Origin: Shigella phage JK55
Reading direction: 5' to 3' (one strand)
Length of the DNA stretch: 64,000 bases
Sequence record: MK962758
In this document: positions 1-64,000 of the stretch, piece by piece
How positions within the stretch are numbered: position 1 is the stretch's first letter
Layout: every line of letters begins with the position of its first letter
Made by a program: the position numbers and the translations under genes
Notes under the pieces: model-generated
What the model saw: the letters and a program-made list of their open reading frames with translations, nothing else
Told to the model about the DNA's origin: nothing
Database searches by the model: none

Positions 1-1101
1 ATGCGCATGGTAAACGACCACGCAGAAGTGATTAAGAGTTCAACTTCTTTGGAGACATCTCAAGCACAGATTACAATGACACCTGAAATGTTCAGCCTTT
101 TGAGTTCAGGTGTATACACATTCAAAGAAAGGGCAGTGATTCGTGAACTGTCATGTAACGCAGTAGATGCTCAAAAAGAAGCTGGAAAAGAGAACATCCC
201 ATTCCATGTGCATTTACCTACTCGATTTGAGCCTTACTTTGAAGTCCGTGACTTTGGAACTGGTTTAACCCATGACAAAGTAATGAGTTTGTATCTGAAC
301 TATGGGGCTTCTACGAAGAATGACTCCAATGATTACATTGGTGCAATGGGTATCGGCTCAAAATCCCCATTTGCAATTGCTCAGTCATTCACAGTATCTA
401 GCTATGTTGATGGTGTTGTTAATAAGTACTCTGTTTACCTTGAGAATGGTATCCCTCAAGTAACTAAGCTTACTACCAACCCAACAAATGAACCCAATGG
501 TTTAGCTGTACGTGTGGCAGTTGCTGACCATCGTATTTCAAAGTTCTTTGAAGAGGCTGGTCACGTATACTCATACTTTGCTGTGAAACCAGAAAGTAAT
601 ATTGTATATGATGACGTGTTAGCAGATATGAACGTCATTGCCCGTGAAGAGGGTGTTTATGATGCCATGATTCATAAGCAAAGCTGGCGTTCTAGTGGTA
701 ACAGGACAGAGTTTAATGTGGTGATGGGTAACATTGCCTACCCTGTTAACATGGAAGCATTACTTGGTGATGATTTCTTCAAAATCTTGCCAGAATTTTT
801 CCGTAGGAGCGTAGACCTTGTAAACATCTACATGCCTATTGGTTCAGTTGCTATTGCAGCTTCTCGTGAAGCATTACAGATGAATGACACGACAAAAAAT
901 GTTATCATTGAGGCTACTAAAAAGATAACTGAAGCCATTACAAAGGATGTTATCAAGAAAGTTAATAGCCAACCTACACTCATGGATGCCGCACAGGCTT
1001 ATGCTGAGTTACGTTTGAACTCACGAGAGATGTTTAATGCTGTGTGTCCAAAGCTAGAGTGGGTGGCGTTAAGCTTGATTCTCTGGAAGAAGAATTGCTA
1101 A
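1..1101 (+). CDS. rIIA: rIIA-like protein, N-terminal part (GHKL-type ATPase fold)
   Basis: GHKL motifs visible in translation: N-box RELSCNAVDA, G1 box DFGTG, G2-like GAMGIGSKS; PxGSxxIAxSREAL segment typical of rIIA family; followed by rIIB-like gene. Ends at stop 1099-1101 while an overlapping frame continues (see 1044..2366). Confidence 0.6.
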   Translation: MRMVNDHAEVIKSSTSLETSQAQITMTPEMFSLLSSGVYTFKERAVIRELSCNAVDAQKEAGKENIPFHVHLPTRFEPYFEVRDFGTGLTHDKVMSLYLNYGASTKNDSNDYIGAMGIGSKSPFAIAQSFTVSSYVDGVVNKYSVYLENGIPQVTKLTTNPTNEPNGLAVRVAVADHRISKFFEEAGHVYSYFAVKPESNIVYDDVLADMNVIAREEGVYDAMIHKQSWRSSGNRTEFNVVMGNIAYPVNMEALLGDDFFKILPEFFRRSVDLVNIYMPIGSVAIAASREALQMNDTTKNVIIEATKKITEAITKDVIKKVNSQPTLMDAAQAYAELRLNSREMFNAVCPKLEWVALSLILWKKNC

Positions 1102-2366
1102 ACATTCGTCGTGGAATTATCTACGCAGAAGACGGCTCAGTTATTTATGAACGTGACGGCAAAGGTAATATTAAGGTTGATAGGAACGGGAACAATATCC
1201 CTAAAGTAGATTATCTTTATGACCCAGTTGCTTATGTCAAGTTCAACTCTTTAGAGAGTAAGATTCGTGCAACATCGCTTTCCTACACTCAAGAGGCAAG
1301 TATGTTCAATATCTTTGGTGCAATGCGTAAAAGCCAAATTGAACAGTTTTTGTTTGTTATAAATGACCGTCGCAATAAAAATGGTACTGAGAAGACTGTA
1401 GGACGCAATCAGATTCTGCGTGGTGCATGTCGAGACTATGCCAGCGAGTCAAGCCTGTTTCACAGATATAATGGTATTGTCTTTGTATTCTCTACAGAGA
1501 AAGAGCTAGATGACTTAATCAATCTGCACAAACTTGATAAGAGCTTGTTAAAGATTGTGAAGATGTCTGATAAGGAACACCATTATCAGCGTAAAGAAGC
1601 TGTGAGAGGTGTTGTAAAACTCTGGAAAGCTGTTCCAGCAGAAGGTGTAGCCTCATACACAGAGGTGTCAGAAGACTTAGACACGATTGAAGAGCCTCAG
1701 CTTTATATTAAGGCAGTAGGTGACACAGTTGATGGCGAATGTTTTTGCTCATCTCCAGATGATGTAGCTAAGTCAGTTGCCAATGTCATTGGAAAGACAG
1801 TCTATGTTTTCCGAAAAGCAAATTGGAAAAAGATACCAGAAGACTGGATTGAAGTAGATGAGAAGCTCTTGAACGACAGCTTAACTGATGTTCATTGGAT
1901 TAATCATAACAGGTATATGACACGCGTCTGTATGCGTGGTGTCCTAGACCTTACAAGCTGTTGGATTATTACCAGAAACTTTACGTTCAATAACAGGAAG
2001 ATTTCTGATGGTTATTGCTATTCACGGGATACAAACAAAACTATCTTCCTAGAAGGTAATGAAGATGCTGTTGAGGCAATGTTCGGTAAAATCCAATACA
2101 TTGCTGCACAATTTGCATACACTTACACTATTAGTGTGTTGCAAGATTTGAAAAGGTGTCTTGATAATGATACAAAACTTTACAAGAAAATTAAGAAAGC
2201 TGGTGACCGTATGTTTATTAAGGTAACAAACTACTTCTCAAAAAGAAAACAAGAAAACTTCTTGCTTTCTCATCTAGATTGGAATAAAGTGTCACCCGTC
2301 GAAGTAAGTAAGTTCTTAGGCTTTGATGTGAAGTGTGTTCCAGAAGGAACTACAATTTACGATTAA
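1044..2366 (+). CDS. rIIA: rIIA-like protein, C-terminal part (continues in -1 frame relative to 1..1101; frameshifted or split gene)
   Basis: ORF opens (GTG at 1044) inside the 3' end of the previous ORF; combined length about 790 aa fits rIIA-size proteins; frame change coincides with a (TG)3 tract at 1041-1047. Confidence 0.45.
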   Translation: MSKARVGGVKLDSLEEELLNIRRGIIYAEDGSVIYERDGKGNIKVDRNGNNIPKVDYLYDPVAYVKFNSLESKIRATSLSYTQEASMFNIFGAMRKSQIEQFLFVINDRRNKNGTEKTVGRNQILRGACRDYASESSLFHRYNGIVFVFSTEKELDDLINLHKLDKSLLKIVKMSDKEHHYQRKEAVRGVVKLWKAVPAEGVASYTEVSEDLDTIEEPQLYIKAVGDTVDGECFCSSPDDVAKSVANVIGKTVYVFRKANWKKIPEDWIEVDEKLLNDSLTDVHWINHNRYMTRVCMRGVLDLTSCWIITRNFTFNNRKISDGYCYSRDTNKTIFLEGNEDAVEAMFGKIQYIAAQFAYTYTISVLQDLKRCLDNDTKLYKKIKKAGDRMFIKVTNYFSKRKQENFLLSHLDWNKVSPVEVSKFLGFDVKCVPEGTTIYD

Positions 2367-2371
2367 AGTGT

Positions 2372-2401
2372 TTGACAAGGGGCTTCGAAGCCCCTTAGAA
2401 T
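2372..2401 (+). promoter_or_regulatory. sigma70-like promoter with perfect hairpin in spacer (TTGACA - AGGGGCTTCGAAGCCCCT - TAGAAT); could alternatively act as terminator-like hairpin after rIIA
   Basis: TTGACA at 2372-2377, 18-nt spacer forming 7-bp stem with TCGA loop, TAGAAT at 2396-2401. Confidence 0.4.
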
Positions 2402-2412
2402 AGCCTTACAAA

Positions 2413-3555
2413 ATGATTTATCAACTAACAAGAGAGAGTAATAAGATGACTACTAAAACTAAAGCACAGATTGACGCAGAAATTTACGAACTGGTTAAAG
2501 AAGGTAAGCTGACTAAAACAGCTATTGCACAGAAGTTCAATACTTCAACCCGTTCAGTTGGTCGTGCTGTAGAGCGTCATGAAGCAACCTTAAAAGGTAA
2601 GAAAAAGGTAGCTTCTAAACCAGCTACGAAGACTTTGAAGCAAGTTGCTAAATCAGTTAAAAAGAAAGCTGACAAACCAGTTGAAAAGGTTGTTAAAGAG
2701 CCTGTACAGAAAGCTCCGGTAAATAAACTGCATGAAGCTATGCAGAATGGCAACCAGATTGAGTACATGATTACTGGCGACTCTGTTATCATGACTTTCG
2801 GTGCAGATTCTGAAATCGTTGAATCTACCCATCCGAACTACAAAGAAATCGTGATGGCTGTTGTATCCGGTGAGTATAAGAAAGCTTTCGAACTGATGAA
2901 CATTCGTAAGTCTATCGAAAACTTCACTCAGGGTGCTATCACCATCAAAGGTGACAAGTTATTCTACGGTGCTGTTGAGATGCGTTCTACTCTGGTTGAC
3001 CGTATTCTTCACATGATGAAGACTGGAGATAAGGGTTTTGAACGCCTTGTGATGTTCTTCGAAAAACTGATGGAAAACCCATCTAAAGATTCTGTAGAAC
3101 AACTTTGGGGATTCGTATCTCACCTTGATGTTGAAATTGATGAAGAAGGCTACATCATTGGTTGGAAGAAAGTCTCTACTCGTGAAGGCAAGCTGGTTGA
3201 CTCCCACACCTACAGAGTACCTAATGATTTGGGTAACATTGTAGAAATGCCACGTTGGATGGTTGATAATAACCGTAACGTGACTTGCTCTCAAGGTCTT
3301 CACGTTGGTGCTTGGGATTACGTTCGTTACTTCTCAGGTGATACAATCCTGAAGGTTCGTGTCCATCCACGAGATGTTGTATCTGTTCCAACTGATTACA
3401 ACGATATGAAGATGCGTTCGTCTCGTTATGAAGTTGCAGCAATCGTTGATAATCAACGTAAAGTGCTGAAAGAATGGGATGGCAAGACTGAAGCTTTGCA
3501 TGTCATCGTTGGTACTGCTGGAGAACTTATCTCTCAACGTAAACGTGAAATCTAA
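2413..3555 (+). CDS. rIIB: rIIB-like protein
   Basis: Immediately downstream of rIIA-like gene; C-terminal HPRDVVSVPTDYNDMKMRSSRYEV and LVDRIL segments resemble rIIB family as I recall it; true start may be ATG at 2446. Confidence 0.45.
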   Translation: MIYQLTRESNKMTTKTKAQIDAEIYELVKEGKLTKTAIAQKFNTSTRSVGRAVERHEATLKGKKKVASKPATKTLKQVAKSVKKKADKPVEKVVKEPVQKAPVNKLHEAMQNGNQIEYMITGDSVIMTFGADSEIVESTHPNYKEIVMAVVSGEYKKAFELMNIRKSIENFTQGAITIKGDKLFYGAVEMRSTLVDRILHMMKTGDKGFERLVMFFEKLMENPSKDSVEQLWGFVSHLDVEIDEEGYIIGWKKVSTREGKLVDSHTYRVPNDLGNIVEMPRWMVDNNRNVTCSQGLHVGAWDYVRYFSGDTILKVRVHPRDVVSVPTDYNDMKMRSSRYEVAAIVDNQRKVLKEWDGKTEALHVIVGTAGELISQRKREI

Positions 3556-3572
3556 TAAATAACTTCTTAAAA

Positions 3573-3597
3573 GGCTGCTTCGGCGGCCTTTTTTATT
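3573..3597 (+). terminator. rho-independent terminator (GGCTGC-TTCG-GCGGCC + T-run)
   Basis: GC stem with UUCG tetraloop followed by TTTTTTATTT. Confidence 0.7.
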
Positions 3598-3655
3598 TGT
3601 ATTTTGTGCAGAGTGCTGTATAATTGTTGTCACGATAAACTAAACAGGAGAACCA

Positions 3656-4204
3656 ATGAAGAAATTGATTCTAGGTTTGTGCTTAATGTTTACAGCACAC
3701 TTATCTTATGCAGTTGACTGCCCAGAGCTATCAATTAGCCAAAAAGTAAACATGTTAAAAGCTTACCAGTATGGTGAGAATAACATGGGCAAAGGTTGGG
3801 GTATCACTCTAGCTGCTATAGCCTTACAAGAGTCAGAGTTAGGTCTGAAGGTAGAGAATAAAAAGACACATGATTATGGTATTTTCCAGAATCACTTGAA
3901 GACTGTTGTAAAGCGTAACAAAATTAGTCCTAATGTGGCTAAAAAGAAACTCTTAAAAGACTTTGACTATGCTGCGAAGGAAACGCACAAAGAGCTTGAG
4001 TTTTGGACAAAGGTGCATGGTCAGCCAAAGTCAAAGAAGACTTTACAAAAAGTTTTAGCATCATATAATGCTGGGTATTCGTACAGAATCCCTAAAGCTA
4101 AGAAATACTCTCAAGATGTCTATAACAATATGAAAGTTATCGCTCAATGTGAATTTGCAACAAACATTTCTAAGGTAAATCATGAAAAAATTAAGAAAGT
4201 CTGA
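3656..4204 (+). CDS. secreted lytic transglycosylase-like protein (SLT-domain motifs)
   Basis: N-terminal signal peptide (MKKLILGLCLMFTAHLSYA); motifs LQESELGL, YGIFQ and SYNAG match the E-S / G-x-x-Q / AYNxG pattern of family-1 lytic transglycosylases. Confidence 0.45.
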   Translation: MKKLILGLCLMFTAHLSYAVDCPELSISQKVNMLKAYQYGENNMGKGWGITLAAIALQESELGLKVENKKTHDYGIFQNHLKTVVKRNKISPNVAKKKLLKDFDYAAKETHKELEFWTKVHGQPKSKKTLQKVLASYNAGYSYRIPKAKKYSQDVYNNMKVIAQCEFATNISKVNHEKIKKV

Positions 4205-4877
4205 TGAAGTCCTGTGTCATGCTTATGACTTGCATCCTCATGAGTTTGGTCTTGATTCCTGTGTATGGACTCCAGAACAGTGCAGGGATTTTGAAGACAC
4301 TGCAAGAGAAGTTGTATGTTCACTTGAAGATTTCCACACATCAGAGCCAATTGTGAATGTTGTAGATAAAGAGACTGGACAAACTATAGGTGTAAGTCGT
4401 GATAGCTTAGTCATAGTCAATAAAGACCTTGTAGAAAAAGGTAACCTCATCTTAGCAGATATTGATGGTGTTCTTACAAATTTTAATCACGAAGATTGCT
4501 CAACGGAATTGACTGATGGGTCATTCTCACAGTACACTAATCTTCTTGACTCTGTAAGAGCAAAACCAACGTATGTCTTTAGTATTATTGATGCAATTGC
4601 TAATCATGCTGCCATTGGACTCTTGACAGCGAGAGGTGAATCTCAGAGAATACCTACTGAGATGTTTTTAAGGCATAACACAGAGCATGACTACATGCTT
4701 TTTATGCGTGGTTTTGGGACTAACTCTATAAGTGCAGAAAGTTTGAAAGTGAGGATGATTCAGTCTTGCATTCTGCCTTACTTTAATATAGTATGTTTTA
4801 TAGAAGATACAGAGAAGAATGTGCAGAAGGTGAACAGAATCCTTCCACACATCAAAACCATGTTAGTTAAACATTGA
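4182..4877 (+). CDS. HAD-superfamily phosphatase-like protein
   Basis: Motif ILADIDGVLTNF matches HAD motif I (DxDGx); otherwise unassigned. Confidence 0.35.
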   Translation: MKKLRKSDEVLCHAYDLHPHEFGLDSCVWTPEQCRDFEDTAREVVCSLEDFHTSEPIVNVVDKETGQTIGVSRDSLVIVNKDLVEKGNLILADIDGVLTNFNHEDCSTELTDGSFSQYTNLLDSVRAKPTYVFSIIDAIANHAAIGLLTARGESQRIPTEMFLRHNTEHDYMLFMRGFGTNSISAESLKVRMIQSCILPYFNIVCFIEDTEKNVQKVNRILPHIKTMLVKH

Positions 4878-4887
4878 GAGAAAACTT

Positions 4888-5352
4888 ATGAACAATATCA
4901 TTACGGTAGCACTGGACGTTACGGCAAACAAATCTGAAGTAGTTCGTAACATTATCAAGAGCAACTTTGAGGGTAAAATCTTCCGTGCTGTCAATGTAAA
5001 AGCAGACGGTAACATTCGGGAGTATCGTGCCCTTTTGAATGTTAAGAAACACGTCAAAGGTGCTGGTTCAACGACTGCACACAAAGAAAACCTGATGACC
5101 ATCTATGATATGGGGATGGCTTCAGAATTAGGTGCTGAAGGTATCGTTAAAGAAGGTGCTCCGTATCGCTCTTTCAATCTGGAAACTGCTCTCATGCTTT
5201 CCTTTACAAGTGGTTCTAAAACAACTACTTATCTCTTTACTGATGCTGCAACGGTATCTGCTATCAAGGATAGCACTGTCAAAGCTGGGGTAGCTGCTGC
5301 TGCAAAAGCTTCTTCGATGGCTGCAAATGTCCTTGCTAAAGTCCTCGGTTAA
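4888..5352 (+). CDS. hypothetical protein
   Basis: ORF with upstream purine-rich RBS; followed by terminator. Confidence 0.5.
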   Translation: MNNIITVALDVTANKSEVVRNIIKSNFEGKIFRAVNVKADGNIREYRALLNVKKHVKGAGSTTAHKENLMTIYDMGMASELGAEGIVKEGAPYRSFNLETALMLSFTSGSKTTTYLFTDAATVSAIKDSTVKAGVAAAAKASSMAANVLAKVLG

Positions 5353-5364
5353 GGTTAAGATACA

Positions 5365-5386
5365 GGCTCCTTCGGGAGCCTTTTTC
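5365..5386 (+). terminator. rho-independent terminator (GGCTCC-TTCG-GGAGCC + TTTTT)
   Basis: Perfect 6-bp GC stem, UUCG loop, T-run. Confidence 0.75.
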
Positions 5387-5404
5387 ATTTCAGGAGATTG
5401 TTAA

Positions 5405-5752
5405 ATGACATTTAAAGAGTTCTGTCAAGCTACTTTCATAATTGTTTTCTTAGTTGGGGCAGGTGTCTGGGGAGGATACTCTTACAGAGACTATCAAGTT
5501 GCTGAAGCTGAGCTAAATAATGAGAAACTAATAAGTGTTGCCAAAGATGCTTATCAGGAAGGTTTAGCCACACTGAGCACCAATTACAAAAATGATTTGA
5601 AAGATGTGCTTGCTAAGAATAAGCACACAAAAGAGGTACTAACATATGAAAAAACTAAGCCAGAGTTTTATAATGTTTGTGTTACTGATAATTATGTCAG
5701 GGTGTTCAACGAACAAAGTGAACAGTACATTCAAAAACTCCCAAGTAAGTGA
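5405..5752 (+). CDS. i-spanin candidate (Rz-like, N-terminal TM anchor)
   Basis: Single N-terminal TM helix (FIIVFLVGAGVWGG) then charged helical periplasmic domain; 3' end overlaps a lipoprotein ORF in another frame (classic Rz/Rz1 overlap). Confidence 0.45.
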   Translation: MTFKEFCQATFIIVFLVGAGVWGGYSYRDYQVAEAELNNEKLISVAKDAYQEGLATLSTNYKNDLKDVLAKNKHTKEVLTYEKTKPEFYNVCVTDNYVRVFNEQSEQYIQKLPSK

Positions 5753-5915
5753 GAGTGATAAGTACACTCAAGAAGATTCAAGATTCACTATCAAAGGTAA
5801 TACTGGTAGTGATGTGGCAGCAGCCCTTGAGTTCTATCGTGATGGATTTTACCAGTGCACAATCAAAGCTAATAACCTTATTGATATGATTTTATTAGGA
5901 AATAAACAGCAATGA
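5646..5915 (+). CDS. o-spanin candidate (Rz1-like outer-membrane lipoprotein)
   Basis: Signal peptide with lipobox IIMSGC; starts inside 3' end of the preceding TM-protein gene in a different frame. Confidence 0.45.
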   Translation: MKKLSQSFIMFVLLIIMSGCSTNKVNSTFKNSQVSESDKYTQEDSRFTIKGNTGSDVAAALEFYRDGFYQCTIKANNLIDMILLGNKQQ

Positions 5916-6181
5916 CAGAGAATGAAGATACTTTTTACGTAGAAGGGTACTTACTGTTACCGCGACCAAAAGAAACCTATATGCGAATTGACTTCATACC
6001 AACCATTATGGATAATGTGATGTGTCATATCTTTATGCAGGGTGTCACAGCACAGCTTAAGCATGTTGGTAAAGAGTGCAAAATAAAGGTTGACACTCAT
6101 CCAGAAATCAAAGAGAATCACTACACATGGTTCTTACCAGACTCTAAAGAAATCTTAGCAGTTCTTAAAACGAGGAAGTAA
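5912..6181 (+). CDS. hypothetical protein
   Basis: ORF, start overlaps previous stop (ATGA). Confidence 0.45.
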   Translation: MTENEDTFYVEGYLLLPRPKETYMRIDFIPTIMDNVMCHIFMQGVTAQLKHVGKECKIKVDTHPEIKENHYTWFLPDSKEILAVLKTRK

Positions 6182-6183
6182 CT

Positions 6184-6510
6184 ATGCAGATTAATGGAAG
6201 AGACTTTGTAGCCGTTTACTACGAGAAAGGTAAAGAAGTTGGCGTAGCACAAGTGTCTTATGGCAATGGTAAGTGGCTATATGGAACAATCGCAGTAGTT
6301 GGAACGAGAAGTGATACAAAAACTTTCAAAGATTGTGTTGAACTTCTTGAAGAATCCATCCATAATCATTGGTGTCTGATATGGATGACTGACAACGAAG
6401 TGAAGGAGCGTTTCAAAAAGATTGATATCAACATTGATAGTATTGAGCATGTTGATTTATATGAGCTAACCGAGAAGGTAAACTATGAAAGTAATACTAG
6501 CCAGAGATAA
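6184..6510 (+). CDS. hypothetical protein
   Basis: ORF tightly packed after previous gene. Confidence 0.45.
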   Translation: MQINGRDFVAVYYEKGKEVGVAQVSYGNGKWLYGTIAVVGTRSDTKTFKDCVELLEESIHNHWCLIWMTDNEVKERFKKIDINIDSIEHVDLYELTEKVNYESNTSQR

Positions 6511-6712
6511 AAAGACACGAAAACTTATCAGGTCAGCAGTGTTCATTGGACGAAATGAGGTCATCCCATTTACAGCAAATGATGTGATAGCTTACAGGAA
6601 GAACTTAGTATTCACTGACTGCTTACGTGGCTTCATCTCTGAACCATTGGAAAACTTTAAAAGTCGTTGTGGTAAAGGCATCATCATTCAAGAGGCAATT
6701 ATTCATGGCTGA
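6485..6712 (+). CDS. hypothetical protein
   Basis: ORF overlapping neighbours by a few codons. Confidence 0.4.
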   Translation: MKVILARDKKTRKLIRSAVFIGRNEVIPFTANDVIAYRKNLVFTDCLRGFISEPLENFKSRCGKGIIIQEAIIHG

Positions 6713-6905
6713 CTTCTGCAAAGACTGTTCTATCGAAATGTTCGGACGTGATACAGGTGACTTAAAAGGTCTTATCACTGAAGATGACTTTAAAGCTGGC
6801 TATGCAATGCCAGTAATCTGTGAAGGTTGTGGGTGCATCTGGGTAGACCACGAAGGACAGCGTGTAAAACCTTCAGAAGATAAAGAATCTTGGGAGAGAT
6901 GTTAA
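6705..6905 (+). CDS. hypothetical small Cys-rich protein (CxxC...CxGCGC)
   Basis: Internal ATG at 6705 with AAGAGG RBS about 10 nt upstream; contains CKDC and CEGCGC motifs (possible Zn binding). The ORF track start at 6627 overlaps the upstream gene extensively. Confidence 0.4.
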   Translation: MADFCKDCSIEMFGRDTGDLKGLITEDDFKAGYAMPVICEGCGCIWVDHEGQRVKPSEDKESWERC

Positions 6906-7691
6906 ATGGGTATTGTAAAAATCATCAATGGCGATATCTTTGCCGCATTTGATAAAGGTAAGTTTGACATCATTGGTCACGGTTGCAACTGTATGAATTT
7001 AATGGGTGCAGGTATCGCTGACAAGATTTCTAAACTTTACCCAAAAGCATATGAGACCGATACAGAAGTTTATCTATATGCAGGTGGTATAGGTCACAAA
7101 CCCTGTGAGAATTTACTAGGTAATTTCTCTGTAGCACGCTTAAAACAAGGTCGTATAGCTAACCTTTACACTCAGCTTAAGACTGGTAAAGATGCACGAT
7201 ACAGTGTTTTAGAGTCATCTTTGAAACAGCTTAACAGATACTGTGAAGTTAATCAGTTGAAGAAAGTTGGTTTACCTATGATTGGTGCAGGTATCGGTGG
7301 GCTGGACCCTCAAGCTGTCACAGTTATCATCAATCAGGTGATGAAGAGTGTAGATGTTTATCTGTATGTCTATGAAGGCGAGATGTACCACAAGTTACGC
7401 TCAGGTTGGAAGAACTACTGTGAACCAGAATACTTTGCAGGTGTAGCAGTGTTCACGGATAACGCAGTTACCCTCTTCAGACGAAGAAAAGGTAAGATAC
7501 ATCAAAGTAACCCTCCGGTTGAAAAGATGTCTCTAGGTAATGCTCTAGTTACCCACCTGTCGAAGAGCAATCACAGAATGGCTGTGACATTTGGTAGTGA
7601 TGCAGAAGCTTATATCTATGCAAGAACTGATGAGGATATCGAGGCAATCTTCTCTTCACCAGAAGTTACCTTCTTAGACGCAAAGAACTAA
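6906..7691 (+). CDS. macro-domain protein, TARG1/OARD1/DarG-like (ADP-ribose processing)
   Basis: N-terminal 160 aa show GDIF...HGCNCxNLMGAGIA...LPMIGAGIGGL...VYLYVY, matching the TARG1-type macro-domain pattern (GDLF, MGAGIA, MPRIGCGLDRL); about 100 aa of C-terminal extension unassigned. Confidence 0.55.
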   Translation: MGIVKIINGDIFAAFDKGKFDIIGHGCNCMNLMGAGIADKISKLYPKAYETDTEVYLYAGGIGHKPCENLLGNFSVARLKQGRIANLYTQLKTGKDARYSVLESSLKQLNRYCEVNQLKKVGLPMIGAGIGGLDPQAVTVIINQVMKSVDVYLYVYEGEMYHKLRSGWKNYCEPEYFAGVAVFTDNAVTLFRRRKGKIHQSNPPVEKMSLGNALVTHLSKSNHRMAVTFGSDAEAYIYARTDEDIEAIFSSPEVTFLDAKN

Positions 7692-7760
7692 GAAACTCTG
7701 TAGAATATTCACAATAGACTAAGCCTTTCTTATCTGGTAAATTTTTCAGGTAAGGAGGGC

Positions 7761-7943
7761 TTTTTCATTTCAGGATTGTGCAGGTATATTTCTATAGAGA
7801 AATCTGTAGAGAAAATTTTGAACTCCAAAGAGAAAATTCATTTTCAAACTGTGCAGGTAATCTCCAAAGGGCTTTTTCATTTTCAAAACGTGCAGACCCC
7901 GCTCAGGTCGGGCAAGAAAAATCATTTTAGAATTGTGCAGGTA
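7761..7943 (+). repeat. four direct copies of about 22-bp motif TTCATTT(T)CAnnA..GTGCAGGTA in intergenic region
   Basis: Copies near 7765-7786, 7838-7860, 7876-7896, 7922-7943; a fifth partial copy follows the terminator at 5380-5394. Confidence 0.6.
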
Positions 7944-7967
7944 GGTTTTTATAGAGAGCCAGACCAA

Positions 7968-7998
7968 CCCCTCTCCCCCTCTTACTCCCCCTCTCCCC
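7968..7998 (-). other. G-quadruplex-forming motif on minus strand (GGGG-AGA-GGGGG-AGTAAGA-GGGGG-AGA-GGGG); C-rich i-motif strand on plus
   Basis: Plus strand reads CCCCTCTCCCCCTCTTACTCCCCCTCTCCCC; four C/G tracts of 4-5 with loops of 3, 7, 3 nt in an otherwise AT-rich intergenic region. Confidence 0.6.
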
Positions 7999-8119
7999 AA
8001 AAGTCAAGAGAAAAATTTGTAGCGGATTGAAAAATAATTCTTGATTTGTGTTCTGTTTTGTGGTAGTCGTGTGCGCCCGTTTCATTACAGTTTTGCCAAA
8101 GATATTTTTAAAATTTTTC

Positions 8120-8179
8120 TTGACTCTTTGAACGGGGTTATCTAGTATTTGCATCAACGGGGAGGGAATGACCTTCCCC
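8120..8179 (+). promoter_or_regulatory. type-A early cassette: promoter (TTGACT-17-TAGTAT) plus 5'UTR hairpin GGGGAGGGAATGACCTTCCCC and GGAG RBS
   Basis: -35 at 8120-8125, -10 at 8143-8148, hairpin 8159-8179, conserved tail ACTAAATAAAGTCCTAAACTGGAGATTCAAAAATG to start 8212. Confidence 0.6.
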
Positions 8180-8211
8180 ACTAAATAAAGTCCTAAACTG
8201 GAGATTCAAAA

Positions 8212-8592
8212 ATGAAATATCGTGCGCCTAAATTCATCAACAAAGACAACTTTCGTAGCGTACTGGAGAAGTCACTTGATGAAAATTTCAAAGGTAATGT
8301 GATTGTTGTTCACTCGTTCAATTTTAAGTATGATATCAACGGGAATAAAATCAACCATTACACGGCAACCATGTTAGATGGCACTCTTTCAAGTGAAAAA
8401 ACAATTCTACATGCACTTGCTGGGCGTGGAAAAAACCTGATAAGATGCGATAAGAGACGTTATCAGGGTGGCGCATATGGTTACGATGACGCTATTTATC
8501 ATCTTGAAAATATGGGCTATCAAGTAGAAAAAGCTGGAGTATCACAAATCATCGGGAGCGATGGTTATGTAACAATCTTCAAAATTAACTGA
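8212..8592 (+). CDS. hypothetical small early protein
   Basis: ORF directly behind type-A cassette with GGAG RBS 8 nt upstream. Confidence 0.6.
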   Translation: MKYRAPKFINKDNFRSVLEKSLDENFKGNVIVVHSFNFKYDINGNKINHYTATMLDGTLSSEKTILHALAGRGKNLIRCDKRRYQGGAYGYDDAIYHLENMGYQVEKAGVSQIIGSDGYVTIFKIN

Positions 8593-8600
8593 TAAAGTAC

Positions 8601-8636
8601 TTTACAAGGGGCTTATAGTTCGATAAAGTAAGCCCC
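8601..8636 (+). promoter_or_regulatory. type-B early cassette: TTTACA-17-TAAAGT promoter-like element overlapping hairpin GGGGCTTA...TAAGCCCC
   Basis: -35-like TTTACA 8601-8606, -10-like TAAAGT 8624-8629, 8-bp stem hairpin 8608-8636, then AGATAAAGAGCTTTACCACT..GGAGA..ATG. Confidence 0.5.
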
Positions 8637-8681
8637 AGATAAAGAGCTTTACCACTCAATCCTAAATTGGAGAACTAAAAA

Positions 8682-8939
8682 ATGGCTATTATCAAAAACG
8701 TTGTAGTTACTGCAAAGACTCGCGATGACGCTCGCATTATGGCTAAAAAGTTATGCGGAAAAGTGGTTGACAACGGAAAACAATCTGCTGTAAGATGGGG
8801 CGTAAAGGCTGATAAACAACTAACCTTAAAACGCAGTTCAAACAACCTTTTTAAAGGTGTAAAATCACTCGGTAAAGTGAACGTCTTTACCAAAAAAGGC
8901 TATAAAATGCACTTATCATTAACTGGCAATTTAATCTGA
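8682..8939 (+). CDS. hypothetical small early protein (basic, 85 aa)
   Basis: ORF behind type-B cassette. Confidence 0.55.
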   Translation: MAIIKNVVVTAKTRDDARIMAKKLCGKVVDNGKQSAVRWGVKADKQLTLKRSSNNLFKGVKSLGKVNVFTKKGYKMHLSLTGNLI

Positions 8940-8947
8940 TAAAGTAC

Positions 8948-8983
8948 TTTACAGGGGGCTTAAAAGTTGATATCTTAAGCCCC
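8948..8983 (+). promoter_or_regulatory. type-B early cassette (TTTACA-17-TATCTT; hairpin GGGGCTTAA...TTAAGCCCC)
   Basis: Same architecture as 8601-8636 with 9-bp stem. Confidence 0.5.
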
Positions 8984-9027
8984 AGATAAAGAGCTTTACC
9001 ACTAAATCCTAAACTGGAGATTCAAAA

Positions 9028-9540
9028 ATGAAAACTGTAGACGCTACCTTTGAAGTTGTAAAAGAAAAATTCACCATTATTTATGAAGCTGTCAATTGCT
9101 TTGAAGCAAGCCATAATCTCGATAATTGGGAGTTTACAAACGACCATCAAGGCGGTGTGACTGTTAAAAATCCTAACTGTCAGCATAATGATTTTAAATA
9201 TGCAATCCCTTTGCATTACAGCCTTAAACAGCTTTCAAGTGACTATGCAAAACAAGGCCGCGATAATCCATCGAAAGAGGCTTACACGAGCTTACAGAAA
9301 GAACTAGAAAGAGATTTAGAGGCTTCAGAGTATAACCTTGCCGCGAAAGTTGTGGATGCAAACGGTAACACGGTTTTAGAAAGTTTTTATCTTGGTTATG
9401 CTTTCGATTGGTGCTATCGTGACGGCGATGATTTAGAGGATAGACTAAAAGAAGAGGTGAACAACGCAGACGCAGAATCTGAAGTATTAGAACGTTTGGA
9501 ATCATTGAAAGACTCAGTGATGAATATCTTTAAGAACTAA
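9028..9540 (+). CDS. hypothetical early protein (170 aa, acidic C-terminus)
   Basis: ORF behind type-B cassette. Confidence 0.55.
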   Translation: MKTVDATFEVVKEKFTIIYEAVNCFEASHNLDNWEFTNDHQGGVTVKNPNCQHNDFKYAIPLHYSLKQLSSDYAKQGRDNPSKEAYTSLQKELERDLEASEYNLAAKVVDANGNTVLESFYLGYAFDWCYRDGDDLEDRLKEEVNNADAESEVLERLESLKDSVMNIFKN

Positions 9541-9550
9541 ATAGATTTCT

Positions 9551-9590
9551 TTACACGGGGTTATCAAGCTGGTAGGATAGCCCCAGATAA
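9551..9590 (+). promoter_or_regulatory. type-B-variant early cassette (TTTACA-17-TAGGAT; hairpin GGGGTTATC...ATAGCCCC)
   Basis: Variant hairpin sequence but same positions relative to ATG at 9633. Confidence 0.4.
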
Positions 9591-9632
9591 ATAGATTTAT
9601 CAAATAAAGCCCTTAAACTAGGAGATTCTAAA

Positions 9633-9929
9633 ATGAAATTATCAAATCAAGTGCGTGAAAATTTGAGCAAATTACTCAACAAAATTGATTTCATTGAAAC
9701 ATCAAGGAATAGTCATGATGTTATGGAATGGTTACACGGCAAAATAAAAGGTCGTCGTGTAGTGATTTGCTTATGGAATAGTTGCAGGGAGTATAAAAAA
9801 CCTGTATTGCAAGTCAATATTTACGATGATACTTTTAAAAGCCCTGTAAAGTCTAAAAGCGATTTATTAGAATCTTATGAGATAACTGTAAGTGGCAAAG
9901 TATCACGTAAAGAGGAAACACCATGTTAA
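9633..9929 (+). CDS. hypothetical small early protein
   Basis: ORF behind cassette; 3' end overlaps next ORF. Confidence 0.5.
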   Translation: MKLSNQVRENLSKLLNKIDFIETSRNSHDVMEWLHGKIKGRRVVICLWNSCREYKKPVLQVNIYDDTFKSPVKSKSDLLESYEITVSGKVSRKEETPC

Positions 9930-10255
9930 TGACTGGTATCACTGCAATCATTGCCATTTTCGCGCTATATAAGGCATATAAAGCCTATAATCTAGCAAAT
10001 AAGGCAATCACACAGCAGGTTAGCAATAACCTTGTAGAAAGCTTTCTAGGACGTCTCAGTGATGAGCAAATAAAGCGGCTAGAGATGAGCTTCAGATATA
10101 AAGCGAAAACCTATCAGATAAGTGACATCTTCAAAGATGATTTTCAGCTTGTCGATGATTATAATGCTCTGATAAATGCTTTAAATATCAGTGACTTAAA
10201 AGACTACTACGCTGTAATTGTTCAAGAACTGAGCAAACGAAAAAATTCCTCTTGA
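9923..10255 (+). CDS. hypothetical small membrane protein (N-terminal TM helix)
   Basis: Hydrophobic segment LMTGITAIIAIFALY; start overlaps previous gene; no own cassette. Confidence 0.45.
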   Translation: MLMTGITAIIAIFALYKAYKAYNLANKAITQQVSNNLVESFLGRLSDEQIKRLEMSFRYKAKTYQISDIFKDDFQLVDDYNALINALNISDLKDYYAVIVQELSKRKNSS

Positions 10256-10310
10256 TTTTGGTTTTTAAAGCAAGTAAATTACTAATCAACGGGGAGGAAA
10301 TGACCTCCCC
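10252..10310 (+). promoter_or_regulatory. type-A early cassette (TTGATT-17-TAAATT; hairpin GGGGAGGAAATGACCTCCCC)
   Basis: -35 10252-10257, -10 10275-10280, hairpin 10291-10310 with compensatory stem change relative to other copies. Confidence 0.55.
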
Positions 10311-10343
10311 ACTACATAAAACCCTTAAACTAGGAGATTCAAA

Positions 10344-10616
10344 ATGTATACTACTAACAACGGTCGCACCTTAAACGTAACCCTGCGCCACTATGTGAAC
10401 GGTGTAATGCACTTCGAGGATTTACAAGCCGAACAACATATTCTGAATTGGCAACTTGCAGGGCTGCAAAAAACTGCTACAGGATACGGTAAAAAGATTC
10501 CAACTAGTTGGAAAGTATACTACGAAGGCCGTTTGCGTAGAATTTATCAAGATGTACACAGCAATAGCGCAACAAGTTACATCATGGTAAAAGGTAAAAA
10601 GCTGCATTTAGTATAA
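10344..10616 (+). CDS. hypothetical small early protein
   Basis: ORF behind type-A cassette. Confidence 0.55.
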   Translation: MYTTNNGRTLNVTLRHYVNGVMHFEDLQAEQHILNWQLAGLQKTATGYGKKIPTSWKVYYEGRLRRIYQDVHSNSATSYIMVKGKKLHLV

Positions 10617-10621
10617 AGTAC

Positions 10622-10657
10622 TTTACAAGGGGCTTATAGTTCGATAAAGTAAGCCCC
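10622..10657 (+). promoter_or_regulatory. type-B early cassette (identical hairpin to 8608-8636)
   Basis: AAGTACTTTACAAGGGGCTTATAGTTCGATAAAGTAAGCCCCAGATAAAGAGC repeated. Confidence 0.5.
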
Positions 10658-10702
10658 AGATAAAGAGCTTTACCACTAAATCCTAAATTGGAGAACTTAA
10701 AA

Positions 10703-11107
10703 ATGGCTATTAATAACCGTGAATTATCAATTTTAAAAGCACGTTTGACCGTTAACCGGATTAATGTCATCACGTCATCAGCACCAGATGAAACACTGCA
10801 AAACATTATTGGGAAGATTCAAAGTGTTATCTTAGACGTTGAAAGCGTAAAAAATTCATTGGCTGACGTTGCAGCAGGTATCACACTAGACGGTGCGCAA
10901 TATGAAATGTCCGACATGTTAGGCAAATCTAAGGTAATGAATAAAGAGTTAGATTTGAAAATGTTCCGATTTGCTGTTAAAGTGTGGCTATCTGTCGAGT
11001 ATGATGCTAACTTTGCAATCGCTGACTTTTTCGCCACTTGGTTGCAGCGTAATTTGACTAATCATGACTTCCGCGATATCTGTGATGCAATTTATGCAGA
11101 ACTCTAA
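10703..11107 (+). CDS. hypothetical early protein
   Basis: Start chosen at ATG 10703 (conserved GGAGAACTTAAAAATG context) rather than the track ATG at 10688, which lies within the RBS region. Confidence 0.5.
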   Translation: MAINNRELSILKARLTVNRINVITSSAPDETLQNIIGKIQSVILDVESVKNSLADVAAGITLDGAQYEMSDMLGKSKVMNKELDLKMFRFAVKVWLSVEYDANFAIADFFATWLQRNLTNHDFRDICDAIYAEL

Positions 11108-11116
11108 AAAATTTTG

Positions 11117-11176
11117 TTGACACTGGTTTTTAGATAGATTAAATTACACATCAACGGGGAGGGAATGACCTTCCCC
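11117..11176 (+). promoter_or_regulatory. type-A early cassette (TTGACA-17-TAAATT; hairpin GGGGAGGGAATGACCTTCCCC)
   Basis: -35 11117-11122, -10 11140-11145, hairpin 11156-11176. Confidence 0.6.
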
Positions 11177-11208
11177 ACTAAATAAAGTCCTAAACTGGAG
11201 ATTCAAAA

Positions 11209-11412
11209 ATGGCTATTATTAATGGTTTAACCATTGAAACTACACACATCAAAGATATCAAAGTTGGTGATATAGTCCTTTCCCACGGCGTAGAAAAAAC
11301 TGTCACTGCAAAGGATATCAAAGAGGATTCTTTCATGGGTAGGACTCTCTTCGGTGATTCTTATTGCTTAGGCTATCTTGCAGTTTTAAAAGTTGTCAAA
11401 AATAACAAATAA
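11209..11412 (+). CDS. hypothetical small early protein (67 aa)
   Basis: ORF behind type-A cassette. Confidence 0.5.
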   Translation: MAIINGLTIETTHIKDIKVGDIVLSHGVEKTVTAKDIKEDSFMGRTLFGDSYCLGYLAVLKVVKNNK

Positions 11413-11416
11413 AGTA

Positions 11417-11452
11417 CTTTACAAGGGGCTTAAAAGTTGATAACTTAAGCCT
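11417..11452 (+). promoter_or_regulatory. type-B early cassette (hairpin GGGGCTTAA...TTAAGCCTC)
   Basis: Same architecture; one stem mismatch. Confidence 0.45.
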
Positions 11453-11497
11453 CAGATAAAGAGCTTTACCACTAAATCCTAAACTGGAGATTCAAAA

Positions 11498-12040
11498 ATG
11501 AAATGTTTTCACGGAACTACTCAAGAAAATTTCCTCAACCTGATTAATAACGGTGATAAACCATCAGGCGCATGGAATTGTTCGGATATGGACGGCAATT
11601 TTTACGTGTATCCAGAAAATAAAATCTATGGCGACGATGAGGAAGAGATAACATCAGAAGGCATCCAGCAAGCTCTAGGCAATGCCACTATCACCGCAGC
11701 TTTTCAGATGAAGACTCAAAATATTGTTATCTTAGAACTCGATATTCCAGAGGATGAGCTGAATGACGATTATTATTGTGATAATATGTCGAGTGTAGCA
11801 AGTTTTACAGAGTACTTTGATGTAAATTGGATTAAAAAGGTCTATACAACAGAGTTTAACGCTATGTATTCACCTTTTTGTCTTCCTTCATTGGATAACC
11901 CAAATTTAAACTATCTTGATGAGTCTCTGGAGCTTCTTGCTAAAAGTGTTCAACAGTCGGACAGTATTCAGGTTTTTTGTGACATCATGGACACGCTGAC
12001 AGGAAACATCACAGAAGAGGATTTAAAGAGCTTTTTCTAA
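11498..12040 (+). CDS. hypothetical early protein (180 aa, acidic)
   Basis: ORF behind type-B cassette. Confidence 0.55.
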   Translation: MKCFHGTTQENFLNLINNGDKPSGAWNCSDMDGNFYVYPENKIYGDDEEEITSEGIQQALGNATITAAFQMKTQNIVILELDIPEDELNDDYYCDNMSSVASFTEYFDVNWIKKVYTTEFNAMYSPFCLPSLDNPNLNYLDESLELLAKSVQQSDSIQVFCDIMDTLTGNITEEDLKSFF

Positions 12041-12072
12041 AAACCTACACAATCACCTTATAAACACTGATT

Positions 12073-12093
12073 AGCCCCTTGTAGGGGCTTTTA
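12073..12093 (+). terminator. rho-independent terminator (AGCCCCT-TGT-AGGGGCT + TTTT)
   Basis: 7-bp GC-rich stem, short loop, T-run. Confidence 0.6.
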
Positions 12094-12106
12094 GAGGGCT
12101 TAAATC

Positions 12107-12340
12107 ATGCTAACAACCGTTTATCTCATCCTCTCAATTTGTAATGGCCATTCATGTGACTTTAAAGGGCTTGAAGAGTTTACAGGGAGTAAAGAAAATG
12201 CTATTCAAGTTTGCCAGATAGCAAGGCAAGACTATCCCGCCAGTGATGATATACAATGCTACTTTAAGACAGAAGATGAAGAAGGAATCTATTTCGACAG
12301 CGTTGATGGTCAATATGAAATTATCATTGAAAAAGACTAG
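12107..12340 (+). CDS. hypothetical small protein (77 aa)
   Basis: ORF with AGAGGG RBS; the only gene in the array without a cassette. Confidence 0.45.
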   Translation: MLTTVYLILSICNGHSCDFKGLEEFTGSKENAIQVCQIARQDYPASDDIQCYFKTEDEEGIYFDSVDGQYEIIIEKD

Positions 12341-12397
12341 ACAAGCCTGATAAAAGTCTGTAAATTGTCAATCAACGGGGAGGGAATGACCTTCCCC
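12338..12397 (+). promoter_or_regulatory. type-A early cassette (TAGACA-17-TAAATT; hairpin)
   Basis: -35 12338-12343, -10 12361-12366, hairpin 12377-12397. Confidence 0.55.
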
Positions 12398-12432
12398 ACT
12401 AAATAAAGTCCTTAAACTAGGAGATTCCAAAA

Positions 12433-12774
12433 ATGGCTTATGTAACCGTAATTACCGATAAAGCTGGCGCATCTTGGTCAACTCAGGTTAGTGATAAGAT
12501 GTCGCCTATGCAGTGCCTAAAATACTTTGAACAGTGGAACAAAGGCGAGGACACAAGCCCCTTTCAAGTGATGCAGATTATCCATGTAGACAACGAAGGG
12601 AAGAAAACAACTCTGAATAGTGAGTACTATGCAAGCCGTTTTGAAACGAGAAGTAAAACAATGAAGCTTCTACGTGAATCCGGTTATACCCATATCGCCG
12701 CGTTAATCTGGGATGACCTTCTAAAAAGTCAACGTATCAGCTATGTAAAGCCTGAAAAAATATTCATCAGTTAA
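12433..12774 (+). CDS. hypothetical early protein (113 aa)
   Basis: ORF behind type-A cassette. Confidence 0.55.
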   Translation: MAYVTVITDKAGASWSTQVSDKMSPMQCLKYFEQWNKGEDTSPFQVMQIIHVDNEGKKTTLNSEYYASRFETRSKTMKLLRESGYTHIAALIWDDLLKSQRISYVKPEKIFIS

Positions 12775-12903
12775 TCAATAACTTACAAAAAACTTTTAAA
12801 AAAGTGTTGACAATACCCCTTGACATTGGTAACTTTGTTCGAGGGGGTTTATCTAAAAGGGATTCACTTAAAAGATTCTTTATAGATAAGCTTAAAAAAT
12901 TGC

Positions 12904-12960
12904 TTGCAATCAGCTATCAAAACAAGTAAATTACTAATCAACGGGAGGGATAACCTCCCC
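12904..12960 (+). promoter_or_regulatory. type-A early cassette (TTGCAA-17-TAAATT; hairpin GGGAGGGATAACCTCCC)
   Basis: -35 12904-12909, -10 12927-12932, hairpin 12943-12960 with covarying stem. Confidence 0.5.
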
Positions 12961-12993
12961 ACTAAATAAAATCCTTAAACTAGGAGAGTCAAA

Positions 12994-13524
12994 ATGAACA
13001 AGTTTAAAGCTATCAACTTCATTCGTTCAAATGCTGTAATGTCAAAACCTGTAAAAGACACATACGAATTTCGCTGCAATGGGGTACACTTTGCAACCAT
13101 CACTAAGTCAGAAAACGGGGCTTATTACATTCATCGCCGTAATGTTTCTACTGTTGTAGTCTCTCACTTTATGCAAGCTGTAGCGGAATTATTACCGTTA
13201 TTCTTAGAGATTTACTTAGATGAGTGCAAAAACGTTCGTAACCACGTTAAAAACCTTTTAAACGGTTATAAAATGGCTTATGAACGTTCTATCAAGTCCT
13301 TAAACAAGTTTTATAAAGCCCCTGTAAATACTGTTTCAATGGCTTACAGTGTAAGCGGTGAGTTGGTTAGCCTCTTCGAAGTAGAAGAAATTGAACTATA
13401 TGACTCACGTCCTAGCGGTTACTCTAAGACACTGGGAGAAGGTTTATCTTTCAATATCAAGAACTTAGAAAAAACTTTAAAAGATATTGAAAAAGATATT
13501 GACGAAACAATCAAAAGTCTGTAA
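12994..13524 (+). CDS. hypothetical early protein (176 aa)
   Basis: ORF behind type-A cassette. Confidence 0.55.
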   Translation: MNKFKAINFIRSNAVMSKPVKDTYEFRCNGVHFATITKSENGAYYIHRRNVSTVVVSHFMQAVAELLPLFLEIYLDECKNVRNHVKNLLNGYKMAYERSIKSLNKFYKAPVNTVSMAYSVSGELVSLFEVEEIELYDSRPSGYSKTLGEGLSFNIKNLEKTLKDIEKDIDETIKSL

Positions 13525-13558
13525 ATTGTCAATCAACGGGGAGGGAATGACCTTCCCC
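13499..13558 (+). promoter_or_regulatory. type-A early cassette (TTGACG-17-TAAATT; hairpin); promoter lies inside 3' end of upstream gene
   Basis: -35 13499-13504, -10 13522-13527, hairpin 13538-13558. Confidence 0.55.
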
Positions 13559-13603
13559 GCTAAACAAAACCCTTAATCAACTTCCTAAACTGGAGATTCT
13601 AAA

Positions 13604-13852
13604 ATGGCTACTATCCGCGCAACTGTTAACGAATTTGGCTTCTACTCTCTGGACGTTAAATTTGACCTTGTAGGTACTGATAACGCCTTTGAAATGGTGA
13701 AAGGCCTTATCAGCCAGACCATCAGTGACTACAACCCCTCTGATGAATTCTGGAAAGAAACAAAACAAGAAGCCCTTAAAGATGGTTACACTTATCACTA
13801 TTGGGGCGAAAAAATTGTCTCCCTGTACTACGACAAAAAAGGCACTAACTAA
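13604..13852 (+). CDS. hypothetical small early protein (82 aa)
   Basis: ORF behind type-A cassette; last gene before the non-coding region. Confidence 0.55.
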   Translation: MATIRATVNEFGFYSLDVKFDLVGTDNAFEMVKGLISQTISDYNPSDEFWKETKQEALKDGYTYHYWGEKIVSLYYDKKGTN

Positions 13853-13890
13853 ACGCCGCAACGGGGCTAAATAGCCCCAGATACCTTTAC

Positions 13891-13941
13891 AGCCCCTTTC
13901 CCATATAGATTCGATAGAGTCTATCTCATAGGGGCTTTTTT
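13891..13941 (+). terminator. terminator-like hairpin (AGCCCCT...AGGGGCT + TTTTT) closing the plus-strand early array
   Basis: 7-bp stem with long structured loop then TTTTT; preceded by smaller hairpin GGGGCTAAATAGCCCC at 13864-13879. Confidence 0.5.
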
Positions 13942-14288
13942 ACGTCTTATCAAATCCCTTATACAACCCTTTCCCTTTCCTTTCCAGAATCTTATCAGAC
14001 CTTAAAAGCAATAACTCTATAGCTTACTCTATAGCCTTTTATTAAATCAACTTAAATATAAGCCCATAACCCGAAAGGGAAGGGCAACCATTTAAACGCT
14101 CTATAAAGCCCTATAACGGCCTTATTAACCTAACTTAAGGGATTGCATTACCTCACCCTTAAAAGCCCTTTATAAAGCTTCCCAGAGCCTTAAAAGAATC
14201 TTATAAGGGTATAAGCTTTATTATCTCGTTAGCTATCTTGTGAATAACTAAAAAGGGCTTGTTAGTGTCTTAAAAGTATGTTATAGGG

Positions 14289-14347
14289 GCTTAAAAGTTA
14301 CTTTGAAGTAGCTTAAAAGTTACTTTGAAGTAGCTTAAAAGTTACGT
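14289..14347. repeat. short tandem repeat, about 2.6 copies of 22-bp unit GCTTAAAAGTTACTTTGAAGTA
   Basis: Read directly: ...GGGGCTTAAAAGTTACTTTGAAGTAGCTTAAAAGTTACTTTGAAGTAGCTTAAAAGTTACG. Confidence 0.8.
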
Positions 14348-14389
14348 AAATGCTAGCCCCCTTAACAATTTCTTAACAATCCCTACATA

Positions 14390-15051
14390 GTTATGCTTTT
14401 AAGGCACTTGTTAGCAACTTGTTAGCCCCTTGTTAAATCTCTGTTAAGACCACGTAAAAGCCTTGTAAGAGTCTTTGACATAGCCTTTAAAGCTTCTGTA
14501 AAGCCTTATAAAAAGGTGTCTGTATAGTTGGGCTGTAGATACTAGGAAGAGACTTAAAAGAGCTTACAAGGAGCTATAGAGAGCTTTTAAGAGGGCTATT
14601 TAGAGATTCACTAGGGATTGGTAACAATACCAATTAAGAGGGAAAGGGAACGATAAGAAAAGAGTAGTGACCATGTTAACAACTTGTTAAAAAGATTAAA
14701 CACTTGTTAGGAACTTGTTAATTATCTTAACAAAATAACTCTTAACATTTAACTACTTAGCTCTTGTTAGTCATCTGTTAAGATTCTGTAAAGCCTATTC
14801 AGCAACTGTTAAGATTCTGTTACATCCTTGTTAGTTCTGTTAAGAATCTGTTAAGGCCTTTGAAGATTTGTTAAGAGCTTGAGAGAGTTGTTAAGAGATT
14901 GTTAAGGATATTTTAAAATTTTGCAAAGTACTTGTAAGGGAGTTGTTAAGGGCTACCAAGCAGATATACATCCTAATCAGATATTTTTCAGTTCCTTCAA
15001 AGACCCTAAAAAATGACTTGATAGCTCTATTTTATAAAAATTTTAAGATTC
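14390..15051. repeat. 662-bp tandem direct repeat, copy 1 (iteron-rich)
   Basis: Sequence from 14390 repeats at offset 662; all line-by-line spot checks identical. Confidence 0.85.
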
Positions 15052-15713
15052 GTTATGCTTTTAAGGCACTTGTTAGCAACTTGTTAGCCCCTTGTTAAAT
15101 CTCTGTTAAGACCACGTAAAAGCCTTGTAAGAGTCTTTGACATAGCCTTTAAAGCTTCTGTAAAGCCTTATAAAAAGGTGTCTGTATAGTTGGGCTGTAG
15201 ATACTAGGAAGAGACTTAAAAGAGCTTACAAGGAGCTATAGAGAGCTTTTAAGAGGGCTATTTAGAGATTCACTAGGGATTGGTAACAATACCAATTAAG
15301 AGGGAAAGGGAACGATAAGAAAAGAGTAGTGACCATGTTAACAACTTGTTAAAAAGATTAAACACTTGTTAGGAACTTGTTAATTATCTTAACAAAATAA
15401 CTCTTAACATTTAACTACTTAGCTCTTGTTAGTCATCTGTTAAGATTCTGTAAAGCCTATTCAGCAACTGTTAAGATTCTGTTACATCCTTGTTAGTTCT
15501 GTTAAGAATCTGTTAAGGCCTTTGAAGATTTGTTAAGAGCTTGAGAGAGTTGTTAAGAGATTGTTAAGGATATTTTAAAATTTTGCAAAGTACTTGTAAG
15601 GGAGTTGTTAAGGGCTACCAAGCAGATATACATCCTAATCAGATATTTTTCAGTTCCTTCAAAGACCCTAAAAAATGACTTGATAGCTCTATTTTATAAA
15701 AATTTTAAGATTC
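15052..15713. repeat. 662-bp tandem direct repeat, copy 2
   Basis: Identical to 14390-15051 in every segment compared. Confidence 0.85.
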
Positions 15714-16218
15714 TGAATAATTACCTATACAGTCTTTTAAAAATACAGGTAGAAACAGGCTTATAAGATACCTTGTTAGTACCGTGTTAGACCTTGTGAG
15801 ATAAGGTCTGTAAAGATATTCCTGTTAAGTTTGTTAAAACAGTCTATATAGAGGCTTAGTAATACCTAGTGAACACCTATAGAGAGTATCATAGCTAACC
15901 TAGAGATTAAGAGGTGTATAGGAGCTTCTAAGAGGGTGTAGAGAGATGGTTAAGGTGATTGTATAGGTTGTTAAGAAGGCTTGTTAGAAGAGTGTTTAGA
16001 AGGCTTGTTAGAGGGTTATTTAGAAGGGCTATACAGATGGGCTATTAAGACCACTAGATAGTTACTAAGATACTATATAGTACTATATAACTATATAGAG
16101 AGTAAGATTAAGAAGGTTGTTAAGAAGGATAGATATTTTGTTCACATATGATGGTGACCCAGAGGTTGGGACAACCGATAAAATTTTATAAAAAATATAA
16201 ATTTCGTAAATTTTACTC

Positions 16219-16249
16219 AATAAAAAGCCCCCAATTAAGGAGGCTCTTA
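16219..16249 (-). terminator. rho-independent terminator for minus-strand block
   Basis: On minus strand: GAGCCTCCTTAATTGGGGGCTTTTTATT (stem plus U-run) just after the stop of 16257..16850. Confidence 0.5.
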
Positions 16250-16256
16250 AGATATT

Positions 16257-16850
16257 TTAAATCAATGTTTCCAGAACTGTTTTTAGGGATGACTTAGTTG
16301 TCTGATAAAAATGAGTGAATCCGTTGTTGTTATCGAATATCTGCATCATGATATCATCTCCCTTGATTGGGTATACTCGGATATCATAGTGAAACCCGTT
16401 AAAGACAGCAGAACCATTACAGAACACACTAAAATCGTCCACTGAGATATACTCTTCATGTCCTGTGATTTTTATACAGACGCCTTTGCTCGGTCTCTTA
16501 GGGTTGATATCTTCCATCACAGACATACTCTGTCCACCAAGAGATACCATAGTGACCACTTTACGGTTCTTCTGTCTAAAGTACATTTTAACTTTCTGTA
16601 AAGTGTCTTCATAGAACGGATAAGACTTCTCTACAAAGATTCCTTCAAGTGGCTCTTTACCATTTTCAACTTCTCTGGTATGTCGTACTGCAAAGATAAT
16701 TTGTTGGAACCAGTCAAGATTTTCTTCGGAGAGTGCTTCACGAACATCACTCCAGTCAAGGACTAGGTAGTTACCTTCAACTTCTTTTAAGTTATCTTTT
16801 TCCATAGCTATCACACCATTATCGTAAAACTTGGTAGGCTGGTACTGCAA
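16257..16850 (-). CDS. hypothetical protein
   Basis: ORF in co-directional minus-strand block. Confidence 0.5.
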   Translation of the reverse strand: MQYQPTKFYDNGVIAMEKDNLKEVEGNYLVLDWSDVREALSEENLDWFQQIIFAVRHTREVENGKEPLEGIFVEKSYPFYEDTLQKVKMYFRQKNRKVVTMVSLGGQSMSVMEDINPKRPSKGVCIKITGHEEYISVDDFSVFCNGSAVFNGFHYDIRVYPIKGDDIMMQIFDNNNGFTHFYQTTKSSLKTVLETLI

Positions 16851-17283
16851 ACTTGTTGCTGTTGTGCTTAATAAGGTCTTCTTCTGTTACTAAGAATGTA
16901 ATCCCACATAAGTGCGTATAGTGGCTGTCATACTCAAATATTTTAAGTAAGTATTTACCATCATGATAGACAGATTCTACTACACCTTTTGCAACAATCT
17001 TTCCAGTCTTGAAATCTTTAAGAGGGTATGTATTACCGACTCTAGGGACTGTTTTCATCTCAGGCTCTTTTAGCTTATCACCAGCTTCTACATCACCTAG
17101 CAAGTGAGAACTTTCAAAAGCTACATATTGCATATAAGCCTCTGAGCATTCCCAGATAAAACAATGTACAAGAGCCTTAGCAGCATGTCTTGAACAATTC
17201 AACTTATCACAAATCTCTTTGTACATTTCATCTTTAGTTGAGTTGTCAAGCATTGCTTTTTGAACGACTTCTTTAATTTTCAT
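16819..17283 (-). CDS. hypothetical protein
   Basis: ORF; overlaps neighbour by about 30 nt so true start may be internal. Confidence 0.45.
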   Translation of the reverse strand: MKIKEVVQKAMLDNSTKDEMYKEICDKLNCSRHAAKALVHCFIWECSEAYMQYVAFESSHLLGDVEAGDKLKEPEMKTVPRVGNTYPLKDFKTGKIVAKGVVESVYHDGKYLLKIFEYDSHYTHLCGITFLVTEEDLIKHNSNKFAVPAYQVLR

Positions 17284-17335
17284 TTCGCTACCTTCTAAGC
17301 TTCTATAAAGGGGCTATCAAGTAACCCCTAAGTTA

Positions 17336-17560
17336 TTACTCAGACTTTTCAGTCTTCTTATCAGATTTCTTACTAGTCTTCTTCTCAGCTTTCTGCTCAG
17401 GTTCCTTCTCAGAAGTTGCCTTAATAACCATATCAAGAAGCTCTGATAAGTCACTCTTCAGCAAAGTAACAGGCTGCTCGTTGTAGAAGTTTTTGTCAAG
17501 ATAAACTTTAAACTCTTCTATAGAAGGAAATCCAAAAATTGGTACAGGTGTTTTAATCAT
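17336..17560 (-). CDS. hypothetical small protein with Lys/Glu-rich C-terminus
   Basis: ORF 74 aa. Confidence 0.4.
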   Translation of the reverse strand: MIKTPVPIFGFPSIEEFKVYLDKNFYNEQPVTLLKSDLSELLDMVIKATSEKEPEQKAEKKTSKKSDKKTEKSE

Positions 17561-17636
17561 TACTTAGTCTCTCCATAGGCATCTTTTAAGATTGCCTTGT
17601 TAATCATTTCAGCGATTGCAAAACGAACACATACAG

Positions 17637-18170
17637 CTATAATTGTAGGTTGCATTCTTTACTTACCTCTTCAAGTTTAACCTCAGAATCCTTAAGTCGT
17701 TTCTTATGAACTCTGAACCTTATTAGTGAGATGATAATACCAGCTAAAGGAACAGCATACAAGTACCAGATATCGTGTATCTTTGCAGTAATCTGTGTAA
17801 TGGTCAAGTCTTGAGCTATGCAGCTAATTGCTGATACTGCCAGTAACATTGCTAAGAAGAACGCCAGTACCATAACAATACTTAGGCAACCTCTGGCATG
17901 GTGTTCATGCTTAATACACTTATTCTTTTCGTCAACAACTCTGTTGTAGTCATTTGCAAAGTCTCTGTAGAAAGCTTTCAAGTATTCTTGAGTGTAGCCT
18001 TCAAAGCAACCTGTACCATACCAATAATCACCACCAAAATGTGCTATGATACCAACCTCTCCATTTGGTTTCGTCACTCTTAAAGAAGTATGATGGCAAG
18101 TATCCTGAAAATCTATCTTGTATCTTTCTTCGTAAATCATTTTCCAACCCCTCTCAATCGTTTGTTCCAC
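17637..18170 (-). CDS. hypothetical membrane protein (two predicted TM helices in C-terminal half)
   Basis: Hydrophobic stretches VMVLAFFLAMLLAVSAI and YLYAVPLAGIIISLI. Confidence 0.5.
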   Translation of the reverse strand: MEQTIERGWKMIYEERYKIDFQDTCHHTSLRVTKPNGEVGIIAHFGGDYWYGTGCFEGYTQEYLKAFYRDFANDYNRVVDEKNKCIKHEHHARGCLSIVMVLAFFLAMLLAVSAISCIAQDLTITQITAKIHDIWYLYAVPLAGIIISLIRFRVHKKRLKDSEVKLEEVSKECNLQL

Positions 18171-18355
18171 TCAAGGTCAACAAGTCTTTGCAGGACTTTC
18201 CCTCTAGGTGTTACGCCTTTTAAATCTGCATCGTAGCAACGGTAAAAGTCACCTTCAGCGTGTTTACCGTAGCATTTTCTGATATTCTGACTTCTGCGAT
18301 ACTGTTCTAACAGGGAAAGTTTGTAGTAATCTTCAACTGTAGTTAACTTTTTCAT
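18137..18355 (-). CDS. hypothetical small protein
   Basis: ORF 72 aa overlapping neighbour. Confidence 0.4.
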   Translation of the reverse strand: MKKLTTVEDYYKLSLLEQYRRSQNIRKCYGKHAEGDFYRCYDADLKGVTPRGKVLQRLVDLEWNKRLRGVGK

Positions 18356-18438
18356 TCTTTTACCATGTCTCTTCTCTAGAAACTAAAAAGGGAACTACCT
18401 CTCGATAGCTCCCATCATAATCAGTTTTGTATACTCGG

Positions 18439-19020
18439 TCAAGAGTATTTTTTAGGCAGTAACGCACTACGCTTGTTACTCTCTTCACTCAATAGTGCAA
18501 TGAAATCATCACTTTTACCTTTCCACGGGCTGAATGAAGGGATATGTTCACGGATAGCCTCGATAACCGTCTTAAGTGCTGTGTTCTTCATCCACCAATC
18601 AGAATCTGCTGATGCTACCACGTAGTATCCACCGTCATCAGTTAAAATTGGCTCTGAAATACATGGTGAAATTAAAGTGGTGATGATTGAACCATTGTTC
18701 ATGTAATATGTGCGCTTAATAACCTTTTCAAGAAGCTTGTGAAGGTCACCAAACAGTGTTACAAGTTCTTTGTGGTCGATGTCTTTTTCTAGGTTTGCTC
18801 GGTACTTCAATAGTGCAGCGTCAACCTCTCTATCATTAAACTTGAAGTACTGGACTTCATCAACAAGGCAAACACTGATGTTGTTAACATTCATAGTCAG
18901 CTTGCAAACTTTTGCAGGAGAGTTGATGCTTGGTTGAAAAAGTGCAACACACCCTTCAATATTCCCAAAGTGTTGTACAAGTGTTACTTGTGGAATGATA
19001 TCCTGTTGCTCTTCGGACAT
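18439..19020 (-). CDS. hypothetical protein
   Basis: ORF 193 aa. Confidence 0.5.
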   Translation of the reverse strand: MSEEQQDIIPQVTLVQHFGNIEGCVALFQPSINSPAKVCKLTMNVNNISVCLVDEVQYFKFNDREVDAALLKYRANLEKDIDHKELVTLFGDLHKLLEKVIKRTYYMNNGSIITTLISPCISEPILTDDGGYYVVASADSDWWMKNTALKTVIEAIREHIPSFSPWKGKSDDFIALLSEESNKRSALLPKKYS

Positions 19021-19364
19021 TACAGTTTCCTCATTAAATACTTTTTAAGTTGTGTGTTAGGTTTCTCAAAAACTTCTATAGAAGATATCTTAACAGATTC
19101 ACCACGCATACCAGTATGTTTGAATATGTAATACTCTAACATCCCTATGTACTTTGCTGGTAAGTCATATTTGACATACACCGTCACAGAATCTTCAAAT
19201 TCGACAACCTTTGTACCATCTTTGTAGTTAAACTCTTTAGGATGGTTGTAGTTGTCTATATCGTACATTAAAAAGAGTCTTTTACGTTGTAAGTCAAGCT
19301 TATTTGTTAAAGACTCTTTAATATCTGAGAAGTTTTTGTACACTGTGACATGGAGCTTACTCAT
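19020..19364 (-). CDS. hypothetical protein
   Basis: ORF 114 aa, start/stop overlap with neighbours. Confidence 0.5.
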   Translation of the reverse strand: MSKLHVTVYKNFSDIKESLTNKLDLQRKRLFLMYDIDNYNHPKEFNYKDGTKVVEFEDSVTVYVKYDLPAKYIGMLEYYIFKHTGMRGESVKISSIEVFEKPNTQLKKYLMRKL

Positions 19365-19650
19365 CGTTAAACTCTCTGACGAAGAAATAGTTGACTTTGT
19401 TATTACCTACCATAAGGTCAAAGCAGGTATTTTCAAAAGGTTTGTTGTAGGCATCGTATGAAATATATGGGTCAGCTACTTGCTTAGTGCTTAACTTCTT
19501 ACTTGATGGATTTAAGAGGCCACCATACAGTTTCTTGATAGCCTCTTCTACAACAGACCAGATAATTTCGTCAGTAATTTCTTCGTACAGGTCAAGTTCA
19601 CGCTCTAGTGAGAAGTCACAAATTGGGAAAATAACCTGTACTTTACTCAT
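19357..19650 (-). CDS. hypothetical protein
   Basis: ORF 97 aa. Confidence 0.45.
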   Translation of the reverse strand: MSKVQVIFPICDFSLERELDLYEEITDEIIWSVVEEAIKKLYGGLLNPSSKKLSTKQVADPYISYDAYNKPFENTCFDLMVGNNKVNYFFVREFNDE

Positions 19651-20039
19651 TAACGAATAACCTGTGTGACTTGAATTGCTTCAGTTACAGACAAGTCCCC
19701 TACTTTCTCTTCTTTGACAAAGGTGAAGGTAAGCTCAACAGGCTCTTGCTCTTCTTGCTCAACTGGAACACCATTAAGCTCATCAAAGATTGATTGAGTT
19801 GTCCAGTCTTCTCCACCATCTGGATAGTGGATTGCGTAAAGAGGGAACTCGATGCCAAACCAACCAAATACAGGGCAACCATCTTCATCATCACGCACTC
19901 TGCGAAGGGTGCTACCTGAGTCTGTAAAACGAAGACTAATATTGCCGTTACACTCAAAAATTATTGCATCAGCGAGACCAATATCTTCTCGACCATCATG
20001 AGCAAAAGTGTCAACTTTTACTTGAATCTCTTTATTCAT
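19650..20039 (-). CDS. hypothetical protein
   Basis: ORF 129 aa. Confidence 0.5.
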   Translation of the reverse strand: MNKEIQVKVDTFAHDGREDIGLADAIIFECNGNISLRFTDSGSTLRRVRDDEDGCPVFGWFGIEFPLYAIHYPDGGEDWTTQSIFDELNGVPVEQEEQEPVELTFTFVKEEKVGDLSVTEAIQVTQVIR

Positions 20040-20430
20040 AAAAACCTCTCTCTGCTAGTTTTATCTTTTCTCTTAGAGTTTCGCAACGCTCAATGTGGTA
20101 GTTTGCTTCACGCTCATGGGTTGCTAACTCTCTTTCAAGGATGGATTTATAATAACCTGCTAATTGCTCTTCTGTCAATGGGTGTTCAGAAATAATATCT
20201 AATCCACTTTCTCCAAGAGGGTTGAACCGACCATACTCGTCCACTTTGTATATCTCGAACCTGAAAAACCCATTTTTAGCATGAGTAATAGGTGATAGCT
20301 CAGCTAACTCTACAGTGAACTTTGTACAAACCTTATCACCACTTACTACAATCTGGCTGCCAATGATTCTCACCATTGAGCCATTGCGAGTGTACTTAAA
20401 AGTTCCAAAGTCACTAGCCCAAAGTTTCAT
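20032..20430 (-). CDS. hypothetical protein
   Basis: ORF 132 aa. Confidence 0.5.
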   Translation of the reverse strand: MKLWASDFGTFKYTRNGSMVRIIGSQIVVSGDKVCTKFTVELAELSPITHAKNGFFRFEIYKVDEYGRFNPLGESGLDIISEHPLTEEQLAGYYKSILERELATHEREANYHIERCETLREKIKLAERGFYE

Positions 20431-20481
20431 AGCTTTCTCCTTAGAAAATAAAAAAGGCTCCCGAAGGAGCCTATGAAGATA

Positions 20482-20946
20482 TTACTTTGGATATAGATTG
20501 TCAAGATAAATGTCAGCTTCCATTCTACGTCTGTTTTTCAGTCCGTTTGAAGTGACCTTCTGACCTTTGACTGTAACCTTGTTCCACCACTGCATAGCTT
20601 CTGCACAACCTACCTTATTACCAGCATTGTGTCGCTTGATAAATGTAGAATCCTGCATAGCTGTGATACCGATGTTGTATGTTTCACTTACAAGTGCATC
20701 GAACTCGTTCTGAGAAGTTGGAACCTTGATAGCTTTATTCACTGCTGCAACGAACTTCTCAACATCTGCAAGAAGATACCGTTCAGCTTGTTCAGCAGTA
20801 ATTTTCATACCCATCTTAACAGGTTTTCCGTCAATACGGATTGTACCATACCCGATTGTTGGGATTCCGGCAGAGTCTTCGTAAGCCTCTAACTTCAGAC
20901 CTTCAAAGAACTTAATAGCTTCTAAACCTTTTCTTGAGAGTTGCAT
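20482..20946 (-). CDS. endolysin, T4-lysozyme-like (glycoside hydrolase family 24)
   Basis: N-terminal GLEAIKFFEGLKLEAYEDSAGIPTIGYGT matches the catalytic E...D...T region of GH24 phage lysozymes. Confidence 0.75.
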   Translation of the reverse strand: MQLSRKGLEAIKFFEGLKLEAYEDSAGIPTIGYGTIRIDGKPVKMGMKITAEQAERYLLADVEKFVAAVNKAIKVPTSQNEFDALVSETYNIGITAMQDSTFIKRHNAGNKVGCAEAMQWWNKVTVKGQKVTSNGLKNRRRMEADIYLDNLYPK

Positions 20947-21830
20947 TATGCCTCCCCTGCTGGGTTAACTGTAACTGTTGCCGCATTAGATGTTACAGAG
21001 CCACCTGCGCCAGTCACTACACAGGTGTAGCTTCCTGCATCAGCAGCGGTTGCACCTTCTTTGGTGTAAGTTGCAGCAGTTGCGTCTGGGATGACTTCCT
21101 CATCTTTCTTCCACTGATAACCTGTTGCACCTGTTGCCACAACATTCAACGTTAAGGTCTCACCTTCATTGATTTCTTGATTGGTTGGCTGTTGAGTGAT
21201 GACAGGAAGTGCATTCACAGTCACTGTTGCTGCATCTGAGGTAACACTTGTTCCACCCTCTCCAGATACAACACAAGTGTATGAACCAGCATCAGAAGGT
21301 GCTACTGACTGTTTTGTGTAAGTTGCAGAATTGGCACTAGGGATGTCCTCACCATCCTTCTTCCACTGATATCCAGTGGCGTTAGTTGCTAGAATGCTTA
21401 GAGTAAGTGTGCCACCCTCATTGACTGTTTGACCTGTCGGTTGCTGAGTAATTGCTGGTGGCTTAATAGCATCCTTCAACTTAGCATTCAACATTGAGAA
21501 CGGCTTAACTCTTGCCAACCATTCACAGTAAATTGTGTCAACATCTTTACCATTGATGATTGCATACTGCAAATCCATGAAGAAATCAGCAGTTCTCATC
21601 TGTGCACCAACACTGTAAAGCAATTCATCACTAAATGGAACTTTGTAGTCTGGTTTGTAGTCAAACTTCTCAACTTCTGCAATATCAGCTTCAGGCCAAT
21701 ATGAACTATAGGTAAGTGGTAAAATAGCCTCTTGATATGTTCTAAAATCATACCTCTTACCAGCCTTTACATTTGCAATGAAACCCTTCACAAACTCTTT
21801 GAAGTCTGGGTAAGTCTTTGCTTTAATCAT
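20946..21830 (-). CDS. protein with N-terminal domain paralogous to 21827..22198 and two C-terminal Ig-like repeats
   Basis: Two about 85-aa repeats each ending AGSYTCVV(S/T)G and ATVTVN (Ig-like signature); N-terminal 125 aa alignable by eye with the adjacent upstream gene product. Confidence 0.55.
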   Translation of the reverse strand: MIKAKTYPDFKEFVKGFIANVKAGKRYDFRTYQEAILPLTYSSYWPEADIAEVEKFDYKPDYKVPFSDELLYSVGAQMRTADFFMDLQYAIINGKDVDTIYCEWLARVKPFSMLNAKLKDAIKPPAITQQPTGQTVNEGGTLTLSILATNATGYQWKKDGEDIPSANSATYTKQSVAPSDAGSYTCVVSGEGGTSVTSDAATVTVNALPVITQQPTNQEINEGETLTLNVVATGATGYQWKKDEEVIPDATAATYTKEGATAADAGSYTCVVTGAGGSVTSNAATVTVNPAGEA

Positions 21831-22198
21831 TTCTTTTTAGCCTCTAAATGTGCGTTTAGTTTAAAATAACCTTTGTGATGCGGAGATACATCACCAACAA
21901 CAATACCTTTAACCTTATAGCCTTTACCAATTACATACTGGATATCCATAAGGAATCTTCCAAGTCCAACAATATGGAACATTGGATATAATAGGTTCTC
22001 AGAATCTGGAATATTGATTTCAGGTTTGTAGGTACGCTGTTCGATTGTTGGTGTAATATCTTCTTCAGGCCATTTGCTGAGTCTCCATGTCAAAGGTGTT
22101 GGGATAACATCATTAAGGTTGTACCTTTCACCATTTTGCACGGAATTGATATAGGATTGTAGGAAGCAATAAAAGTCTTTTGCACTCTTAGCTTTCAT
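21827..22198 (-). CDS. hypothetical protein, paralog of N-terminal domain of 20946..21830
   Basis: Shared pattern K..DF..F...I..V..G.RY........P......W.E.DI......YKP... Confidence 0.5.
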   Translation of the reverse strand: MKAKSAKDFYCFLQSYINSVQNGERYNLNDVIPTPLTWRLSKWPEEDITPTIEQRTYKPEINIPDSENLLYPMFHIVGLGRFLMDIQYVIGKGYKVKGIVVGDVSPHHKGYFKLNAHLEAKKK

Positions 22199-22245
22199 TA
22201 AATATCCTTATAAATAGTTAAAGGGGCATCAGCCCCTATTCACAC

Positions 22246-22836
22246 TTAAGCTTTGGTCTTAAGTAGGTTCTTAAGTTTTTTAAGATTCATACTCTCATCA
22301 AACTTAAAACCAAATCCATTGACATAATCAATGAACTCGGATTTCTTACTAAGTGACAATGCGTAACTCATATCAAAGTTCTTACTTGTTTCTGCGTCTG
22401 GACTAGAGTTCACATCAAATGAAATTTCTGTAGGCTCTTGCTTACTTTTTCTCATATTATCAACCAACAAACATGTATAGTTTGCTGGATAGAAGTTTAC
22501 ACTACCATCAACGTAGCTGTATTTATTATTATGGATAAGGTTGGAAAATACCTTAAGGAATGTTTCTGAGTCGTGGCAAACAAGTTTGAATTGGCTGCTC
22601 TCTCCAAGCGCAACTAATGAGTACGGACTTTCACTATCAAAGTCATAATTTGGATTCGATGCCGTCACTGTTACACGCATCAAGTTATTAGCAATAGTCT
22701 TCTGTTTAAAAGAATTTTGAACATAGTGAAGACCCCTCTCACACTGATTGACTAGCTCTTTAAGTAGGTCATTTGCATATGGTGAGTTAATTGATACAGA
22801 GCCATCACTATTGTAATTAAAACTTACTGTTAACAT
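22246..22836 (-). CDS. hypothetical protein
   Basis: ORF 196 aa. Confidence 0.5.
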   Translation of the reverse strand: MLTVSFNYNSDGSVSINSPYANDLLKELVNQCERGLHYVQNSFKQKTIANNLMRVTVTASNPNYDFDSESPYSLVALGESSQFKLVCHDSETFLKVFSNLIHNNKYSYVDGSVNFYPANYTCLLVDNMRKSKQEPTEISFDVNSSPDAETSKNFDMSYALSLSKKSEFIDYVNGFGFKFDESMNLKKLKNLLKTKA

Positions 22837-23063
22837 TTTTCAGTTCTCCTGCGATTTATAATTTTGCTGCAATAGAAAAACGAAGTAAACTCACTGGAAG
22901 AAACCACTAAGTGTTGTTCACTAGATTGAGCCATTGCCCTGAAATACATTCCAGTCAAAGCATCATAGTGACTATTCTTTCCAATTGAGGTTATATAGCC
23001 ATGACTCTTTGCAGTTTGATATAAATCTATAATATCTGCGATTTCTAATTGGGAACTACACAT
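22830..23063 (-). CDS. hypothetical small protein
   Basis: ORF 77 aa. Confidence 0.4.
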   Translation of the reverse strand: MCSSQLEIADIIDLYQTAKSHGYITSIGKNSHYDALTGMYFRAMAQSSEQHLVVSSSEFTSFFYCSKIINRRRTEKC

Positions 23064-23227
23064 AGATAATCCTCTTGTCTTCTGTAATTTTGAAAGAACA
23101 GGTACAGACCAATTTCAGAGGATGAATAGTAGATTAACTCTACCCTTTTTGATTCCTTACAGTGATTGGTATTCTTACCTTTCTTCGGTTTATTTGATTT
23201 TCTCATTAAGTCTCCTTTGTAGAACAA
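23045..23227 (-). CDS. hypothetical small basic protein
   Basis: ORF 60 aa, first gene of minus-strand block. Confidence 0.35.
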   Translation of the reverse strand: MFYKGDLMRKSNKPKKGKNTNHCKESKRVELIYYSSSEIGLYLFFQNYRRQEDYLCVVPN

Positions 23228-23455
23228 GGCAGACCTACAGCTTTAAGTAAGATGGTACAGTAATCCATACAACAAGTCAAGAACTATTGCAAGTTAAAAA
23301 AGTTGTTGACAAAGTACTTGACAAGGTGTAGGCTTATAAATACTTAGAAGATAACTTAAAAGGTTCCTCTAAAAAGGCTATTTAAACAGATATCTTTCTG
23401 GATATCTATCTTTTATCTTAAAAGCCTTTTAAGAGGTCTTATAAGAGGCATACCA

Positions 23456-23827
23456 ATGAAAAACAGAACAAACAAAGGCCAGTTTAAAAAAGGCCAGTCT
23501 GGAAACCCATCTGGAAGACCGAAAGGCTCACGTAACAAAAGCTCTCTCGTAAAAGCTCAACTGACCATTGATAATTCTGCTGAGTTTGCTGCAAAGTTGT
23601 TTGAGGCGATTGTTACAAGGGATGCTGCTAAGCTTGCAGAGTTCGGTTTGACGACTGACGATGTAAACCTGAAGTCGATGATGGAAGCTGGTAAAACTAT
23701 CATGACCCACTCAGCAGGTGAGATGAAAGCGATTGCAGCAGACACTAAGAAAACCCCTGATAATGGTGGTCAAACCCAGACAGATAACAAACCAACGTTT
23801 TCTGCTGTAGCGACTCTCAAAAAATAA
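23456..23827 (+). CDS. hypothetical protein with N-terminal basic GNPSGRPKGSRN motif (DNA/RNA-binding-like)
   Basis: Motif KGQSGNPSGRPKGSRNK near N-terminus; TTGACA boxes upstream at 23305-23322. Confidence 0.45.
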   Translation: MKNRTNKGQFKKGQSGNPSGRPKGSRNKSSLVKAQLTIDNSAEFAAKLFEAIVTRDAAKLAEFGLTTDDVNLKSMMEAGKTIMTHSAGEMKAIAADTKKTPDNGGQTQTDNKPTFSAVATLKK

Positions 23828-23839
23828 TTTTAAAAGGTG

Positions 23840-23875
23840 TTGACAGACTCTATAAAGTTGCTCTAAAGTCTGTCA
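23840..23875 (+). promoter_or_regulatory. promoter-like TTGACA overlapping 9-bp inverted repeat TGACAGACT-N17-AGTCTGTCA (operator-like)
   Basis: Perfect inverted repeat 23841-23849 / 23867-23875 upstream of the vWA gene. Confidence 0.4.
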
Positions 23876-23908
23876 CATCAAACAACAAATGAGAGAAGAG
23901 AGTAAAAT

Positions 23909-25324
23909 ATGAGCGAATTATTTAAACATGCGCACCTTCATGCAGGTCGAACTGAAAATGGTGCTGTAAACCATACTTCATCAATGTCTGCTCTAGTAAA
24001 CTTTTACAAAGCTGCTGGTTCAAGCCGTAGCAATGTAGAAATCTTACCAGACCTGTTCTACAAAGCTTTGCGTGAGGATGTTGATGTTGCAGTTCGTATT
24101 TTACTGCATATGCGAGATGTACGAGAAGGTATGGGTGAGCGTAAAGCCTTCAGAACTGTTTTGCTTCAAGCAATTGAAGACAAAGTTTTAGAGCCTACAC
24201 AGGTTCTTCGCATTATGGATAAGGTTGCAGAACTTGGTCGTTTTGATGACTTCAAAATCTTCGTAGGTACTCGTTTCGAGACGGATGCCTTCAAACATTT
24301 AGAGGCAGCATTACTAGACCCTGCAACAGCAGGTTTGGCAGCTAAGTGGTTACCACGAGTCAAACCACGTCATAAGCAGTTTGTAAAACGTTTCTGCAAG
24401 TTTGCCAACTTGAGTGAGAAAGAGTACCGCACACTGTTATCTGCACTGTCTGATACGGTTGAGCAAAAAATCTCTGCTAATGAGTTTGGTAAGATTGACT
24501 ACAGCAAGATTCCTTCACTCGCTGCTGCACGTTACCAAAAGCTCTTTAACCGTAAAGATGGAGAACGTTACAAAGCTTACATCGAATCACTCTCAAAGGG
24601 TGAGGCTAAGATTAACGCTGGTGCTGTTTATCCATACGATGTGATTAAGTCTATCAAGCATGGTAATGCAGATGTTGCCAATGAGCAGTGGAAAGCACTA
24701 CCAAACTGGATGGCAGAAGGTGAGAACATCTTGTGTATGACTGATGTTTCAAGCTCAATGTCTTGGGTGAATCTTGGTTCAATCACTGCTCTGGATATTG
24801 GTGTATCACTTGCCTTGTATGTAGCAGAACGCAATACAGGTTGCTTTAAGAATGAGTTAATGGTTTATTCAACAAACCCTCACTTCATCGAACTGAGTGG
24901 TGATTTACGAAACCGTCATCGTCAGGTGATGCGACACGTTGAATATGGCTCAACTAACTTACAAGCAGCTTTTGACCGCATTCTTGAAACAGGTAAAAGA
25001 AACAACTTGACTCAGAAAGATATGCCAAGTAAGCTTATCATCTTCTCCGATATGGAGTTCAATCAGGTTGATGGAGCTAACGGTCGTACAAACTTTGAAG
25101 CAATTCAGAGTAAGTACAAAAAAGCTGGATATGAGATGCCACAACTGGTATTCTGGTACTTAGCAAACCGTAATGGTACTTGCGAAGTGTCTGTTAAGGA
25201 TAACGGTGTAGCAATGGTATCTGGTTTCTCTCCAGCCACTTTAAAAGCTTTGCTTGGTGGTGAGAAGTTTGACCCAATCAGTGTAATGCTCAAAGCAGTA
25301 ATGATTGACCGTTACATCTGGTAA
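23909..25324 (+). CDS. vWA-domain protein with MIDAS motif (DUF2828-like or Ro60/TROVE-like; unresolved)
   Basis: MIDAS-type DxSxS motif (CMTDVSSSMS) at about residue 280; N-terminal TENGA motif; lies directly upstream of the tRNA array. Confidence 0.5.
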   Translation: MSELFKHAHLHAGRTENGAVNHTSSMSALVNFYKAAGSSRSNVEILPDLFYKALREDVDVAVRILLHMRDVREGMGERKAFRTVLLQAIEDKVLEPTQVLRIMDKVAELGRFDDFKIFVGTRFETDAFKHLEAALLDPATAGLAAKWLPRVKPRHKQFVKRFCKFANLSEKEYRTLLSALSDTVEQKISANEFGKIDYSKIPSLAAARYQKLFNRKDGERYKAYIESLSKGEAKINAGAVYPYDVIKSIKHGNADVANEQWKALPNWMAEGENILCMTDVSSSMSWVNLGSITALDIGVSLALYVAERNTGCFKNELMVYSTNPHFIELSGDLRNRHRQVMRHVEYGSTNLQAAFDRILETGKRNNLTQKDMPSKLIIFSDMEFNQVDGANGRTNFEAIQSKYKKAGYEMPQLVFWYLANRNGTCEVSVKDNGVAMVSGFSPATLKALLGGEKFDPISVMLKAVMIDRYIW

Positions 25325-25342
25325 AAAGTTTCAAAAAGGGTA

Positions 25343-25371
25343 TTGACAATGTGTTTGATACCCTTTAATAT
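25343..25371 (+). promoter_or_regulatory. sigma70-like promoter ahead of tRNA cluster (TTGACA-17-TAATAT)
   Basis: -35 25343-25348, -10 25366-25371. Confidence 0.55.
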
Positions 25372-25489
25372 GTTCTACATAGAAACGAAACGAGAGCTTT
25401 TCTAAGATACTGAAAAATATTTTAAAAAAGTTCTTGACAATCACTAAAAAATAATGTTAAAGTGGTTACATAGAGTTTGAAAAGTTTAT

Positions 25490-25566
25490 CTCTGTTTAGC
25501 TCAGCTTGGTAGAGCGTTCCGTTTGGGGCGGTAAGGCCGGAGGTTCAAGTCCTCCAACAGAGACCA
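25490..25566 (+). tRNA. tRNA-Pro (anticodon TGG)
   Basis: Hand-folded cloverleaf: 7-bp acceptor CTCTGTT/AACAGAG, D-arm GCTC..GAGC, anticodon loop TTTGGGG, T-arm GGAGGTTCAAGTCCTCC, CCA encoded. Confidence 0.7.
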
Positions 25567-25573
25567 AATTAAT

Positions 25574-25651
25574 GTTCCAGTAGACAAAATGGTATAGTCA
25601 CCACTCTTTCAAAGTGGATATCTGAGGGTTCAAATCCCTTCTGGAACGCCA
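25574..25651 (+). tRNA. tRNA-Glu (anticodon TTC)
   Basis: Acceptor GTTCCAG/CTGGAAC, anticodon stem CCACT/AGTGG with loop CTTTCAA, T-arm GAGGGTTCAAATCCCTT, CCA encoded. Confidence 0.6.
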
Positions 25652-25738
25652 GTTTTGACAGAAGACCAATTACAGCAAACTGAATCTACTCATCTGACAC
25701 GAAATCGGACAAAGAAGATATTTGGTCTGGTCATTAAG
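25652..25738 (+). ncRNA. repeated structured element, copy a (ACAGAAGACCAATTACAGCAA ... TTGGTCTGG)
   Basis: Shares 5' motif and covarying closing stem with copies b, c, d. Confidence 0.4.
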
Positions 25739-25741
25739 AAT

Positions 25742-25818
25742 TGCGGGTATAGAGAAAGGGCGTCTCACATGTCTCATTAGCATGGTATCGGCAGGTTCGA
25801 CTCCTGCACCCGCCTCCA
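25742..25818 (+). tRNA. tRNA-Met or Ile2 (anticodon CAT)
   Basis: Anticodon loop CTCATTA, T-arm GCAGGTTCGACTCCTGC, acceptor about 6/7 bp, CCA encoded. Confidence 0.55.
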
Positions 25819-25819
25819 A

Positions 25820-25892
25820 ATTTACAGAAGACCGTTTACAGCAATACTTATTAAATTTTTAGCGGAAAAATTGAAAGATGCGGTCTGGTAAT
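25820..25892 (+). ncRNA. repeated structured element, copy b (ACAGAAGACCGTTTACAGCAA ... CGGTCTGG)
   Basis: As above; closing stem AGACCG/CGGTCT. Confidence 0.4.
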
Positions 25893-25901
25893 ACTAAACA
25901 T

Positions 25902-25975
25902 GGTTAGGAAGCACATAAGGTATGTGCGGTCGCCTGTTAAGCGAATGGCACAGGGTTCGAATCCCTGACTAACCG
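25902..25975 (+). tRNA. tRNA-Asn (anticodon GTT)
   Basis: D-arm GCAC..GTGC, anticodon loop CTGTTAA, T-arm CAGGGTTCGAATCCCTG; no CCA encoded. Confidence 0.55.
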
Positions 25976-25986
25976 CAAAATTTAAA

Positions 25987-26075
25987 TGTGTCGTTATCCC
26001 GTAGATGGTAGCGGTGGGGACTGTAAATCCCTTGTCATTGAGACTCGGTAGGTTCGACTCCTACACGGCACACCA
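25987..26075 (+). tRNA. tRNA-Tyr (anticodon GTA), long variable arm
   Basis: Anticodon loop CTGTAAA, about 15-nt variable arm, T-arm GTAGGTTCGACTCCTAC, CCA encoded. Confidence 0.6.
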
Positions 26076-26080
26076 ATAAA

Positions 26081-26158
26081 GGTTATGTAGTTTAATTTGG
26101 TTAAAATACTCCCCTGTCACGGGAGATGATGAGGGTTCAAATCCCTTCGTAACCGCCA
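26081..26158 (+). tRNA. tRNA-Asp (anticodon GTC)
   Basis: Anticodon stem CTCCC/GGGAG with loop CTGTCAC, T-arm GAGGGTTCAAATCCCTT, CCA encoded. Confidence 0.6.
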
Positions 26159-26216
26159 ATTTTGAGAGGGCTATTTAGCCCCTCCCTTAAAGAGTTCTTA
26201 CGAGTATTCTTTAAAG

Positions 26217-26296
26217 GAGTAGAAGACCAAATACAGCAAGAATGTATGATATTTTCAAGCCAATTCAATTTTGAAAAAATTTAAAACTTGGTCTGG
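26217..26296 (+). ncRNA. repeated structured element, copy c (AGAAGACCAAATACAGCAA ... TTGGTCTGG)
   Basis: As above; closing stem AGACCAA/TTGGTCT. Confidence 0.4.
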
Positions 26297-26306
26297 CTCA
26301 ACAAAT

Positions 26307-26450
26307 TTACAGAAGACCGTTTACAGCAAAACTTAAACAATCTATTTCTCGGTAAAGAAAAGGCGAAGGTTCGATTCCTTCACTCGGCAGAGGTCGAGTT
26401 GGTGTAATGGTAGCACTTAAGATGATAAACAACGGTCTGGTAATTATCTT
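26307..26450 (+). ncRNA. repeated structured element, copy d, expanded; contains tRNA-like T-arm (GAAGGTTCGATTCCTTC) and D-arm-like segment
   Basis: Closing stem AGACCGTT/AACGGTCT; internal T-loop motif and TGGTGTAATGGTAGCAC D-arm-like segment, but no complete cloverleaf found. Confidence 0.35.
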
Positions 26451-26585
26451 TGTAGATAAGTTATTAAGCTTACCTGTGAGTATGCGACCACAAAGGGTGA
26501 AAGGGTAAATTCTAGATTTAAACCCAAAAAGTCACATCGCTACAGACCTTAAGCAAGTCTGGGTAGCTTATCTACAAAGATAATT
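26441..26585 (+). repeat. 19-bp perfect inverted repeat (TAATTATCTTTGTAGATAAG / CTTATCTACAAAGATAATT) enclosing 105 bp
   Basis: Arms at 26441-26460 and 26566-26584; candidate RNase III-type processing stem or miniature inverted-repeat element. Confidence 0.6.
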
Positions 26586-26589
26586 TAAT

Positions 26590-26665
26590 GGAAGTGTAGC
26601 AGAATGGTGATGCGGCAGACTTTTAATCTGACAGGCGATGGGTTCGAATCCCTCCACTTCTACCA
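26590..26665 (+). tRNA. tRNA-Lys (anticodon TTT)
   Basis: Acceptor GGAAGTG/CACTTCT, anticodon loop CTTTTAA, T-loop TTCGAAT with weak T-stem, CCA encoded. Confidence 0.5.
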
Positions 26666-26669
26666 AAAT

Positions 26670-26746
26670 GGTTCAGTCGCAGATAAGGTAATGCAAGGGT
26701 CTCATAAGCCCTATGAATGTGGGTTCGAATCCCATCTGAACCTCCA
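26670..26746 (+). tRNA. tRNA-Met or Ile2 (anticodon CAT), second copy
   Basis: Acceptor GGTTCAG/CTGAACC, anticodon stem AGGGT/GCCCT loop CTCATAA, T-arm GTGGGTTCGAATCCCAT, CCA encoded. Confidence 0.6.
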
Positions 26747-26748
26747 AT

Positions 26749-26823
26749 TGTGGGTTAGCATAAATGGTAATGCAAACGGCTGATAACCGTTAGAAGAGGG
26801 TTCGATACCCTCACCTACAACCA
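26749..26823 (+). tRNA. tRNA-Ile (anticodon GAT)
   Basis: Anticodon stem AACGG/CCGTT loop CTGATAA, T-arm GAGGGTTCGATACCCTC, CCA encoded. Confidence 0.6.
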
Positions 26824-26838
26824 AATTCAATAAAGTTG

Positions 26839-26867
26839 TTGACATTGAGATGTGACTACTTTATAGT
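26839..26867 (+). promoter_or_regulatory. sigma70-like promoter inside tRNA cluster (TTGACA-17-TATAGT)
   Basis: -35 26839-26844, -10 26862-26867; about 200 nt of non-tRNA sequence follows before the next tRNA. Confidence 0.55.
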
Positions 26868-27070
26868 ACCCTTAGTTTTCGTTGCGTAGCGTCTATTTTG
26901 CAAATTTAAAATAAATGCAAACGACAATGTTTTTCTGGCAGTAGCTTGATAGGCTAAACACCAGTGAGGTCTTCCAATCCCTCATCAAAGAATTTGGCGT
27001 ACTCGCCCACGGTATGATTAATAAGGTGGGCATCTTTAAGGGCTTTCTAAGAGAGTCTTTAAAGATTAAT

Positions 27071-27147
27071 GCACCCTTAGTTCAACTGGACAGAGCAAAT
27101 GACTTCTAATCATTGAGTTACAGGTTCGAATCCTGTAGGGTGCGCCA
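27071..27147 (+). tRNA. tRNA-Arg (anticodon TCT)
   Basis: Acceptor GCACCCT/AGGGTGC, anticodon stem AATGA/TCATT loop CTTCTAA, T-arm ACAGGTTCGAATCCTGT, CCA encoded. Confidence 0.65.
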
Positions 27148-27289
27148 ATTAGTTAGCAGATTACTTAGACGACCTAAGCGGGTCTTCCTGTAGGGAGGTG
27201 GTCTGTATCTCATGTTTTCCAGAACATGTAAATAATCTGAGAAGGGGCTTTACAGTGTTGAGATAATACGGTAAGTTTCGAATTATAGT

Positions 27290-27372
27290 ATGGGACGATG
27301 TTAAGACTCTAAGGCATGAGCAACGGCCTCCAAAACCGTTTCAAAGGGGTTCAACTCCTCCGTCCCATGCCA
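27290..27372 (+). tRNA. atypical tRNA-like gene (possible anticodon CCA in an enlarged 9-nt loop; isotype unresolved)
   Basis: Perfect acceptor ATGGGAC/GTCCCAT, T-arm AGGGGTTCAACTCCTCC, CCA encoded, but 83 nt long with about 7 extra nt between acceptor and anticodon arm; stem AACGG/CCGTT encloses CCTCCAAAA. Confidence 0.35.
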
Positions 27373-27385
27373 AAGTCTTATTAGT

Positions 27386-27473
27386 GGTAGGTAGCGGCTA
27401 ATGGTAGCCAAACTGTCTTGAAAACAGTTGCCACTGTAGAGATACGGTGAGGGTTCGACTCCTTTACTTACCG
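27386..27473 (+). tRNA. tRNA-Ser (anticodon TGA), long variable arm
   Basis: Anticodon stem ACTGT/ACAGT loop CTTGAAA, long variable arm, T-arm GAGGGTTCGACTCCTTT; no CCA encoded. Confidence 0.55.
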
Positions 27474-27730
27474 CCTAATAAGATTTAAAGCCAAGCTTCA
27501 TTCGGATGTTGCTTTGGTATCCCTCGTGTATTGTCGTACACACTAATAAAGCACCTAGTAGGTGTCACGGAGAAGAGATAATATCAAGCTCTCCAAAGGT
27601 TCTAGTCACCGGATTAAACAAGACTATGCAAAGACCTTTTTAGGTCTTTTTAGAGGGCTTCTAAGGTTATTACAGCTTGTTGTGGAACCTTGTTGCTTAG
27701 GTTCTTAGAAGTTCTCTAAAAAGGTTTAAT

Positions 27731-27808
27731 GGGAGATTGACGGTAATTGGTAAACCTATCTCGCTTAGAACGAGATGTTTGAGGGTTCGAATCCCTTGTC
27801 TCCTACCA
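27731..27808 (+). tRNA. tRNA with anticodon TAG (Leu by code) but short variable arm
   Basis: Anticodon stem TCTCG/CGAGA loop CTTAGAA, T-arm GAGGGTTCGAATCCCTT, CCA encoded; class-I length. Confidence 0.45.
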
Positions 27809-27815
27809 AATTAAT

Positions 27816-27891
27816 GCAGGTGTAGCAAAATGGTTATGCGGCTGACTCTTAATCAGTAAGACGATGGGTTCAATTCCCTCCACCTGTACCA
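27816..27891 (+). tRNA. tRNA-Lys (anticodon CTT)
   Basis: Acceptor GCAGGTG/CACCTGT, anticodon stem GCTGA/TCAGT loop CTCTTAA, T-loop TTCAATT, CCA encoded; paralog of tRNA-Lys(TTT). Confidence 0.5.
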
Positions 27892-27897
27892 AACAAT

Positions 27898-27973
27898 GGG
27901 GTCATAGTTTATATGGTTAAAATTCGAGTTTTGCAAACTTGGGAACTGAGTTCAATTCTCAGTGACTCCACCA
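27898..27973 (+). tRNA. tRNA-Ala (anticodon TGC)
   Basis: Anticodon stem CGAGT/ACTTG loop TTTGCAA, T-arm CTGAGTTCAATTCTCAG, CCA encoded. Confidence 0.5.
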
Positions 27974-27979
27974 ATTAGT

Positions 27980-28054
27980 GCATCCATAGTTTAAACGGGA
28001 AAATTACAGTCTTCCAAACTGAGGTTGAGGGTTCGATTCCCTCTGGATGCTCCA
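27980..28054 (+). tRNA. tRNA-Gly (anticodon TCC)
   Basis: Perfect acceptor GCATCCA/TGGATGC, anticodon loop CTTCCAA, T-arm GAGGGTTCGATTCCCTC, CCA encoded. Confidence 0.6.
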
Positions 28055-28060
28055 AACAAT

Positions 28061-28137
28061 GCTGCTTTCGTATAATTGGCTATTACACATCCCTTGTAAG
28101 GATGGAAATGCAGGTTCGAGTCCTGTGAGCAGCACCA
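28061..28137 (+). tRNA. tRNA-Thr (anticodon TGT)
   Basis: Anticodon stem CATCC/GGATG loop CTTGTAA, T-arm GCAGGTTCGAGTCCTGT, CCA encoded. Confidence 0.65.
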
Positions 28138-28140
28138 ATT

Positions 28141-28232
28141 CAGAGGTCAAGTGAAAGACCGCTGGTGTCAACTGAAGACCGTAACAAATTCCACGGAGTT
28201 GAGTTAGCGGCACAACTTCAGACCTCTTTCAC
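28141..28232 (+). ncRNA. structured non-tRNA element between tRNA-Thr and tRNA-Val (nested inverted repeats)
   Basis: AGAGGTC...GACCTCT outer inverted repeat, CTGAAG...CTTCAG inner repeat, contains the GAAGACCGT motif shared with copies a-d; no T-loop motif. Confidence 0.35.
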
Positions 28233-28307
28233 ACTCGCTTAGTTTATATGGTAAAACATCACCCTTACAAGATGAAGAAAAAGGTTCAAGTCCTTTAGTG
28301 AGTACCA
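28233..28307 (+). tRNA. tRNA-Val (anticodon TAC)
   Basis: Acceptor ACTCGCT/AGTGAGT, anticodon loop CTTACAA, T-arm AAGGTTCAAGTCCTT, CCA encoded. Confidence 0.5.
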
Positions 28308-28308
28308 T

Positions 28309-28386
28309 GTTCCAGTATCCCAATTGGCAGAGGATGCAAGCTCAAACCTTGTATTAGTGACGGTTCGAATCCGTCTTGGAACACCA
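28309..28386 (+). tRNA. tRNA with anticodon CAA (Leu by code) but short variable arm
   Basis: Acceptor GTTCCAG/TTGGAAC, anticodon stem GCAAG/CTTGT loop CTCAAAC, T-arm GACGGTTCGAATCCGTC, CCA encoded. Confidence 0.45.
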
Positions 28387-28405
28387 ATTTTAAGAGGCTA
28401 TTTAG

Positions 28406-28963
28406 ATGAGATATTTGAAGTATGCTTCATGGATTTTCTTAGCTTTACTAGAACCATTTGCAGCAACCCTAGCAGTCATCTTAGCACCTTTCGTAGTTCC
28501 ATTCTACAGTGAGAAGAAAGGGCATCTACCTTTTGGATTCAGATGGATGGAGACCTATGACAACCCGATTGATGGTGATAAAGGCCACGTTGAGAGATGG
28601 GCTAAGATTAGAAAGATTGGCAAGCTCGGTGTTTATATGCAGAGAGTTGGATGGCTCTGGAGAAACAAAGCTTATAACTTCTCTTACCATGTATTAGGAA
28701 GAGATGTAAAAGATGTTACTAAGTGGAAAGGTAATATCAACGTAAGTTCTGACCCTGAAGATAATCAGACAGGTTATCTCCTAATGTGGAACAACAATGC
28801 TTGGGGATTATTCGCTTTTATTCCGTCAATTAAAATCTTTGGTAAACAGTTTTACTGGAGAATTTATGTTGGATGGAAACTAAAAAGTGTTGTCCCAGAA
28901 GAAAGAGCATTCTCAAGGGAAAGAGTTATGTTGGCATTCTTTATTCATCCACTGAGAAAGTAA
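28406..28963 (+). CDS. hypothetical membrane protein embedded in tRNA cluster
   Basis: N-terminal hydrophobic segments (IFLALLEPFAATLAVILAPFVVPF); AAGAGG RBS 9 nt upstream. Confidence 0.55.
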   Translation: MRYLKYASWIFLALLEPFAATLAVILAPFVVPFYSEKKGHLPFGFRWMETYDNPIDGDKGHVERWAKIRKIGKLGVYMQRVGWLWRNKAYNFSYHVLGRDVKDVTKWKGNINVSSDPEDNQTGYLLMWNNNAWGLFAFIPSIKIFGKQFYWRIYVGWKLKSVVPEERAFSRERVMLAFFIHPLRK

Positions 28964-28971
28964 AGATTTAA

Positions 28972-29047
28972 AGGGGATTAGTTTACAAGGTTAAAACCTC
29001 GGTCTTTGAAATCGAAGAAGTTGGTTCAATTCCAACATCCCCCGCCA
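28972..29047 (+). tRNA. tRNA-Gln (anticodon TTG)
   Basis: Anticodon stem TCGGT/ATCGA loop CTTTGAA, T-arm GTTGGTTCAATTCCAAC, CCA encoded. Confidence 0.55.
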
Positions 29048-29049
29048 AT

Positions 29050-29128
29050 GCTCCATTACTCCAATTGGCAGAGAGGCCAGACTTAAAATCTGTGTTATGT
29101 ATCGGTTCGAATCCGATATGGAGTACCA
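29050..29128 (+). tRNA. tRNA with anticodon TAA (Leu by code) but short variable arm
   Basis: Acceptor GCTCCAT/ATGGAGT, anticodon loop CTTAAAA, T-arm ATCGGTTCGAATCCGAT, CCA encoded; D-arm paralogous to the CAA tRNA. Confidence 0.45.
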
Positions 29129-29133
29129 AATTT

Positions 29134-29209
29134 AGCGGTATAGCATAACTGGCAATGCAGCAGTCTCTGAAGCTGTCTTATTAAGGTTCAAATCCTTATG
29201 CCGCTGCCA
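29134..29209 (+). tRNA. tRNA-Gln (anticodon CTG)
   Basis: Acceptor AGCGGTA/TGCCGCT, anticodon loop CTCTGAA, T-arm TAAGGTTCAAATCCTTA, CCA encoded. Confidence 0.5.
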
Positions 29210-29240
29210 CTTCTAAGGGTTCTTACGAGAGTCCTTAAAT

Positions 29241-29316
29241 GTGGCCTTATCATAAATGGTAATGACCCATGCTGTGAACATGGTCTATACGGGTTCAAAT
29301 CCCGTAGGTCACCCCA
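29241..29316 (+). tRNA. tRNA-His (anticodon GTG)
   Basis: Anticodon stem CCATG/CATGG loop CTGTGAA, T-arm ACGGGTTCAAATCCCGT, CCA encoded. Confidence 0.65.
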
Positions 29317-29322
29317 ATTTAT

Positions 29323-29398
29323 AGTCCAAGTAGCTTATATGGTTAAAGCGCGTGTCTGAAAAACATGAGAAGAGGGTTCGAATCCCACTGGACTACCA
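29323..29398 (+). tRNA. tRNA-Phe (anticodon GAA)
   Basis: Anticodon stem CGTGT/ACATG loop CTGAAAA, T-loop TTCGAAT, CCA encoded. Confidence 0.55.
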
Positions 29399-29416
29399 AT
29401 TTCAAAGGTGCTTAAT

Positions 29417-30149
29417 GAAAGAGATGACAGAACAAGGTAAGGAGATTTTTAATCTCTTAAAAACCGGTAAAGGGTTTTCTAACCCACTTATTACTGGTGC
29501 AGCAGTTCTCGGTGGAACCGTAGCTGCTTCTACATCACTTGTAAGCTCTATTAGTTCTGTAACAGACCCTACAATGCAGGAGAAACTTGTTGCTGCTGGA
29601 CTTACAACAGTCCTTCTAAACAGCTTTACAACAAGCCTTACAAGCACTACAGCAACTACTAAAACTCTGACAGACTACGGTCAAAAGTCTATTGATGAGT
29701 TTTCATCACGTATGCAGGTAGCAAAGGGGTATTCCAATGTTATGGGTGCAGCAGGAGAGCAAGTTGGTTGTACACCATTCAGTGGTATCATGGGTGTTGC
29801 TACAGAGTATGGTCAAAAAGCTATTAACATGATGAACAGTACACTAGATAGTGTTAATGGTGTGTTAAGTGACTTACAAGATGCTATTGATAAGGGTCTT
29901 GATACTGTTTCTGATTTAGCTAATCAGGCTGTTAGTAAGATTAATGAAGGTATTTCAAAGATTACAGCTTATGCAGATGAAGTTGTGCAGATGATTGAAG
30001 AAGAAGCTTCCCTTATTGCAGAGTACCTTAAAACGAATATCAATGGGTTCTTAGCAGGTATCTTACCAGACTGGTTTGATGATGCCTGTAAAACTGGTGT
30101 GATTGACACTATTGCAACACCAGAAATGAAGAGCGCATTACAGAAATAA
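29417..30149 (+). CDS. hypothetical protein (Ser/Thr/Ala-rich N-terminal region) embedded in tRNA cluster
   Basis: Start moved to ATG 29417 (AAAGGTG upstream) because the track start 29352 lies inside tRNA-Phe. Confidence 0.5.
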
Positions 30150-30150
30150 T

Positions 30151-30243
30151 GGAAGATTAACCCTAAAAGGTAAGGGAGCAGTTTGCTAAACTGCCAGTAG
30201 CTGAGAAATCGGTGTACCAGTTCAAGTCTGGTATCTTCCTCCA
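30151..30243 (+). tRNA. tRNA-Ser (anticodon GCT), long variable arm
   Basis: Perfect acceptor GGAAGAT/ATCTTCC, anticodon stem GCAGT/ACTGC loop TTGCTAA, about 20-nt variable arm, T-arm ACCAGTTCAAGTCTGGT, CCA encoded. Confidence 0.7.
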
Positions 30244-30247
30244 ATTT

Positions 30248-30323
30248 GAATCCGTGACAGAAATGGATATGTGCCTGTCTGCAAAACAGGTTTATAAGGG
30301 TTCGAGTCCCTTCGGATTCTCCA
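30248..30323 (+). tRNA. tRNA-Cys (anticodon GCA)
   Basis: Perfect acceptor GAATCCG/CGGATTC, anticodon stem CCTGT/ACAGG loop CTGCAAA, T-arm AAGGGTTCGAGTCCCTT, CCA encoded. Confidence 0.7.
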
Positions 30324-30360
30324 AGTTATTTTACTCTCTCTCAATTAAAATAATAATAAT

Positions 30361-30420
30361 GCCCTGCTATAAGTATTCTTCCTTTCGCTACCGAAGAGTA
30401 TTTTTAGACAGGGCTTTTTT
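30361..30420 (+). terminator. rho-independent terminator closing the tRNA cluster
   Basis: GCCCTG...CAGGGC stem enclosing an inner hairpin, followed by TTTTTT. Confidence 0.6.
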
Positions 30421-30485
30421 ACAGAGTTATACTTTATAAGAAGGCTTATACAGTATGTCTCTGACGTACATTGTGGTTTCTCCTT

Positions 30486-30509
30486 GACGGTCTCTGTGCC
30501 GTCTTTTTT
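30486..30509 (+). terminator. rho-independent terminator (GACGG-loop-CCGTC + TTTTTT)
   Basis: 5-bp GC stem plus T-run ahead of the morphogenesis module. Confidence 0.5.
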
Positions 30510-30545
30510 AAGGAGAAACATGGTTAATTATTTGGAGAAAACATA

Positions 30546-30746
30546 ATGAGTGAGGCCGTTTATAAAGAACTTTATGAAGCTAACAAAAAGCTAGAATTTA
30601 TGCAGAACACTATCATGGCAATTGCAGATAGATTATCTGTAGCAACAGGTATTGATATCAAAGAAGCCTCTATGGATGCACTTCTTGATGCTGTTGATGC
30701 AAAGTTCGAAGTTAAGAAAGAAGAGACTGCTACAGACTCTGAATAA
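30546..30746 (+). CDS. hypothetical small protein upstream of terminase (small-terminase candidate by position only)
   Basis: 66-aa ORF immediately 5' of the large terminase gene. Confidence 0.35.
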   Translation: MSEAVYKELYEANKKLEFMQNTIMAIADRLSVATGIDIKEASMDALLDAVDAKFEVKKEETATDSE

Positions 30747-30767
30747 TTCTATTTGCGGAGGTGCTTA

Positions 30768-32369
30768 ATGGACTTAAATGCTGTTAAGCAGAAGCGAGTG
30801 GAAGATGTTAGGAAAGTCCTAGCTGGAGAGTTGGGGCTTTCTGATGAAGTAAAAGAAATTATCAAATCATTCGGTAAAGACCCCTCTAAATTCCTTCCAA
30901 CTCAAATTCTGACTTTATTAAGATACACACCAGACCAAGTTCGCCTTATCTTTAAGTTGATGACTGATAAGAACTATGTAGCCCCTCAGCCGGGTTCTCA
31001 AGAGGTCTTTTTAAACACTAATGCTGACTTGGTACTCTATGGTGGTGCTGCTGGTGCTGGTAAGACTGCTGCATTGTTAATGGACTCTTTAAGATTTATT
31101 GAAGACCCTAACTATAATGCTGTGTATTTCCGTCGAAACACAACACAGCTACAAGGTGGTTTATGGCCTGCTGCAAAGAAACTATTTGGTAAGTTTGGTG
31201 GGATTCCTCACGAGCAGAAAATGACTATTACATTCCCTTCTGGGGCAACTATCAAGTTTACCTACCTAGAACTTGAAAAGCACGCTGAAGGTCATCAGGG
31301 TATTGAATACTCAGCTATTTACTTTGACGAAGGTACACACTTTTCTGCTTCACAGATTTCATATCTACAAACCCGTTTACGTTCTGGTGCTGAAGGTGAT
31401 TCATACATGAAGATTTCCATGAACCCAGACAGAGACCACTTTATTTATGATTGGGTAGAACCATTCTTAGATGAAGAAGGTTATCCAGACCCTGAAAAGT
31501 GTGGTCGTATTCGTTGGTATGTAATGAATGATGGTGTGATGGTTTCTGATTGGGAGAGAGACAAGATTCTTGAAATGTTCCCTCTGGAGATTCCTCAAAC
31601 ATACACCTTCATCTCTGGTACGATTGATGATAACCCAATTCTTGACTTCTTAGAACCTAAGTACCGTGGTAAGCTGGAAAACAACACCCCTGTAAACGTT
31701 GCAAGACTTCGTTTCGGTAACTGGAAGGCTCGTGCAGAAGGTTCAAACTATTGGCAAAGGCAATGGTGTGAAATTGTTGATTCACTCCCAGAGGATGTAT
31801 TTGATGTTAGAGCATGGGACTTAGCAGCAACTTTACCATCTGAAATTAACCCTAATCCAGACTGGACAGCAGGTGTTAAGATGGGTAAATCTAAAAAAGA
31901 CGGTTGCTATTATATCATTGATGTAGTAAGATTTAGAGATAGACCCTCTGGAGTCGAAACACAAATTAATTTGACTGCTGAAAGTGACGGTAAGCGAACT
32001 GGTATTTTTATCCCTCAAGACCCAGGCGCTGCTGGTAAATCCTACGCAACATCCCTCATCAGGAAACTTGCCGAGAAAGGTTATCGAGCAAGAGCCAAAC
32101 CAACAAATAAAGATAAAGTTACCCGCTTTGCGGGGTTTTCTGCTGCTTCTGAAGCTGGACTTGTAAAAGTTTTGAGAGGTAGTTGGAACGAAGCTTATTT
32201 CCAAGAGCTTGAAGGCTTTTGTGGTGATGGCAAAACTAAAGATGACCAAGTGGATGCTACCAGTGATGCTTTCAACAGTCTTAACGAAGTTAAATTATTC
32301 AAGCCACCATCAATGGGTGCTCACACAGACTTAGTGAGAGGAAACCCATATGAGGGGCTTAGACGTTGA
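30768..32369 (+). CDS. terminase large subunit
   Basis: Walker A P-loop LYGGAAGAGKT near N-terminus; first gene of head module; start set at ATG 30768 behind GGAGG RBS (track start 30753). Confidence 0.75.
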   Translation: MDLNAVKQKRVEDVRKVLAGELGLSDEVKEIIKSFGKDPSKFLPTQILTLLRYTPDQVRLIFKLMTDKNYVAPQPGSQEVFLNTNADLVLYGGAAGAGKTAALLMDSLRFIEDPNYNAVYFRRNTTQLQGGLWPAAKKLFGKFGGIPHEQKMTITFPSGATIKFTYLELEKHAEGHQGIEYSAIYFDEGTHFSASQISYLQTRLRSGAEGDSYMKISMNPDRDHFIYDWVEPFLDEEGYPDPEKCGRIRWYVMNDGVMVSDWERDKILEMFPLEIPQTYTFISGTIDDNPILDFLEPKYRGKLENNTPVNVARLRFGNWKARAEGSNYWQRQWCEIVDSLPEDVFDVRAWDLAATLPSEINPNPDWTAGVKMGKSKKDGCYYIIDVVRFRDRPSGVETQINLTAESDGKRTGIFIPQDPGAAGKSYATSLIRKLAEKGYRARAKPTNKDKVTRFAGFSAASEAGLVKVLRGSWNEAYFQELEGFCGDGKTKDDQVDATSDAFNSLNEVKLFKPPSMGAHTDLVRGNPYEGLRR

Positions 32370-32385
32370 TAGCTAGGTGAGAAGA

Positions 32386-33852
32386 ATGGCAGATATTACA
32401 GAAACACAAGAAAGCTTACCACCATTTAGAATGGGTGAAGTAGGTTCTTTGGGTCTGAAGGTTAAGAATGGAAGAATCTATGAAGAACCTCGTCAGGCAC
32501 TAAGGTTCCCTGAAAGTATTAAAACTTTTCAATTAATGATGCGTGACCCTGCTGTAGCAGCATCTGTAAATATTATTAAGATGTTTGTCAGAAAAGTCAA
32601 CTGGAGATTCGTACCTCCAAAGGGAAAAGAGCAAGACCCTAAAATGCTTGAAAGAGCAGACTTCTTTAATTCTTTAATGGATGACATGGAGCATGATTGG
32701 GCAGATTTTATTAACTCTGTAATGTCATTCTGCACTTATGGGTTCTGTGTTAACGAGAAAGTTTATAAGAAACGTCAGGGCAAGAAAGGGAAGTACCAGT
32801 CTAAGTTTGATGATGGTCTAATTGGATGGGCTAAATTACCAATCAGAAACCAATCAACACTTGATAAGTGGTATTTTGATGAAGACTTTAGAAAAGTTAC
32901 TGGTGTCAGACAAAATCTGAGAAATGTTTCACATATTGCTGGAGCAATTAATCTTGGAGAAAGACCACTAACAAGAAAACTTCCACGAGCTAAATTCATG
33001 CTGTTTAAGTATGATGATGAATATGGAAACCCAGAAGGTCGTTCACCATTACTTAATGCCTATGTACCGTGGAAGTATAAAGTTCAGATTGAAGAGTACG
33101 AAGCTGTTGGTGTTTCAAGAGACTTGGTAGGTATGCCAAAAATTGGTTTACCACCAGATTATCTGGATGAAAATGCAGAACCTGAAAAGAAAGCTTTCGT
33201 ACAATACTGCAAAACTGTTGTTAACGATATGATTGCTAATGATAGAGCAGGTTTAATCTGGCCTAGATATATCGACCCAGATACTAAAGAGGATATTTTC
33301 GAGTTCTCATTAGTATCTAGACAGGGTGCTAAAGCATACGATACAGGTTCTATTATTGACAGATATTCCAAGCAGATTATGATGGCATTTATGTCAGATG
33401 TTCTTGCTATGGGTCAGTCAAAATATGGTTCATTCTCTCTTGCAGATTCTAAGACAAGCTTACTAGCAATGTCAGTGGATATTCTGCTGAAGCAAATTAA
33501 GAACGTAATTAACCGTGATTTAGTTGCACAGACTTATGCTCTTAATATGTGGGATGATGAAGAACATGTACAAATCACATATGATGATATCGAAACTCCA
33601 GACCTTGAAGCAATTGGTTCTTATATTCAGAAGACTGTTGCAGTAGGTGCTTTGGAAGTTGACAAAGAGCTATCTAACAAACTTAGAGAGCATATTGGTC
33701 TTCCTCCTGCTGATGAGTCTCAACCAGTATCTGAAAAGCTTTCTCCAAATAGCCAAAGCCGCTCAGGAGATGGTTATAAGACCGCTGGAGAAGGTACTGC
33801 AAAGACACCTTCAGCGAAAGACCCAAGCACAGCAAATAAGGCAAATAAATAA
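32386..33852 (+). CDS. portal protein
   Basis: About 490-aa protein immediately after terminase, with acidic Gly/Ser-rich C-terminus; start ATG 32386 behind AGGTGAG. Confidence 0.6.
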   Translation: MADITETQESLPPFRMGEVGSLGLKVKNGRIYEEPRQALRFPESIKTFQLMMRDPAVAASVNIIKMFVRKVNWRFVPPKGKEQDPKMLERADFFNSLMDDMEHDWADFINSVMSFCTYGFCVNEKVYKKRQGKKGKYQSKFDDGLIGWAKLPIRNQSTLDKWYFDEDFRKVTGVRQNLRNVSHIAGAINLGERPLTRKLPRAKFMLFKYDDEYGNPEGRSPLLNAYVPWKYKVQIEEYEAVGVSRDLVGMPKIGLPPDYLDENAEPEKKAFVQYCKTVVNDMIANDRAGLIWPRYIDPDTKEDIFEFSLVSRQGAKAYDTGSIIDRYSKQIMMAFMSDVLAMGQSKYGSFSLADSKTSLLAMSVDILLKQIKNVINRDLVAQTYALNMWDDEEHVQITYDDIETPDLEAIGSYIQKTVAVGALEVDKELSNKLREHIGLPPADESQPVSEKLSPNSQSRSGDGYKTAGEGTAKTPSAKDPSTANKANK

Positions 33853-34352
33853 TGGCTGAAGTTATCTCTATTTCAAATGCTACACGAGTGCATTCGTATA
33901 GGGGTGTACTTATCATTACTGATAAATTATCTGTAGAGGCTGGCTCAAGGGTCAGCCTTTCAGGTTATGTAAGTGATGGTGGAGCCTCTGACGTTTTCAC
34001 TATTTGCAGGTTACTTGATGCACCAATGAGTGGAAAACCGTTTATTTCAGGAAATTGTAGTGAAATTGTTAAAATTCCATTTGACAGTTCATGCCTTTTG
34101 GGTGTAAAGTTATATAACTGCGAGAATAAACGTATCAATGTTAATAGCATTGAAGCCGCTTTCATTACCCTCGACACTGCATTTCAATCTCCAATGACAG
34201 TTAATAAAGAAACAAACAGACTTGAGTACATTTTTTCACAAAATGATTACAAAGTACTTGTCAAAGGTAAAGTTTATGATATGATTGTAAATGTGGTAGA
34301 TGAATCTGGTAACCATTCAACAGTCCTTAAACAAAAAGTAAGGTTTAATTAA
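33852..34352 (+). CDS. hypothetical head-module protein
   Basis: ORF between portal and protease genes; overlapping stop/start. Confidence 0.45.
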   Translation: MAEVISISNATRVHSYRGVLIITDKLSVEAGSRVSLSGYVSDGGASDVFTICRLLDAPMSGKPFISGNCSEIVKIPFDSSCLLGVKLYNCENKRINVNSIEAAFITLDTAFQSPMTVNKETNRLEYIFSQNDYKVLVKGKVYDMIVNVVDESGNHSTVLKQKVRFN

Positions 34353-34684
34353 TGGGAACATTAACTATTGATGGTAAGAATAAAATCCTCGCCACGCTAA
34401 CCCCAACGACTATTATTTTACACAATGTAGACCCAACGGCAGACCCTACAGCAAATAAGGTTACTCAGCCAGTGGCTATTTATTTTTCTGAACCGGATAA
34501 TGGCTTAATTGCCTCAGAAGACACAGTTAACATTACTGTCCCAGCTTCTGCAACGGTCTCACACTATAGCTTGTGGGATGCTAACGATAAATGCGTGGCA
34601 ACTGGTGCTCTTAGCAAACCTCAATTCTTTGCTGAAGAAGGTATTTATGTTATCTCTTCAGTCTCTGTAGATTTAAACAAATAG
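34352..34684 (+). CDS. hypothetical head-module protein
   Basis: ORF 110 aa. Confidence 0.45.
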   Translation: MGTLTIDGKNKILATLTPTTIILHNVDPTADPTANKVTQPVAIYFSEPDNGLIASEDTVNITVPASATVSHYSLWDANDKCVATGALSKPQFFAEEGIYVISSVSVDLNK

Positions 34685-34695
34685 GGTGAGTAAAA

Positions 34696-36042
34696 ATGAG
34701 TTCGAATATCTTCAGACTTGCTGATAGATTATTCAACCAACCTTTACTAGCCACTGAATCATTAGCTCACTCAGCAGCAACTTATGTGAATAACAGATTG
34801 CTGGGTGATGTCCAAGCAGCAGTAAACTTTGATAAACCCAAAGGTGAAGCAAGAAGTCTTTTAAAAGTGAAAGATGACATTGCTATTATCCCTATTATGG
34901 GTGGTTTAACCCATCGTATGACATTCATTGATGCAATGTGTACAGGTGGATTAAGCTCTTATGAAGGTTTGCGTAGAGGCTTTGACGAAGCTTTAGCAGA
35001 TGAGTCAATCAAGACTATTGTTCTGCACATCGATTCTGGTGGTGGTGAAGCTTCAGGTTGCTTTGAATTAGCACGTCACATTATGGCTTCAAGAGGCCAA
35101 AAGAAAATTATTGCTTATGTAGATGAGTTCGCTTGTTCCGCTGCATACGCTCTTGCATCTTCTGCTGAAGAAATTATCGCATCACCAGATGCAGATGTTG
35201 GTTCGATTGGTGTAATTATGGTTCATCAGGAATTAACTAAGGCATTTGAAAAGAATGGCGTAACAATTAACGTCATCAAAGCTGGTGAGTTTAAAGGTAT
35301 GGGTTCACCATTCCAAGCACTTTCAGAAGAAAGCAAAGAAAGACTTCAAAAGAGAATTAATGATACCTACGCAACCTTTACAGGTTTTGTAGCCGAATCT
35401 CGTAATCTCTCTGAAGAAGCTGTAAAGAATACTGAGGCGAATGTTTATTCTGCTCAGGAAGCTCTTGAACTTGGTTTAATTAACTCAATCATGTCTCAAG
35501 ATGATTTCTTAAATTACTTACAAGGTTCTGAAGAGGCTCCTGTAAGTTTAAACGTTAACAATTCAGGTGAAGAAATGACTGAACAAGAAAAGCAAGAACT
35601 AGAAGCTTTGCGTCTTCAGGTTGCTCAAATGAAAGCTAAAGAACAGGAAGCTGCTTTGTCAGATTTGACTAATAAGATTTCTGCTTCTGCTGAAGCTTTT
35701 GGATTTGATGCAAAAGAAGCTGCAACGACTATTTTAGGTGCTGGTCTTGATAACCCTCTGAGTGTTCTGTTTATGAATGCTATGGAAGGTGCTAACCAGA
35801 AACTTAATGAAACTATCGCGTCCCATGCTTCTGCAATGGAAGAAAAAGAATCAGAAATTACCAAGCTGAAAGAAACTGCTGGTGCTGTTCTTGAACATTC
35901 TAATGCTATGGAAGAAATGGGTAATGACGGCGAAGCTGATTTGGTTGAAGAAGAAAAAGAACCAGCTAAGAATGCTTCCGAAGACACCGCTGAACAACGC
36001 AAACTGGCTCTCCAGAATGCTCTAAAATCTCTTATCAAATAA
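34696..36042 (+). CDS. prohead protease (S49/SppA-like) fused to coiled-coil scaffold domain
   Basis: Motifs IVLHIDSGGGEASG and FACSAAYALASSA resemble the SppA/lambda C peptidase core; C-terminal about 170 aa are Ala/Glu/Lys-rich helical. Confidence 0.65.
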   Translation: MSSNIFRLADRLFNQPLLATESLAHSAATYVNNRLLGDVQAAVNFDKPKGEARSLLKVKDDIAIIPIMGGLTHRMTFIDAMCTGGLSSYEGLRRGFDEALADESIKTIVLHIDSGGGEASGCFELARHIMASRGQKKIIAYVDEFACSAAYALASSAEEIIASPDADVGSIGVIMVHQELTKAFEKNGVTINVIKAGEFKGMGSPFQALSEESKERLQKRINDTYATFTGFVAESRNLSEEAVKNTEANVYSAQEALELGLINSIMSQDDFLNYLQGSEEAPVSLNVNNSGEEMTEQEKQELEALRLQVAQMKAKEQEAALSDLTNKISASAEAFGFDAKEAATTILGAGLDNPLSVLFMNAMEGANQKLNETIASHASAMEEKESEITKLKETAGAVLEHSNAMEEMGNDGEADLVEEEKEPAKNASEDTAEQRKLALQNALKSLIK

Positions 36043-36053
36043 GGAACACAATA

Positions 36054-36431
36054 ATGGCATATCAAGGTTTTACTAAGTTAGGTAACAGAGAACCTCTGAA
36101 TGATATCATTCTTTGGGAACAGATTACACCAACAGGCCACTCTCGTAAAGAGTACACTCCAGTTGCTTCAACAGAATACCGCGTAGGTGAAGTTCTGAAA
36201 GCAGATGGTACTAAGGTACAAGCTGGAGAAGAAGCCCAAGCAGACTCTGTATGTATCGTTAATTTCTACGCAGACCTGCAACTGTCTTATCATGGTCAGT
36301 TGAAAGTGGTAGGTATCCACCGTGATGCAGAACTGAAAGACCTGCTAACTCTTGAATCAAGCGTTGATGCTACTGAAGTCAAGAAAGCTCTGGCTGCTAA
36401 AGGTATTGATTTCGTACCAACTGGCCTGTAA
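36054..36431 (+). CDS. head decoration protein candidate
   Basis: 125-aa ORF between protease-scaffold and major capsid genes (lambda D position). Confidence 0.45.
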   Translation: MAYQGFTKLGNREPLNDIILWEQITPTGHSRKEYTPVASTEYRVGEVLKADGTKVQAGEEAQADSVCIVNFYADLQLSYHGQLKVVGIHRDAELKDLLTLESSVDATEVKKALAAKGIDFVPTGL

Positions 36432-36464
36432 TAACAATAATAAGACATTCTGGAGAATTTTACA

Positions 36465-37574
36465 ATGTTGACTAATTCTGAAAAAAGCAGATTTTTCCTT
36501 GCTGACCTGACTGGTGAAGTCCAGTCTATCCCTAATACTTATGGGTATATTTCCAACTTAGGTCTGTTCCGTTCAGCACCAATCACCCAAACTACTTTCC
36601 TTATGGACTTGACTGATTGGGATGTTAGCTTGCTTGATGCGGTAGACCGTGATAGCCGTAAAGCAGAGACTAGCGCACCTGAGCGTGTTCGTCAAATCAG
36701 CTTCCCAATGATGTACTTCAAAGAAGTTGAAAGCATTACTCCTGATGAGATTCAGGGTGTACGTCAGCCAGGCACTGCAAACGAACTGACTACTGAAGCT
36801 GTAGTACGTGCTAAGAAGCTGATGAAGATTCGTACCAAGTTCGATATTACTCGTGAGTTCTTGTTTATGCAAGCTCTGAAGGGTAAAGTTGTTGATGCTC
36901 GTGGTACTCTGTATGCTGACCTGTACAAGCAGTTCGACGTTGAGAAGAAGACTATTTACTTCGACCTTGACAACCCTAATGCTGACATCGATGCTGCTAT
37001 TGAAGAACTGCGTATGCACATGGAAGACGAAGCTAAGACTGGCACTGTAATCAACGGTGAAGAAATTCACGTAGTTGTTGACCGTGTATTCTTCAGCAAA
37101 CTGGTTAAGCACCCTAAGATTCGTGACGCTTATCTTGCACAGCAGACTCCACTGGCTTGGCAACAGATTACTGGTTCTCTGAGAACTGGTGGTGCTGACG
37201 GCGTTCAGGCTCATATGAACACTTTCTACTACGGTGGTGTTAAGTTTGTCCAGTACAACGGTAAGTTCAAAGACAAGCGTGGTAAGGTTCATACTCTGGT
37301 TAGTATTGATGGTGTTACTCAGGATGGAACTGTAGGTGTAGGTCATGCTTTCCCTAACGTTTCTATGCTGGGTGAAGCAAACAACATCTTCGAAGTGGCA
37401 TATGGCCCATGTCCTAAGATGGGTTATGCAAATACTCTGGGTCAGGAACTGTACGTATTCGAATACGAAAAAGACCGTGACGAAGGTATTGACTTTGAAG
37501 CTCACTCTTACATGCTGCCATACTGCACACGTCCTCAGTTGCTGGTAGATGTTCGTTCTGACGCTCAAGAATAA
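36465..37574 (+). CDS. major capsid protein
   Basis: 369-aa ORF after protease/decoration genes; strongly biased codon usage; lambda E-like order. Confidence 0.65.
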   Translation: MLTNSEKSRFFLADLTGEVQSIPNTYGYISNLGLFRSAPITQTTFLMDLTDWDVSLLDAVDRDSRKAETSAPERVRQISFPMMYFKEVESITPDEIQGVRQPGTANELTTEAVVRAKKLMKIRTKFDITREFLFMQALKGKVVDARGTLYADLYKQFDVEKKTIYFDLDNPNADIDAAIEELRMHMEDEAKTGTVINGEEIHVVVDRVFFSKLVKHPKIRDAYLAQQTPLAWQQITGSLRTGGADGVQAHMNTFYYGGVKFVQYNGKFKDKRGKVHTLVSIDGVTQDGTVGVGHAFPNVSMLGEANNIFEVAYGPCPKMGYANTLGQELYVFEYEKDRDEGIDFEAHSYMLPYCTRPQLLVDVRSDAQE

Positions 37575-37595
37575 TATTCTTAAGGAGGGTTATGA

Positions 37596-38045
37596 ATGTG
37601 TTATACAGGCGACCCAGCCAATAACCCTCTTGATAGAGTAAGAATCCTCTGCACAGACACCAATAATGATGAAATTCTTATTGAGCAGTCTGTGCTAGAG
37701 TGGTTCTATCTAGAATCTGGAAAGGATGAAAAGAAAGCAGCCATCAAAGCTCTTAAATATTTACTCTTTCAAGTAGCCAAGATGGGAGATGAGAAGGTTG
37801 GTGGTGTTTATTTACGTAACTCTTCCAGATTCAAGTCTCTGAAAGCTGTTTATGACGACCTTGTTAAAAGCTCTGTTTCAGGACTACCCTATGCAGGTGG
37901 TATTAATCAGTGTGATATTGACATGCGTCGTCAGAATCCTTGCTCTGTCAAGAAATACACAGAATATGGTGATGCTGCCAGATACGAAGGCAGAGATTAC
38001 TGCAACCGTGTTAATGGCGTATTTATTATCGAGCGAGATGAATAA
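37596..38045 (+). CDS. head-tail connector/completion protein candidate
   Basis: Position between capsid and tail genes. Confidence 0.4.
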   Translation: MCYTGDPANNPLDRVRILCTDTNNDEILIEQSVLEWFYLESGKDEKKAAIKALKYLLFQVAKMGDEKVGGVYLRNSSRFKSLKAVYDDLVKSSVSGLPYAGGINQCDIDMRRQNPCSVKKYTEYGDAARYEGRDYCNRVNGVFIIERDE

Positions 38046-38527
38046 TGGTTAAAAGGGTTATTCACCCCGCTAGAGCAAAATTAGTCGGGGCTATGAAGAA
38101 CTTGCAAACGGCTAATGCTCAAGTTGGGTATTTTCAAGAACAAGGTCAACATAGCTCTGGTTTTTCTTATCCTGCTTTAATGTATTTACAAGAAGTTATT
38201 GGGGTTCCTTCAGCTTCTGGTAAAGTATATCGTAGGTTGTTTGAAATTACTATGATGCTAAACAAACAGACCTTGTTAGAGCAGACTAAGAAGAATCTAT
38301 ATAAGCAACTTAGCAGTCTCAACACAGACCCTTCGAATACCTTAGAAGCATTTGCAAAAAATGCTCAAAAGGCAATTAAAAGAGGCTTTGGTAATTCTGC
38401 TATCCTCCCTCCTAACGCACCTTCCACAGTCAAGAAAAAAGGCTTTAATGCACCTCTTGTTGAGACAGGTGACTTAAGAGATAACCTTGCTTATAAAATT
38501 TCTACTAAGAAGGGTATTAAGAAATGA
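38045..38527 (+). CDS. head-tail connector/completion protein candidate
   Basis: Position; overlapping start/stop. Confidence 0.4.
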   Translation: MVKRVIHPARAKLVGAMKNLQTANAQVGYFQEQGQHSSGFSYPALMYLQEVIGVPSASGKVYRRLFEITMMLNKQTLLEQTKKNLYKQLSSLNTDPSNTLEAFAKNAQKAIKRGFGNSAILPPNAPSTVKKKGFNAPLVETGDLRDNLAYKISTKKGIKK

Positions 38528-38925
38528 GACTCTTAAACAGACACAGCTTTGTAGTAAAGCGTAAAGTCTCTGAAGACGGTTATTATAACGATGATGGTGA
38601 TTGGGTAGCTTCACAAGATATTGTAGAGGTTAACTGTAAAGGTAATATCCAGCCATATATCAAAGGTTCTGTAAAGAACGGTACACAGATTGCTTTACCG
38701 GAAGGTATTAGACTTACCGATACAAGAATCCTGTATACCACATATAAGCTTAGAACTTCAGATGATGTAGAGTGGAATGAGTCTGATATTGTTATGATTG
38801 ATGGTCATGAGTATGAAGTATTTATGACTATGGATTGGTCACAGCAATTAGCCCATACGTCCCATTATGAATATATCATTATTAGAAGGGATAAAATGAA
38901 TGCAGTTAGAAACAGCAGAACTTGA
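38524..38925 (+). CDS. head-tail connector/completion protein candidate
   Basis: Position. Confidence 0.4.
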   Translation: MRLLNRHSFVVKRKVSEDGYYNDDGDWVASQDIVEVNCKGNIQPYIKGSVKNGTQIALPEGIRLTDTRILYTTYKLRTSDDVEWNESDIVMIDGHEYEVFMTMDWSQQLAHTSHYEYIIIRRDKMNAVRNSRT

Positions 38926-39499
38926 AAAAGGTCTAGTTAGAACCTTAGTGGATGTTATTGGTCACAGACTAGCTCGTGATAAAAATAATAGGCCAAACGT
39001 AATTAGAGCTTACCCTTCTGATAACTCAAATGACAAAGGTTTAAAACCTGACCAGCCATTTATCACCGTATATTGTCAAGATGCTGCAACACCTTATGGT
39101 TGGGTTCTTGATAAGTTTGTTGAGGATGATGTAGTTTGCTACAGAATTGCTTTTCAGATTCCTGTATTGATTACGGTAAATGGTAAAGGTGCTCACAGTA
39201 TTATGCTTGAGCTTAAACAACGATTAGAGATGAGTTCAGTCAGAGATTTAATCCTTGAAGAAACAGGAGCTACAGTACTAGACACTGGAGCTATCCCGAA
39301 TGACTACACTTATCTCAATACAGATTTCGAAAATTCTGCGCCTCTTGTTGTAACTCTTGTAAAAAACTCAGTCCTGAAGGATGAACGTGGAAGTATTATT
39401 GAGCGTGTCATTGTTGATGGTGAGTTGGTTTATGAAGAAGGACAAGAGCCACCAGAATATACTATCCATCTAGATGTAGACTCCAAAGGGGTAAAATAA
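38900..39499 (+). CDS. tail completion protein candidate
   Basis: Position before sheath gene. Confidence 0.4.
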   Translation: MQLETAELEKGLVRTLVDVIGHRLARDKNNRPNVIRAYPSDNSNDKGLKPDQPFITVYCQDAATPYGWVLDKFVEDDVVCYRIAFQIPVLITVNGKGAHSIMLELKQRLEMSSVRDLILEETGATVLDTGAIPNDYTYLNTDFENSAPLVVTLVKNSVLKDERGSIIERVIVDGELVYEEGQEPPEYTIHLDVDSKGVK

Positions 39500-40852
39500 A
39501 TGTGGAATCCAATTGTTAATGTAGATATTACATTGAACACCGCAGGAACTACAAGAGAAGGTTTTGGTTTGCCACTATTCTTAGCTTCAACAGATAACTT
39601 TGAAGAAAGAGTGCGTGGTTACACTTCCTTAACTGAAGTTGCTGAAGATTTCGATGAGAGGTCTGCTGCATATAAGGCTGCTAAACAACTTTGGAGTCAG
39701 ACTCCTAAAGTAACTCAGCTTTATATTGGTAGACGTGCTATGCAGTACACTGTATCAATTCCTGATGCCGTTACCGAAAGTACAGACTACTCAATTACTG
39801 TAGCTGTTGGCGGTGGAATTTCTCAACCATACCAGTACACAGCACAAGATTCAGACACTGCTGAGGTAGTGTTGCAACAGTTTAAAACACAGATTGAAGC
39901 TGACCCAACAATCAAAGATAAGGTTTCTGTGAATGTAACTGGTAGCAATGGCTCTGCCACAATGATTATTACCAAAGCTGGTGATAATGACTTTGTGAAA
40001 GTAACAACCACAGCACAGACTGTATATATTGCAAGTACAACTGCTGATACAGCAGCAACTGCTCTGGCAGCTATCGAAGCTTACTCTACTGACTGGTATT
40101 TCATTGCAGCAGAAGACAGAACTCAACAGTTTGTCTTAGCAATGGCTTCTGAGATTCAGGCTCGTAAGAAAATCTTCTTTACGGCTAACTCTGATGTAAC
40201 AGCCCTACAAGGTACAGAATTAGCCAGTGCAAATGATGTTCCAGCACAGCTTGCTAAGAATATGTACACTCGTACAGTTTGCTTGTGGCATCACGCAGCA
40301 GCAGAAGATTACCCAGAGATGGCATACATTGCTTATGGTGCTCCATATGATGCAGGCTCAATTGCTTGGGGTAATGCTCAGCTAACTGGCGTAGCAGCTT
40401 CTCTACAACCATCTAATCAGAGACCTCTGACAAGTATTCAGAAGTCTGCTTTAGATGTACGTCACTGTAACTTTATTGACCTTGATGGTGGTGTTCCAGT
40501 GGTTCGTAGAGGGATTACTTCTGGTGGGGAATGGATTGATATCGTCCGTGGTGTTGACTGGTTAGAATCAGACCTGAAAACTTCTCTGAGAGACTTGCTA
40601 ATTAACCAGAAGGGTGGTAAGATTACTTATGATGATACTGGTATTACCCGTATTCGTCAAGTCATTGAAACCTCTCTGCAAAGAGCAGTCAACAGAAACT
40701 TCCTGTCATCTTACACAGTTAATGTTCCTAAAGCCTCTCAAGTTGCTTTAGCAGACAAGAAAGCACGTATCCTGAAAGATGTTACCTTCGCAGGTATCTT
40801 AGCAGGGGCTATCTTGGATGTTGACTTGAAAGGTACAGTGGCTTACGAATAA
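39500..40852 (+). CDS. tail sheath protein candidate
   Basis: 450-aa protein followed by a 148-aa tube-size protein, chaperone pair and tape measure (P2/Mu-type order). Confidence 0.5.
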   Translation: MWNPIVNVDITLNTAGTTREGFGLPLFLASTDNFEERVRGYTSLTEVAEDFDERSAAYKAAKQLWSQTPKVTQLYIGRRAMQYTVSIPDAVTESTDYSITVAVGGGISQPYQYTAQDSDTAEVVLQQFKTQIEADPTIKDKVSVNVTGSNGSATMIITKAGDNDFVKVTTTAQTVYIASTTADTAATALAAIEAYSTDWYFIAAEDRTQQFVLAMASEIQARKKIFFTANSDVTALQGTELASANDVPAQLAKNMYTRTVCLWHHAAAEDYPEMAYIAYGAPYDAGSIAWGNAQLTGVAASLQPSNQRPLTSIQKSALDVRHCNFIDLDGGVPVVRRGITSGGEWIDIVRGVDWLESDLKTSLRDLLINQKGGKITYDDTGITRIRQVIETSLQRAVNRNFLSSYTVNVPKASQVALADKKARILKDVTFAGILAGAILDVDLKGTVAYE

Positions 40853-40867
40853 TAGAGGTAAATTGGA

Positions 40868-41314
40868 ATGGCTATGTATCAGCAATATTCCCCTAAAGAC
40901 GTTGTATGTAGCTGGAACGGCATTGCTATTGAAGGCTTTGCTCCAGACTCATTCTTGCGTCTACAGAGAACATCACCACTTGTGACACCAGTTGTTGGTG
41001 CAGGTGGTCAGGTTGCTCTGACAAGAAATGCAGACAAGACAGGTACTATTGAGATTGAGTTAATGCAGACTTCTCTCTCTAACCAGATGCTTTCTGCAAT
41101 TCAAGCTAAACAAGACAATATGGAACTTGAAGAAGATATCTCTTCTAACTTCGTAATCTACGACCCATCAGGCTCTGTTCTGGCAACTGGTATTAACGCT
41201 TGGTTGCAGGAGTTACCGCAGATTGAACTTGGTCGTGACCAGAACTCTAAAACTTGGATTTTTGGTTGTGAGAAGTTAGACTACACTTCTACAATTCCAG
41301 CGTCAAGTGTTTAA
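40868..41314 (+). CDS. tail tube protein candidate
   Basis: 148 aa, immediately before chaperone genes; followed by terminator. Confidence 0.5.
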   Translation: MAMYQQYSPKDVVCSWNGIAIEGFAPDSFLRLQRTSPLVTPVVGAGGQVALTRNADKTGTIEIELMQTSLSNQMLSAIQAKQDNMELEEDISSNFVIYDPSGSVLATGINAWLQELPQIELGRDQNSKTWIFGCEKLDYTSTIPASSV

Positions 41315-41326
41315 TAAATCCTATAA

Positions 41327-41358
41327 GGGGGAGACTTTAAAAGGTCTTCCCCTTTTTT
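41327..41358 (+). terminator. rho-independent terminator after tube gene
   Basis: GGGGAGAC...GTCTTCCCC stem plus TTTTTT. Confidence 0.55.
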
Positions 41359-41387
41359 GTTTCTTTTAAAAGTATTAAGGAATCACA

Positions 41388-41786
41388 ATGAAAACAGAAT
41401 CTAGAGTAATTAATGGTAAGAAAGTAAATATCATCCTGCTTGGGGCAAGAGATGGTATTAAGATGTCTATGAAGTTGGGTAAAATTGTTGTTCCAACATT
41501 TGCACAGATGCTGTCAAGTCTTACGGATAAAGATAAGAAAGAAGCTCCAATGGTTCCATTTAAAGAGCTTGTTGAAGCTTGTTTTGACAGAATTGAAGAA
41601 ATTAACCTTGAAGAGATGGCAACCCTGTTATTTCAAGGGGCAACTGTTGATGACTTCCCACTTAATATTGATACGTACTTCCAAGCAAACTATGGTGAGT
41701 TCATTGATTACTTAGCATTTGCGCTGGAGGCAAACTTCGGAAGTTTTTTCGAAGCAAGCATTTTCAAAAGCCTAACTTCTCAGTAA
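41388..41786 (+). CDS. tail assembly chaperone (G/E-like)
   Basis: Position upstream of tape measure; slippery heptamer T_TTT_TTC at 41744-41750 with -1 frame open into the next gene. Confidence 0.6.
   Translation: MKTESRVINGKKVNIILLGARDGIKMSMKLGKIVVPTFAQMLSSLTDKDKKEAPMVPFKELVEACFDRIEEINLEEMATLLFQGATVDDFPLNIDTYFQANYGEFIDYLAFALEANFGSFFEASIFKSLTSQ
41744..41750 (+). promoter_or_regulatory. candidate -1 programmed ribosomal frameshift slippery site (T TTT TTC)
   Basis: Heptamer in the zero frame of the chaperone gene; -1 frame is stop-free from 41708 through the ATG at 41789. Confidence 0.5.
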
Positions 41787-41788
41787 AC

Positions 41789-42027
41789 ATGGGTAACACT
41801 CTACAGACACCACTAACTGATGCTGCTGTAGAGGCAACCTATGAAGAAGCAGACGAGATGAAATTTGTGCTTGCTATTTATGGTATGGAAGGGTGTAAAG
41901 AAACACTTGACCAACTCTTTGCTATGACATTCTCTGATTTATTATCATTGAGACAATTTCTTGAAATTCAGAGGTCGTATAAAGAGGAAATTGCTTACAA
42001 CGAACTTAGAAGAGCAGGAAAAATGTA

Positions 42028-42028
<1 letters not shown>
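41789..42028 (+). CDS. tail assembly chaperone extension (GT/E'-like)
   Basis: 79-aa ORF in -1 frame relative to upstream chaperone, just before tape measure. Confidence 0.5.
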
Positions 42029-50029
<8,001 letters not shown>

Positions 50030-50031
50030 TA

Positions 50032-51180
50032 ATGGCAGTAGGTGAAATTCAAATTAGTGCCTTGCCTCAAGCAGCCTTACCAATTGACCTTAGTGATATC
50101 TTCCATCTTAAACAGGGTATCGAGGATAAGAGATGCACTCTTGAGCAATTACTTGCTCCACACTCAAGCCTAAGAAATAACCCTCATGGTGTTACTAAGA
50201 CACAAATTGGTTTAGATAACGTTATTAATGCTCTCCAGTTAGTTGCTGAAAATAACTTATCAGACATTGTTAATGTAGCTGAGGCAAGAGCAAATCTACA
50301 GATTATGTCTTCAGAAGAGGTTAATAATCTTATTCAACAACATATTGATGATAAGAGCAACCCACACAATACCACTAAGGCACAGGTTGGGTTAAGTAAT
50401 GTTCAGAACTGGGTGACATCTAACCTTTATAACGAGGATGCAGATAAGTATGCTACAGCAAGAGCAGTAAATAACTTGTACAAGGCTGTTCAGGCTTCTT
50501 ATCCAGTAGGTACTATCCATCTCTCTATGAATCCTGCAAACCCTTCTACATATTTAATTTGTGGAGGTACTTGGGAGTTAGTTTCAAAAGGAAGAGCACT
50601 TGTAGGTTATGATAGTGCTTCTAGGCCAGTTGGCTCAACGTTTGGTTCGCAGACTACTGCACTGACAGTTAACAACATTCCTGCACATACTCACTCAGTA
50701 TACGTCACTGGTGGTGGTCACACACACGGTGCAACGGCCTCTATCAGTGCTTTTGACTACGGTACTAAAGGGACTACAACGTTTGACTATGGAACAAAGA
50801 CTGTATCTACTTATGACTATGGTAACAGAACAACCAGTGCTGCTGGTTTAACACAAACAACATTCATTAATCGTGGTTATGCTGATGGTGGTTGGAGAGG
50901 TTTATCAGTTGAGGGGGCAAGCTATGACCCAAGAGCTACGCTGACAACAGCTAACAACCACACTCACTCTGTAGCAATTGGTGCACATAATCACACAGTT
51001 GGTATTGGTGCTCACAGTCATTCTGTTGCAATTGGCTCCCACAACCACTCAGCAACAGTAACAGTAACCGGAGCAGGTGAGCATTCGCACTCTGGCACAA
51101 CTGGCACAACTGGTTCTGGTCAAGCATTTAGCGTTGAACAGCCATCCTTCGTATTGTATGTATGGCAGAGAACAGCTTAA
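50032..51180 (+). CDS. tail fiber protein with C-terminal tail-collar-like domain and HxH repeats
   Basis: Motifs NIPAHTHSV, GGGHTHGA, NNHTHSVAIGAHNHTVGIGAHSHSVAIGSHNHS; C-terminus FSVEQPSFVLYVWQRTA shared with the next fiber. Confidence 0.65.
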   Translation: MAVGEIQISALPQAALPIDLSDIFHLKQGIEDKRCTLEQLLAPHSSLRNNPHGVTKTQIGLDNVINALQLVAENNLSDIVNVAEARANLQIMSSEEVNNLIQQHIDDKSNPHNTTKAQVGLSNVQNWVTSNLYNEDADKYATARAVNNLYKAVQASYPVGTIHLSMNPANPSTYLICGGTWELVSKGRALVGYDSASRPVGSTFGSQTTALTVNNIPAHTHSVYVTGGGHTHGATASISAFDYGTKGTTTFDYGTKTVSTYDYGNRTTSAAGLTQTTFINRGYADGGWRGLSVEGASYDPRATLTTANNHTHSVAIGAHNHTVGIGAHSHSVAIGSHNHSATVTVTGAGEHSHSGTTGTTGSGQAFSVEQPSFVLYVWQRTA

Positions 51181-51189
51181 TTTCTTTAC

Positions 51190-51210
51190 AGGGGCTGTAT
51201 AGCCCCTTTT
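51190..51210 (+). terminator. rho-independent terminator between fiber genes (GGGGCTGTATAGCCCC + TTTT)
   Basis: Perfect hairpin plus T-run. Confidence 0.55.
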
Positions 51211-51226
51211 AAGAGGAAAATTTATA

Positions 51227-53614
51227 ATGGCAGATTACAAGTTGAGTGAATTAAACTCAATTGATACAATTCGTTCAGACGACCTCCTTCATGTCAGGGT
51301 TAAAAAGAGACCTGAAATGCTGGGTGATGAAGACCGTCGAATGACCTATCAAGACTTCTTAGCATCTTTTAAACTAGAAAGGTTTGTCCAGATTGCTGGT
51401 AGCACTATGACGGGTGACTTAGGAATTGTCAAGTTACTTTATGGTGGTAAGGCAGTATTTGACCCTACAGGTTCTTCTGAGATTACTATGGGGGATGTTT
51501 TAAAGGCTTTTAAAATCAATGCAAATGGTCTTAAACTAACTATTGCAGATGCTTCAAGGTCTGCAACTGTTTATCATACTCTTAATAAGCCAAGTCCTAA
51601 TGAGCTTGGAATGAGAACCAATGAAGAGAATGATGCAAGATATGCAAGACTCGCTGTAAATAACGCCTTTAGGGCCACTCAAAATATTCTATCTGATAAT
51701 GAAACTATTATTGTTAAGAATGTTACACAAGGGATGCCGCTGTATATTCGCGGTCAAGATGCAGATGGCTCTAACAGGTGGTATCTAGGCAATGATAACA
51801 AAGGTACAGACAATCTTGTTTTAAAAAATGTTAAATCTGGTGCATATGTAGCTATTTTGGATAGCTTAATCACTGTGAACAAATCTATCCAGATTACTGG
51901 TCAAGTTCAGCCTTCTGACTTCTCTAACTTAGATGCTAGATACTTTACTCAGACAGCAGCTAATCAGAGATTTGCACAGTTAGTTGGTAATAACACATTC
52001 AGTGGTTTAAACACATTCAACCAACTAAGTGTTTTCAAAAAAGATGGTGAAGCAATTAGGCTACAGAATGCCAATGCTGCACAACCATTGTACATTAAGG
52101 CGATTGATAGCACAGGTGTCAACAGATGGTACATTGGTAATAGTAACGAAGGTGATAACGTAGCTCTAGAAAACTACAAAACTAGTGGCAAGATTACTGT
52201 AGGGACAAGTGTTAATATCAATAAAACACTAACTGTAACTGGTCAAGTTCAACCTTCAGATTGGACTAACATTGACTCTCGTTATGTTCTTATCGGTTCA
52301 TACGCAAATCTTGCTAAGAAGAATGAAGCTAACACATTCACTTTACAGCAGAATATTCAATCTGATGGTGAAGCATTAAGAATCTACAGCAAGGCTCAGA
52401 ATAATTCTTCTTACATTGTTGGTAAGAATACTGATAACACAAATAAGTGGTTTATCGGTTGTGGTACTAATGGTTCTGGTACGGCATCATTCCATAACTA
52501 CTTGACTGGTGCAAGACTCGATTTAGCTGACGAAGTTCTTCTGTCTAAATCTCTACAGATTACTGGACAGGTAAAACCTTCTGATTGGTCTAACTTAGAT
52601 GCTAGATTCTTGAAGGTTTCTGGAAGCACAGCAGCGAACCTTATTATTGACTCTACTAACCACGGTGTGATGACTGGTAAGCTTATCTCCATCCCAACTA
52701 GGGCTGACTGGAACAGACCACAAGGTTTTACAGCTATGGCTATAGCGCCTGATTCAAGTGTCATCCCAGACTTCCCAGCAGGTCCAATCGCATACCTACA
52801 CGTCTTTGCTAAAAGAGATACTAAAGGTGGTCAATTAGCATTCTTGGCAAACTACTCTACTAAGGGCATTTGGCTAGCGAGAAGTTTAACTTCAACTGAT
52901 GCGATTACCTTTGAGAAAATCTATACAGATGGTACTAAGCCAACCCCTTCTGAGCTTGGTGCATACACTAAAGCTGAAACTGACCAGAAGATTGCACAGG
53001 CAGTAAGTGACTCTACAGACCTTAACAAAATCTACCCAGTAGGCATTGTAACGTGGTTTAACAGTAATGTTGACCCTAATACAGCACTGCCTGGCCTAAC
53101 TTGGACGTATCTGAAGAATGGCGTTGGTAGGACTATTAGAATTGCAGCAGCAAATGGTTCAGATGTTGCTACAACTGGTGGTTCAGATTCTGTAACGTTA
53201 GCTGTTGGTAACTTACCTTCACACACTCACAGTTTTTCTGCTACCACTTCATCTTTTGACTACGGAACAAAAAACACTAACACGACTGGTGCTCACGCTC
53301 ACTCTGTAAGTGGCTCTACTTCATCTGATGGTTACCACAACCACGCTATCTCGTGGATTGGTCAGAACTCTACACACTACTCTGGTGGTGGTGGTGGTAG
53401 AATCGGTACAGGTCCGGGTTACACTGATGCGGGTGGTGCGCACACCCATACAATCTCTGGTACTGCCGCTTCTGCTGGTAACCATGCTCACAGTGTAGGT
53501 ATCGGTGCTCACACTCATACAGTTAGTGGTAACACTGGTGGTACAGGTTTTGGTTCAGCATTTAGTGTTACTAACCAGTTCTACAAGTTAATGGCTTGGG
53601 TAAGAACTGCTTAA
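51227..53614 (+). CDS. long tail fiber protein with internal about 100-aa repeats and C-terminal tail-collar-like domain
   Basis: Three repeats containing ITGQVQPSD(F/W)(S/T)N(L/I)D(A/S)R(Y/F); C-terminal [37 protein letters not shown] and [17 protein letters not shown]. Confidence 0.65.
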
Positions 53615-53693
53615 TCCCTTGTTGACTGATTGTTAAGATGGTGTTAATATTCTTTATGGGTATTCTCACCATCTTGGCTGATGAGGTGATTAA

Positions 53694-53891
53694 ATGCCTA
53701 CAATCCTAGCAATTCTTCTAAAAAATCTAGGTAGCTTCTTCTGGAAACTCATTTTATCCCTTCTAAGTGAATACATGATTGAGAAAGTGTTCTTTAGGCT
53801 TGCAAGATATCTTGCGAGTAAAACAGACACACCTATTGATGATGAGTTCGTAGATAACTTAGAAAAAGCTTTTAAGGGGGAGAATAAATGA
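53694..53891 (+). CDS. hypothetical small membrane protein
   Basis: 65 aa with N-terminal hydrophobic helix. Confidence 0.4.
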   Translation: MPTILAILLKNLGSFFWKLILSLLSEYMIEKVFFRLARYLASKTDTPIDDEFVDNLEKAFKGENK

Positions 53892-54259
53892 AGTGGCTAG
53901 AGGAAGCTTTTAAAAACAATATTGGTGCAATTGTTGTTGGTATTTTTAGTGTTATTGGGATGTATACCACTATGCAAGTTTCAAGTGGTAAGCAAGAAGT
54001 GTCTGTCACAACAAAGTTACAGCAGCTAGATAATTATTCCAAAAGTAACTATTCAGCTATTCGTGATTTACAGTCTGACATGAGACTGATTCAGCTAGGG
54101 ATGGAGAACCAGAAAGTTCAGTTAGAGAATGTTAAGGGTGAAAACGCAAAACTTACCAAAACTCTTGATAAATTCTCTGACAGTGTAAATAATCTGGCTC
54201 AATCAGTATCAGCCCTCCAAGCTATTACTGAGAAGAACACAAAGAATACTGAAAAATAA
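53888..54259 (+). CDS. hypothetical membrane-anchored coiled-coil protein
   Basis: TM helix IGAIVVGIFSVIGMYT then heptad-like region. Confidence 0.45.
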   Translation: MKWLEEAFKNNIGAIVVGIFSVIGMYTTMQVSSGKQEVSVTTKLQQLDNYSKSNYSAIRDLQSDMRLIQLGMENQKVQLENVKGENAKLTKTLDKFSDSVNNLAQSVSALQAITEKNTKNTEK

Positions 54260-54267
54260 AATTTTAA

Positions 54268-54293
54268 GGCTCCTTTTTACGGGAGCCTTTTTT
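54268..54293 (+). terminator. terminator between convergent blocks (GGCTCC-loop-GGAGCC + TTTTTT)
   Basis: GC hairpin flanked by A-run upstream and T-run downstream. Confidence 0.65.
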
Positions 54294-54297
54294 GTTT

Positions 54298-55197
54298 CTA
54301 CTTACCTACTGACAAAGGTGCTTCAATCTTTCCTGCATGTTGGTAGTTACTAATTCCACCGATAAAGTCACTTGCAGTAAGATGTTTCAGGTCACTTAAA
54401 GTATTAAGTTGTAGACCAATCTCAAAAGTTGGTGCATGGAACTCTTCATTGTTCATCAGTTCATAAACCTGCTTCATATGGTTCTGATAAATCTGAGTAT
54501 CCCCAAAGACACCTATCAAGTACCGTGGAGTATATCCAGTCATCTTGCAAAGTACTTCCAGAATAAAACCATAAGATGCAATGTTAAATGGAAGACCTAA
54601 AAAGGTGTCTACAGAACGTTGATACCATTGTAAGTCAACCTCACCTTCGTTAGTGATATAAATCTGAAACAGAACATGACAAGGTGCTAAAGCCATTGAG
54701 TTAGCTGCAATATCTGCTGCATTCCAAGCATTAACAAGCATGTAACGGTCTGTGATATCACCTTTCATCTTCGTTACTAAGGTCTCTAACTGGTCTACAA
54801 CACAACCGTTATGACCTTCAAAGTTTCTCCACTGAACCCCGTAGATTCTCCCACCTGCATCTTCTAACCAGTCTTGCTCAGAAGAATAGTTAGAGCTTAA
54901 CCAGCGTTTAAAATCATCTGACCAGATAGTCCAACGTTCCCCATCATTTTCACCCCAAGTACGATAACGGAGTTCACCAAGTTTATTCTCACCATTCAGG
55001 AACCATAAAGCTTCCCCAATAACTTGCCGTGTAAACACCTGTTTAGATGTTAAGAGTGGGAAACCAGTACGCATATCAAAACGAAATTGTGGTGGAGCAA
55101 ATGCAGAGATAACATCTCCAGTTCGTGTAGTACGCAGTTCACCAACGGATAAAACATGGTTCAGGATATTTTTGTAACTCAAATCAGCTTGTGACAT
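54298..55197 (-). CDS. thyA: thymidylate synthase (ThyA type)
   Basis: Active-site region NSMALAPCHVLFQIY matches the ThyA ALAPCH signature; length 299 aa. Confidence 0.8.
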   Translation of the reverse strand: MSQADLSYKNILNHVLSVGELRTTRTGDVISAFAPPQFRFDMRTGFPLLTSKQVFTRQVIGEALWFLNGENKLGELRYRTWGENDGERWTIWSDDFKRWLSSNYSSEQDWLEDAGGRIYGVQWRNFEGHNGCVVDQLETLVTKMKGDITDRYMLVNAWNAADIAANSMALAPCHVLFQIYITNEGEVDLQWYQRSVDTFLGLPFNIASYGFILEVLCKMTGYTPRYLIGVFGDTQIYQNHMKQVYELMNNEEFHAPTFEIGLQLNTLSDLKHLTASDFIGGISNYQHAGKIEAPLSVGK

Positions 55198-55198
55198 A

Positions 55199-55744
55199 TC
55201 AAAAGTGCCCTTTTACTTGTGGAACATAAATCTCAAAGGTTGCTTTACCATCCTCTGAGGGTCTTGATTGTACCTTTGCAAATACACGGCTATCATACAG
55301 TTTATCAAAGAAGTTTTCAAAAGGTAAATACACAGTGGCCTCTTCAGTGACTTTATGGAAAACTGTATGGAAAACTACACCAGCATACGGCAAAGCATCG
55401 ACAAGAACACCTGCACCACCAATTACAAAGACATCTTCATCAATAGAGCTATCAAGATACTTCAAAAATGCTCCAAATGACTCTTTACTGGCTTTAGCAT
55501 ACATTACATCATCTTTGCCAAAGTCTATGCCTAAGTATGGTACAGAATTTGTTAAGATGAGGTTTGCACGTTCTGGTAAAGGTTTACTACCCAGAGTCTT
55601 AAAAGTCTCATTACCCATGACTACTAAGTTATTTTTAGTGAGTCTCTTAAACTCTTGCATGTCCTGTTTATGTCGAGGCCACGGCATACCAGTCGGTGTA
55701 CCAAATTCACCGTTTTCACCACTTGCAAATATTAGTTTAATCAT
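55199..55744 (-). CDS. frd: dihydrofolate reductase
   Basis: N-terminal MIKLIFA...GMPW pattern typical of DHFR; directly upstream of thyA. Confidence 0.7.
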   Translation of the reverse strand: MIKLIFASGENGEFGTPTGMPWPRHKQDMQEFKRLTKNNLVVMGNETFKTLGSKPLPERANLILTNSVPYLGIDFGKDDVMYAKASKESFGAFLKYLDSSIDEDVFVIGGAGVLVDALPYAGVVFHTVFHKVTEEATVYLPFENFFDKLYDSRVFAKVQSRPSEDGKATFEIYVPQVKGHF

Positions 55745-55784
55745 TTTGTAAACCCTTTCTTAATGAACCAGTTGATGACACTCT

Positions 55785-56000
55785 TCACAAATTTACTACG
55801 ATGGTAGATAAAATGTGAGAGGGTTGGTATGAACCATAAGCCCAGAAAGCGATAATTTCATTACACCCTGTGCATCGGGTACTTTCTTCAGCAATATGAC
55901 CATTGACTATTTCACTTACCTCACCTTGTAAGTCTGTACACCCACAATGTGGACAACGGATAGGTGTTCCATCAGACTCATAGCAGTGTTCAATTTTCAT
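55785..56000 (-). CDS. small zinc-ribbon protein
   Basis: CPHCGC ... CTGCN Cys pairs. Confidence 0.45.
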   Translation of the reverse strand: MKIEHCYESDGTPIRCPHCGCTDLQGEVSEIVNGHIAEESTRCTGCNEIIAFWAYGSYQPSHILSTIVVNL

Positions 56001-56516
56001 CTATTTAACCTCAAAAACTGGCTCAAGAACCAATATAAAGCCTACACAGTCATCTTCTTCATCCAGAATACCATCAAAGTTCTTAGGAACGAAGTCGAAG
56101 AGGCTCATAACAAAGCAGTCAGAAGTGACCTTGATAGTTCCTCCCATGTTCTCTACAGTCAACACTGTACGACTTTCTTTTACCTCCCTCAGAAGATTAC
56201 CCACAAAGTCGTCTAAGAAGTACTTCATCAATGACTTAAAACCTTTAGGATAATCTGTACCAGAGTATGTTTCAATCTGAGGTACAAGCTTAACATTTAT
56301 ACTAGTCTTTGTTAAGAACGTTTTAGAGAACATACTATCAGGTAACTTACAAACAGTCTTTCCAGTACCTTCATGCTCAATCTCAACAAAACCAGCTTCG
56401 TCGCCACATGTAACTATTTTAAAAGATGCTTCATTCTCATACTGTGAAGCCATAAACTTTTTAAGCATCTCTTTAAGGAAGTCTGCATGAGCATCTTGTA
56501 AGAAGATATCAATCAT
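56001..56516 (-). CDS. hypothetical protein
   Basis: ORF 171 aa. Confidence 0.5.
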   Translation of the reverse strand: MIDIFLQDAHADFLKEMLKKFMASQYENEASFKIVTCGDEAGFVEIEHEGTGKTVCKLPDSMFSKTFLTKTSINVKLVPQIETYSGTDYPKGFKSLMKYFLDDFVGNLLREVKESRTVLTVENMGGTIKVTSDCFVMSLFDFVPKNFDGILDEEDDCVGFILVLEPVFEVK

Positions 56517-56529
56517 AGTTAATCACCTA

Positions 56530-56889
56530 TTATGGGAACAAACACTTAATGTCATCGTTTTTGAAAACAAAACTTGTGTAATTATGACCATCAACATCCA
56601 GCCAAACAGCCTGAACATCTACACCATCAAGATTTTGGTAAAGCTCTTTGATGAAGTGGTCTTTTACAATCTGACTGCTAGTTGTTTCCAACTTAATGTT
56701 CGAGATTGCTGAACCTACAGCCATATAGCCCATGACACGTTTCTTCTCAGTATGCTTAATCTTACCATCTTTGTAAGCCATAATGAGATTGGAAAGAATC
56801 TTTACACCATAATACTTTTCAAGGTGAGTAGGTACACCATAAAAGCCTAATGCGAAGTTTTCAGAGTGGATAATGTTTTCACGTTTCAT
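56530..56889 (-). CDS. hypothetical protein
   Basis: ORF 119 aa. Confidence 0.5.
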   Translation of the reverse strand: MKRENIIHSENFALGFYGVPTHLEKYYGVKILSNLIMAYKDGKIKHTEKKRVMGYMAVGSAISNIKLETTSSQIVKDHFIKELYQNLDGVDVQAVWLDVDGHNYTSFVFKNDDIKCLFP

Positions 56890-56890
56890 A

Positions 56891-57220
56891 CTAGTCTGCC
56901 AACCTTAAATTGAAATTAACACCAAATTTTTCACATACTTCCAACATATACTCAAGGGAAACATTACCAGTGAGGTGGATTATGTTGGATACACGAGCCT
57001 GAGAGATACCACAAATTTTAGCAACTTGCTCTTGAGAAAGACCTCTGGATTTAATCTCTCTCTTAAAACGATGTGCAACGAAGTCTCTCATTTCGTCTAC
57101 ATCCATTGGACAAATATAACTCTCCATTTCAGCCTCTCTATCAGCCTCCCAATCATCTTGTGGAGCATAAGGGTCAAAAACTTCATTCATCTTTCTTCTT
57201 CCGTTTGCGTGAAGTGTCAA
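56891..57220 (-). CDS. helix-turn-helix DNA-binding protein (XRE/Cro-like)
   Basis: RGLSQEQVAKICGISQARVSNIIH matches HTH pattern. Confidence 0.55.
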   Translation of the reverse strand: MTLHANGRRKMNEVFDPYAPQDDWEADREAEMESYICPMDVDEMRDFVAHRFKREIKSRGLSQEQVAKICGISQARVSNIIHLTGNVSLEYMLEVCEKFGVNFNLRLAD

Positions 57221-57395
57221 TCAATGAATCTATGTTTGTAGCCCTAACCTTTTCACGTTCATCGTTAAGATAATCATCAAGAGCCTTTTCAATCTGTGAA
57301 TCATCTTGACAGATAACTGTAAAGACTGTAAAGCCGTCTGTATCGTCAATTATCTTACCATAACCGCTTCTGGGATGTAACTTTTTAAGAGCCAT
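57183..57395 (-). CDS. hypothetical small protein
   Basis: ORF 70 aa. Confidence 0.4.
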   Translation of the reverse strand: MALKKLHPRSGYGKIIDDTDGFTVFTVICQDDSQIEKALDDYLNDEREKVRATNIDSLIDTSRKRKKKDE

Positions 57396-57396
57396 A

Positions 57397-57780
57397 TCAA
57401 ATACCTGTGCAGCTTCTGTTTTCTAAGAAATACTCAACACCATACATAGCTTTTTGCATCAAATCTTCTTTAAACTGGATACGATGATTAAGCATAGCCT
57501 GTACATCAATATCATCATGGTGCTTCTCTTTGATATTTGCAGATTGCAGGAAATACTCTGCAAGAACACGATACTGATAGTCAGTTACCTTATCAGTCAT
57601 CTCTGTTAAAGACTCTTCAGAGATTGGTTTAAGTAGCTCACCATTAGCCAGAGCAACACCTTTTACAATCTGACAAGTGTCTTCTGAAACACCTGATAAG
57701 TCAACATTTGGAAGTTCTGTTGCATTGACTGGTAAATTTATTGCCATAACCATTGCAGCAGCTAATAAAATCTTTTTCAT
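57397..57780 (-). CDS. secreted/periplasmic hypothetical protein
   Basis: Signal peptide MKKILLAAAMVMAINLPVNA. Confidence 0.5.
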   Translation of the reverse strand: MKKILLAAAMVMAINLPVNATELPNVDLSGVSEDTCQIVKGVALANGELLKPISEESLTEMTDKVTDYQYRVLAEYFLQSANIKEKHHDDIDVQAMLNHRIQFKEDLMQKAMYGVEYFLENRSCTGI

Positions 57781-57963
57781 AATGACCTCAAAGTTATATT
57801 AAATTTTGTATTACATTGAGTATAAAAATAAGCTATAACACCTGACTTGTCAACAGATTTTATAGCTTATTTGGCAGATTTTTTATAAGGCTACTGCCAT
57901 CCTTCCATACCAAACCCTACCGAACAGAACCATGCTTTGCCATACTGGACAACACCTGACCAG

Positions 57964-58003
57964 ACATCACTTAAAAACCCTTTCAAAGACTCTTAAGTGA
58001 TGT
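57964..58003. repeat. inverted repeat hairpin ACATCACTTAA-N18-TTAAGTGATGT, copy 1
   Basis: 11-bp perfect arms. Confidence 0.7.
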
Positions 58004-58247
58004 AATCGAATTTTAATGTAGCTCCGATTAACTACCCATACCTTGCATTACTTCACCAAACCGTACATTACTTCACCAAACCATACATTACCAGACCATG
58101 CCACACCTGTCCAAACTCAACCTCATTAAAAGACCCTGTTTAAAGACCTTTTAAAAAGGTAAGTCTCATTTTAATGTAGCTGAGACTAACTACCCATACC
58201 AAACAGCACCGCACTATGCCTTACCCCACCTCACCGAGCCTCGCCCC

Positions 58248-58289
58248 ACATCACTTAAAAAACCCTTTTCAAAGACTCTTAAGTGATGT
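58248..58289. repeat. inverted repeat hairpin ACATCACTTAA-N20-TTAAGTGATGT, copy 2
   Basis: Same arms and near-identical loop as copy 1. Confidence 0.7.
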
Positions 58290-58502
58290 TGGTGAGTACC
58301 CGTTGGTTTATGCTGCTCAGTATACTCACCAAATTTTCTATGTCAACAACTTTTTATAAAAAGTTCTGATAGCTATATGTGTCACGAAACAAAAGATTGT
58401 AAACAAGACACCCATTGCAAAAGATGTGTCCAAAAGCTTACTTGCAACATATGACAATACAAAGACAACCAGTATAAACATAATGACTGTACTGAACATA
58501 GT

Positions 58503-59639
58503 TTACTCATAATCCCTAATAACTAGCCCAACAGGAAACTGTAAAGAACCCTTACGAGTCATCTTCTGGAACTGAACCGTTAAAGGTTTCCCGATAAACT
58601 CTTCAGGATGCTCAGCAAGATACTGTTTCTTCTCATGAGTAGTCTTCCATGAGACATCTACAAAGACGTTAGGAAGAGTCTCTACAACGAACTTACCGTG
58701 ACCACGTTTATCGGTCTTGACACCAGTCACTTTAAACTCTTCAGTGTGCATCTTCTTGTGCTTAATCAAGAAGTATGAACGGTGACAACACTCATAGAAG
58801 GAGTCTTCAGAGATTGAACGGTACATTGCACCTTCAAACTTAGCTTCAACCCACTTATCATGAGCTTCATCAAACTCTTCCCAAGAATTTACACGACGAG
58901 ATTTAACAGGGACAACTTTACAGCCGTCTCTAAAGTCATTCAATGGTGAAGTCTCAATAATATCTCTACGCTCAGGCCACGTTTTAGTACTGTCACAGAT
59001 ATCATACCAGTAGAACTTAAGTAAGTGTCTGTCAGGATTGTCTTCATTTTTAATCATGGAGACAATATCTTCTAAGTCCCACCCATGAGCATAAATCTCT
59101 CCATCAAATTCATCAACATCTTTGTGGAGCCTTAACATTGCCATAATGTCAGGTATTAGTTCAGTAGGGATTTTGTAAACAGTATTCTCACGAGAATATG
59201 CTGTAAATACACTGCCAATACTTAAGTGTCTTGAAATTCTACAACGTACACCATCAAGTTTTGGTTGAGCATCAGCAGGGAACTTCAGATACTTTGCATG
59301 ACTAACCTTTGCAGCATCATGAGCAAGTTGTACACCTACTTTCTCAGTATTCTTTGCAGACTCTTTTGTGTAAGCGTAGCCTTTACGGTCAACTTGCTTT
59401 TTATACTTAGCAGCAACTTCAAAGAGAGCTTGCTGTTCAGCGTTACGCTCATTCTTTTTACCGATGTTTTTCGGTTCTGCTGTGTACTCTTCAAACATCA
59501 TCTTGCCATTTTCTTTACCATAGGTTGTAATAACTTTGTCACCTACAGCAACGCATGACCAGACGTTGAAAGAGCCATCTTTATTTTGTTTGTATAGGAT
59601 TGTCATTTTTATTCCTCTGAGTGATACCAAGTATTGCAA
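58503..59639 (-). CDS. ATP-dependent DNA ligase
   Basis: Adenylation motif I KLDGVR (AQPKLDGVRCRIS); 378 aa. Confidence 0.75.
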   Translation of the reverse strand: MQYLVSLRGIKMTILYKQNKDGSFNVWSCVAVGDKVITTYGKENGKMMFEEYTAEPKNIGKKNERNAEQQALFEVAAKYKKQVDRKGYAYTKESAKNTEKVGVQLAHDAAKVSHAKYLKFPADAQPKLDGVRCRISRHLSIGSVFTAYSRENTVYKIPTELIPDIMAMLRLHKDVDEFDGEIYAHGWDLEDIVSMIKNEDNPDRHLLKFYWYDICDSTKTWPERRDIIETSPLNDFRDGCKVVPVKSRRVNSWEEFDEAHDKWVEAKFEGAMYRSISEDSFYECCHRSYFLIKHKKMHTEEFKVTGVKTDKRGHGKFVVETLPNVFVDVSWKTTHEKKQYLAEHPEEFIGKPLTVQFQKMTRKGSLQFPVGLVIRDYE

Positions 59640-59800
59640 GCATTACATGCGTAAAGCTCTAAGTCATTTTTATCTGGTTTATGAAAACAGTTTGCTCCGC
59701 AGTGGCAACGAAATGGCTTTCCACCAACTGTCAGGACGAAGGACTGAATCTTTCCATCAGGAGTCCGTACAGCATTTTTATGCTTATCTTCTTTGTTCAT
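59609..59800 (-). CDS. small zinc-finger protein
   Basis: CHCGANC ... CNAC Cys/His pattern. Confidence 0.45.
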   Translation of the reverse strand: MNKEDKHKNAVRTPDGKIQSFVLTVGGKPFRCHCGANCFHKPDKNDLELYACNACNTWYHSEE

Positions 59801-60102
59801 TTCCTCTTGCCACCAATTTCTACGTCAATAACTTGAACATCACCAGCAACATCAAACTTATGAATGATGCTTTCCACAGTGTAAGTCCAACCATCAATGC
59901 GAACCAACTCACCTTCTCGTGGGACGATTGGGTTACGTTGAGCTACCGTTGTAGTAGAGTGAACAACATCATAACAATAGATATAGTTTACTAGGACTTC
60001 CATCGTGAAACCCTCACTCAATAACCGTAGTGTGTGATTGACCATTTTTGCCATAGCTATAAGATGTTGTTGTTTGGGAGTTTGGACATCTGACAACAAC
60101 AA
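59797..60102 (-). CDS. hypothetical protein
   Basis: ORF 101 aa. Confidence 0.45.
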   Translation of the reverse strand: MLLSDVQTPKQQHLIAMAKMVNHTLRLLSEGFTMEVLVNYIYCYDVVHSTTTVAQRNPIVPREGELVRIDGWTYTVESIIHKFDVAGDVQVIDVEIGGKRK

Positions 60103-60250
60103 TATCTCTGCTTATAGCATCACCATGTAACTTGTATACTCTGCAATCTTGCATCTCTGGTGGGAGGCTGTAAGAAGCATTTTTATCTTCATAAGAAGGG
60201 TTGCAGCCAGATAGAAAAATAACACCAAGCGCAATTACTGATTTCCACAT
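60014..60250 (-). CDS. small lipoprotein (lipobox LSGC)
   Basis: MWKSVIALGVIFLSGC signal peptide; start taken at internal Met giving a canonical signal peptide. Confidence 0.5.
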   Translation of the reverse strand: MWKSVIALGVIFLSGCNPSYEDKNASYSLPPEMQDCRVYKLHGDAISRDIVVVRCPNSQTTTSYSYGKNGQSHTTVIE

Positions 60251-60437
60251 AATACACCCCTGTTTACTGTTCACGATGCTCTACTTCTCTGTATGTACGT
60301 CGATAATGAATGATAAGTGGTGCTAATTCATTGCTTTTAACATTTGAGCGTAACAGTTGCCAGTCAAAACCTTTACCAACTCTTCCATATAAATTAAAAA
60401 ACTTAACTTTGCGTTTCATTTTCGGTATCTCCAATAT

Positions 60438-60665
60438 TCAGAGGTTAATATTAATACGTTCGCCCTTAAGGACTCCAGTACGGTCCCTTGCAATCTTACC
60501 ATCAACAATAAGGATATGCGCAGACCTTAAAGAGTCATTATTAAAACCTTTTACGAACTTACTAGGCATCACTACAATAAGCATCTCCTGAATCAACTCT
60601 GGAGTATAGCAGTTATCATGAAGTTGTTGGATAACGTCTGCAAGTGTCATTTTTGATGTCTCCAA
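60438..60665 (-). CDS. hypothetical small protein
   Basis: ORF 75 aa in minus-strand block. Confidence 0.4.
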   Translation of the reverse strand: METSKMTLADVIQQLHDNCYTPELIQEMLIVVMPSKFVKGFNNDSLRSAHILIVDGKIARDRTGVLKGERININL

Positions 60666-60856
60666 TACTCAATGTCAATAAGTTCTTGTGCAATGCTTTT
60701 CAGATTACCTTTCAAGAAAACCTTCTCAGAACCTGAAAGAGATGAATTGTCAATTAACCTGTTCATTCTCTCAAACAACTTCTGCTTACGGTTCTTGATA
60801 GTTTCCTTTGAAGCGCCTTTCATCATCGCTGCATGGGTTCTTCCACGATGGCTCAT
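60647..60856 (-). CDS. hypothetical small basic protein
   Basis: ORF 69 aa. Confidence 0.4.
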   Translation of the reverse strand: MSHRGRTHAAMMKGASKETIKNRKQKLFERMNRLIDNSSLSGSEKVFLKGNLKSIAQELIDIEYWRHQK

Positions 60857-60907
60857 AAGTCCTCCTATACAAGATATTGTATAAGGTACTCTTCCCTGAG
60901 CACCTTG

Positions 60908-61459
60908 TCAAGATAGTTTTGCAAACTCTCCGTGGAGTTTAATAGCAGCTTCACAGTAAGCTTTATGGGCTTCTTCTGGTGTGTCAAACATACCAAGATG
61001 ATAGTTTTTACCTTGTAAACGTATCATTGCTCGAAACCTTTTACTTATCTTCTGTACACCTTTTGGCAACCCAGATGGGGACTCTCTTGACCGATTGCAA
61101 GAGTTTTGTGAAGCTGTACAAACCCTTAAATTCAAGTACCTATTGTCCCAACCGTCCCCATTCTTATGGTCAACCTGTAAGGTTTTATCAGGTAGATATC
61201 CATCCATATACAAGATAACTAAACGATTTGCTTGGTAACCCCTTCCATCAATCAGCAACTGAACTGACTTGTGTCCATCAGTATTTGTTCTGTAGTTTCC
61301 AGCCCTCTTACCTCCAAATCTAGAGTTAAAGTTTGCATTACCTTCTCTAAACTTCCAAGTAAAGACCCCTGTTTCGGGGTCGTAGTCCAATAGCTCCTTA
61401 AGACGAATTTCTGTAATCATTTCAACACCATCAATGCACTTCCAACCAGCTCTTACCAA
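60908..61459 (-). CDS. HNH homing endonuclease with AP2-type DNA-binding domain
   Basis: HNH core QVDHKNGDGWDNRYLNLRVCT and C-terminal KGV...FRAMI..QGKNYHLGMF.TPEEA..AY..A...LHGEFA (AP2-like); sits at the 3' end of the DNA polymerase gene, overlapping its stop. Confidence 0.7.
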   Translation of the reverse strand: MVRAGWKCIDGVEMITEIRLKELLDYDPETGVFTWKFREGNANFNSRFGGKRAGNYRTNTDGHKSVQLLIDGRGYQANRLVILYMDGYLPDKTLQVDHKNGDGWDNRYLNLRVCTASQNSCNRSRESPSGLPKGVQKISKRFRAMIRLQGKNYHLGMFDTPEEAHKAYCEAAIKLHGEFAKLS

Positions 61460-64000
61460 CCTTACCTGTGCCAGTTACAAGCGTCTCACTCTTCAAACCT
61501 AAATTCTTAGATGCCTGACCATACATCCAGTCAGTTATGGCTTTAACTTCTTGAGTCATACTTTCTGGGCACTCCCAACTGTTTTCATCGTGGTATGCCA
61601 GCAAAAGCCTAGCACCAATTGCTGGTTTTCGTCCATTTAATTTTGTCAACCCTTCTTCACATGCTCTTCTACAAGCAAGGTTAATTGCCTCATTTTGAAT
61701 CTGAGCCTCTGAACCCATCAAAAGATAGTTCAATAATTTGTGTGGAGATTTACACCACAACCAAGCTCCTGCAACCTTTACAAAACCTCCTTTAGAGATT
61801 GCAGCAGTCTTACCAAACACCTCTTCAAGTGCCTTTTTAGTTGCTTTGTAGTCAGCTTCCAAGTCATCTAGCAGCTTCTTAATTTTAGGCAAACGAATAA
61901 AGTAAGTCTGTTTAGTTAGTGCGCCTTCCTGAGTAGTTGCAGCTTTAATCGTCTTAGCAAACTTCTCATCACCTGCACCGAACAGCAGTGCATAGATACC
62001 ATTCTTAGCTTTCTTACGACCCTTACTAATCTCATGGAGAAGGTTCTCATCCTGAGTAGCACGACAAGTCAAGATGTCCTGCTCATCATTCAAGCTAAAG
62101 TAAATACTATTCAGTGTATGCGCATCAGTCCCTGAATAGACAACATACAGGTCATTCTCAGAGTCATAACGAAGGTACTTATCAATCTCTGGGTTGAGGT
62201 ACTCATCAAAGTGTTTGCAGTAATAGCGTCCATCTTCTTGACGAATAAACTCAATCTCTTCTTTACCTTGCGTTACCGCTTTGGTGAAGTCTTTGTCACC
62301 CATAAAGTTACAAAGGAGAACTAGCTGGGCTGAGTTCATGTCTACAGAGACAACGTTAGTACCTTCTTCACAAATCCACACTGCCCTCATTGGTTCCCCA
62401 TAGACAGCAGCACCAGACGGTACGTTTACAATACCATATTGTGTCATACGTCCAGTTGAAGTGCCAAATACCATTGCACCAGCACTAAGGCGACCATCAG
62501 GACGAATCTGGTTCAACCAACCTTTTTCATCATCTTTTGAGTTCTCAATAGTTCTGCGTCGGTGCATTAAAGTATAGTACTTAGCAATCTTCTGTCCAAG
62601 CTCACCTTCAATCGTATCATAAGATGATTCAGTAAGTTTTGGTGAAGTACGGATTAAGCAAGGCTCAAGCAAATCTGTGTACTTCTTCACAGACCAGTTA
62701 TGCTCAATGTACTGTACACCTTCGTGCTCAACATAGCTCAAACCACACCGCTCAACCATTTCCTGCCACTTAGGATGTTTTGTAATCATCTTTTTATTGT
62801 CTTTGAAACGACAAACTTTGACAGGGCGACCGTCTGAGTCTTTCTTGTAGTTCCAGTCATCTGGAATCCAACCAACTGATTTCAAGTAGTCTTTAACAAC
62901 TGCTACCTGAGTCATACGAGAAACTTCAAACTCAATTGGTGTATATGGTGCATCAATCAAACCTGTGTAGCGACTTGACTCAAGTTCAAAGTGGTTAACA
63001 ACGTGGCTGTTATAGTACTTCACAGTTTTGACTGTTTTTACTGGCTTCCAGTCTTTGCATTTCTTACCAATCTTTGCATTCAACTCATTGCAAATTGCAC
63101 GAGCATCCTTCATTGCTACAAAACCTTCCTTGTACTCTTCACCAGTTACAGAGTTGGTTGGTGTATAGCAATTCCTTTTTTCAATGTTAAAAATCTTTGT
63201 AGTTGGCTTACCAAATGGTTTGATTTCATAAGTCTGCATCTCACCATTACGTACCTGCTGACGATACTTTGTCTTAGGGTACTTGGTAATTCTTTTCAGT
63301 CCATCTGCATGACCAAATGTTTCAACATACTCATTCCAAGCTTTTGCAAACTCTTCTCCAGTGACTTTACCTTTGGTCTTAATAGTTGGAGGTAGATGTG
63401 GTTCAACCTCTGAAGCAAGCTCATTAGTCAACTTGTCAAGCTCCTTTACATGGAACTCCATAAGCTCTTTATCAGCTTTCCAACCATTGATAGCTTGTTG
63501 ACTCATCCAGAAAGATGTTTCTTTAGCTCGCATGTAAGTTTCATAAGTGTCTATACCACACTTCTTAAGCTTGAGATACTCGTTATCAAGTGCCCGTTTA
63601 GTTTTGGCATTAATACGGATATCTTCTACAACACGAGTGAAGATTTCTGCATTCCACACACCCCAATGTTCAATCTCTGGTTTACGGACACCAACACGAG
63701 CACCCCATGCAGCCAAACCATGAGCACCTTTATAGCCCTTTGGAGTTGGTCTATCCATCCACTGAACACGGGACTGGATAAGAGAATCCTGAAAGAAATT
63801 ACTCCACGGTTTACACTTTGGATTATCAAAGTTCCATAAATCAGGTGCAATGTGATTAAAAACCCACCAGTCATAACCGAGACCATTATGGATGCAAAGA
63901 CGTTTTGCCTTTAACGCAAATTCAACACCTTCACGTAAACCACCTTTGATGTACTTAGTGTACTTGTGACCGAGGATAGGCTCATCTGTAAAGACCCATA
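61431..64000 (-). CDS. DNA polymerase, family A (T7-like), 5' end beyond window
   Basis: Motif A VDMNSAQLVLLCNFM, motif B RKKAKNGIYALLFGAG, motif C LAYHDE; reading frame stays open upstream of the track ATG (63758) to the window edge and includes an exonuclease-like HNGLGYD segment. Confidence 0.75.
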   Translation of the reverse strand, partial: WVFTDEPILGHKYTKYIKGGLREGVEFALKAKRLCIHNGLGYDWWVFNHIAPDLWNFDNPKCKPWSNFFQDSLIQSRVQWMDRPTPKGYKGAHGLAAWGARVGVRKPEIEHWGVWNAEIFTRVVEDIRINAKTKRALDNEYLKLKKCGIDTYETYMRAKETSFWMSQQAINGWKADKELMEFHVKELDKLTNELASEVEPHLPPTIKTKGKVTGEEFAKAWNEYVETFGHADGLKRITKYPKTKYRQQVRNGEMQTYEIKPFGKPTTKIFNIEKRNCYTPTNSVTGEEYKEGFVAMKDARAICNELNAKIGKKCKDWKPVKTVKTVKYYNSHVVNHFELESSRYTGLIDAPYTPIEFEVSRMTQVAVVKDYLKSVGWIPDDWNYKKDSDGRPVKVCRFKDNKKMITKHPKWQEMVERCGLSYVEHEGVQYIEHNWSVKKYTDLLEPCLIRTSPKLTESSYDTIEGELGQKIAKYYTLMHRRRTIENSKDDEKGWLNQIRPDGRLSAGAMVFGTSTGRMTQYGIVNVPSGAAVYGEPMRAVWICEEGTNVVSVDMNSAQLVLLCNFMGDKDFTKAVTQGKEEIEFIRQEDGRYYCKHFDEYLNPEIDKYLRYDSENDLYVVYSGTDAHTLNSIYFSLNDEQDILTCRATQDENLLHEISKGRKKAKNGIYALLFGAGDEKFAKTIKAATTQEGALTKQTYFIRLPKIKKLLDDLEADYKATKKALEEVFGKTAAISKGGFVKVAGAWLWCKSPHKLLNYLLMGSEAQIQNEAINLACRRACEEGLTKLNGRKPAIGARLLLAYHDENSWECPESMTQEVKAITDWMYGQASKNLGLKSETLVTGTGKVGKSWLEVH

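What the first reader, a model, noticed from the sequence alone, without database searches (positions are those of the whole stretch)
25652..26455. Family of four repeated structured elements interspersed among tRNA genes, with a covarying closing stem
Four copies (25652-25738, 25820-25892, 26217-26296, 26307-26450) start with ACAGAAGACC-NNN-TACAGCAA and end with GGTCTGG. The nucleotides extending the AGACC/GGTCT stem covary: CAA/TTG in copies a and c, CG/CG in b, CGTT/AACG in d. Loops range from about 50 to 130 nt. Copy d contains a canonical T-arm (GAAGGTTCGATTCCTTC) and a D-arm-like segment but no complete cloverleaf, suggesting a tRNA-like module. A stable-RNA family co-transcribed with tRNAs would be consistent with small structured RNAs, processing signals, or tRNA-like RNAs that recruit host factors.
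Basis: seen in the sequence. Interest (0 to 1): 0.7.

Follow-up and report, generated by a model that had tools for sequence, protein, structure and literature searches.

The report
Phage Y-RNA-like partners of Ro60-like protein
Four small structured RNAs tucked between the tRNA genes of this Felix O1-like phage look like the missing RNA partners ("Y RNAs", one of them a tRNA mimic) of the Ro60-like protein encoded just upstream, and the same RNA signature sits beside that protein family in phages of very different bacteria.

Summary
The block AGAAGACC-NNN-TACAGCAA occurs four times with no mismatch, all on the + strand, at 25660, 25826, 26221 and 26311. Each copy is closed by a complementary ...GGTCTG.

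Each element has four parts:
- an outer 4-bp helix
- an AGA/G internal loop
- a 7-8 bp inner helix
- an invariant single-stranded ACAGCAA

Copy d also carries a tRNA-like module in the order variable arm, T arm, closed acceptor hairpin, D arm. That is the architecture of bacterial YrlA Y RNAs.

The same signature lies next to DUF2828 genes on the gene strand in Klebsiella, Vibrio, Mycobacterium, Listeria, Staphylococcus, Bacillus, Enterococcus, Campylobacter and Sinorhizobium phages. In 67 metagenomic viral loci it gave 54 hits on the gene strand and none on the other. All seven helix pairs covary.

No Rfam family covers the elements, and the canonical Ro-binding motif GNCGAA(N)G is absent from the expected position.

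Best reading: these are Y-RNA analogues of a divergent phage Ro60 family. I rate this a new variant of a known kind. Expression and protein binding are untested here.

The parts
23909..25324 (+). Gene for a Ro60-like protein (471 aa): HEAT-repeat ring plus a vWA domain with the MIDAS residues conserved. It is the proposed protein partner of the elements.
25343..25463 (+). Two sigma-70-like promoter matches (25343-25371 and 25434-25463) between the Ro60-like gene and the first tRNA. They are the likely start of the transcription unit that carries elements a-d.
   Evidence: Consensus scan: TTGACA-17-TAATAT and TTGACA-18-TAAAGT, 10 of 12 each. These are consensus matches only.
25656..25733 (+). 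Element a, a short YrlB-like type. Outer helix 25656-25659/25730-25733; loop AGA 25660-25662 opposite G 25729; inner helix 25663-25669/25722-25728; ACAGCAA 25672-25678. It fills the spacer between tRNA-Glu and tRNA-Met.
25822..25891 (+). Element b, short type. Outer helix 25822-25825/25888-25891; inner helix 25829-25835/25880-25886 (one G-U pair); ACAGCAA 25838-25844. It fills the spacer between tRNA-Met and tRNA-Asn.
26217..26299 (+). Element c, short type. Outer helix 26217-26220/26296-26299; inner helix 26224-26230/26288-26294; ACAGCAA 26233-26239. It is present in only some relatives.
   Evidence: presence or absence among Ounavirinae
26307..26443 (+). Element d, the YrlA-like type. Outer helix 26307-26310/26440-26443; inner helix 26314-26321/26431-26438; ACAGCAA 26323-26329; 4-bp helix 26332-26335/26418-26421; variable hairpin about 26345-26360; T arm 26365-26381; closed acceptor-like hairpin 26382-26399; D arm 26402-26416.
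   Evidence: The MFE fold gives this architecture. An RNAalifold consensus over 13 homologues from different phage groups has 23 pairs, 20 of them with compensatory changes. ARAGORN and the Rfam tRNA model do not call it a tRNA.

Best explanation
Elements a-d are genes for small non-coding RNAs that work like Y RNAs. Each is a modular RNA whose paired ends form the docking site for the phage's own Ro60-like protein (23909-25324). The variable middle part would carry a second function.

Shown by computation:
- The RNAs share a basal module: a bulged helix with a purine-rich 5' strand, an invariant single-stranded ACAGCAA immediately 3' of that strand, and a conserved G after the 3' strand.
- This module travels with DUF2828/DUF7788 Ro60-fold genes across phages of four bacterial phyla, always on the gene's strand.
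- The helix sequence covaries freely.
- One RNA per genome usually carries a tRNA-shaped module (variable arm, T arm, closed acceptor, D arm), as in bacterial YrlA.

Inferred:
- The RNAs are transcribed with the tRNAs from the promoters at about 25343-25463.
- They are released by the enzymes that trim the flanking tRNAs: RNase P at the 5' end of the downstream tRNA, and 3' processing of the upstream one.
- The Ro60-like protein binds the helix-ACAGCAA module.
- The apical modules tether or decoy other factors. The tRNA-like module of d would attract enzymes or nucleases that recognise the tRNA elbow.
- The resulting RNP serves RNA quality control or counter-defence during infection. The orthologous protein of phage Bas63 (gp130) was reported to counter the Ppl defence system.
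For: - Adjacency and strand in the window: the inner helix of element a begins 339 nt after the stop codon of the Ro60-like gene, on the same strand.
- The same RNA signature lies next to the homologous gene in Moogle, SUSP1, Sf13, Klebsiella FBKp34, KVP40, mycobacteriophages Krypton555 and JoeDirt, Listeria List-36 and cka15, Campylobacter F361, Enterococcus VRE9_1, Staphylococcus CoN_Ph11, Bacillus Tsamsa and Sinorhizobium phiM12.
- Independent test on 67 metagenomic viral loci whose proteins are 38-47% identical: 54 strict hits on the gene strand and 0 on the other. Shuffled loci gave 0-6 hits on both strands together.
- With the first motif base left free, 54 of 67 loci carry a hit on the gene strand against 7 on the opposite strand.
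- Covariation: 33 elements, 7 pairs, 99.6% of cells paired, all 7 pairs changed on both sides; slid controls give 29-41% paired.
- The tRNA-like module covaries: the acceptor-like hairpin differs completely in sequence between genera yet stays paired.
- The module of the mycobacteriophage counterpart matches Rfam YrlA model positions 24-84 only, at 38.3 bits.
- Literature: YrlA has the order V-T-AS-D and lies within 4 kb of Ro60 on the same strand (PMC4201824).
- Literature: Bas63 gp130 is Ro60-like and counters Ppl. The authors guessed that some 'tRNA genes' are Y RNAs (10.1101/2024.10.10.617714).
- Literature: in Listeria phage CKA15, very abundant non-coding transcripts arise within 2 kb upstream of the homologous gene (PMC12282133).
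Against: - There are no expression data for this phage, and no binding data for any member of this protein family.
- The canonical Ro60-binding motifs are absent from the expected position. GNCGAA(N)G occurs once, inside the T stem of d; GGUCCGA does not occur.
- Rfam Y_RNA and YrlA models do not match the window elements even at E<=10.
- The protein is related to Ro60 only at the level of fold. No sequence or profile match to PDB Ro60 was found, and there is no Pfam TROVE match.
- The 3' partners in the covariation alignment were chosen by complementarity, which inflates the paired percentage. The shuffle and strand controls address this only indirectly.
- Two DUF2828 loci (Aeromonas phiWae14, Serratia BF) showed no element within 4 kb.
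- For the Listeria phage, the published coordinates of one abundant RNA (26,236-26,727) are not those of the ACAGCAA elements.
Confidence: 0.78

Rival explanations
1. The elements are structured spacers of the tRNA precursor. They would be hairpins that guide RNase III, RNase E or RNase P processing or protect tRNA ends, with no link to the Ro60-like protein.
For: In the window they exactly fill three tRNA spacers. In several other phages they also abut tRNA genes: FBKp34, Tsamsa, phiM12, VRE9_1.
Against: In mycobacteriophages Krypton555 and JoeDirt and in Staphylococcus phage CoN_Ph11, the elements sit directly after the Ro60-like gene with no adjacent tRNA gene. In the metagenomic loci they cluster within a few hundred nt of the gene. 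An invariant single-stranded heptamer conserved across four host phyla is not expected of host-specific RNase sites. Most tRNA spacers in the window are 1-11 nt and carry no such element.
Confidence: 0.07
2. They are structured non-coding RNAs that act on their own, for example as tRNA decoys for host anticodon or acceptor nucleases or as regulatory sRNAs. The neighbouring Ro60-like gene would be linked only by shared regulation.
For: The tRNA-like module of d and its counterparts. Phage tRNA arrays are known counter-measures to tRNA-cleaving defences (established knowledge; for example PMC13096335 listed).
Against: The part conserved in all copies is not the tRNA-like module, which three of the four copies lack. 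It is the basal helix plus ACAGCAA, which looks like a protein-docking site. Co-occurrence with one protein family on the same strand is very tight.
Confidence: 0.1
3. They are DNA-level repeats: miniature transposable elements with inverted ends, recombination or homing-endonuclease sites, or promoter modules (TTGACA/TTTACA lies at the 5' edge).
For: Copies share mainly their ends. Copy number varies from 1 to 4 among close relatives. A weak promoter-like match overlaps b (25821-25848).
Against: The ends covary rather than being conserved, which fits RNA pairing and not recognition of fixed terminal repeats. The strand bias relative to the gene is absolute, 54 to 0. The asymmetric ACAGCAA occurs at one end only. 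The upstream TTGACA-like hexamer is not found in other lineages.
Confidence: 0.03

Closest known systems
Bacterial Y RNAs YrlA and YrlB with the Ro60 orthologue Rsr (Salmonella Typhimurium, Mycobacterium smegmatis; Chen et al. 2014, PMC4201824; YrlA structure, bioRxiv 10.1101/312249)
   Same: They are encoded next to, and on the same strand as, a Ro60-fold gene. There are several RNAs per locus. The 5' and 3' ends pair into a stem next to a conserved 5'-side motif. One RNA carries a tRNA-like domain in the order V, T, closed acceptor stem, D. The D loop AAUGGUA of copy d is identical to that of Salmonella YrlA.
   Different: The protein-side motif is ACAGCAA after a purine-rich helix strand, not GNCGAA(N)G. 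The Rfam YrlA model does not match the window, and in the mycobacteriophage counterpart it matches only the tRNA-like core. The partner protein is DUF2828/DUF7788, not a TROVE-domain protein by sequence. The genes are embedded in a tRNA array instead of an rsr-rtcBA operon.
Thermus phage phiLo Ro60 with Yrl1 and Yrl2 (PMC12135203)
   Different: The phiLo RNAs were identified by the CGAA motif in a bulge, and its protein is a recognisable TROVE protein. No tRNA-array context is reported.
Metazoan Y RNAs with Ro60
   Different: No sequence similarity of the binding site (GGUCCGA absent), no tRNA-like module, and RNA polymerase III genes.
Phage T4 stable 'species 1' and 'species 2' RNAs (rnaC, rnaD) in the tRNA gene cluster (own knowledge, not checked here)
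   Same: Small stable RNAs of unknown function, co-transcribed with phage tRNAs and released by tRNA-processing enzymes.
   Different: No known Ro60-like partner. No sequence comparison was made here.
Circularly permuted tRNA genes (Cyanidioschyzon merolae) and tRNA-like decoys (own knowledge)
   Same: In copy d, the 3' half of a tRNA-like fold precedes the 5' half.
   Different: In copy d the acceptor end is closed by a 4-nt loop and there is no anticodon loop. No bulge-helix-bulge motif is present. It is not a precursor of a functional tRNA.

Membership tests
Y RNA (broad class: small RNA partner of a Ro60 protein) | Encoded close to, and on the same strand as, a Ro60 orthologue (bacterial and phage Y RNAs lie within about 4 kb; PMC4201824) | tested here: met
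   Elements lie 339-1120 nt downstream of the Ro60-fold gene, on the same strand. In 67 other loci, 54 hits lie on the gene strand and 0 on the other.
Y RNA (broad class: small RNA partner of a Ro60 protein) | 5' and 3' ends pair into a stem that holds the protein-binding site; modular build with a variable internal part; length about 80-220 nt | tested here: met
   Terminal helices are supported by covariation. Element lengths are 70-137 nt. The shortest copies are a little below the quoted range.
Y RNA (broad class: small RNA partner of a Ro60 protein) | Physical association with the Ro60 protein | not testable with these tools
   Needs RIP/CLIP or gel-shift assays.
Y RNA (broad class: small RNA partner of a Ro60 protein) | Conserved Ro60-binding sequence near the 5' end (GGUCCGA in animals; GNCGAA(N)G in bacteria) | tested here: not met
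   A regular-expression scan of 25641-26460 finds GNCGAA(N)G only at 26362, inside the T stem of d. GGUCCGA is absent. A different invariant motif, ACAGCAA, occupies the corresponding place.
YrlA (Rfam RF02553) | Score at or above the family's gathering threshold (69 bits) | tested here: not met
   No YrlA match in the window at gathering level, nor at E<=10. The mycobacteriophage Krypton555 counterpart scores 38.3 bits over model positions 24-84 only.
YrlA (architecture as defined by Chen et al. 2014) | tRNA-like domain ordered V arm, T arm, closed acceptor-like stem, D arm, enclosed by the terminal stem, with conserved T-loop and D-loop residues | tested here: met
   Copy d: T loop UUCGAUU, D loop AAUGGUA, U8-like U. 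The consensus over 13 homologues has 20 of 23 pairs with compensatory changes.
tRNA | Complete cloverleaf with open acceptor end and anticodon loop | tested here: not met
   ARAGORN and Rfam tRNA and 23 tRNAs in the window but none in a-d. The best tRNA-model score on d is 15 bits, and that match is truncated.
Ro60 / TROVE protein family (for the partner protein) | Sequence match to the Pfam TROVE domain or to Ro60 proteins | tested here: not met
   Only DUF2828 and DUF7788 match, at E up to 10. No Ro60 was found in a sequence or profile search of the PDB.
Ro60 / TROVE protein family (for the partner protein) | Ro60 fold: alpha-helical repeat ring plus a C-terminal vWA domain with MIDAS | tested here: met

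The most novel reading that the evidence does not exclude
These RNAs and the DUF2828/DUF7788 protein form a distinct, phage-borne Ro60-like RNP class with its own RNA recognition code (bulged purine-rich helix plus ACAGCAA). It would be spread through phages of Gram-negative, Gram-positive, mycobacterial and Campylobacter hosts. Its RNAs, matured as 'extra cistrons' of tRNA operons, would include a tRNA mimic that lets the RNP intercept or neutralise host immune nucleases. That would explain how Bas63 gp130 defeats the Ppl system.
Probability: 0.3. Interest if true: 0.85.

Novelty: new variant of a known kind. Interest (0 to 1): 0.68.

Why it matters
Ro60-like 'RNA-binding proteins' (PHROG 850) are annotated in hundreds of phage genomes: 709 of about 50,700 records had a match here. 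No RNA partner is known for them. Two recent papers could only guess that some nearby RNAs might be Y RNAs.

A simple, searchable RNA signature now points to the candidate partners. It predicts the protein's recognition site. It explains small 'hypothetical ORFs' and odd spacers in many phage tRNA regions. It also makes the reported anti-defence role of the Bas63 protein testable at the RNA level.

The result further suggests that the tRNA-mimic module of Y RNAs is older and more portable than the Ro-binding module. The module is shared, while the docking site differs.

Tried and rejected
- Rfam: gathering-level scans of the window and of ten related loci gave only tRNAs. Scans at E<=10 of the element region gave no Y RNA family.
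- Sequence-level link of the protein to Ro60: phmmer, and a 36-sequence profile, against PDB sequences found nothing. Only fold comparison worked.
- A compact covariance model was built from 67 non-Ounavirinae core sequences with the interior cut out (model R1). I meant it as a held-out test. It failed by design. With 40-110 nt interiors, the local-end state skips the ACAGCAA motif, so the window search returned only unrelated short hairpins at E 0.2-10. I discarded it and used the explicit pattern with shuffle and opposite-strand controls instead.
- Thermodynamic stability of single copies is not distinctive (z -1.4 to -1.8).
- I tried to match the Listeria phage CKA15 RNA-seq peaks to the ACAGCAA elements. 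The one published interval (26,236-26,727) is a different, larger non-coding region. The coordinates of the other two peaks are not in the text, so the match stays unproven.
- Literature searches for DUF2828, for Bas63 with Ro60, and for phage Y RNA with tRNA arrays found no description of these elements.
- I considered and rejected permuted-tRNA precursor, MITE-like repeat, promoter module and cis-regulatory leader (see rival explanations).

Full report
**What the window is.** The region 25300-27300 is 95-98% identical to many Felix O1-like phages (Felixounavirus, Ounavirinae). It lies at the start of a 25-gene tRNA array, 25490-30323, all on the + strand.

**The observation.** The block AGAAGACC-NNN-TACAGCAA occurs with no mismatch at 25660, 25826, 26221 and 26311, all on the + strand. 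With three mismatches allowed, chance expects 0.65 matches.

Each copy ends in GGTCTGG, and the bases that extend the AGACC/GGTCT pairing differ between copies in a compensating way. Folding adds detail:
- The inner helix is 7-8 bp.
- Outside it lies an asymmetric internal loop, 5' AGA opposite 3' G.
- Beyond that is an outer 4-bp helix that also covaries: UGAC/GUCA in a, UUAC/GUAA in b and d, GAGU/GCUC in c.
- Immediately 3' of the inner helix's 5' strand comes an unpaired ACAGCAA.

Copy c starts GTAG, not ACAG.

Copy d folds on its own into a four-way junction with these parts:
- a variable hairpin
- a canonical T arm (GAAGG-UUCGAUU-CCUUC)
- a 7-bp acceptor-like helix closed by a 4-nt loop
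- a D arm (GUGU-AAUGGUA-GCAC)

This is a tRNA shape opened at the anticodon end and closed at the acceptor end. ARAGORN and the Rfam tRNA model do not call it a tRNA.

**The neighbouring protein.**
It has no TROVE match.
- Homologues in mycobacteriophages are annotated 'Ro-like RNA binding protein'.
- Sequence and profile searches of the PDB find no Ro60.
- An AlphaFold2 model built from 36 homologues has pLDDT 88.6.
- With Foldseek, the 11 best PDB matches are all full-length Ro60.

The protein therefore has the Ro60 fold. Ro60 proteins are the partners of Y RNAs. In bacteria, at least one Y RNA per species (YrlA) carries a tRNA-like domain ordered V, T, closed acceptor stem, D, and the Y RNA genes lie within 4 kb of the Ro60 gene on the same strand (PMC4201824; structure paper). 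Copy d has exactly that architecture. Its D loop is even identical to that of Salmonella YrlA.

**Comparative test.** I fetched the DNA around homologues of the protein from distant phages. I scanned it for a helix followed by ACAGCAA.

The signature appears beside the gene, on its strand, in these phages:
- Moogle, SUSP1 and Sf13
- Klebsiella FBKp34: three or four copies, one with a T / closed-acceptor / D module
- KVP40
- mycobacteriophages Krypton555 and JoeDirt: three copies each directly after the gene, the middle one tRNA-like
- Listeria List-36 and cka15: three copies directly before the gene, behind a TTGACA promoter
- Campylobacter F361
- Enterococcus VRE9_1
- Staphylococcus CoN_Ph11: three tandem copies, annotated as tiny ORFs
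- Bacillus Tsamsa
- Sinorhizobium phiM12

Two loci (Aeromonas phiWae14, Serratia BF) had none within 4 kb.

The consensus is 5'-W-R-G-R-NNNN-(N1-2)-ACAGCAA ... NNNN-Y-C-Y-W-G-3'.

In an alignment of 33 cores, 99.6% of helix cells pair. All seven pairs change on both sides. Sliding the partner strand drops pairing to 29-41%. Because the 3' partners were picked by complementarity, this count is biased, so I ran three controls:
- The strict pattern hits the window four times (a-d only), against 0.1 expected.
- In 67 further viral metagenome loci with proteins 38-47% identical, it hits 54 times on the gene strand and never on the other. Shuffles gave 0-6 on both strands together, and most hits lie within about 800 nt of the gene.
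- With the first motif base left free, 54 of 67 loci carry a hit on the gene strand against 7 on the opposite strand.

An independent RNAalifold consensus of 13 long elements recovers the basal helix, T arm, closed acceptor helix and D arm. Twenty of its 23 pairs show compensatory changes.

**Relation to known families.**
- No Rfam family covers the elements.
- The Krypton555 long element matches Rfam YrlA only over model positions 24-84, the tRNA-like core, at 38.3 bits against a threshold of 69.
- The bacterial Ro-binding motif GNCGAA(N)G is absent from the 5' region of a-d.

So the effector module resembles YrlA, while the presumed protein-docking module is different. That fits a partner protein related to Ro60 only by fold. 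The 'YUAY' that begins the V loop of YrlA may correspond to the UUAC of UUACAGCAA. This is my inference only.

**Prior literature.**
- The PhageMaP preprint found that Bas63 gp130, the orthologue in a close relative, resembles Ro60 and counters the Ppl defence system. It speculated that 'some tRNA genes are possibly Y RNAs'.
- A multi-omics study of Listeria phage CKA15 found three extremely abundant non-coding transcripts within 2 kb upstream of the homologous, virion-associated protein. It raised Y RNAs as one possibility.
- Neither paper identified the elements or the motif.
- Searches for DUF2828 and related terms found nothing else.
- The one CKA15 interval given in that paper's text is not where the ACAGCAA elements lie.

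**Mechanism.**
- Shown: the anatomy, the covariation, and the co-occurrence and strand linkage with a Ro60-fold gene.
- Inferred: co-transcription with tRNAs from the promoter-like sites at 25343-25463.
- Inferred: release by tRNA-processing enzymes, since a and b fill the spacers between tRNA genes exactly.
- Inferred: docking of the protein on the bulged helix and ACAGCAA.
- Inferred: tethering or decoy functions of the variable modules, and a role in RNA quality control or counter-defence.

**Rivals.**
- Pure tRNA-processing hairpins are unlikely, because the elements follow the protein gene where no tRNA gene is near.
- DNA-level repeats are unlikely, because the ends covary and the strand bias is absolute.
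- Autonomous decoy RNAs remain possible.

**Verdict.** This is a real feature. It is best described as Y-RNA analogues, one of them a tRNA mimic, of a divergent phage Ro60 family, carrying a previously undescribed conserved docking motif. It is a new variant of a known kind. Expression and binding remain to be shown.

Noticed in passing
window 26868-27070 (+); tag-like ORF 26917-26949: Downstream of a near-consensus promoter (TTGACA-17-TATAGT, 26839-26867) lies a structured region (dG -58.6, z -3.9). It contains GCA AAC GAC AAT GTT TTT CTG GCA GTA GCT TGA = ANDNVFLAVA*, very like the E. coli SsrA tag ANDENYALAA. The reading frame is conserved in all 16 Ounavirinae loci checked, with synonymous changes. 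Rfam gives only sub-threshold tmRNA hits (30.8 and 15.9 bits), ARAGORN finds no tmRNA, and I saw no T arm. It may be a tmRNA-like gene lacking a standard tRNA-like domain.
   Followed up: partly
window 26442-26585 (+): A 145-nt structure closed by a helix of about 24 bp (dG -46.3, z -5.1), directly after element d. It is conserved in Moogle, SUSP1 and Sf13, with a few compensatory changes in the long stem. It contains ACAGACCUUAAGCAAGUCUGG, which looks like a collapsed copy of the a-d end motifs. Function unknown.
   Followed up: partly
L004 (Klebsiella phage FBKp34) 6003-6116: A 114-nt 'tRNA-Asp' (Rfam tRNA 47.7 bits) carries an insertion between the D arm and the anticodon arm: ACTTCT-tag-AGAAGT-TT-TACAGCA. 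This is the helix-plus-motif signature as a hairpin inside an otherwise normal tRNA.
   Followed up: no
L097 (Listeria phage cka15) about 1246-1737 = record 26,236-26,727: According to PMC12282133, this non-coding region accounts for up to two thirds of phage transcripts late in infection. It lies behind a TTGACA promoter, between tRNA-Pro and the ACAGCAA elements. It has no strict ACAGCAA element, and the equivalent List-36 locus has no Rfam match.
   Followed up: partly
L008 6810-8021; L015 2256-3515 and 8811 onward: RNA-repair genes lie near the Ro60-like gene in other phages: RtcB-type 'tRNA splicing ligase' in Listeria List-36, and RNA ligase plus a CCA-adding/phosphodiesterase enzyme in Serratia BF. 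This echoes the rsr-yrlBA-rtcBA operon of Salmonella.
   Followed up: no
L073 7192-7315: One metagenomic element has the tRNA-like parts in a different order (closed hairpin, D arm, anticodon-like arm, T arm) inside the same ACAGCAA basal module. The tRNA mimic may have been acquired more than once.
   Followed up: no
window 27292-27366 (+) and the spacers 27148-27385, 27476-27730, 28138-28232: Further long spacers in the tRNA array. One holds a weak tRNA-Sec-like match (23 bits, E 0.36), perhaps a decayed tRNA. None has the ACAGCAA signature.
   Followed up: no
short elements, e.g. L001 2505-2566, L002 2450-2508, L004 5620-5670: Several short elements from different genera share a small apical hairpin with a 7-nt loop close to (A/G/U)YGCAUA. 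This may be a second conserved module of the short class. The window's copy a has ACGAAAU there instead.
   Followed up: no

What the first reader, a model, noticed from the sequence alone, without database searches (positions are those of the whole stretch)
26441..26585. 19-bp perfect inverted repeat enclosing 105 bp inside the tRNA transcript unit
TAATTATCTTTGTAGATAAG (26441-26460) pairs perfectly over 19 bp with CTTATCTACAAAGATAATT (26566-26584). In RNA this is a long perfect duplex of the kind cleaved by RNase III in phage polycistronic precursors; in DNA it could be the terminal inverted repeat of a miniature mobile insertion. It directly abuts repeated element d and a tRNA-Lys gene.
Basis: seen in the sequence. 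Interest (0 to 1): 0.5.

Follow-up and report, generated by a model that had tools for sequence, protein, structure and literature searches.

The report
Stem of a phage Y-RNA-like RNA
The inverted repeat is real and closes a conserved, roughly 145-base folded RNA in a phage tRNA operon, next to a tRNA mimic and just downstream of a phage gene for a Ro60-like RNA-binding protein, so it is most likely part of a viral Ro/Y-RNA-type particle and not a mobile element.

Summary
A perfect 19-bp inverted repeat lies at 26442-26460 / 26567-26585. It extends to 24 pairs with G.U pairs and is the longest local inverted repeat in the window; 100 shuffles never reached it.

The window is a Felixounavirus, identical here to Escherichia phage momo. 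The repeat is stem P1 of a four-helix RNA conserved at the same site in Felixounavirus, Mooglevirus and Suspvirus. P1, P3 and P4 carry compensatory changes, and the G.U pairs fit only the tRNA-sense strand.

There is no target-site duplication and no second copy anywhere searched, so the mobile-element reading fails. RNase III cleavage of P1 is plausible but untested.

Three facts of context change the reading:
- The ORF at 23909-25324, directly upstream on the same strand, is predicted to fold like the Ro60 autoantigen.
- The element that abuts the hairpin (26307-26443) is a permuted tRNA mimic with the layout of the bacterial Y RNA YrlA.
- "Repeated element d" is the 5' half of a helix-plus-CAGCAA module. 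This module recurs next to Ro60-like (DUF2828) genes in many unrelated phages.

P4 of the hairpin resembles a degenerate copy of that module. I conclude it is a structured RNA (about 0.9) and probably a Y-RNA-like partner of the phage Ro60-like protein (about 0.5).

The parts
26442..26465 (+). P1, 5' strand. The first 19 nt (26442-26460) are the perfect repeat arm; 26461-26465 extend the helix with U.G pairs.
26562..26585 (+). P1, 3' strand. 26567-26585 is the perfect arm. 26563-26566 (GUAG) could instead pair with CUAC at 26540-26543.
   Evidence: the alternative pairing is read from the sequence
26466..26502 (+). P2 region. It holds a conserved UGAGU..GC.GA block; the pairing is not resolved and has no covariation.
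26503..26525 (+). P3 hairpin tip (GGGUAAAUU-CUA-GAUUUAAACCC). The apex GAUUCUAGAUU is invariant in both interior types. In type B relatives the base of P3 shows 3 compensatory pairs.
26543..26561 (+). P4 hairpin (CAGAC-CUUAAGCAA-GUCUG, then G). It shares the AGAC/GUCU+G stem and the UWxAGCAA loop with modules M1-M4, so it may be a degenerate minimal module.
   Evidence: the resemblance is inference
26439..26589 (+). The whole structured RNA domain (P1-P4). It ends 4 nt before tRNA-Lys.
26590..26665 (+). tRNA-Lys(UUU). RNase P cleavage at its 5' end would set the 3' end of the hairpin RNA (inferred).
26307..26443 (+). Module M4, a YrlA-like permuted tRNA mimic. Outer helix UUAC/GUAA; inner helix AGACCG(26314-26319)/CGGUCU(26433-26438)+G; CAGCAA 26324-26329; V hairpin 26345-26360; T arm 26365-26381; closed acceptor stem 26382-26399; D arm 26401-26416.
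   Evidence: topology per PMC4201824
26215..26300 (+). Module M3 (AGACCAA 26224-26230 ... UUGGUCU 26288-26294, ACAGCAA). It holds one copy of 'element d'.
25819..25901 (+). Module M2 (AGACCGU 25829-25835 ... GCGGUCU 25880-25886), between tRNA-Met and tRNA-Asn.
25652..25741 (+). Module M1 (AGACCAA 25663-25669 ... UUGGUCU 25722-25728), between tRNA-Glu and tRNA-Met.
23909..25324 (+). Gene for a 471-aa Ro60-like protein (Pfam DUF2828 + DUF7788; predicted TROVE ring plus vWA domain).
25343..25463 (+). Two sigma-70-like promoter matches upstream of tRNA-Pro. No terminator-like site follows on the + strand before the next promoter at 26839. This is consensus prediction only.

Best explanation
The inverted repeat is the closing helix (P1, 19 perfect pairs, 24 with G.U) of a ~145-nt four-way-junction RNA. 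This RNA is transcribed as part of the phage tRNA operon.

Shown here:
- The fold is conserved with compensatory changes and is specific to the tRNA-sense strand.
- It sits 3 nt after a YrlA-like permuted tRNA mimic and 4 nt before tRNA-Lys.
- It lies 1.1 kb downstream, on the same strand, of a gene whose product is predicted to fold like Ro60.
- Four copies of a 'bulged helix + CAGCAA' module surround it. That module is specifically associated with Ro60-like DUF2828 genes in many unrelated phages.

Inferred:
- tRNA processing releases the RNA: RNase P at 26590, and an upstream cut by RNase E or RNase III.
- P1 sequesters both ends, as the terminal stem of Y RNAs does.
- The RNA acts as one of several Y-RNA-like partners of the phage Ro60-like protein. 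P4 (AGAC-CUUAAGCAA-GUCU-G) would be the protein-recognition module, and P2/P3 would be the part that engages a host factor or a target RNA.
- By analogy with Ro60/Y RNA/PNPase particles, and with the reported counter-defence role of the orthologous Bas63 gp130, the particle would remodel or degrade structured RNA, or blunt a host defence, during infection.
For: Reality of the repeat.

RNA fold:
- z = -5.46.
- There are 30 distinct homologues in two interior types.
- 98.7% of cells are paired. P1 has 4 pairs changed on both sides and P4 has 1. Sliding the partner columns drops pairing to 26-47%.
- Within type B, the base of P3 has 3 compensatory pairs.
- G.U pairs occur in P1 and P3.

Ro60-like neighbour:
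- AlphaFold2 model with mean pLDDT 87.9.
- The ten best Foldseek PDB hits are all Ro60/TROVE, full length, E 8e-9 to 4e-7.
- The PHROG name is 'RNA-binding protein'.
- An independent preprint reports that Bas63 gp130, from the same genus, is Ro60-like, lies directly upstream of the tRNA genes and counters the Ppl defence (PMC11482910).

tRNA mimic next door:
- V-T-AS-D order inside a closing stem, with covarying acceptor hairpins. This matches the YrlA description in PMC4201824.

Module family, in 75 distant DUF2828 loci:
- Noncoding [ACT]CAGCAA occurs 78 times on the sense strand and 9 times on the antisense strand.
- A fixed-offset 6-mer has its exact complement downstream at 65 of 78 sites, upstream at 2 of 78, and at about 15% of random sites.
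- The consensus includes an invariant G after the 3' strand.

P4 shares stem, flanking G and AGCAA with M1-M4.
Against: - No expression, end-mapping or binding data were available.
- P4 lacks the C of CAGCAA. AAGCAA and UAGCAA are not clearly enriched next to DUF2828 genes (sense 30 and 18, antisense 14 and 21).
- A covariance model of the hairpin finds no homologue in 75 distant DUF2828 loci. The hairpin is therefore lineage-specific, whereas the modules are general.
- The canonical Ro60-binding motifs (GGUCCGA, GNCGAAN0-1G) are absent.
- The compensatory changes come from few independent events, mainly the type A / type B split.
- Phage SP116 lacks the hairpin and is viable.
- ESCO49 keeps the hairpin without M4. 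The two are therefore separable, and the hairpin may act independently of the Ro-like system.
- A perfect 19-24 bp duplex might be cut by RNase III, which would conflict with a stable terminal stem.
Confidence: 0.5

Rival explanations
1. It is a processing signal only. P1 is an RNase III site that separates the upstream non-coding RNAs from tRNA-Lys in the polycistronic precursor, and the interior has no function of its own.
For: The duplex has 19 perfect pairs, 24 in all, without bulges. It lies in a tRNA transcription unit with no predicted internal terminator. The lower stem sequence (AAU..UCUUUG.AG) is more conserved than pairing alone requires. It is established that E. coli RNase III cleaves about 20 bp or more of dsRNA, for example the stems flanking 16S and 23S rRNA and the phage T7 early sites (my own knowledge).
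Against: The 100-nt interior has conserved, covarying helices (P3, P4) and invariant loop sequences across three genera. A bare cleavage site would not need these. Other spacers of the same operon are processed without such a stem. This explanation does not exclude the best one.
Confidence: 0.2
2. It is an independent structured non-coding RNA unrelated to the Ro60-like protein, for example a decoy or sponge for a host factor or defence nuclease, or a lineage-specific regulatory RNA that merely shares the tRNA operon.
For: The hairpin is confined to Ounavirinae, whereas the DUF2828 modules are widespread. ESCO49 keeps the hairpin after losing M3/M4. The interior behaves as an exchangeable cassette: pSJ21 and DR094 have momo-like flanks but a type B interior. 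The P3 apex can be drawn as a 7-nt anticodon-like loop, UUCUAGA (from the sequence).
Against: It is adjacent to a YrlA-like RNA and a Ro60-like gene, on the same strand. P4 resembles the module. No other partner is suggested by any search.
Confidence: 0.22
3. It is a DNA-level element: the terminal inverted repeats of a miniature transposable insertion, or a protein-binding or cruciform site.
For: The arms are perfect. The sequence left after removing the hairpin (GGUCUGGUAAU|AUUUAAU-tRNA) resembles the M2-to-tRNA-Asn junction (GGUCUGGUAAUACUAAACAU), so an ancient insertion is conceivable (from the sequence).
Against: Single copy. Only at the syntenic site in 251 phage records. No match in E. 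coli genomes. Only isolated single-arm hits in 596 Gb of genomes. No target-site duplication. The arms change by compensatory substitution, and the G.U pairs would be A.C mismatches on the other strand. The natural deletions are imprecise.
Confidence: 0.03

Closest known systems
Bacterial and phage Y RNAs (D. radiodurans Yrn1; S. Typhimurium YrlA/YrlB; Thermus phage phiLo Yrl1/Yrl2)
   Same: A small RNA whose 5' and 3' ends form a long stem enclosing a structured module. It is encoded within about 1 kb of a Ro60-type gene on the same strand and accompanied by a tRNA-mimicking RNA. More than one such RNA occurs per locus (PMC4201824, PMC12135203).
   Different: The protein belongs to the DUF2828 family and resembles Ro60 only in predicted fold; it has no sequence-level hit to any solved structure. 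The GGUCCGA, GNCGAA and CGAA motifs are absent, and the conserved motif of this family is CAGCAA next to a bulged helix. The RNAs are embedded in a tRNA operon instead of lying next to rtcBA. The hairpin itself has no tRNA-like arms. Binding is untested.
YrlA tRNA-like domain (applies to the abutting element M4, not to the hairpin)
   Same: The order is V - T arm - closed acceptor stem-loop - D arm inside a closing stem. It has U8, A14, G18G19, A21 and a GGUUCGAUUCC T loop, and a covarying acceptor hairpin that carries GCCA in Michonne.
   Different: The 5' motif is UACAGCAA, not GNCGAAN0-1G. The Rfam scan reports no match over M4.
RNase III processing stems (the stems flanking 16S/23S rRNA; phage T7 R1.1-type sites)
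   Same: A long duplex formed by sequences that flank a structured RNA within a polycistronic precursor.
   Different: Cleavage is not shown. T7-type sites carry internal loops. Here the payload is only about 100 nt and is itself conserved.
Stable RNAs of the phage T4 tRNA cluster (species 1 / species 2, rnaC/rnaD); from my own knowledge, not tested here
   Same: Non-tRNA stable RNAs that are co-transcribed and co-processed with phage tRNAs and have no known function.
   Different: No sequence or structure comparison was made, and to my knowledge T4 has no Ro60-like gene.
MITEs / small palindromic insertions
   Same: Perfect terminal inverted repeats enclosing about 100 bp.
   Different: No target-site duplication, one copy, no empty sites, and covariation that is specific to RNA.

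Membership tests
Y RNA (Ro60 partner RNA) | The 5' and 3' ends pair into a long terminal stem that encloses an internal loop or multi-helix module | tested here: met
   P1 has 24 bp and encloses P2-P4
Y RNA (Ro60 partner RNA) | Encoded close to a Ro60 orthologue, on the same strand | tested here: met
   The Ro60-like ORF ends at 25324 and the hairpin starts at 26442, both on the + strand. Fold match to Ro60. The 4-kb criterion is from PMC4201824.
Y RNA (Ro60 partner RNA) | Conserved Ro60-binding motif in the stem (GGUCCGA with a bulged helix, or GNCGAAN0-1G / CGAA) | tested here: not met
   None of these motifs occurs in 26439-26589 (sequence). Only an AGCAA loop resembling the family's CAGCAA module is present.
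Y RNA (Ro60 partner RNA) | Physically bound by the Ro60-type protein | not testable with these tools
   Needs immunoprecipitation or EMSA
DUF2828-associated helix+CAGCAA module (defined here) | A|G-R-N-U-N-N stem, then N-U-W-CAGCAA, a payload, the complementary strand ending C-U, then an invariant G | tested here: inconclusive
   M1-M4 meet it. P4 of the hairpin has AGAC/GUCU+G and UUA-AGCAA but has A in place of C, a 4-5 bp stem and no payload. The A/U variants are not enriched family-wide.
RNase III substrate | About 20 bp or more of uninterrupted dsRNA | tested here: met
   19 perfect pairs, 24 with G.U
RNase III substrate | Staggered cleavage in the stem in vivo or in vitro | not testable with these tools
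   Needs end mapping in rnc+ and rnc- hosts
MITE / transposon remnant | Multiple copies, or copies at non-syntenic sites | tested here: not met
MITE / transposon remnant | Target-site duplication flanking the terminal repeats | tested here: not met
   The flanks are ...GGTCTGGT | and | TAATGGAAG, with no direct repeat
Intrinsic terminator | A G+C-rich hairpin followed by a U run | tested here: not met
   No terminator-like site at 26442-26600 on the + strand; the stem is followed by UAAUGG
Any Rfam 15 family | A covariance-model match | tested here: not met
   No match with E <= 1 overlaps 26159-26589
tRNA | A cloverleaf with canonical D and T loops | tested here: not met
   ARAGORN and Rfam call nothing in 26439-26589. 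The four-way topology and a possible UUCUAGA loop are the only resemblances.

The most novel reading that the evidence does not exclude
The hairpin and the four 'element d' modules are the previously unidentified RNA partners of a large phage family of Ro60-like (DUF2828) proteins. This would be a new class of Y-like RNAs, defined by a bulged helix plus CAGCAA, embedded in phage tRNA arrays. The Ounavirinae-specific hairpin would be the effector RNA through which the particle counters host defence (for example Ppl) or handles damaged tRNA.
Probability: 0.3. Interest if true: 0.8.

Novelty: new variant of a known kind. Interest (0 to 1): 0.6.

Why it matters
Ro60/Y RNA particles are well known in animals and in a few bacteria, but their role in phages is barely explored. 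A preprint shows that the Ro60-like protein of a phage of this genus (Bas63 gp130) counters a host defence, and it only guesses that some 'tRNA genes' are its Y RNAs.

The present analysis points to concrete candidate RNAs with coordinates: four helix+CAGCAA modules, one of them a tRNA mimic, plus this hairpin. It also shows that the module recurs beside DUF2828 genes in many unrelated phages.

That makes the question 'which RNAs does a phage Ro60-like protein bind, and what for' directly testable by immunoprecipitation, mutagenesis and end mapping.

If the hairpin is instead only an RNase III site, it is an ordinary processing signal.

Tried and rejected
- Rfam scan of 24500-31000 at E <= 1: nothing over the spacer.
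- ORF reading: only chance ORFs of 43 aa or less over the spacer (26159-26589), and none is conserved between the interior types.
- Covariance model R1 of the hairpin against 75 distant DUF2828 loci: no homologue. The only other hits were the palindromic reverse strand and a chance hairpin at 14287.
- BLAST of the hairpin against E. coli genomes: no match.
- Exact-arm scan of GTDB genomes: 21 isolated single-arm hits in unrelated taxa (several in Veillonella), none paired. I judged them chance or unrelated.
- First IMG/VR pattern scan: about half of the 51 hits were an unrelated P-loop protein gene.
- Profile search of the Ro-like protein against PDB sequences: nothing. Only the fold search was informative.
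- A generic search for long inverted repeats near distant DUF2828 genes was uninformative, because 14-bp stems with G.U pairs are common by chance in A+T-rich DNA.
- Reading 'element d' as a promoter (TTTACA-16-AATACT, 9 of 12): rejected in favour of the RNA module, because distant phages conserve the stem complementarity and CAGCAA but not promoter hexamers.
- P2 pairing: no covariation and some broken pairs, so it is left unresolved.
- Literature searches for expression data on Felix O1-like tRNA regions found nothing usable.

Full report
**1. Observation**

The window is a Felixounavirus; the spacer around the finding is 100% identical to Escherichia phage momo MN850580. The repeat finder gives arms 26442-26463 / 26564-26585 (22 nt, 95% complementary). 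A dedicated scan gives a perfect 19-bp repeat at 26442-26460 / 26567-26585, the longest local inverted repeat in the 64 kb. In 100 dinucleotide-preserving shuffles the longest was 10-17 bp. The arm has no other copy in the window. The stretch folds as RNA at -46.3 kcal/mol with z = -5.46. It lies in the 431-nt spacer between tRNA-Asp (26081-26158) and tRNA-Lys(UUU) (26590-26665), inside a cluster of 25 tRNA genes that are all on the + strand. No ORF longer than 43 aa covers the spacer itself (26159-26589), and no Rfam family matches it at E <= 1.

**2. Anatomy and conservation**

The spacer, with almost the same length, is present in 251 phage records. All but a few are Ounavirinae of the genera Felixounavirus, Mooglevirus and Suspvirus. 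I collected 30 distinct versions of the hairpin. They fall into two interior types.
- Type A (momo-like) is found in most Felixounavirus.
- Type B is found in Mooglevirus, Suspvirus and some Felixounavirus such as pSJ21 and DR094.
- pSJ21 and DR094 have momo-like flanks but a type B interior, so the interior behaves as an exchangeable cassette whose boundaries lie in the conserved lower stem.

All versions fold into the same plan.
- P1 is a 24-bp closing stem.
- P2 is an unresolved region carrying a conserved UGAGU..GC.GA block.
- P3 is a hairpin whose apex GAUUCUAGAUU is invariant.
- P4 is a hairpin, CAGAC-CUUAAGCAA-GUCUG in type A and CAAACC-CUUUAGCAA-GGUUUG in type B.

On a 16-sequence alignment of both types, 98.7% of cells form standard pairs. 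Four P1 pairs and one P4 pair change on both sides. Sliding the 3' partners by 1-3 columns drops pairing to 26-47% and removes all double changes. Within type B alone, the base of P3 shows three further compensatory pairs (UUUCUU/AAGAAA, UUUCCU/AGGAAA, UCUCUU/AAGAGA), while P2 shows none. Several P1 and P3 pairs are G.U, which would be A.C on the other strand. The fold therefore belongs to the + strand, the sense of the tRNAs.

One caveat applies: the number of independent substitution events is small, mainly the type A / type B split plus a few changes within type B.

**3. Not a mobile element and not a terminator**

The evidence against a mobile element is as follows.
- Single copy in the window.
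- Always at the syntenic site in relatives.
- Absent from 5,426 complete E. coli genomes.
- The exact arm gives only 21 isolated, unpaired hits in 596 Gb of species genomes.
- There is no target-site duplication.

Two natural variants show imprecise deletions. In Salmonella phage SP116, recombination between the T loop of the neighbouring tRNA mimic and the T loop of tRNA-Lys removed the 3' half of the mimic, the hairpin and most of tRNA-Lys. In ESCO49, tRNA-Asp through most of the mimic is lost but the hairpin is intact. The hairpin is therefore dispensable for plaque formation in at least one isolate and is separable from its neighbour.

No terminator-like site follows the stem. Two sigma-70-like promoters lie upstream of tRNA-Pro (25343, 25434), and the next one follows tRNA-Ile (26839). 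The hairpin is thus predicted to lie inside a tRNA transcription unit; this rests on consensus matches only.

**4. Context that changes the interpretation**

(a) A Ro60-like gene. The ORF directly upstream of the tRNA cluster on the same strand (23909-25324, 471 aa) is annotated 'vWFA protein' in the momo record.
- It matches Pfam DUF2828 + DUF7788 and PHROG 850 'RNA-binding protein'.
- It has no sequence-level match to any solved structure.
- An AlphaFold2 model from a 38-sequence alignment has mean pLDDT 87.9. Its ten best Foldseek hits in the PDB are all Ro60/TROVE proteins over the full length: Xenopus Ro60 1yvp/1yvr/2i91, human Ro60 complexes, D. radiodurans Rsr 2nvo and Thermus phage phiLo 9kop. 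E-values run from 8e-9 to 4e-7 and TM-scores reach 0.64.
- Independently, a preprint reports that gp130 of Bas63, a Felixounavirus that carries this same hairpin (H129), is structurally similar to Ro60, lies directly upstream of the tRNA genes and counters the Ppl defence system. [quoted passage not shown]

(b) A YrlA-like tRNA mimic. The element that abuts the hairpin (26307-26443) is a circularly permuted tRNA-like domain inside a closing helix. Its parts, in order:
- V hairpin, 26345-26360.
- T arm GAAGGUUCGAUUCCUUC, 26365-26381.
- A closed acceptor hairpin, ACUCGGC-AGAG-GUCGAGU.
- U8, then a D arm with A14, G18G19 and A21.

The acceptor hairpin covaries: ACACGUU/GGCGUGU in Sf19 and SUSP2, and ACCCUUC-GCCAAACA-GAAGGGU in Michonne, where it even carries GCCA. 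This is the layout described for the bacterial Y RNA YrlA (V, T, AS and D stem-loops between the strands of a stem, encoded within 4 kb of Ro60 on the same strand; PMC4201824).

(c) 'Repeated element d' is half of an RNA module. Each copy (ACAGAAGACCnnUACAGCAA) pairs with a downstream GGUCUGG. This gives four modules: M1 25663-25728, M2 25829-25886, M3 26224-26294 and M4 26314-26438. Each has:
- a 4-bp outer helix that differs between copies while staying paired (UGAC/GUCA, UUAC/GUAA, GAGU/GCUC);
- an asymmetric internal loop (AGA opposite G);
- an inner helix (AGACCNN/NNGGUCU);
- the motif CAGCAA.

(d) The module is general. I looked at 75 loci from unrelated phages that encode DUF2828 proteins 38-47% identical to this one.
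- Noncoding [ACT]CAGCAA occurs 78 times on the gene's strand and 9 times on the other.
- The 6-mer ending 3 nt before CAGCAA has its exact complement within 270 nt downstream at 65 of 78 sites. The figures are 2 of 78 upstream and about 15% at random noncoding sites.
- 39 of the 75 loci have at least one such module, mostly just upstream or just downstream of the gene.
- In every one of these loci, all tRNA genes that ARAGORN finds lie on the gene's strand.
- The consensus is A|G-R-N-U-N-N-N-U-W-CAGCAA ... N-N-A-N-Y-C|U-G, and the G after the 3' strand is present in 66 of 67 instances.
- Payloads fall into a short class (about 44-69 nt, like M1-M3) and longer classes. At least some of the longer ones are tRNA-like, in L067, L104, L123, L129 and L135/136.

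The canonical Y-RNA motifs GGUCCGA and GNCGAA are not used. CAGCAA next to a bulged helix seems to take their place; that it is the binding site is inference.

**5. How the hairpin fits**

P1 begins 3 nt after the invariant G that ends M4, and P1 ends 4 nt before tRNA-Lys. P4 reads A-GAC-C-UUA-AGCAA-GUC-U-G. It has the closing A-U and G-C pairs, the flanking G, the U-W positions and the AGCAA of the module, and the same AGAC/GUCU stem as M1-M4 of this genome. It has A (U in type B) where the module has C, only 4-5 pairs, and no payload. In distant phages AAGCAA and UAGCAA are not clearly enriched, so P4's membership is uncertain.

A covariance model of the whole hairpin finds nothing in the 75 distant loci. 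The hairpin is therefore an Ounavirinae-specific addition to a general system.

One detail is unresolved. GUAG at 26563-26566 can pair with UUAU at 26461-26464, extending P1 with G.U pairs, or with CUAC at 26540-26543, giving P4 a module-like outer helix with a GG bulge. Both pairings are conserved in both interior types.

**6. Most likely mechanism**

Shown: this is a conserved, strand-specific, multi-helix RNA fold in a tRNA operon, beside a YrlA-like RNA, four helix+CAGCAA modules and a Ro60-like gene.

Inferred: the RNA is released by tRNA processing, with RNase P at 26590 and RNase E or RNase III upstream. P1 sequesters its ends as the terminal stem of Y RNAs does. It then joins the phage Ro60-like protein as one of several Y-like RNAs.

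By analogy with the Ro60/Y RNA/PNPase particles of D. radiodurans and Salmonella, and with phiLo Ro60-Yrl-PNPase (PMC12135203), the particle would tether a host RNA-decay or repair enzyme, or gate access of structured RNAs. This is consistent with the counter-defence phenotype of Bas63 gp130.

Confidence: about 0.9 that it is a functional structured RNA, and about 0.5 that it works with the Ro60-like protein.

**7. Rivals**

- A pure RNase III processing signal (0.2). It does not exclude the best explanation, but it does not explain the conserved interior.
- An independent RNA unrelated to the Ro-like protein (0.22). Its lineage restriction and its retention in ESCO49 without M4 support this.
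- A DNA-level or mobile element (0.03).

**8. Novelty**

Three things are already known: Ro60-like proteins and Y RNAs in some phages (PMC4201824, PMC12135203), Ro/TROVE genes in jumbo phages (PMC7824862), and the Ro60-like fold of the Felixounavirus protein (PMC11482910). I found no description of the hairpin, of the YrlA-like mimic in this genus, or of the helix+CAGCAA module. The library does not hold most papers from subscription journals, so this is absence in what I could search. I rate the finding a new variant of a known kind.

Noticed in passing
window 23909-25324 (+): This 471-aa ORF (DUF2828 + DUF7788, annotated 'vWFA protein') is predicted to fold like the Ro60 autoantigen (TROVE ring plus vWA domain). 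Its family has thousands of phage members, many of them next to tRNA arrays.
   Followed up: yes
window 26307-26443 (+): A circularly permuted tRNA mimic with the YrlA layout (V, T, closed acceptor, D). Its acceptor hairpin covaries, and in Citrobacter phage Michonne it ends in GCCA. It is not annotated in any record I saw.
   Followed up: yes
window 25652-25741, 25819-25901, 26215-26300 (+); loci L064-L138: 'Element d' is the 5' half of a bulged-helix + CAGCAA RNA module. In 75 distant phage loci encoding DUF2828, the motif is 78 sense versus 9 antisense in noncoding DNA, and 65 of 78 sites have the matching downstream strand followed by an invariant G.
   Followed up: yes
L139 (Salmonella phage SP116) 1530-1560; L140 (ESCO49) 1356-1400: Natural deletions. 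SP116 lost the 3' half of the mimic, the hairpin and tRNA-Lys by recombination between two T loops. ESCO49 lost tRNA-Asp through most of the mimic but kept the hairpin.
   Followed up: yes
window 26510-26516: The P3 apex holds an invariant palindrome, UCUAGA. It could form a 7-nt anticodon-like loop UUCUAGA (anticodon CUA) or a self-complementary kissing loop. CTAG is under-represented in the window (113 observed, about 226 expected).
   Followed up: partly
window 26166-26220 (+): Two hairpins directly after tRNA-Asp (GAGAGGGCUAUUUAGCCCCUC and CCCUUAAAGAGUUCUUACGAGUAUUCUUUAAAGG) are almost invariant across three genera. Their function is unknown, and no U run follows them.
   Followed up: no
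window 26766-27070 and 27292-27375 (+): Weak sub-threshold Rfam hits to permuted tmRNA and tmRNA in the spacer after tRNA-Ile. A tRNA-like 3' half (T arm at 27348-27375) is not called by ARAGORN. A near-consensus promoter lies at 26839-26867.
   Followed up: no
window 27646-27723 (+): Another inverted repeat (20 nt, 90%, 38 nt apart) lies in the spacer before tRNA-Leu(UAG), with a weak chance-level miRNA-family Rfam hit over it.
   Followed up: no
window 14287-14342: A near-perfect palindromic or tandem stretch (AAGTTACTTTGAAGTAGCTT twice), picked up as a chance hit by the hairpin covariance model.
   Followed up: no
pSJ21 (L001), DR094 (L005) versus window: The hairpin interior behaves as a cassette. 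These Felixounavirus genomes have momo-like flanks but a Mooglevirus/Suspvirus-type interior, with the switch inside the conserved lower stem of P1.
   Followed up: partly

What the first reader, a model, noticed from the sequence alone, without database searches (positions are those of the whole stretch)
41708..41800. Conserved-type -1 frameshift signal in the tail assembly chaperone pair
T_TTT_TTC (41744-41750) lies in the zero frame near the end of the first chaperone gene, and the -1 frame is stop-free from 41708 through the second chaperone ORF. This matches the G/GT-type frameshift that produces a chaperone fusion upstream of tape measure genes, and supports the tail-module annotation.
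Basis: partly seen in the sequence, partly recalled or inferred. Interest (0 to 1): 0.4.

Follow-up and report, generated by a model that had tools for sequence, protein, structure and literature searches.

The report
Tail chaperone -1 frameshift site, confirmed
This Felix O1-like E. coli phage has the usual slippery sequence that lets some ribosomes slip back one base and make a longer tail-assembly chaperone; the site is real and strongly conserved, but it has already been described for this phage family.

Summary
The window is a Felixounavirus, and its chaperone region is 100% identical to Escherichia phage Andreotti. The tail chaperone gene (41388-41786, Pfam Phage_TAC_15) contains T_TTT_TTC at 41744-41750 in its own frame. 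The -1 frame is open from 41708 to 42028, ending at the tape measure start.

Slippage there would give a 213-aa fusion (24.3 kDa) beside the 132-aa product. One genome alone is weak evidence: the chance of any canonical heptamer in the overlap is about 9%. The comparative evidence is strong:
- GTTTTTTCG is invariant in every two-ORF relative examined, down to 26% protein identity.
- The Ser-Phe-Phe codons are fixed while other synonymous sites vary.
- The second ORF has no ribosome-binding site, and several relatives have no start codon for it.
- A Buttiauxella relative encodes the fusion as a separate in-frame gene and has lost the heptamer.

No downstream stem-loop or pseudoknot is supported. 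A GGAGG sits 13 nt upstream and may stimulate slippage, but only some lineages have it.

The frameshift is already annotated in phages Mushroom and Moogle and was described for 231 Andersonviridae in 2025. I found no experimental proof. It is ordinary and already known.

The parts
41388..41786 (+). Tail assembly chaperone gene (G-like, 'TAC-N'). It encodes 132 aa (14.9 kDa) and is the product of standard decoding, ending at TAA 41784-41786.
   Evidence: ORF list and translation. Pfam Phage_TAC_15 at 70.9 bits against a cutoff of 22, covering residues 9-124. phrog_1613 at 7e-49. SD-like AAGGA upstream, duplex dG -6.1. AlphaFold model pLDDT 78, with the last helix at residues 102-130.
41744..41750 (+). 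Slippery heptamer T_TTT_TTC (zero-frame codons 120-121, Phe-Phe). This is the proposed site of tandem -1 slippage of two tRNA-Phe.
   Evidence: Sequence. It is the only in-frame T_TTT_TTC in the crude ORF set drawn from the window. GTTTTTTCG is invariant in 9 divergent lineages, and the heptamer is present in 40 of 40 two-ORF loci scanned. The AGT TTT TTC codons are fixed while only 2 of 20 other invariant residues keep a single codon. U_UU.U_UU.C belongs to the efficient H_HH.U_UU.Y class in E. coli (PMC4066793).
41708..42028 (+). Open -1 reading frame. It covers the 79-nt overlap with G (41708-41786) plus the annotated 79-aa 'second chaperone' ORF (41789-42028), and encodes the T-like C-terminal extension.
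   Evidence: Translations. phrog_4963 at 2.8e-55. The ATG at 41789 has no SD: duplex dG is +0.7, weaker than all 66 reference genes. Relatives lack a start codon here.
41388..42028 (+). Predicted frameshift product GT, join(41388..41750,41750..42028). It is 213 aa and 24.3 kDa, with junction ...ANFGSFF|RSKHFQKPNFSVNMGNT...
   Evidence: Constructed; mass. It has the same length as the joined CDS in Mushroom (641 nt). It aligns across the junction with the in-frame 201-aa Buttiauxella gene (BLASTP 6e-13, residues 81-208). Phage CL1, which has T7, encodes this same fusion layout (junction ...ANFGSFFRSKHF...) as one 213-aa ORF that is 98.6% identical.
41726..41730 (+). Internal Shine-Dalgarno-like GGAGG, 13 nt upstream of the heptamer. 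It is a candidate 5' stimulator and is restricted to some lineages.
   Evidence: Sequence. Duplex with the anti-SD has dG -9.3, stronger than 90% of gene-start SDs in the window. Only 8 GGAGG occur inside the reference ORFs, so P is about 0.001 for this spacing. The 9-14 nt spacing rule is from PMC5009743. GAG becomes GAA in P778, SarahDanielle, phiEa21-4 and CR8.
42028..44241 (+). Tape measure protein gene (context). Its ATG overlaps the TAA of the -1 frame in the sequence TAATG.
   Evidence: Pfam TMP_3 and phrog_4036; sequence.
41325..41354 (+). Terminator-like hairpin plus T-run between the tube gene and the chaperone gene (context). It may lower transcription into the chaperone and tape measure genes.
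   Evidence: Consensus scan: 13 pairs, 6 of them GC, followed by a T-run. No function was tested.

Best explanation

Most ribosomes that start at ATG 41388 read through to TAA 41784-86 and make the 132-aa chaperone. A minority pause with tRNA-Phe(GAA) on UUU (P site, 41745-47) and on UUC (A site, 41748-50). Both tRNAs slip one base 5' and re-pair with UUU UUU (41744-49). Decoding then resumes at CGA 41750 and continues for 92 codons to TAA 42026-28.

The result is a 213-aa fusion: the complete chaperone domain plus a C-terminal T-like domain. By analogy with lambda, the shared N-terminal domain coats the tape measure protein, and the rare T extension recruits the tube protein so that the tail polymerises to the correct length.

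Shown here: the sequence anatomy, the family membership of the first gene, the conservation and codon fixation of the slip site, the lack of initiation signals for the second ORF, and the existence of a genetically fused homologue. Inferred: that slippage actually happens, that it is ribosomal, its efficiency, any stimulation by the upstream GGAGG, and the roles of the two proteins.
For: Anatomy.

Context and family: the order is sheath, tube, TAC, TAC, TMP; Phage_TAC_15 scores E=1.9e-19, and the domain ends at residue 124, just after the slip codons 120-121.

Conservation: T_TTT_TTC is kept in phase in window relatives at 97% to 26% protein identity, including Moogle, phiSUSP1, phiEa21-4, SarahDanielle, Wc4-1, P778, two metagenomic lineages, and the Vequintavirinae CR8 and W70. 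The only blastn-detectable DNA block shared with the Erwinia phages is 41733-41773.

Codon fixation: Ser-Phe-Phe is always AGT TTT TTC. The T at 41744 and the T at 41747 are not constrained by -1-frame coding if the shift occurs here. Elsewhere only 2 of 20 invariant residues keep one codon.

Bracketing: in L044 a -1-frame TAG abuts the T-run on its 5' side, and in P778 the overlap is only 40 nt. Between those limits T_TTT_TTC is the only canonical heptamer shared by all lineages.

The second ORF is not independently expressed: it has no SD; ATG is ATA in L021; and there is no start codon in phiEa21-4, Wc4-1 or L044.

Natural controls: Buttiauxella encodes the long form as a separate in-frame gene that is collinear with the predicted fusion across the junction (6e-13). 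Its short gene writes GSFF as GGC TCA TTC TTC, so there is no heptamer. CL1, with T7, encodes the fusion directly.

Motif competence: H_HH.U_UU.Y heptamers are among the most efficient in E. coli, and U_UU.U_UU.C is used by IS elements (PMC4066793).

Prior annotation: joined CDS in Mushroom and Moogle and published statements.
Against: No experimental evidence for the fusion protein in any member of this family was found.

No 3' stimulatory structure is supported. The downstream 80 nt fold has z = +0.80, RNAalifold predicts 0 pairs, and short stems are no more frequent than in shuffles.

The upstream GGAGG is absent from several lineages.

In this window an ATG lies 2 nt after the first gene's stop, so low-level termination-reinitiation giving a free 79-aa protein cannot be excluded. 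A T6 run could also allow rare RNA polymerase slippage, which would give the same protein.

All the lineages are homologous, so conservation counts one ancestral event that has been maintained, not independent origins. The single-sequence AlphaFold model of the fusion was unusable (pLDDT 33).
Confidence: 0.86

Rival explanations
1. RNA polymerase slippage. The polymerase adds one extra U on the T6 run, so a minority of mRNAs encode the fusion in a single frame and ribosomes decode them normally.
For: A homopolymer run is present, and one extra T gives this fusion as a single in-frame ORF, as the CL1 record with T7 shows. A weak hairpin (41724-41740) followed by the T-run was flagged as terminator-like. 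This loosely resembles hairpin-assisted slippage at T5C5 (PMC5009743).
Against: Efficient bacterial slippage is documented for runs of 9 A or T, and short motifs need a strong GC hairpin directly adjacent. Here the hairpin has 6 pairs, 2 of them G-U, and shows no covariation beyond shuffles. The run is exactly T6 in every two-ORF lineage and never longer. It is always in X_XXY_YYZ phase, which matters to ribosomes but not to polymerase. T7 and T5 variants occur in 0 IMG/VR contigs against 23 for T6.
Confidence: 0.05
2. There are two separate proteins and no fusion. The 79-aa ORF is translated on its own from ATG 41789 by termination-reinitiation after the first gene's stop, and the heptamer is incidental.
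For: In this window an ATG lies 2 nt after TAA 41784-86. Most GenBank records annotate two separate CDS.
Against: There is no SD: duplex dG is +0.7, weaker than all 66 reference genes. The ATG is ATA in L021 and absent in phiEa21-4, Wc4-1 and L044, yet the -1 frame stays open back to the heptamer in all of them. The -1-frame linker FFRSKHFQKP lies upstream of that ATG but is conserved at protein level, and it matches the linker of the in-frame Buttiauxella fusion. The heptamer codons are fixed.
Confidence: 0.04
3. A -1 frameshift does occur, but mainly at a different place in the overlap. A candidate is the U_UUC tetramer at 41762-41765 (ATT TTC), reached by single-tRNA slippage.
For: U_UU.C is the second most shift-prone tetramer in E. 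coli (PMC4066793). CATTTTCAAAA is conserved in many Ounavirinae.
Against: Tetramers are barely shifty without a stimulator and about 10-fold weaker than the best heptamer even with one. This tetramer is absent in Wc4-1, L044, L045, CR8 and W70, all of which keep the heptamer.
Confidence: 0.03
4. The heptamer sits there by chance and nothing is recoded. The second ORF would be a decaying or non-functional remnant.
For: About 9% of 26-codon stretches in this AT-rich genome would contain some canonical heptamer.
Against: The second ORF is conserved as protein down to about 26% identity. The frame relation and the heptamer are invariant, and codon choice is fixed.
Confidence: 0.01

Closest known systems
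Frameshifted tape measure chaperone of Felix O1-like phages (Mushroom KP143762, Moogle NC_027293, Michonne, Mijalis), and the 'GTTTTT' site reported for 231 Andersonviridae and for Vandenendeviridae (PMC12846349)
   Same: It is the same gene, the same position and the same sequence. Mushroom is 97.7% identical over 41388-42028 and carries a 641-nt joined CDS. Moogle keeps GGAAGTTTTTTCGAGGCAAGC. The published motif GTTTTT lies within the invariant GTTTTTTCG found here.
   Different: Nothing substantive differs. The closest record, Andreotti MN850610, and most others annotate two separate CDS rather than a joined one. This analysis adds the exact phase (T_TTT_TTC), the bracketing stop codons, the fused-gene control and the lineage-restricted GGAGG.
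Bacteriophage lambda gpG/gpGT (Levin 1993; Xu, Hendrix & Duda 2004, 2013, 2014, as summarised in PMC5009743)
   Same: Two overlapping ORFs lie between the major tail gene and the tape measure gene. The second ORF is in the -1 frame. [quoted passage not shown] The expected outcome is a low-level fusion whose N-terminal part binds the tape measure and whose extension binds the tail tube subunit.
   Different: Lambda is a siphovirus, its heptamer is G_GGA_AAG (own knowledge), and its chaperone belongs to a different sequence family. Here the phage is a contractile-tail myovirus with T_TTT_TTC and Pfam Phage_TAC_15. The roles of the two products are inferred here, not shown.
Phage P2 gpE / gpE+E' (Christie et al. 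2002; recalled from memory, not checked here)
   Same: It is a myovirus tail chaperone pair upstream of the tape measure gene, with a -1 frameshift on a T-rich heptamer (recalled as T_TTT_TTG).
   Different: No detectable sequence relationship was tested, and the last base of the heptamer differs. P2's frameshift was shown experimentally; this one has not been.
Short and long chaperones encoded as two separate genes (some T4-like phages, Vladimirov et al. 2022 as described in PMC10885494; Buttiauxella noackiae locus L043 found here)
   Same: The same two products are made: a short chaperone, and a long form made of a chaperone domain plus an extension. The Buttiauxella long form aligns with the predicted fusion across the junction.
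   Different: There is no recoding. The long form has its own start codon and its own diverged copy of the chaperone domain, and the slippery heptamer is absent.
E. coli dnaX and IS3-family -1 frameshift cassettes
   Same: They have a heptamer plus an internal SD-like element 9-14 nt upstream. The window has GGAGG with a 13-nt spacer.
   Different: dnaX and many IS elements also use a 3' stem-loop or pseudoknot and reach high efficiency. No 3' structure is supported here, and the SD-like element is not conserved across the family.

Membership tests
Lambda G/GT-type tail assembly chaperone with programmed -1 frameshift (Xu, Hendrix & Duda 2004) | Two adjacent ORFs lie between the major tail (tube) gene and the tape measure gene. 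| tested here: met
   Tube 40868-41314, ORFs 41388-41786 and 41789-42028, tape measure 42028-44241.
Lambda G/GT-type tail assembly chaperone with programmed -1 frameshift (Xu, Hendrix & Duda 2004) | The second ORF is in the -1 frame relative to the first, and that frame is open back into the 3' end of the first ORF. | tested here: met
   The -1 frame is open from 41708 to 42028, giving a 79-nt overlap. The +1 frame overlaps by only 11 nt.
Lambda G/GT-type tail assembly chaperone with programmed -1 frameshift (Xu, Hendrix & Duda 2004) | A slippery heptamer X_XXY_YYZ lies in the zero frame inside the overlap. | tested here: met
   T_TTT_TTC at 41744-41750 is the only canonical heptamer in the overlap.
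Lambda G/GT-type tail assembly chaperone with programmed -1 frameshift (Xu, Hendrix & Duda 2004) | The slip site and the frame arrangement are conserved in divergent relatives. | tested here: met
   40 of 40 two-ORF loci keep them, as do 9 or more divergent lineages including Vequintavirinae. Codon choice at the site is fixed.
Lambda G/GT-type tail assembly chaperone with programmed -1 frameshift (Xu, Hendrix & Duda 2004) | The second ORF lacks its own translation initiation signals. | tested here: met
   No SD (dG +0.7). The start codon is missing or mutated in several relatives. An ATG is present in this window, so the test rests on the SD result and on the comparison.
Lambda G/GT-type tail assembly chaperone with programmed -1 frameshift (Xu, Hendrix & Duda 2004) | The fusion protein is actually made, at a low fixed ratio to the short form. 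Both are needed for tail assembly and both are absent from virions. | not testable with these tools
   This needs a western blot or mass spectrometry plus genetics. No such data were found in the literature search.
Pfam Phage_TAC_15 (PF21822) | The HMM score is above the gathering threshold across the whole domain. | tested here: met
   [not shown]
dnaX/IS-type -1 frameshift cassette (5' SD plus heptamer plus 3' structure) | An internal SD-like sequence lies 9-14 nt 5' of the heptamer. | tested here: inconclusive
   It is present in the window: GGAGG, 13-nt spacer, dG -9.3, positional P about 0.001. It is lost through GAG to GAA in four lineages that keep the heptamer.
dnaX/IS-type -1 frameshift cassette (5' SD plus heptamer plus 3' structure) | A stable stem-loop or pseudoknot starts 5-9 nt 3' of the heptamer. 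| tested here: not met
   z = +0.80 for 41751-41830. The consensus fold of 8 lineages has 0 pairs. Short stems occur in 9 of 11 lineages against about 6 expected from shuffles. Pseudoknots were not modelled explicitly.
Programmed transcriptional slippage | A run of about 9 or more A or T, or a short run directly preceded by a strong GC-rich nascent-RNA hairpin. | tested here: not met
   The run is exactly T6. The upstream hairpin has 6 pairs including 2 G-U and shows no covariation. The criterion is from PMC5009743.

The most novel reading that the evidence does not exclude
The long chaperone form is produced wholly or partly by RNA polymerase inserting one extra U at the T6 run, helped by the weak nascent hairpin at 41724-41740, rather than by ribosomal slippage. 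That would make this deeply conserved phage 'frameshift' a case of hairpin-assisted transcriptional recoding on an unusually short run.
Probability: 0.05. Interest if true: 0.45.

Novelty: already known. Interest (0 to 1): 0.12.

Why it matters
Practically, it affects annotation. This phage and most of its roughly 300 sequenced relatives list two separate chaperone genes, where the evidence supports one gene plus a joined frameshift product: join(41388..41750,41750..42028). It also confirms the tail-module assignment.

Biologically, it adds little beyond the published picture. Three points are useful. The exact phase T_TTT_TTC is maintained across Ounavirinae and Vequintavirinae. A chromosomal Buttiauxella relative has replaced recoding with a separate fused gene and has lost the heptamer. 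A strong internal GGAGG at the correct distance exists only in some genera, which might tune the ratio of the two products.

Felix O1-like phages are used for Salmonella and E. coli biocontrol, so correct structural-gene annotation has some applied value.

Tried and rejected
1. Downstream stimulatory structure. Single-sequence folds of 41751-41830 and 41700-41860, RNAalifold on 8 divergent lineages, and enumeration of stems starting 3-10 nt after the heptamer with shuffles gave nothing above background.

2. Two upstream or overlapping hairpins (41724-41740, and 41735-41754, which contains the slip site). Pair counts on a 9-lineage alignment matched the shuffles. I treat both as by-products of the GAG..AAC TTC..GAA coding sequence.

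3. The conserved 23 nt after the heptamer (CGAAGCAAGCATTTTCAAAAGCC) as an RNA signal. This is better explained by both frames coding for conserved peptide (FFEASIFK and FFRSKHFQKP).

4. +1 or -2 shifting. The +1 frame closes after 2 codons.

5. A search of 5.8 billion proteins with the fusion, to find annotated fused proteins, returned only 124-136-aa short forms.

6. Sequence search of the PDB found no homologue.

8. Literature searches for the exact heptamer string in phage papers found nothing relevant. Vladimirov et al. 2022 is not held in the library.

Full report
**What the window is.** The region 39500-44241 is 97.8% identical to Escherichia phage bumzen, and about 300 Felix O1-like phage records match it. 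The chaperone region 41388-42028 is 100% identical to Escherichia phage Andreotti, MN850610.1. Current taxonomy places these phages in Felixounavirus, Ounavirinae, Andersonviridae. The local gene order is:
- tail sheath, 39500-40852 (phrog_205)
- tube, 40868-41314
- chaperone, 41388-41786 (132 aa; Pfam Phage_TAC_15, E=1.9e-19; phrog_1613)
- a 79-aa ORF, 41789-42028 (phrog_4963, 'tail assembly chaperone')
- tape measure, 42028-44241 (TMP_3; phrog_4036)
- Dit-like and baseplate genes

**Check of the observation.** The first gene's codons start at positions divisible by 3. The sequence reads GGA AGT TTT TTC GAA, so T_TTT_TTC occupies 41744-41750 in X_XXY_YYZ phase. The -1 frame has TGA at 41705-07 and is then open to TAA at 42026-28, which overlaps the tape measure ATG in the sequence TAATG. 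The +1 frame is closed.

Slippage at the heptamer would give a 213-aa, 24.3-kDa protein with junction ...ANFGSFF|RSKHFQKPNFSVNMGNT.... The standard product is 14.9 kDa.

**Is it more than chance?** Within this genome alone, only moderately. I used a crude set of 66 ORFs from the window (ATG-started, at least 100 aa, non-overlapping). Canonical in-frame heptamers occur at 60 of its 15,783 codon positions, so a 26-codon overlap has a 9.4% chance of holding one. For the E. coli high-efficiency class the chance is 2.1%. In-frame T_TTT_TTC occurs exactly once in that ORF set, here. It is also the only one of 21 Phe-Phe dipeptides written this way.

**Comparative evidence.** This is what decides the case.
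- All 40 fetched loci with the two-ORF layout have in-frame T_TTT_TTC.
- GTTTTTTCG is invariant across nine divergent lineages: Felixounavirus, phiSUSP1, an unnamed IMG/VR lineage, Moogle, phiEa21-4, Hafnia phage SarahDanielle, Pectobacterium phage Wc4-1, Yersinia phage P778 and Cronobacter phage CR8.
- It also holds in two further metagenomic lineages and in the Vequintavirinae phage W70, where protein identity to the window is only 26-29%.
- The only DNA block that blastn still detects between the window and the Erwinia phages is 41733-41773.
- Among eight Ounavirinae-like lineages, 2 of 20 invariant residues upstream keep a single codon, whereas Ser-Phe-Phe is always AGT TTT TTC. The T at 41744 and the T at 41747 are not needed for -1-frame coding if the shift happens here, so their fixation points to selection on slipperiness itself.
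- Two relatives bracket the site. In L044 a -1-frame TAG directly abuts the T-run (GGT AGT TTT TTC). In P778 the whole overlap is only 40 nt.

**The second ORF is not an independent gene.**
- Its ATG in the window has no Shine-Dalgarno complementarity. The duplex dG is +0.7 kcal/mol, weaker than all 66 reference genes.
- In one Felixounavirus contig the ATG is ATA.
- phiEa21-4, Wc4-1 and L044 have no start codon there at all, yet the frame stays open back to the heptamer.
- The peptide encoded between the heptamer and that ATG (FFRSKHFQKP...) is conserved.

**Two natural controls.**
- In a Buttiauxella noackiae chromosome, a Phage_TAC_15 gene is followed by a separate, in-frame 201-aa gene with its own diverged chaperone domain plus a T-like extension. 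That gene aligns with the predicted window fusion across the junction (residues 81-208, E=6e-13). The short gene there writes GSFF as GGC TCA TTC TTC, so it has no heptamer. The same two-gene solution is reported for some T4-like phages.
- The GenBank record of phage CL1 has T7 instead of T6 and therefore encodes the fusion as one 213-aa ORF, 98.6% identical to the predicted one. IMG/VR has 23 contigs with T6 in this context and none with T5 or T7. CL1 is therefore either a homopolymer sequencing error or a rare mutant.

**Stimulators.** None is supported:
- The 80 nt after the heptamer fold no better than shuffles (z = +0.80).
- RNAalifold on eight lineages predicts no pairs.
- Short stems starting 3-10 nt downstream occur in 9 of 11 lineages, against about 6 expected.
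- A hairpin that contains the slip site, and a weak one just upstream, show no covariation.

Upstream, GGAGG at 41726-41730 lies 13 nt before the heptamer, inside the 9-14 nt range reported for -1 stimulation (PMC5009743). It pairs with the anti-SD at -9.3 kcal/mol, stronger than 90% of real gene starts here. Only 8 GGAGG occur inside the reference ORFs, so P is about 0.001 for this placement, calculated post hoc. However, GAG is GAA in P778, SarahDanielle, phiEa21-4 and CR8. At most it is a lineage-specific enhancer.

The heptamer itself belongs to the H_HH.U_UU.Y class, among the most efficient in E. coli. It shifts at more than 0.1% without a stimulator, and IS elements use it (PMC4066793). 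The phage also carries its own tRNA-Phe(GAA).

**Mechanism and rivals.** The best explanation is tandem -1 slippage of two tRNA-Phe on U_UUU_UUC. This would give a minor G-T-like fusion alongside the major short chaperone, with roles inferred from lambda. My confidence is about 0.86. The rivals are:
- Transcriptional slippage (0.05). Documented efficient cases use runs of 9, or a strong GC hairpin next to a short run. Here the run is exactly T6, always in ribosomal phase, and the hairpin is weak.
- Independent reinitiation of the 79-aa ORF (0.04).
- A shift at the downstream U_UUC tetramer (0.03). That tetramer is absent in five lineages that keep the heptamer.
- Pure chance (0.01).

**What is already known.** GenBank records of Salmonella phage Mushroom and Citrobacter phage Moogle annotate a two-piece joined CDS over exactly this region. 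The Moogle, Michonne and Mijalis genome announcements mention the frameshift. [quoted passage not shown] I found no experimental demonstration.

**Verdict.** The finding is correct, ordinary and already described. Its practical value is to correct the annotation.

Noticed in passing
L043 3001-3986 (Buttiauxella noackiae JPRU01000001.1, 1.88-Mb contig): A chromosomal tail-like cluster has a short Phage_TAC_15 gene followed by a separate in-frame 201-aa gene (diverged chaperone domain plus T-like extension), then tape measure and Dit-like genes. The slippery heptamer is absent. The upstream genes match no PHROG or Pfam family, so the nature of the element (prophage or tailocin) is unknown.
   Followed up: partly
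L038 (Escherichia phage CL1, OK040806.1), slip site: The record has T7 instead of T6, so the two chaperone ORFs are fused into one annotated 213-aa gene and no short form would be made. This is either a homopolymer sequencing error or a viable fused-only mutant. IMG/VR holds no T7 or T5 variants.
   Followed up: partly
window 41325-41354: A strong terminator-like hairpin (13 pairs) with a T-run lies between the tube gene and the chaperone gene. It could reduce transcription into the chaperone and tape measure genes.
   Followed up: no
window 25490-30323: A cluster of 25 tRNA genes includes tRNA-Phe(GAA) at 29323-29398, the tRNA that decodes both slip-site codons. Whether phage-supplied tRNA-Phe affects slippage is unknown.
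   Followed up: no
window ~42314-42320 (inside the tape measure gene): The only in-frame A_AAA_AAG in the crude ORF set drawn from the window is here, and it is the most efficient E. coli heptamer. The -1 frame stops after 5 codons, so slippage would only truncate the tape measure. It is probably incidental.
   Followed up: no
L021 (IMGVR_UViG_3300045988_004167), start of the second ORF: The ATG of the 79-aa ORF is ATA in this otherwise near-identical Felixounavirus contig.
   Followed up: yes
L003 (LR597663.1 VpaE1_ev78) and GU169904.1 'Staphylococcus phage SA1': These look like public-record problems. In VpaE1_ev78 the product names look shifted: the chaperone is called 'Hc1 head closure protein', the tape measure 'Tail sheath protein' and the sheath 'Ad1 adapter'. 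A 147-kb 'Staphylococcus' phage record carries a chaperone region 97% identical to Felix O1-like phages, which suggests a mixed assembly.
   Followed up: no
[not shown]
   Followed up: no

Follow-up and report, generated by a model that had tools for sequence, protein, structure and literature searches.

Adjacent short and long tail fiber genes of a Felix O1-like phage: gp37-type tips and cassette-like variation

The two adjacent genes at positions 50032..51180 and 51227..53614 of the DNA stretch analyzed here (the window, 64,000 nucleotides) very probably encode the short (STF) and long (LTF) side tail fibers of a Felix O1-like myophage, each with a tip of the T4 gp37 type and with pieces that have been exchanged as cassettes. 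As judged by its sequence, the window is from a Felixounavirus, a Felix O1-like E. coli phage; megablast matches of the region are Felixounavirus genomes, with 94-98% identity. The range of bacteria open to Felix O1-type phages, which serve in Salmonella diagnostics and in biocontrol, is decided by their fiber genes. The two-fiber arrangement, the likeness of the tips to gp37 and the proposal of two receptors are already known from the 2025 cryo-EM papers on phages Bas63 and Sf14, and in kind the window offers nothing beyond this published architecture. Our own additions are modest, namely the cassette-like nature of the variation, a rare allele of a possibly knob-like domain in the LTF (the V cassette), and a near-perfect linkage between the tip alleles of the STF and the LTF.

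In Bas63 (Escherichia phage JohannRWettstein), cryo-EM together with AlphaFold 3 fits has identified gp26 as the STF, a fiber of 430 Å, and gp27 as the LTF, a fiber of 630 Å, with gp37-like tips that harbor 7 and 6 HxH motifs, respectively (Sci Adv 2025; PMC12609058). The fiber density was too weak for side chains, and the metal sites were not resolved (PMC12609058). The gene order of that locus, wedge 2 - wedge 1 - platform - STF - LTF - holin, is common to ekra, Bas63 and 28 IMG/VR loci, and it is present here, including a platform gene of ~100 codons and, after the LTF gene, a small ORF and the holin gene. Relatives were represented by 28 loci and three GenBank phages. All features described here lie on the + strand. 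Baseplate wedge 2 (47398..48867; 489 aa) has a Pfam Baseplate_J match (E=5.5e-16) and the length of Bas63 gp23, whose wedge 2A domain 2 is the attachment site of the STF N-terminus in Bas63 (PMC12609058). It is followed by baseplate wedge 1 (48870..49727; 285 aa), the equivalent of Bas63 gp24, which matches the phrog_4017 baseplate protein (E=1.5e-175) and has a mean identity of 97% with 19 relatives. The next gene (49727..50029) codes for a 100-aa protein in the same position as bas63_0025, the equivalent of the LTF platform gp25. An ORF of 99-104 aa between wedge 1 and the STF is conserved in 29/29 related loci, and its platform role is taken from Bas63 (PMC12609058). The spacer between the two fiber genes (51181..51226) contains the LTF ribosome-binding site and a GC-rich hairpin followed by UUUU (fold dG -15.9 kcal/mol, z=-2.7); as a consensus terminator scan made no call there, we do not claim a terminator.

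The first-pass annotation had described these genes as two tail fibers with a shared collar and HxH module, and both ORFs were found where it had placed them and have the features of such fibers. The STF (382 aa) is the orthologue of Bas63 gp26, with 98.2% identity to bas63_0026, and it matches phrog_2097 tail fiber over its full length (E=1e-127). This exact protein is listed in 52 blocks of a public assembly collection, and it co-occurs with LTFs of 777, 782 and 783 aa. The LTF (795 aa), which matches phrog_4277 tail fiber over its full length (1224 bits), is a mosaic relative of Bas63 gp27, and an exact-sequence look-up returned no record of this exact protein. Its identity to bas63_0027 is 67.2% overall and reaches 97% in the N-terminus, 98% in the collar, 88% in the head and 94% at the C-terminus. 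The window thus shares with Bas63 the genus, the gene order, the numbers of HxH motifs, the STF with a tip allele that is 100% identical across aa 254-325, and the N-terminus, linkers, collar, tip and C-terminus of the LTF (88-98%). In contrast, its LTF repeat cores have no more than 27-50% identity with those of gp27, LTF aa 462-570 represent another allele (27% identity, with gaps), and a tip-proximal motif that reads HHxH in Bas63 reads YHNH here.

The C-terminal portions of both fibers resemble the T4 gp37 tip (domains D10 and D11; 2XGF) in their succession of a collar, an HxH stem, a small tip in mid-sequence and a C-terminal strand leading back to the collar. The domain limits and the seven irons of the T4 protein have been described, and its tip is a homotrimer in which Fe ions are held octahedrally by the histidines of the HxH motifs (PMC6957217). 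Searches with phmmer against 2XGF gave E=3e-14 for the STF and E=1.4e-18 for the LTF, and BLASTP against the T4 gp37 tip gave 32% identity (E=2e-16) and 38% identity (E=3e-23), respectively. A three-way alignment spans the collar, the FDYGTK motif, the HxH stem and the C-terminal strand. The N-terminal part of the collar, YPVG...NxP(A/S)HTHS in both fibers, aligns with T4 811-881. In the STF it starts with YPVG (aa 155-217; 50494..50682), matches 2XGF and T4 gp10 C-terminal structures, and has a mean identity of 84% among relatives; in the LTF (aa 601-664; 53027..53218) it is 90% conserved. Pfam Gp10_C scores 65 bits on the STF and 22 bits on the LTF, for a cutoff of 27. The tail-collar label of the first-pass annotation is therefore apt for a collar of the PF21939 kind (gp10_C / gp37-D10 type) but not for the 'Phage tail collar domain' PF07484, which matched neither protein at E<=0.1.

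The stem and tip follow the collar in both fibers. The descending stem of the STF (aa 218-282; 50683..50877) carries two HxH motifs and a triplicated FDYGTK-like motif, and that of the LTF (aa 665-706; 53219..53344) three HxH motifs and one FDYGTK. The hypervariable tip subdomains (STF aa 283-303, 50878..50940; LTF aa 707-732, 53345..53422) both align with T4 932-959. The ascending stem of the STF (aa 304-368; 50941..51135) harbors five HxH motifs and then a Gly/Thr-rich run, with direct DNA repeats of 27-nt spacing at 50952-51054, and that of the LTF (aa 733-781; 53423..53569) has three HxH motifs before a similar run and is 66% identical to T4 gp37 960-994 by tblastn. The HxH motifs announced by the first-pass annotation are thus present, at aa 219, 230, 310, 319, 328, 337 and 351 of the STF and at aa 666, 690, 704, 739, 753 and 762 of the LTF. 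Their distribution between descending and ascending stems is 2/5 in the STF, 3/3 in the LTF and 3/4 in T4. With two descending and five ascending motifs, the stem geometry of the STF departs from that of T4. The last 14 residues of each fiber, aa 369-382 of the STF (EQPSFVLYVWQRTA; 51136..51177) and aa 782-795 of the LTF (53570..53611), align with T4 1010-1026. The positions of the tip between the stem halves and of the chain end in the collar are matches at the level of the alignment, and the three-dimensional chain path that they suggest is inferred from 2XGF and Bas63.

The terminal motif had been taken as part of a receptor-binding module, a role that the alignment argues against. Its counterpart in T4 gp37 is the returning strand by which the collar is closed. 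Among relatives the terminal motif is the most conserved piece of each protein (94% in the STF, 95% in the LTF), and the tip subdomains, ~80 residues upstream, are the least conserved, with mean identities of 22% and 31%, respectively. By alignment, then, the motif is a collar-closing strand and a structural anchor rather than a receptor contact, and the tip subdomains are the predicted receptor contacts of the STF and the LTF. Both proteins do end with the 17-residue sequences that had been quoted, of which the STF strand makes up most in that protein, but 'near-identical' was too strong for sequences that have 8 of 17 residues in common.

Several features set these fibers apart from those of T4. 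The gp37-type tip is found here on single-gene fibers of 382 and 795 aa, and not at the end of a four-protein fiber (gp34-37). Two fibers carry it, whereas the short fiber of T4, gp12, has another kind of tip. The tip sequences themselves are unrelated to that of T4, and the literature gives the LPS core as the receptor, a role of OmpC not being known. In tblastn searches of the window, T4 gp34, gp35, gp36 and gp38 gave no matches (E<=0.01 for gp38), and those of T4 gp37 were confined to the two ascending stems. Dependence on the chaperones gp38 and gp57A is a property of T4 assembly and not of the fold. Given that the window has no detectable gp38 homologue, assembly need not follow the T4 route.

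Upstream of its collar, the LTF is built of a conserved N-terminal region, three repeats and the V cassette. The N-terminal region (aa 1-127; 51227..51607), which ends in a KPSPNELG linker and is 91-95% conserved among relatives, would be the baseplate-binding part by analogy with Bas63. The three internal repeats proposed earlier were recovered, with a length of ~110 aa instead of ~100. They lie in tandem at 51608..52609 (R1, aa 128-239; R2, aa 240-353; R3, aa 354-461), with periods of 114 and 108 aa and pairwise identities of 33-42%, and each ends with TGQVxPSDxxNxDxR[YF]. The Pfam family PF20744, gp37_trimer, matches the LTF with 201.7 bits for a cutoff of 21.7 (E=1.4e-60), in three stretches that coincide with R1-R3. 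Each repeat consists of a variable core between conserved linkers.

The V cassette (aa 462-570; 52610..52936) is a rare allele of what may be a knob-like domain. Relative to ekra it is a clean replacement, with flanks that are 94.6% and 94.7% identical and an identity that resumes exactly at KPTPSELG; the conserved linker that forms its right-hand junction (aa 571-600; 52937..53026) is 90% conserved among relatives. One close cluster and 38 remote matches to the V segment emerged from an exhaustive HMMER search; a word-indexed protein search with V alone returned nothing, Pfam assigned no family to V alone, and NCBIfam assigned none to the STF, the LTF and three V-like proteins. A profile of the remote V-like domains matches the V of the window over its full length but no more than the final third of its Bas63 counterpart. 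Elsewhere, such domains are usually located upstream of a Peptidase_S74 chaperone domain, whereas here V precedes a gp37-type collar. A single-chain model of V, of only moderate confidence (pLDDT 73.5), gave low scores against solved knob and shaft domains of trimeric fibers (R2 pyocin 6CL6, Mu S/S' 8JU3, T4 gp34 5NXH). A derivation of V from R1-R3, as a fourth and diverged copy, was rejected by sequence comparison (z between -0.5 and 1.0); the sole resemblance is between its KPxPxEL end and the end of the LTF N-terminal region (z=3.3).

Comparison of the modules across relatives, as the first-pass annotation had advised, revealed sharp DNA breakpoints, located at conserved linkers. The identities are bimodal and divide the alleles into discrete classes, and modules, including alleles of the repeat cores, are shared incongruently among relatives. 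Thus, one related locus is 99% identical to the window in R2 but 35% in R1 and 23% in R3, and in two loci with distant backbones the identity is 90% for R3 and 78-90% for both heads. As part of the favored explanation, and with the same high probability, these sequence patterns indicate that the variation is cassette-like and that recombination has exchanged the V cassette, the individual repeat cores, and the tips together with the adjoining stem. The tip alleles of the two fibers travel together, with the STF allele in 43 GenBank records and the LTF allele in 42, two sets that differ by one record. Their carriers were mostly isolated on E. coli K-12, and phages isolated on O157 carry other alleles. 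Common descent and the use of the same isolation host, and not functional coupling, may in part account for the linkage.

A purely compositional origin of the C-terminal likeness, from low-complexity HxH and Gly/Ser/Thr stretches and not from homology, draws support from the abundance of H, G, S and T in the stems and from the short repeats in their DNA. It was rejected by shuffle tests and composition-adjusted BLASTP, and we regard its probability as practically nil. When Smith-Waterman scores of STF against LTF segments were compared with those of 2000 shuffles, none of the 2000 reached the observed score for the collar part upstream of the first HxH (z=8.1), the tail past the last HxH (z=12.4), the needle with all HxH masked (z=6.1), or the collar and tail without the needle (z=16.5); by contrast, the N-terminal parts of the two fibers have no sequence similarity (z=0.1). 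The similarity thus holds outside the HxH repeats; its confinement to them had been named by the first-pass annotation as what would refute the shared module. BLASTP with composition-based adjustment aligned STF 157-382 with LTF 603-795, a module of ~200 aa, at 31% identity (E=6e-18), and each protein independently matches the 2XGF collar. It is also very improbable that the short protein is a T4 gp10-type baseplate component (wedge or tail pin) and not a fiber. Gp10_C is its only above-threshold Pfam match, T4 gp10 structures match with E=7e-6 to 6e-4, and one GenBank record (H94) labels the orthologue 'baseplate wedge subunit and tail pin'. However, the gp10 match is limited to the collar (aa 144-221) and the gp37 tip match is better and extends over aa 146-352; the protein has seven HxH motifs in its stem, and the 98%-identical Bas63 orthologue is a 430 Å fiber (PMC12609058).

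The homology of the tips might instead reflect a recent tandem duplication in this lineage, which would have left two redundant tips for the same receptor. The adjacency of the genes on the same strand, the homology of their tips, the fact that over their last ~30 residues the STF and the LTF resemble each other more closely than they do T4, and the tight linkage of the tip alleles across phages are all compatible with this. Yet the tips are only 31% identical, and that of the LTF is closer to T4 gp37 (38%, 81 bits) than to that of the STF (73 bits), so that 'duplicated' overstates what are homologous modules. The tip subdomains differ in length and have no evident similarity, and the stems differ in their HxH numbers. 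Both genes are present in 29/29 related loci, including those of Suspvirus (phiSUSP1/SUSP2-type), and also in the Mooglevirus Sf14 (PMC11821841); any duplication is therefore old, and a recent one is improbable. Somewhat less probable still is that the whole C-terminal module, with collar, needle and tip, is one exchangeable host-range block, possibly passed between the two fibers. In both proteins the N-terminal parts are conserved and the C-terminal parts more variable, and like collar and terminal sequences could in principle support intergenic exchange. Nevertheless, variation within the module is limited to the tip and adjacent stem, the collars being 84-90% and the C-terminal strands 94-95% conserved, and the DNA breakpoints lie inside the module and not at its edges. 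DNA similarity between the STF and LTF tips amounts to short matches of 60-80%, and in the LTF it is R1-R3 and V, not the tip module, that account for most of the variation. The swappable cassette of the first-pass annotation consequently holds for the tips with their adjacent stem, the repeat cores and LTF 462-570, but not for the module as a whole, as the collars and termini stay in place.

Beyond the gene structure, homology, domain map, variability and mosaicism shown above, we infer a mode of action for this STF-LTF pair that extends to trimerization, metal binding, receptor identity and division of labor. By homology, the STF and the LTF would each be a homotrimer docked on the baseplate by its N-terminus, the STF on wedge 2 and the LTF on the platform protein encoded directly upstream of the STF. 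The C-terminus of each would form a receptor-binding tip of the T4 gp37 type, and the shaft of the LTF would gain the three ~110-aa repeats and a knob-like domain. The chain would leave the collar and descend a thin stem, in which three chains may jointly hold metal ions via HxH pairs. A small distal tip would touch the host, after which the chain would reascend the stem and its last strand, the conserved terminal motif, would re-enter the collar.

The most likely seat of host specificity is the pair of hypervariable tip subdomains. Since these differ between the STF and the LTF, the two fibers probably bind to distinct portions of the LPS core; on the model of T4, scanning would fall to the longer fiber and commitment to the shorter one. 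For felixounaviruses, published work goes no further than a requirement for the LPS core (PMC8594841, PMC11821841). Sf14, which belongs to another genus of Ounavirinae and was matched by its description only, has adjacent fiber genes of 391 and 792 aa. Its fibers of 430 Å and 630 Å are retracted along the sheath, and a different receptor has been proposed for each (PMC11821841). Dual receptor specificity, put forward by the first-pass annotation and already stated in that paper, is a plausible hypothesis. An unexpected variability of the LTF shaft has been reported and left unexplained in the Bas63 study (PMC12609058). A more inclusive reading, which we consider rather unlikely, is that this variability reflects cassette exchange at the linkers, that shaft domains, including V, provide extra lateral sites for recognition of the host or of glycans, and that the linked STF and LTF tips are a co-selected pair that reads one type of LPS core. 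If so, the LTF would carry more than one specificity determinant.

For host-range engineering, the predicted receptor-facing residues would be at STF 283-303 and LTF 707-732, and not in the terminal motif. The near-perfect co-occurrence of the tip alleles suggests swapping both tips together, and the conserved linkers TGQVxPSDxxNxDxRY and KPTPSELG are the junctions at which exchange occurs in nature.

The two tail fibre genes of Shigella phage JK55 lie in tandem on the + strand, that of the short tail fibre (STF, 382 residues) at 50032..51180 and that of the long tail fibre (LTF, 795 residues) at 51227..53614, exactly as the first-pass annotation had placed them. They are preceded by genes for a Baseplate_J protein (489 residues) and a baseplate protein (285 residues) and by an ORF of 100 residues, and followed by small ORFs of 65 and 123 residues and then, on the opposite strand, by the thymidylate synthase and dihydrofolate reductase genes. 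This order is common to phages ekra and Bas63 and to 28 IMG/VR contigs. By megablast, the region falls among genomes of the genus Felixounavirus, which comprises Felix O1-like myophages infecting E. coli and Salmonella; identity is 94-98% and coverage only 72-92%, so that some internal pieces have no close match. The 46-nt spacer between the genes (51181-51226) contains the LTF ribosome-binding site and a GC-rich hairpin of 7 bp that runs into UUUU (dG -15.9 kcal/mol, z=-2.7). This hairpin, for which a consensus terminator scan gave no call, could cause attenuated read-through into the LTF gene.

Both proteins end in a module rich in HxH motifs, of which STF has seven and LTF six, and BLASTP aligns STF residues 157-382 with LTF residues 603-795 at 31% identity (E=6e-18). 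The terminal 17-residue motifs that first drew attention to this module are present and homologous, but "near-identical" was too strong a term, as only 8 of the 17 residues are common. Smith-Waterman scores were compared segment by segment with those of 2000 shuffles, which yielded z=8.1 for the collar part before the first HxH motif, z=12.4 for the ~30 residues after the last one, z=6.1 for the needle with all HxH motifs masked, and z=16.5 for collar and tail without the needle. The similarity is thus not confined to the HxH repeats, and since the observed score was reached by 0 of 2000 shuffles in each of the four comparisons, it represents true homology. The N-terminal parts of the two fibres have no sequence similarity (z=0.1). 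A recent duplication of the tips is unlikely, because the LTF tip is nearer to that of T4 gp37 (81 bits, 38%) than to that of STF (73 bits, 31%) and both genes are present in every related locus. Within the gp37-tip family, the two tips are either paralogues of long standing or were acquired separately.

Both modules resemble in sequence the T4 long-tail-fibre tip as crystallised (gp37 residues 785-1026; PDB 2XGF), with E=3e-14 and 32% BLASTP identity for STF, and E=1.4e-18 and 38% for LTF. In T4 gp37, residues 811-881 and 1010-1026 form collar D10, residues 882-931 and 960-1009 form the stem, where HxH histidines hold seven irons, and residues 932-959 form the tip (Islam et al., 2019, PMC6957217). 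By three-way alignment with gp37, the N-terminal part of the collar corresponds to residues 155-217 of STF and 601-664 of LTF, the descending stem to 218-282 and 665-706, the tip to 283-303 and 707-732, the ascending stem to 304-368 and 733-781, and the collar-closing strand to 369-382 and 782-795, respectively. On this mapping, the terminal motif is part of the strand with which the chain re-enters the collar, and the predicted receptor-facing tip is encoded ~80 residues upstream. The descending stem of STF harbors a triplicated FDYGTK-like motif (AFDYGTK, TFDYGTK, and TYDYGNR; residues 240-268, 50749-50835), whereas LTF has a single copy, as does T4 gp37, where a degenerate DLGTK immediately precedes the motif. 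The ascending part has five HxH motifs in STF, whose stem is longer, versus three in LTF, which suggests that stem length is adjusted through added repeat units.

Two structural papers have already described the two-fibre feature. In Bas63, cryo-EM has revealed a short fibre of 430 Å (gp26) and a long fibre of 630 Å (gp27), attached to the baseplate and folded up along the sheath, both with a gp37-like collar, an HxH needle (7 and 6 motifs, respectively) and a head tip, the long fibre also having β-helix repeat domains similar to T4 gp34 (Sci Adv 2025, PMC12609058). STF is 98.2% identical to gp26. LTF is a mosaic relative of gp27, with 67.2% identity overall, 97% in the N-terminus, 98% in the collar, 88% in the head and 94% in the C-terminus, and 27-50% in the repeat cores. 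Phage Sf14 has an equivalent pair of 391 and 792 residues, which "may bind different receptors" according to its authors, who found no Mu-type fibre chaperones (Commun Biol 2025, PMC11821841). Similarly, no homologue of T4 gp38 was found within the 64-kb window, and our literature search found no receptor assigned to STF or LTF. Both fibres would trimerise, their HxH pairs binding metal, and their tip subdomains would contact the receptor, which would be the LPS core; in a T4-like order, the long fibre would scan and the short fibre commit.

The three internal repeats reported for LTF are real: R1, R2, and R3 span residues 128-239, 240-353, and 354-461, are 33-42% identical, each end in TGQVxPSDxxNxDxR[YF], and correspond to the three stretches matched by Pfam gp37_trimer (E=1.4e-60). 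LTF length changes in repeat-sized steps among relatives. The 695-residue LTF of Salmonella phage S19cd (L037 2460-4547) is without one ~100-residue repeat, R3 being gapped at 59 of 60 positions, and LTFs of 840-849 residues occur in other related loci (L007, L017, L019-L021, L024). The Bas63 study, which found the tips and, unexpectedly, the repeat domains highly variable, attributed variability among ICTV species neither to deletions nor to variable repeat number; for the repeats it offered mutational tolerance, host recognition or escape from defence systems, with no mention of recombination (PMC12609058).

When STF and LTF from 29 related loci were aligned, mean identity to the window was 83-99% in both N-terminal regions, the collars, the C-terminal strands and the inter-repeat linkers. 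It fell to as low as 26% in the STF tip region (residues 261-320), 29-55% in the three repeat cores, 37-38% in the LTF tip region (residues 701-740), and 5-16% at LTF residues 461-560. Within each variable module pairwise identities are bimodal, many pairs lying at 10-40%, a smaller group at ≥70% and few between, so that each module falls into 8-13 discrete allele classes across the 28 phages. Modules are shared incongruently: locus L002 has the STF (100%) and R2 (99%) of the window but differs in R1 (35%) and R3 (23%), and L014 and L015, despite a distant backbone (wedge 1 86%, LTF N-terminus 83%), share with it R3 (90%), the LTF head (84-90%) and the STF head (78%). The transitions are abrupt at the DNA level. 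LTF is 94.6-94.7% identical to that of ekra throughout, except for residues 462-570, at 20%; identity breaks after ...SNLDAR and returns exactly at KPTPSELG. The exact STF protein occurs in 52 blocks of a public assembly collection, with partner LTFs of 777, 782, and 783 residues, and the exact LTF is not on record. Fibre variation therefore proceeds by cassette exchange through recombination at conserved linkers. The observation made in the first-pass annotation is confirmed and its interpretation partly supported: there is a swappable cassette, but not the whole C-terminal module as a unit, since collars and C-terminal strands are conserved and the exchanged units are smaller. Mosaic fibre genes have long been known in other phages, so that cassette exchange here is a refinement and not a discovery. 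The novelty is modest, and consists of a previously unrecorded LTF mosaic with a rare knob cassette, explicit evidence for recombinational variation of shaft and tip, and the strong linkage between STF and LTF tip alleles.

The LTF segment at residues 462-570 (V) is the sole unusual part of the window. Only 22 of 50,697 phage records match it at all, the best being S19cd (85.5%) and EcSzw-2 (75%), the next reaching 55%; among 1.84 billion cluster representatives there are one close match (71%) and 38 remote ones (E=1e-9 to 1e-3). The latter are long fibre-like proteins, and in 6 of the 10 scanned with Pfam the V-like stretch lies upstream of a Peptidase_S74 chaperone domain, by some 50-100 residues or, in two of the six, much further. 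The ~100-residue V-like domain (window 52610-52981, P0002-P0039) has the motif W.KP.G...YW.V..RD..GGY...W.K[IV]YT...KPTP.E.GA and is covered by no Pfam or NCBIfam model; it is apparently an uncurated fibre domain family. A profile built solely from the remote members aligns over the full length of the V segments in the window, S19cd, and EcSzw-2 (E about 7e-27); in Bas63, ekra, and the others, its match to the equivalent segment is confined to the final third. That V might be a diverged repeat copy was ruled out by comparison with R1-R3. AlphaFold2 models it as a compact all-β domain (pLDDT 73.5, core 74-88), and we interpret it as a rare allele class of a knob-type domain in the shaft, for which a role in binding is no more than conceivable. 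S19cd has V in common with the window (83%), whereas its two tips differ (28% and 41%), so V tracks neither the tips nor host genus.

The two tips themselves are linked. With an identity threshold of 75%, tblastn finds the STF tip region in 43 phage records of GenBank, and with a threshold of 80% the LTF tip region in 42. The two lists are identical save for phage mistaenkt; Bas63 is among the phages on them, as are SUSP1 and SUSP2 of the genus Suspvirus. Among 28 loci, just 11 combinations of STF-head and LTF-head alleles occur, versus 17-22 for any other module pair. The carriers come mostly from isolations on derivatives of E. coli K-12, and other alleles are found in phages whose isolation host was O157:H7. 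The pattern is consistent with a match of both tips to a single type of host surface; common ancestry and biased isolation are possible alternative causes.

Directly 3' of the LTF stop codon lies a strong RNA hairpin (53612-53692), with a dG of -31.7 kcal/mol (z=-5.5) that none of 200 shuffles equalled. It overlaps a sigma-70-like promoter (TTGACT-17-TAATAT, 53622-53650) and pairs with the Shine-Dalgarno region of the 65-residue ORF (53694..53891), which precedes the 123-residue ORF annotated as holin in relatives. These elements may exert transcriptional or translational control of lysis genes. A bidirectional terminator-like hairpin (54266-54289; 9-bp stem, T-runs on both strands) separates the + strand fibre/lysis block from the thymidylate synthase and dihydrofolate reductase genes, which run convergently on the - strand. 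Elsewhere in the window, 25490-30323 (+) holds an array of 25 tRNA genes covering most amino acids, as expected in a Felix O1-like phage.
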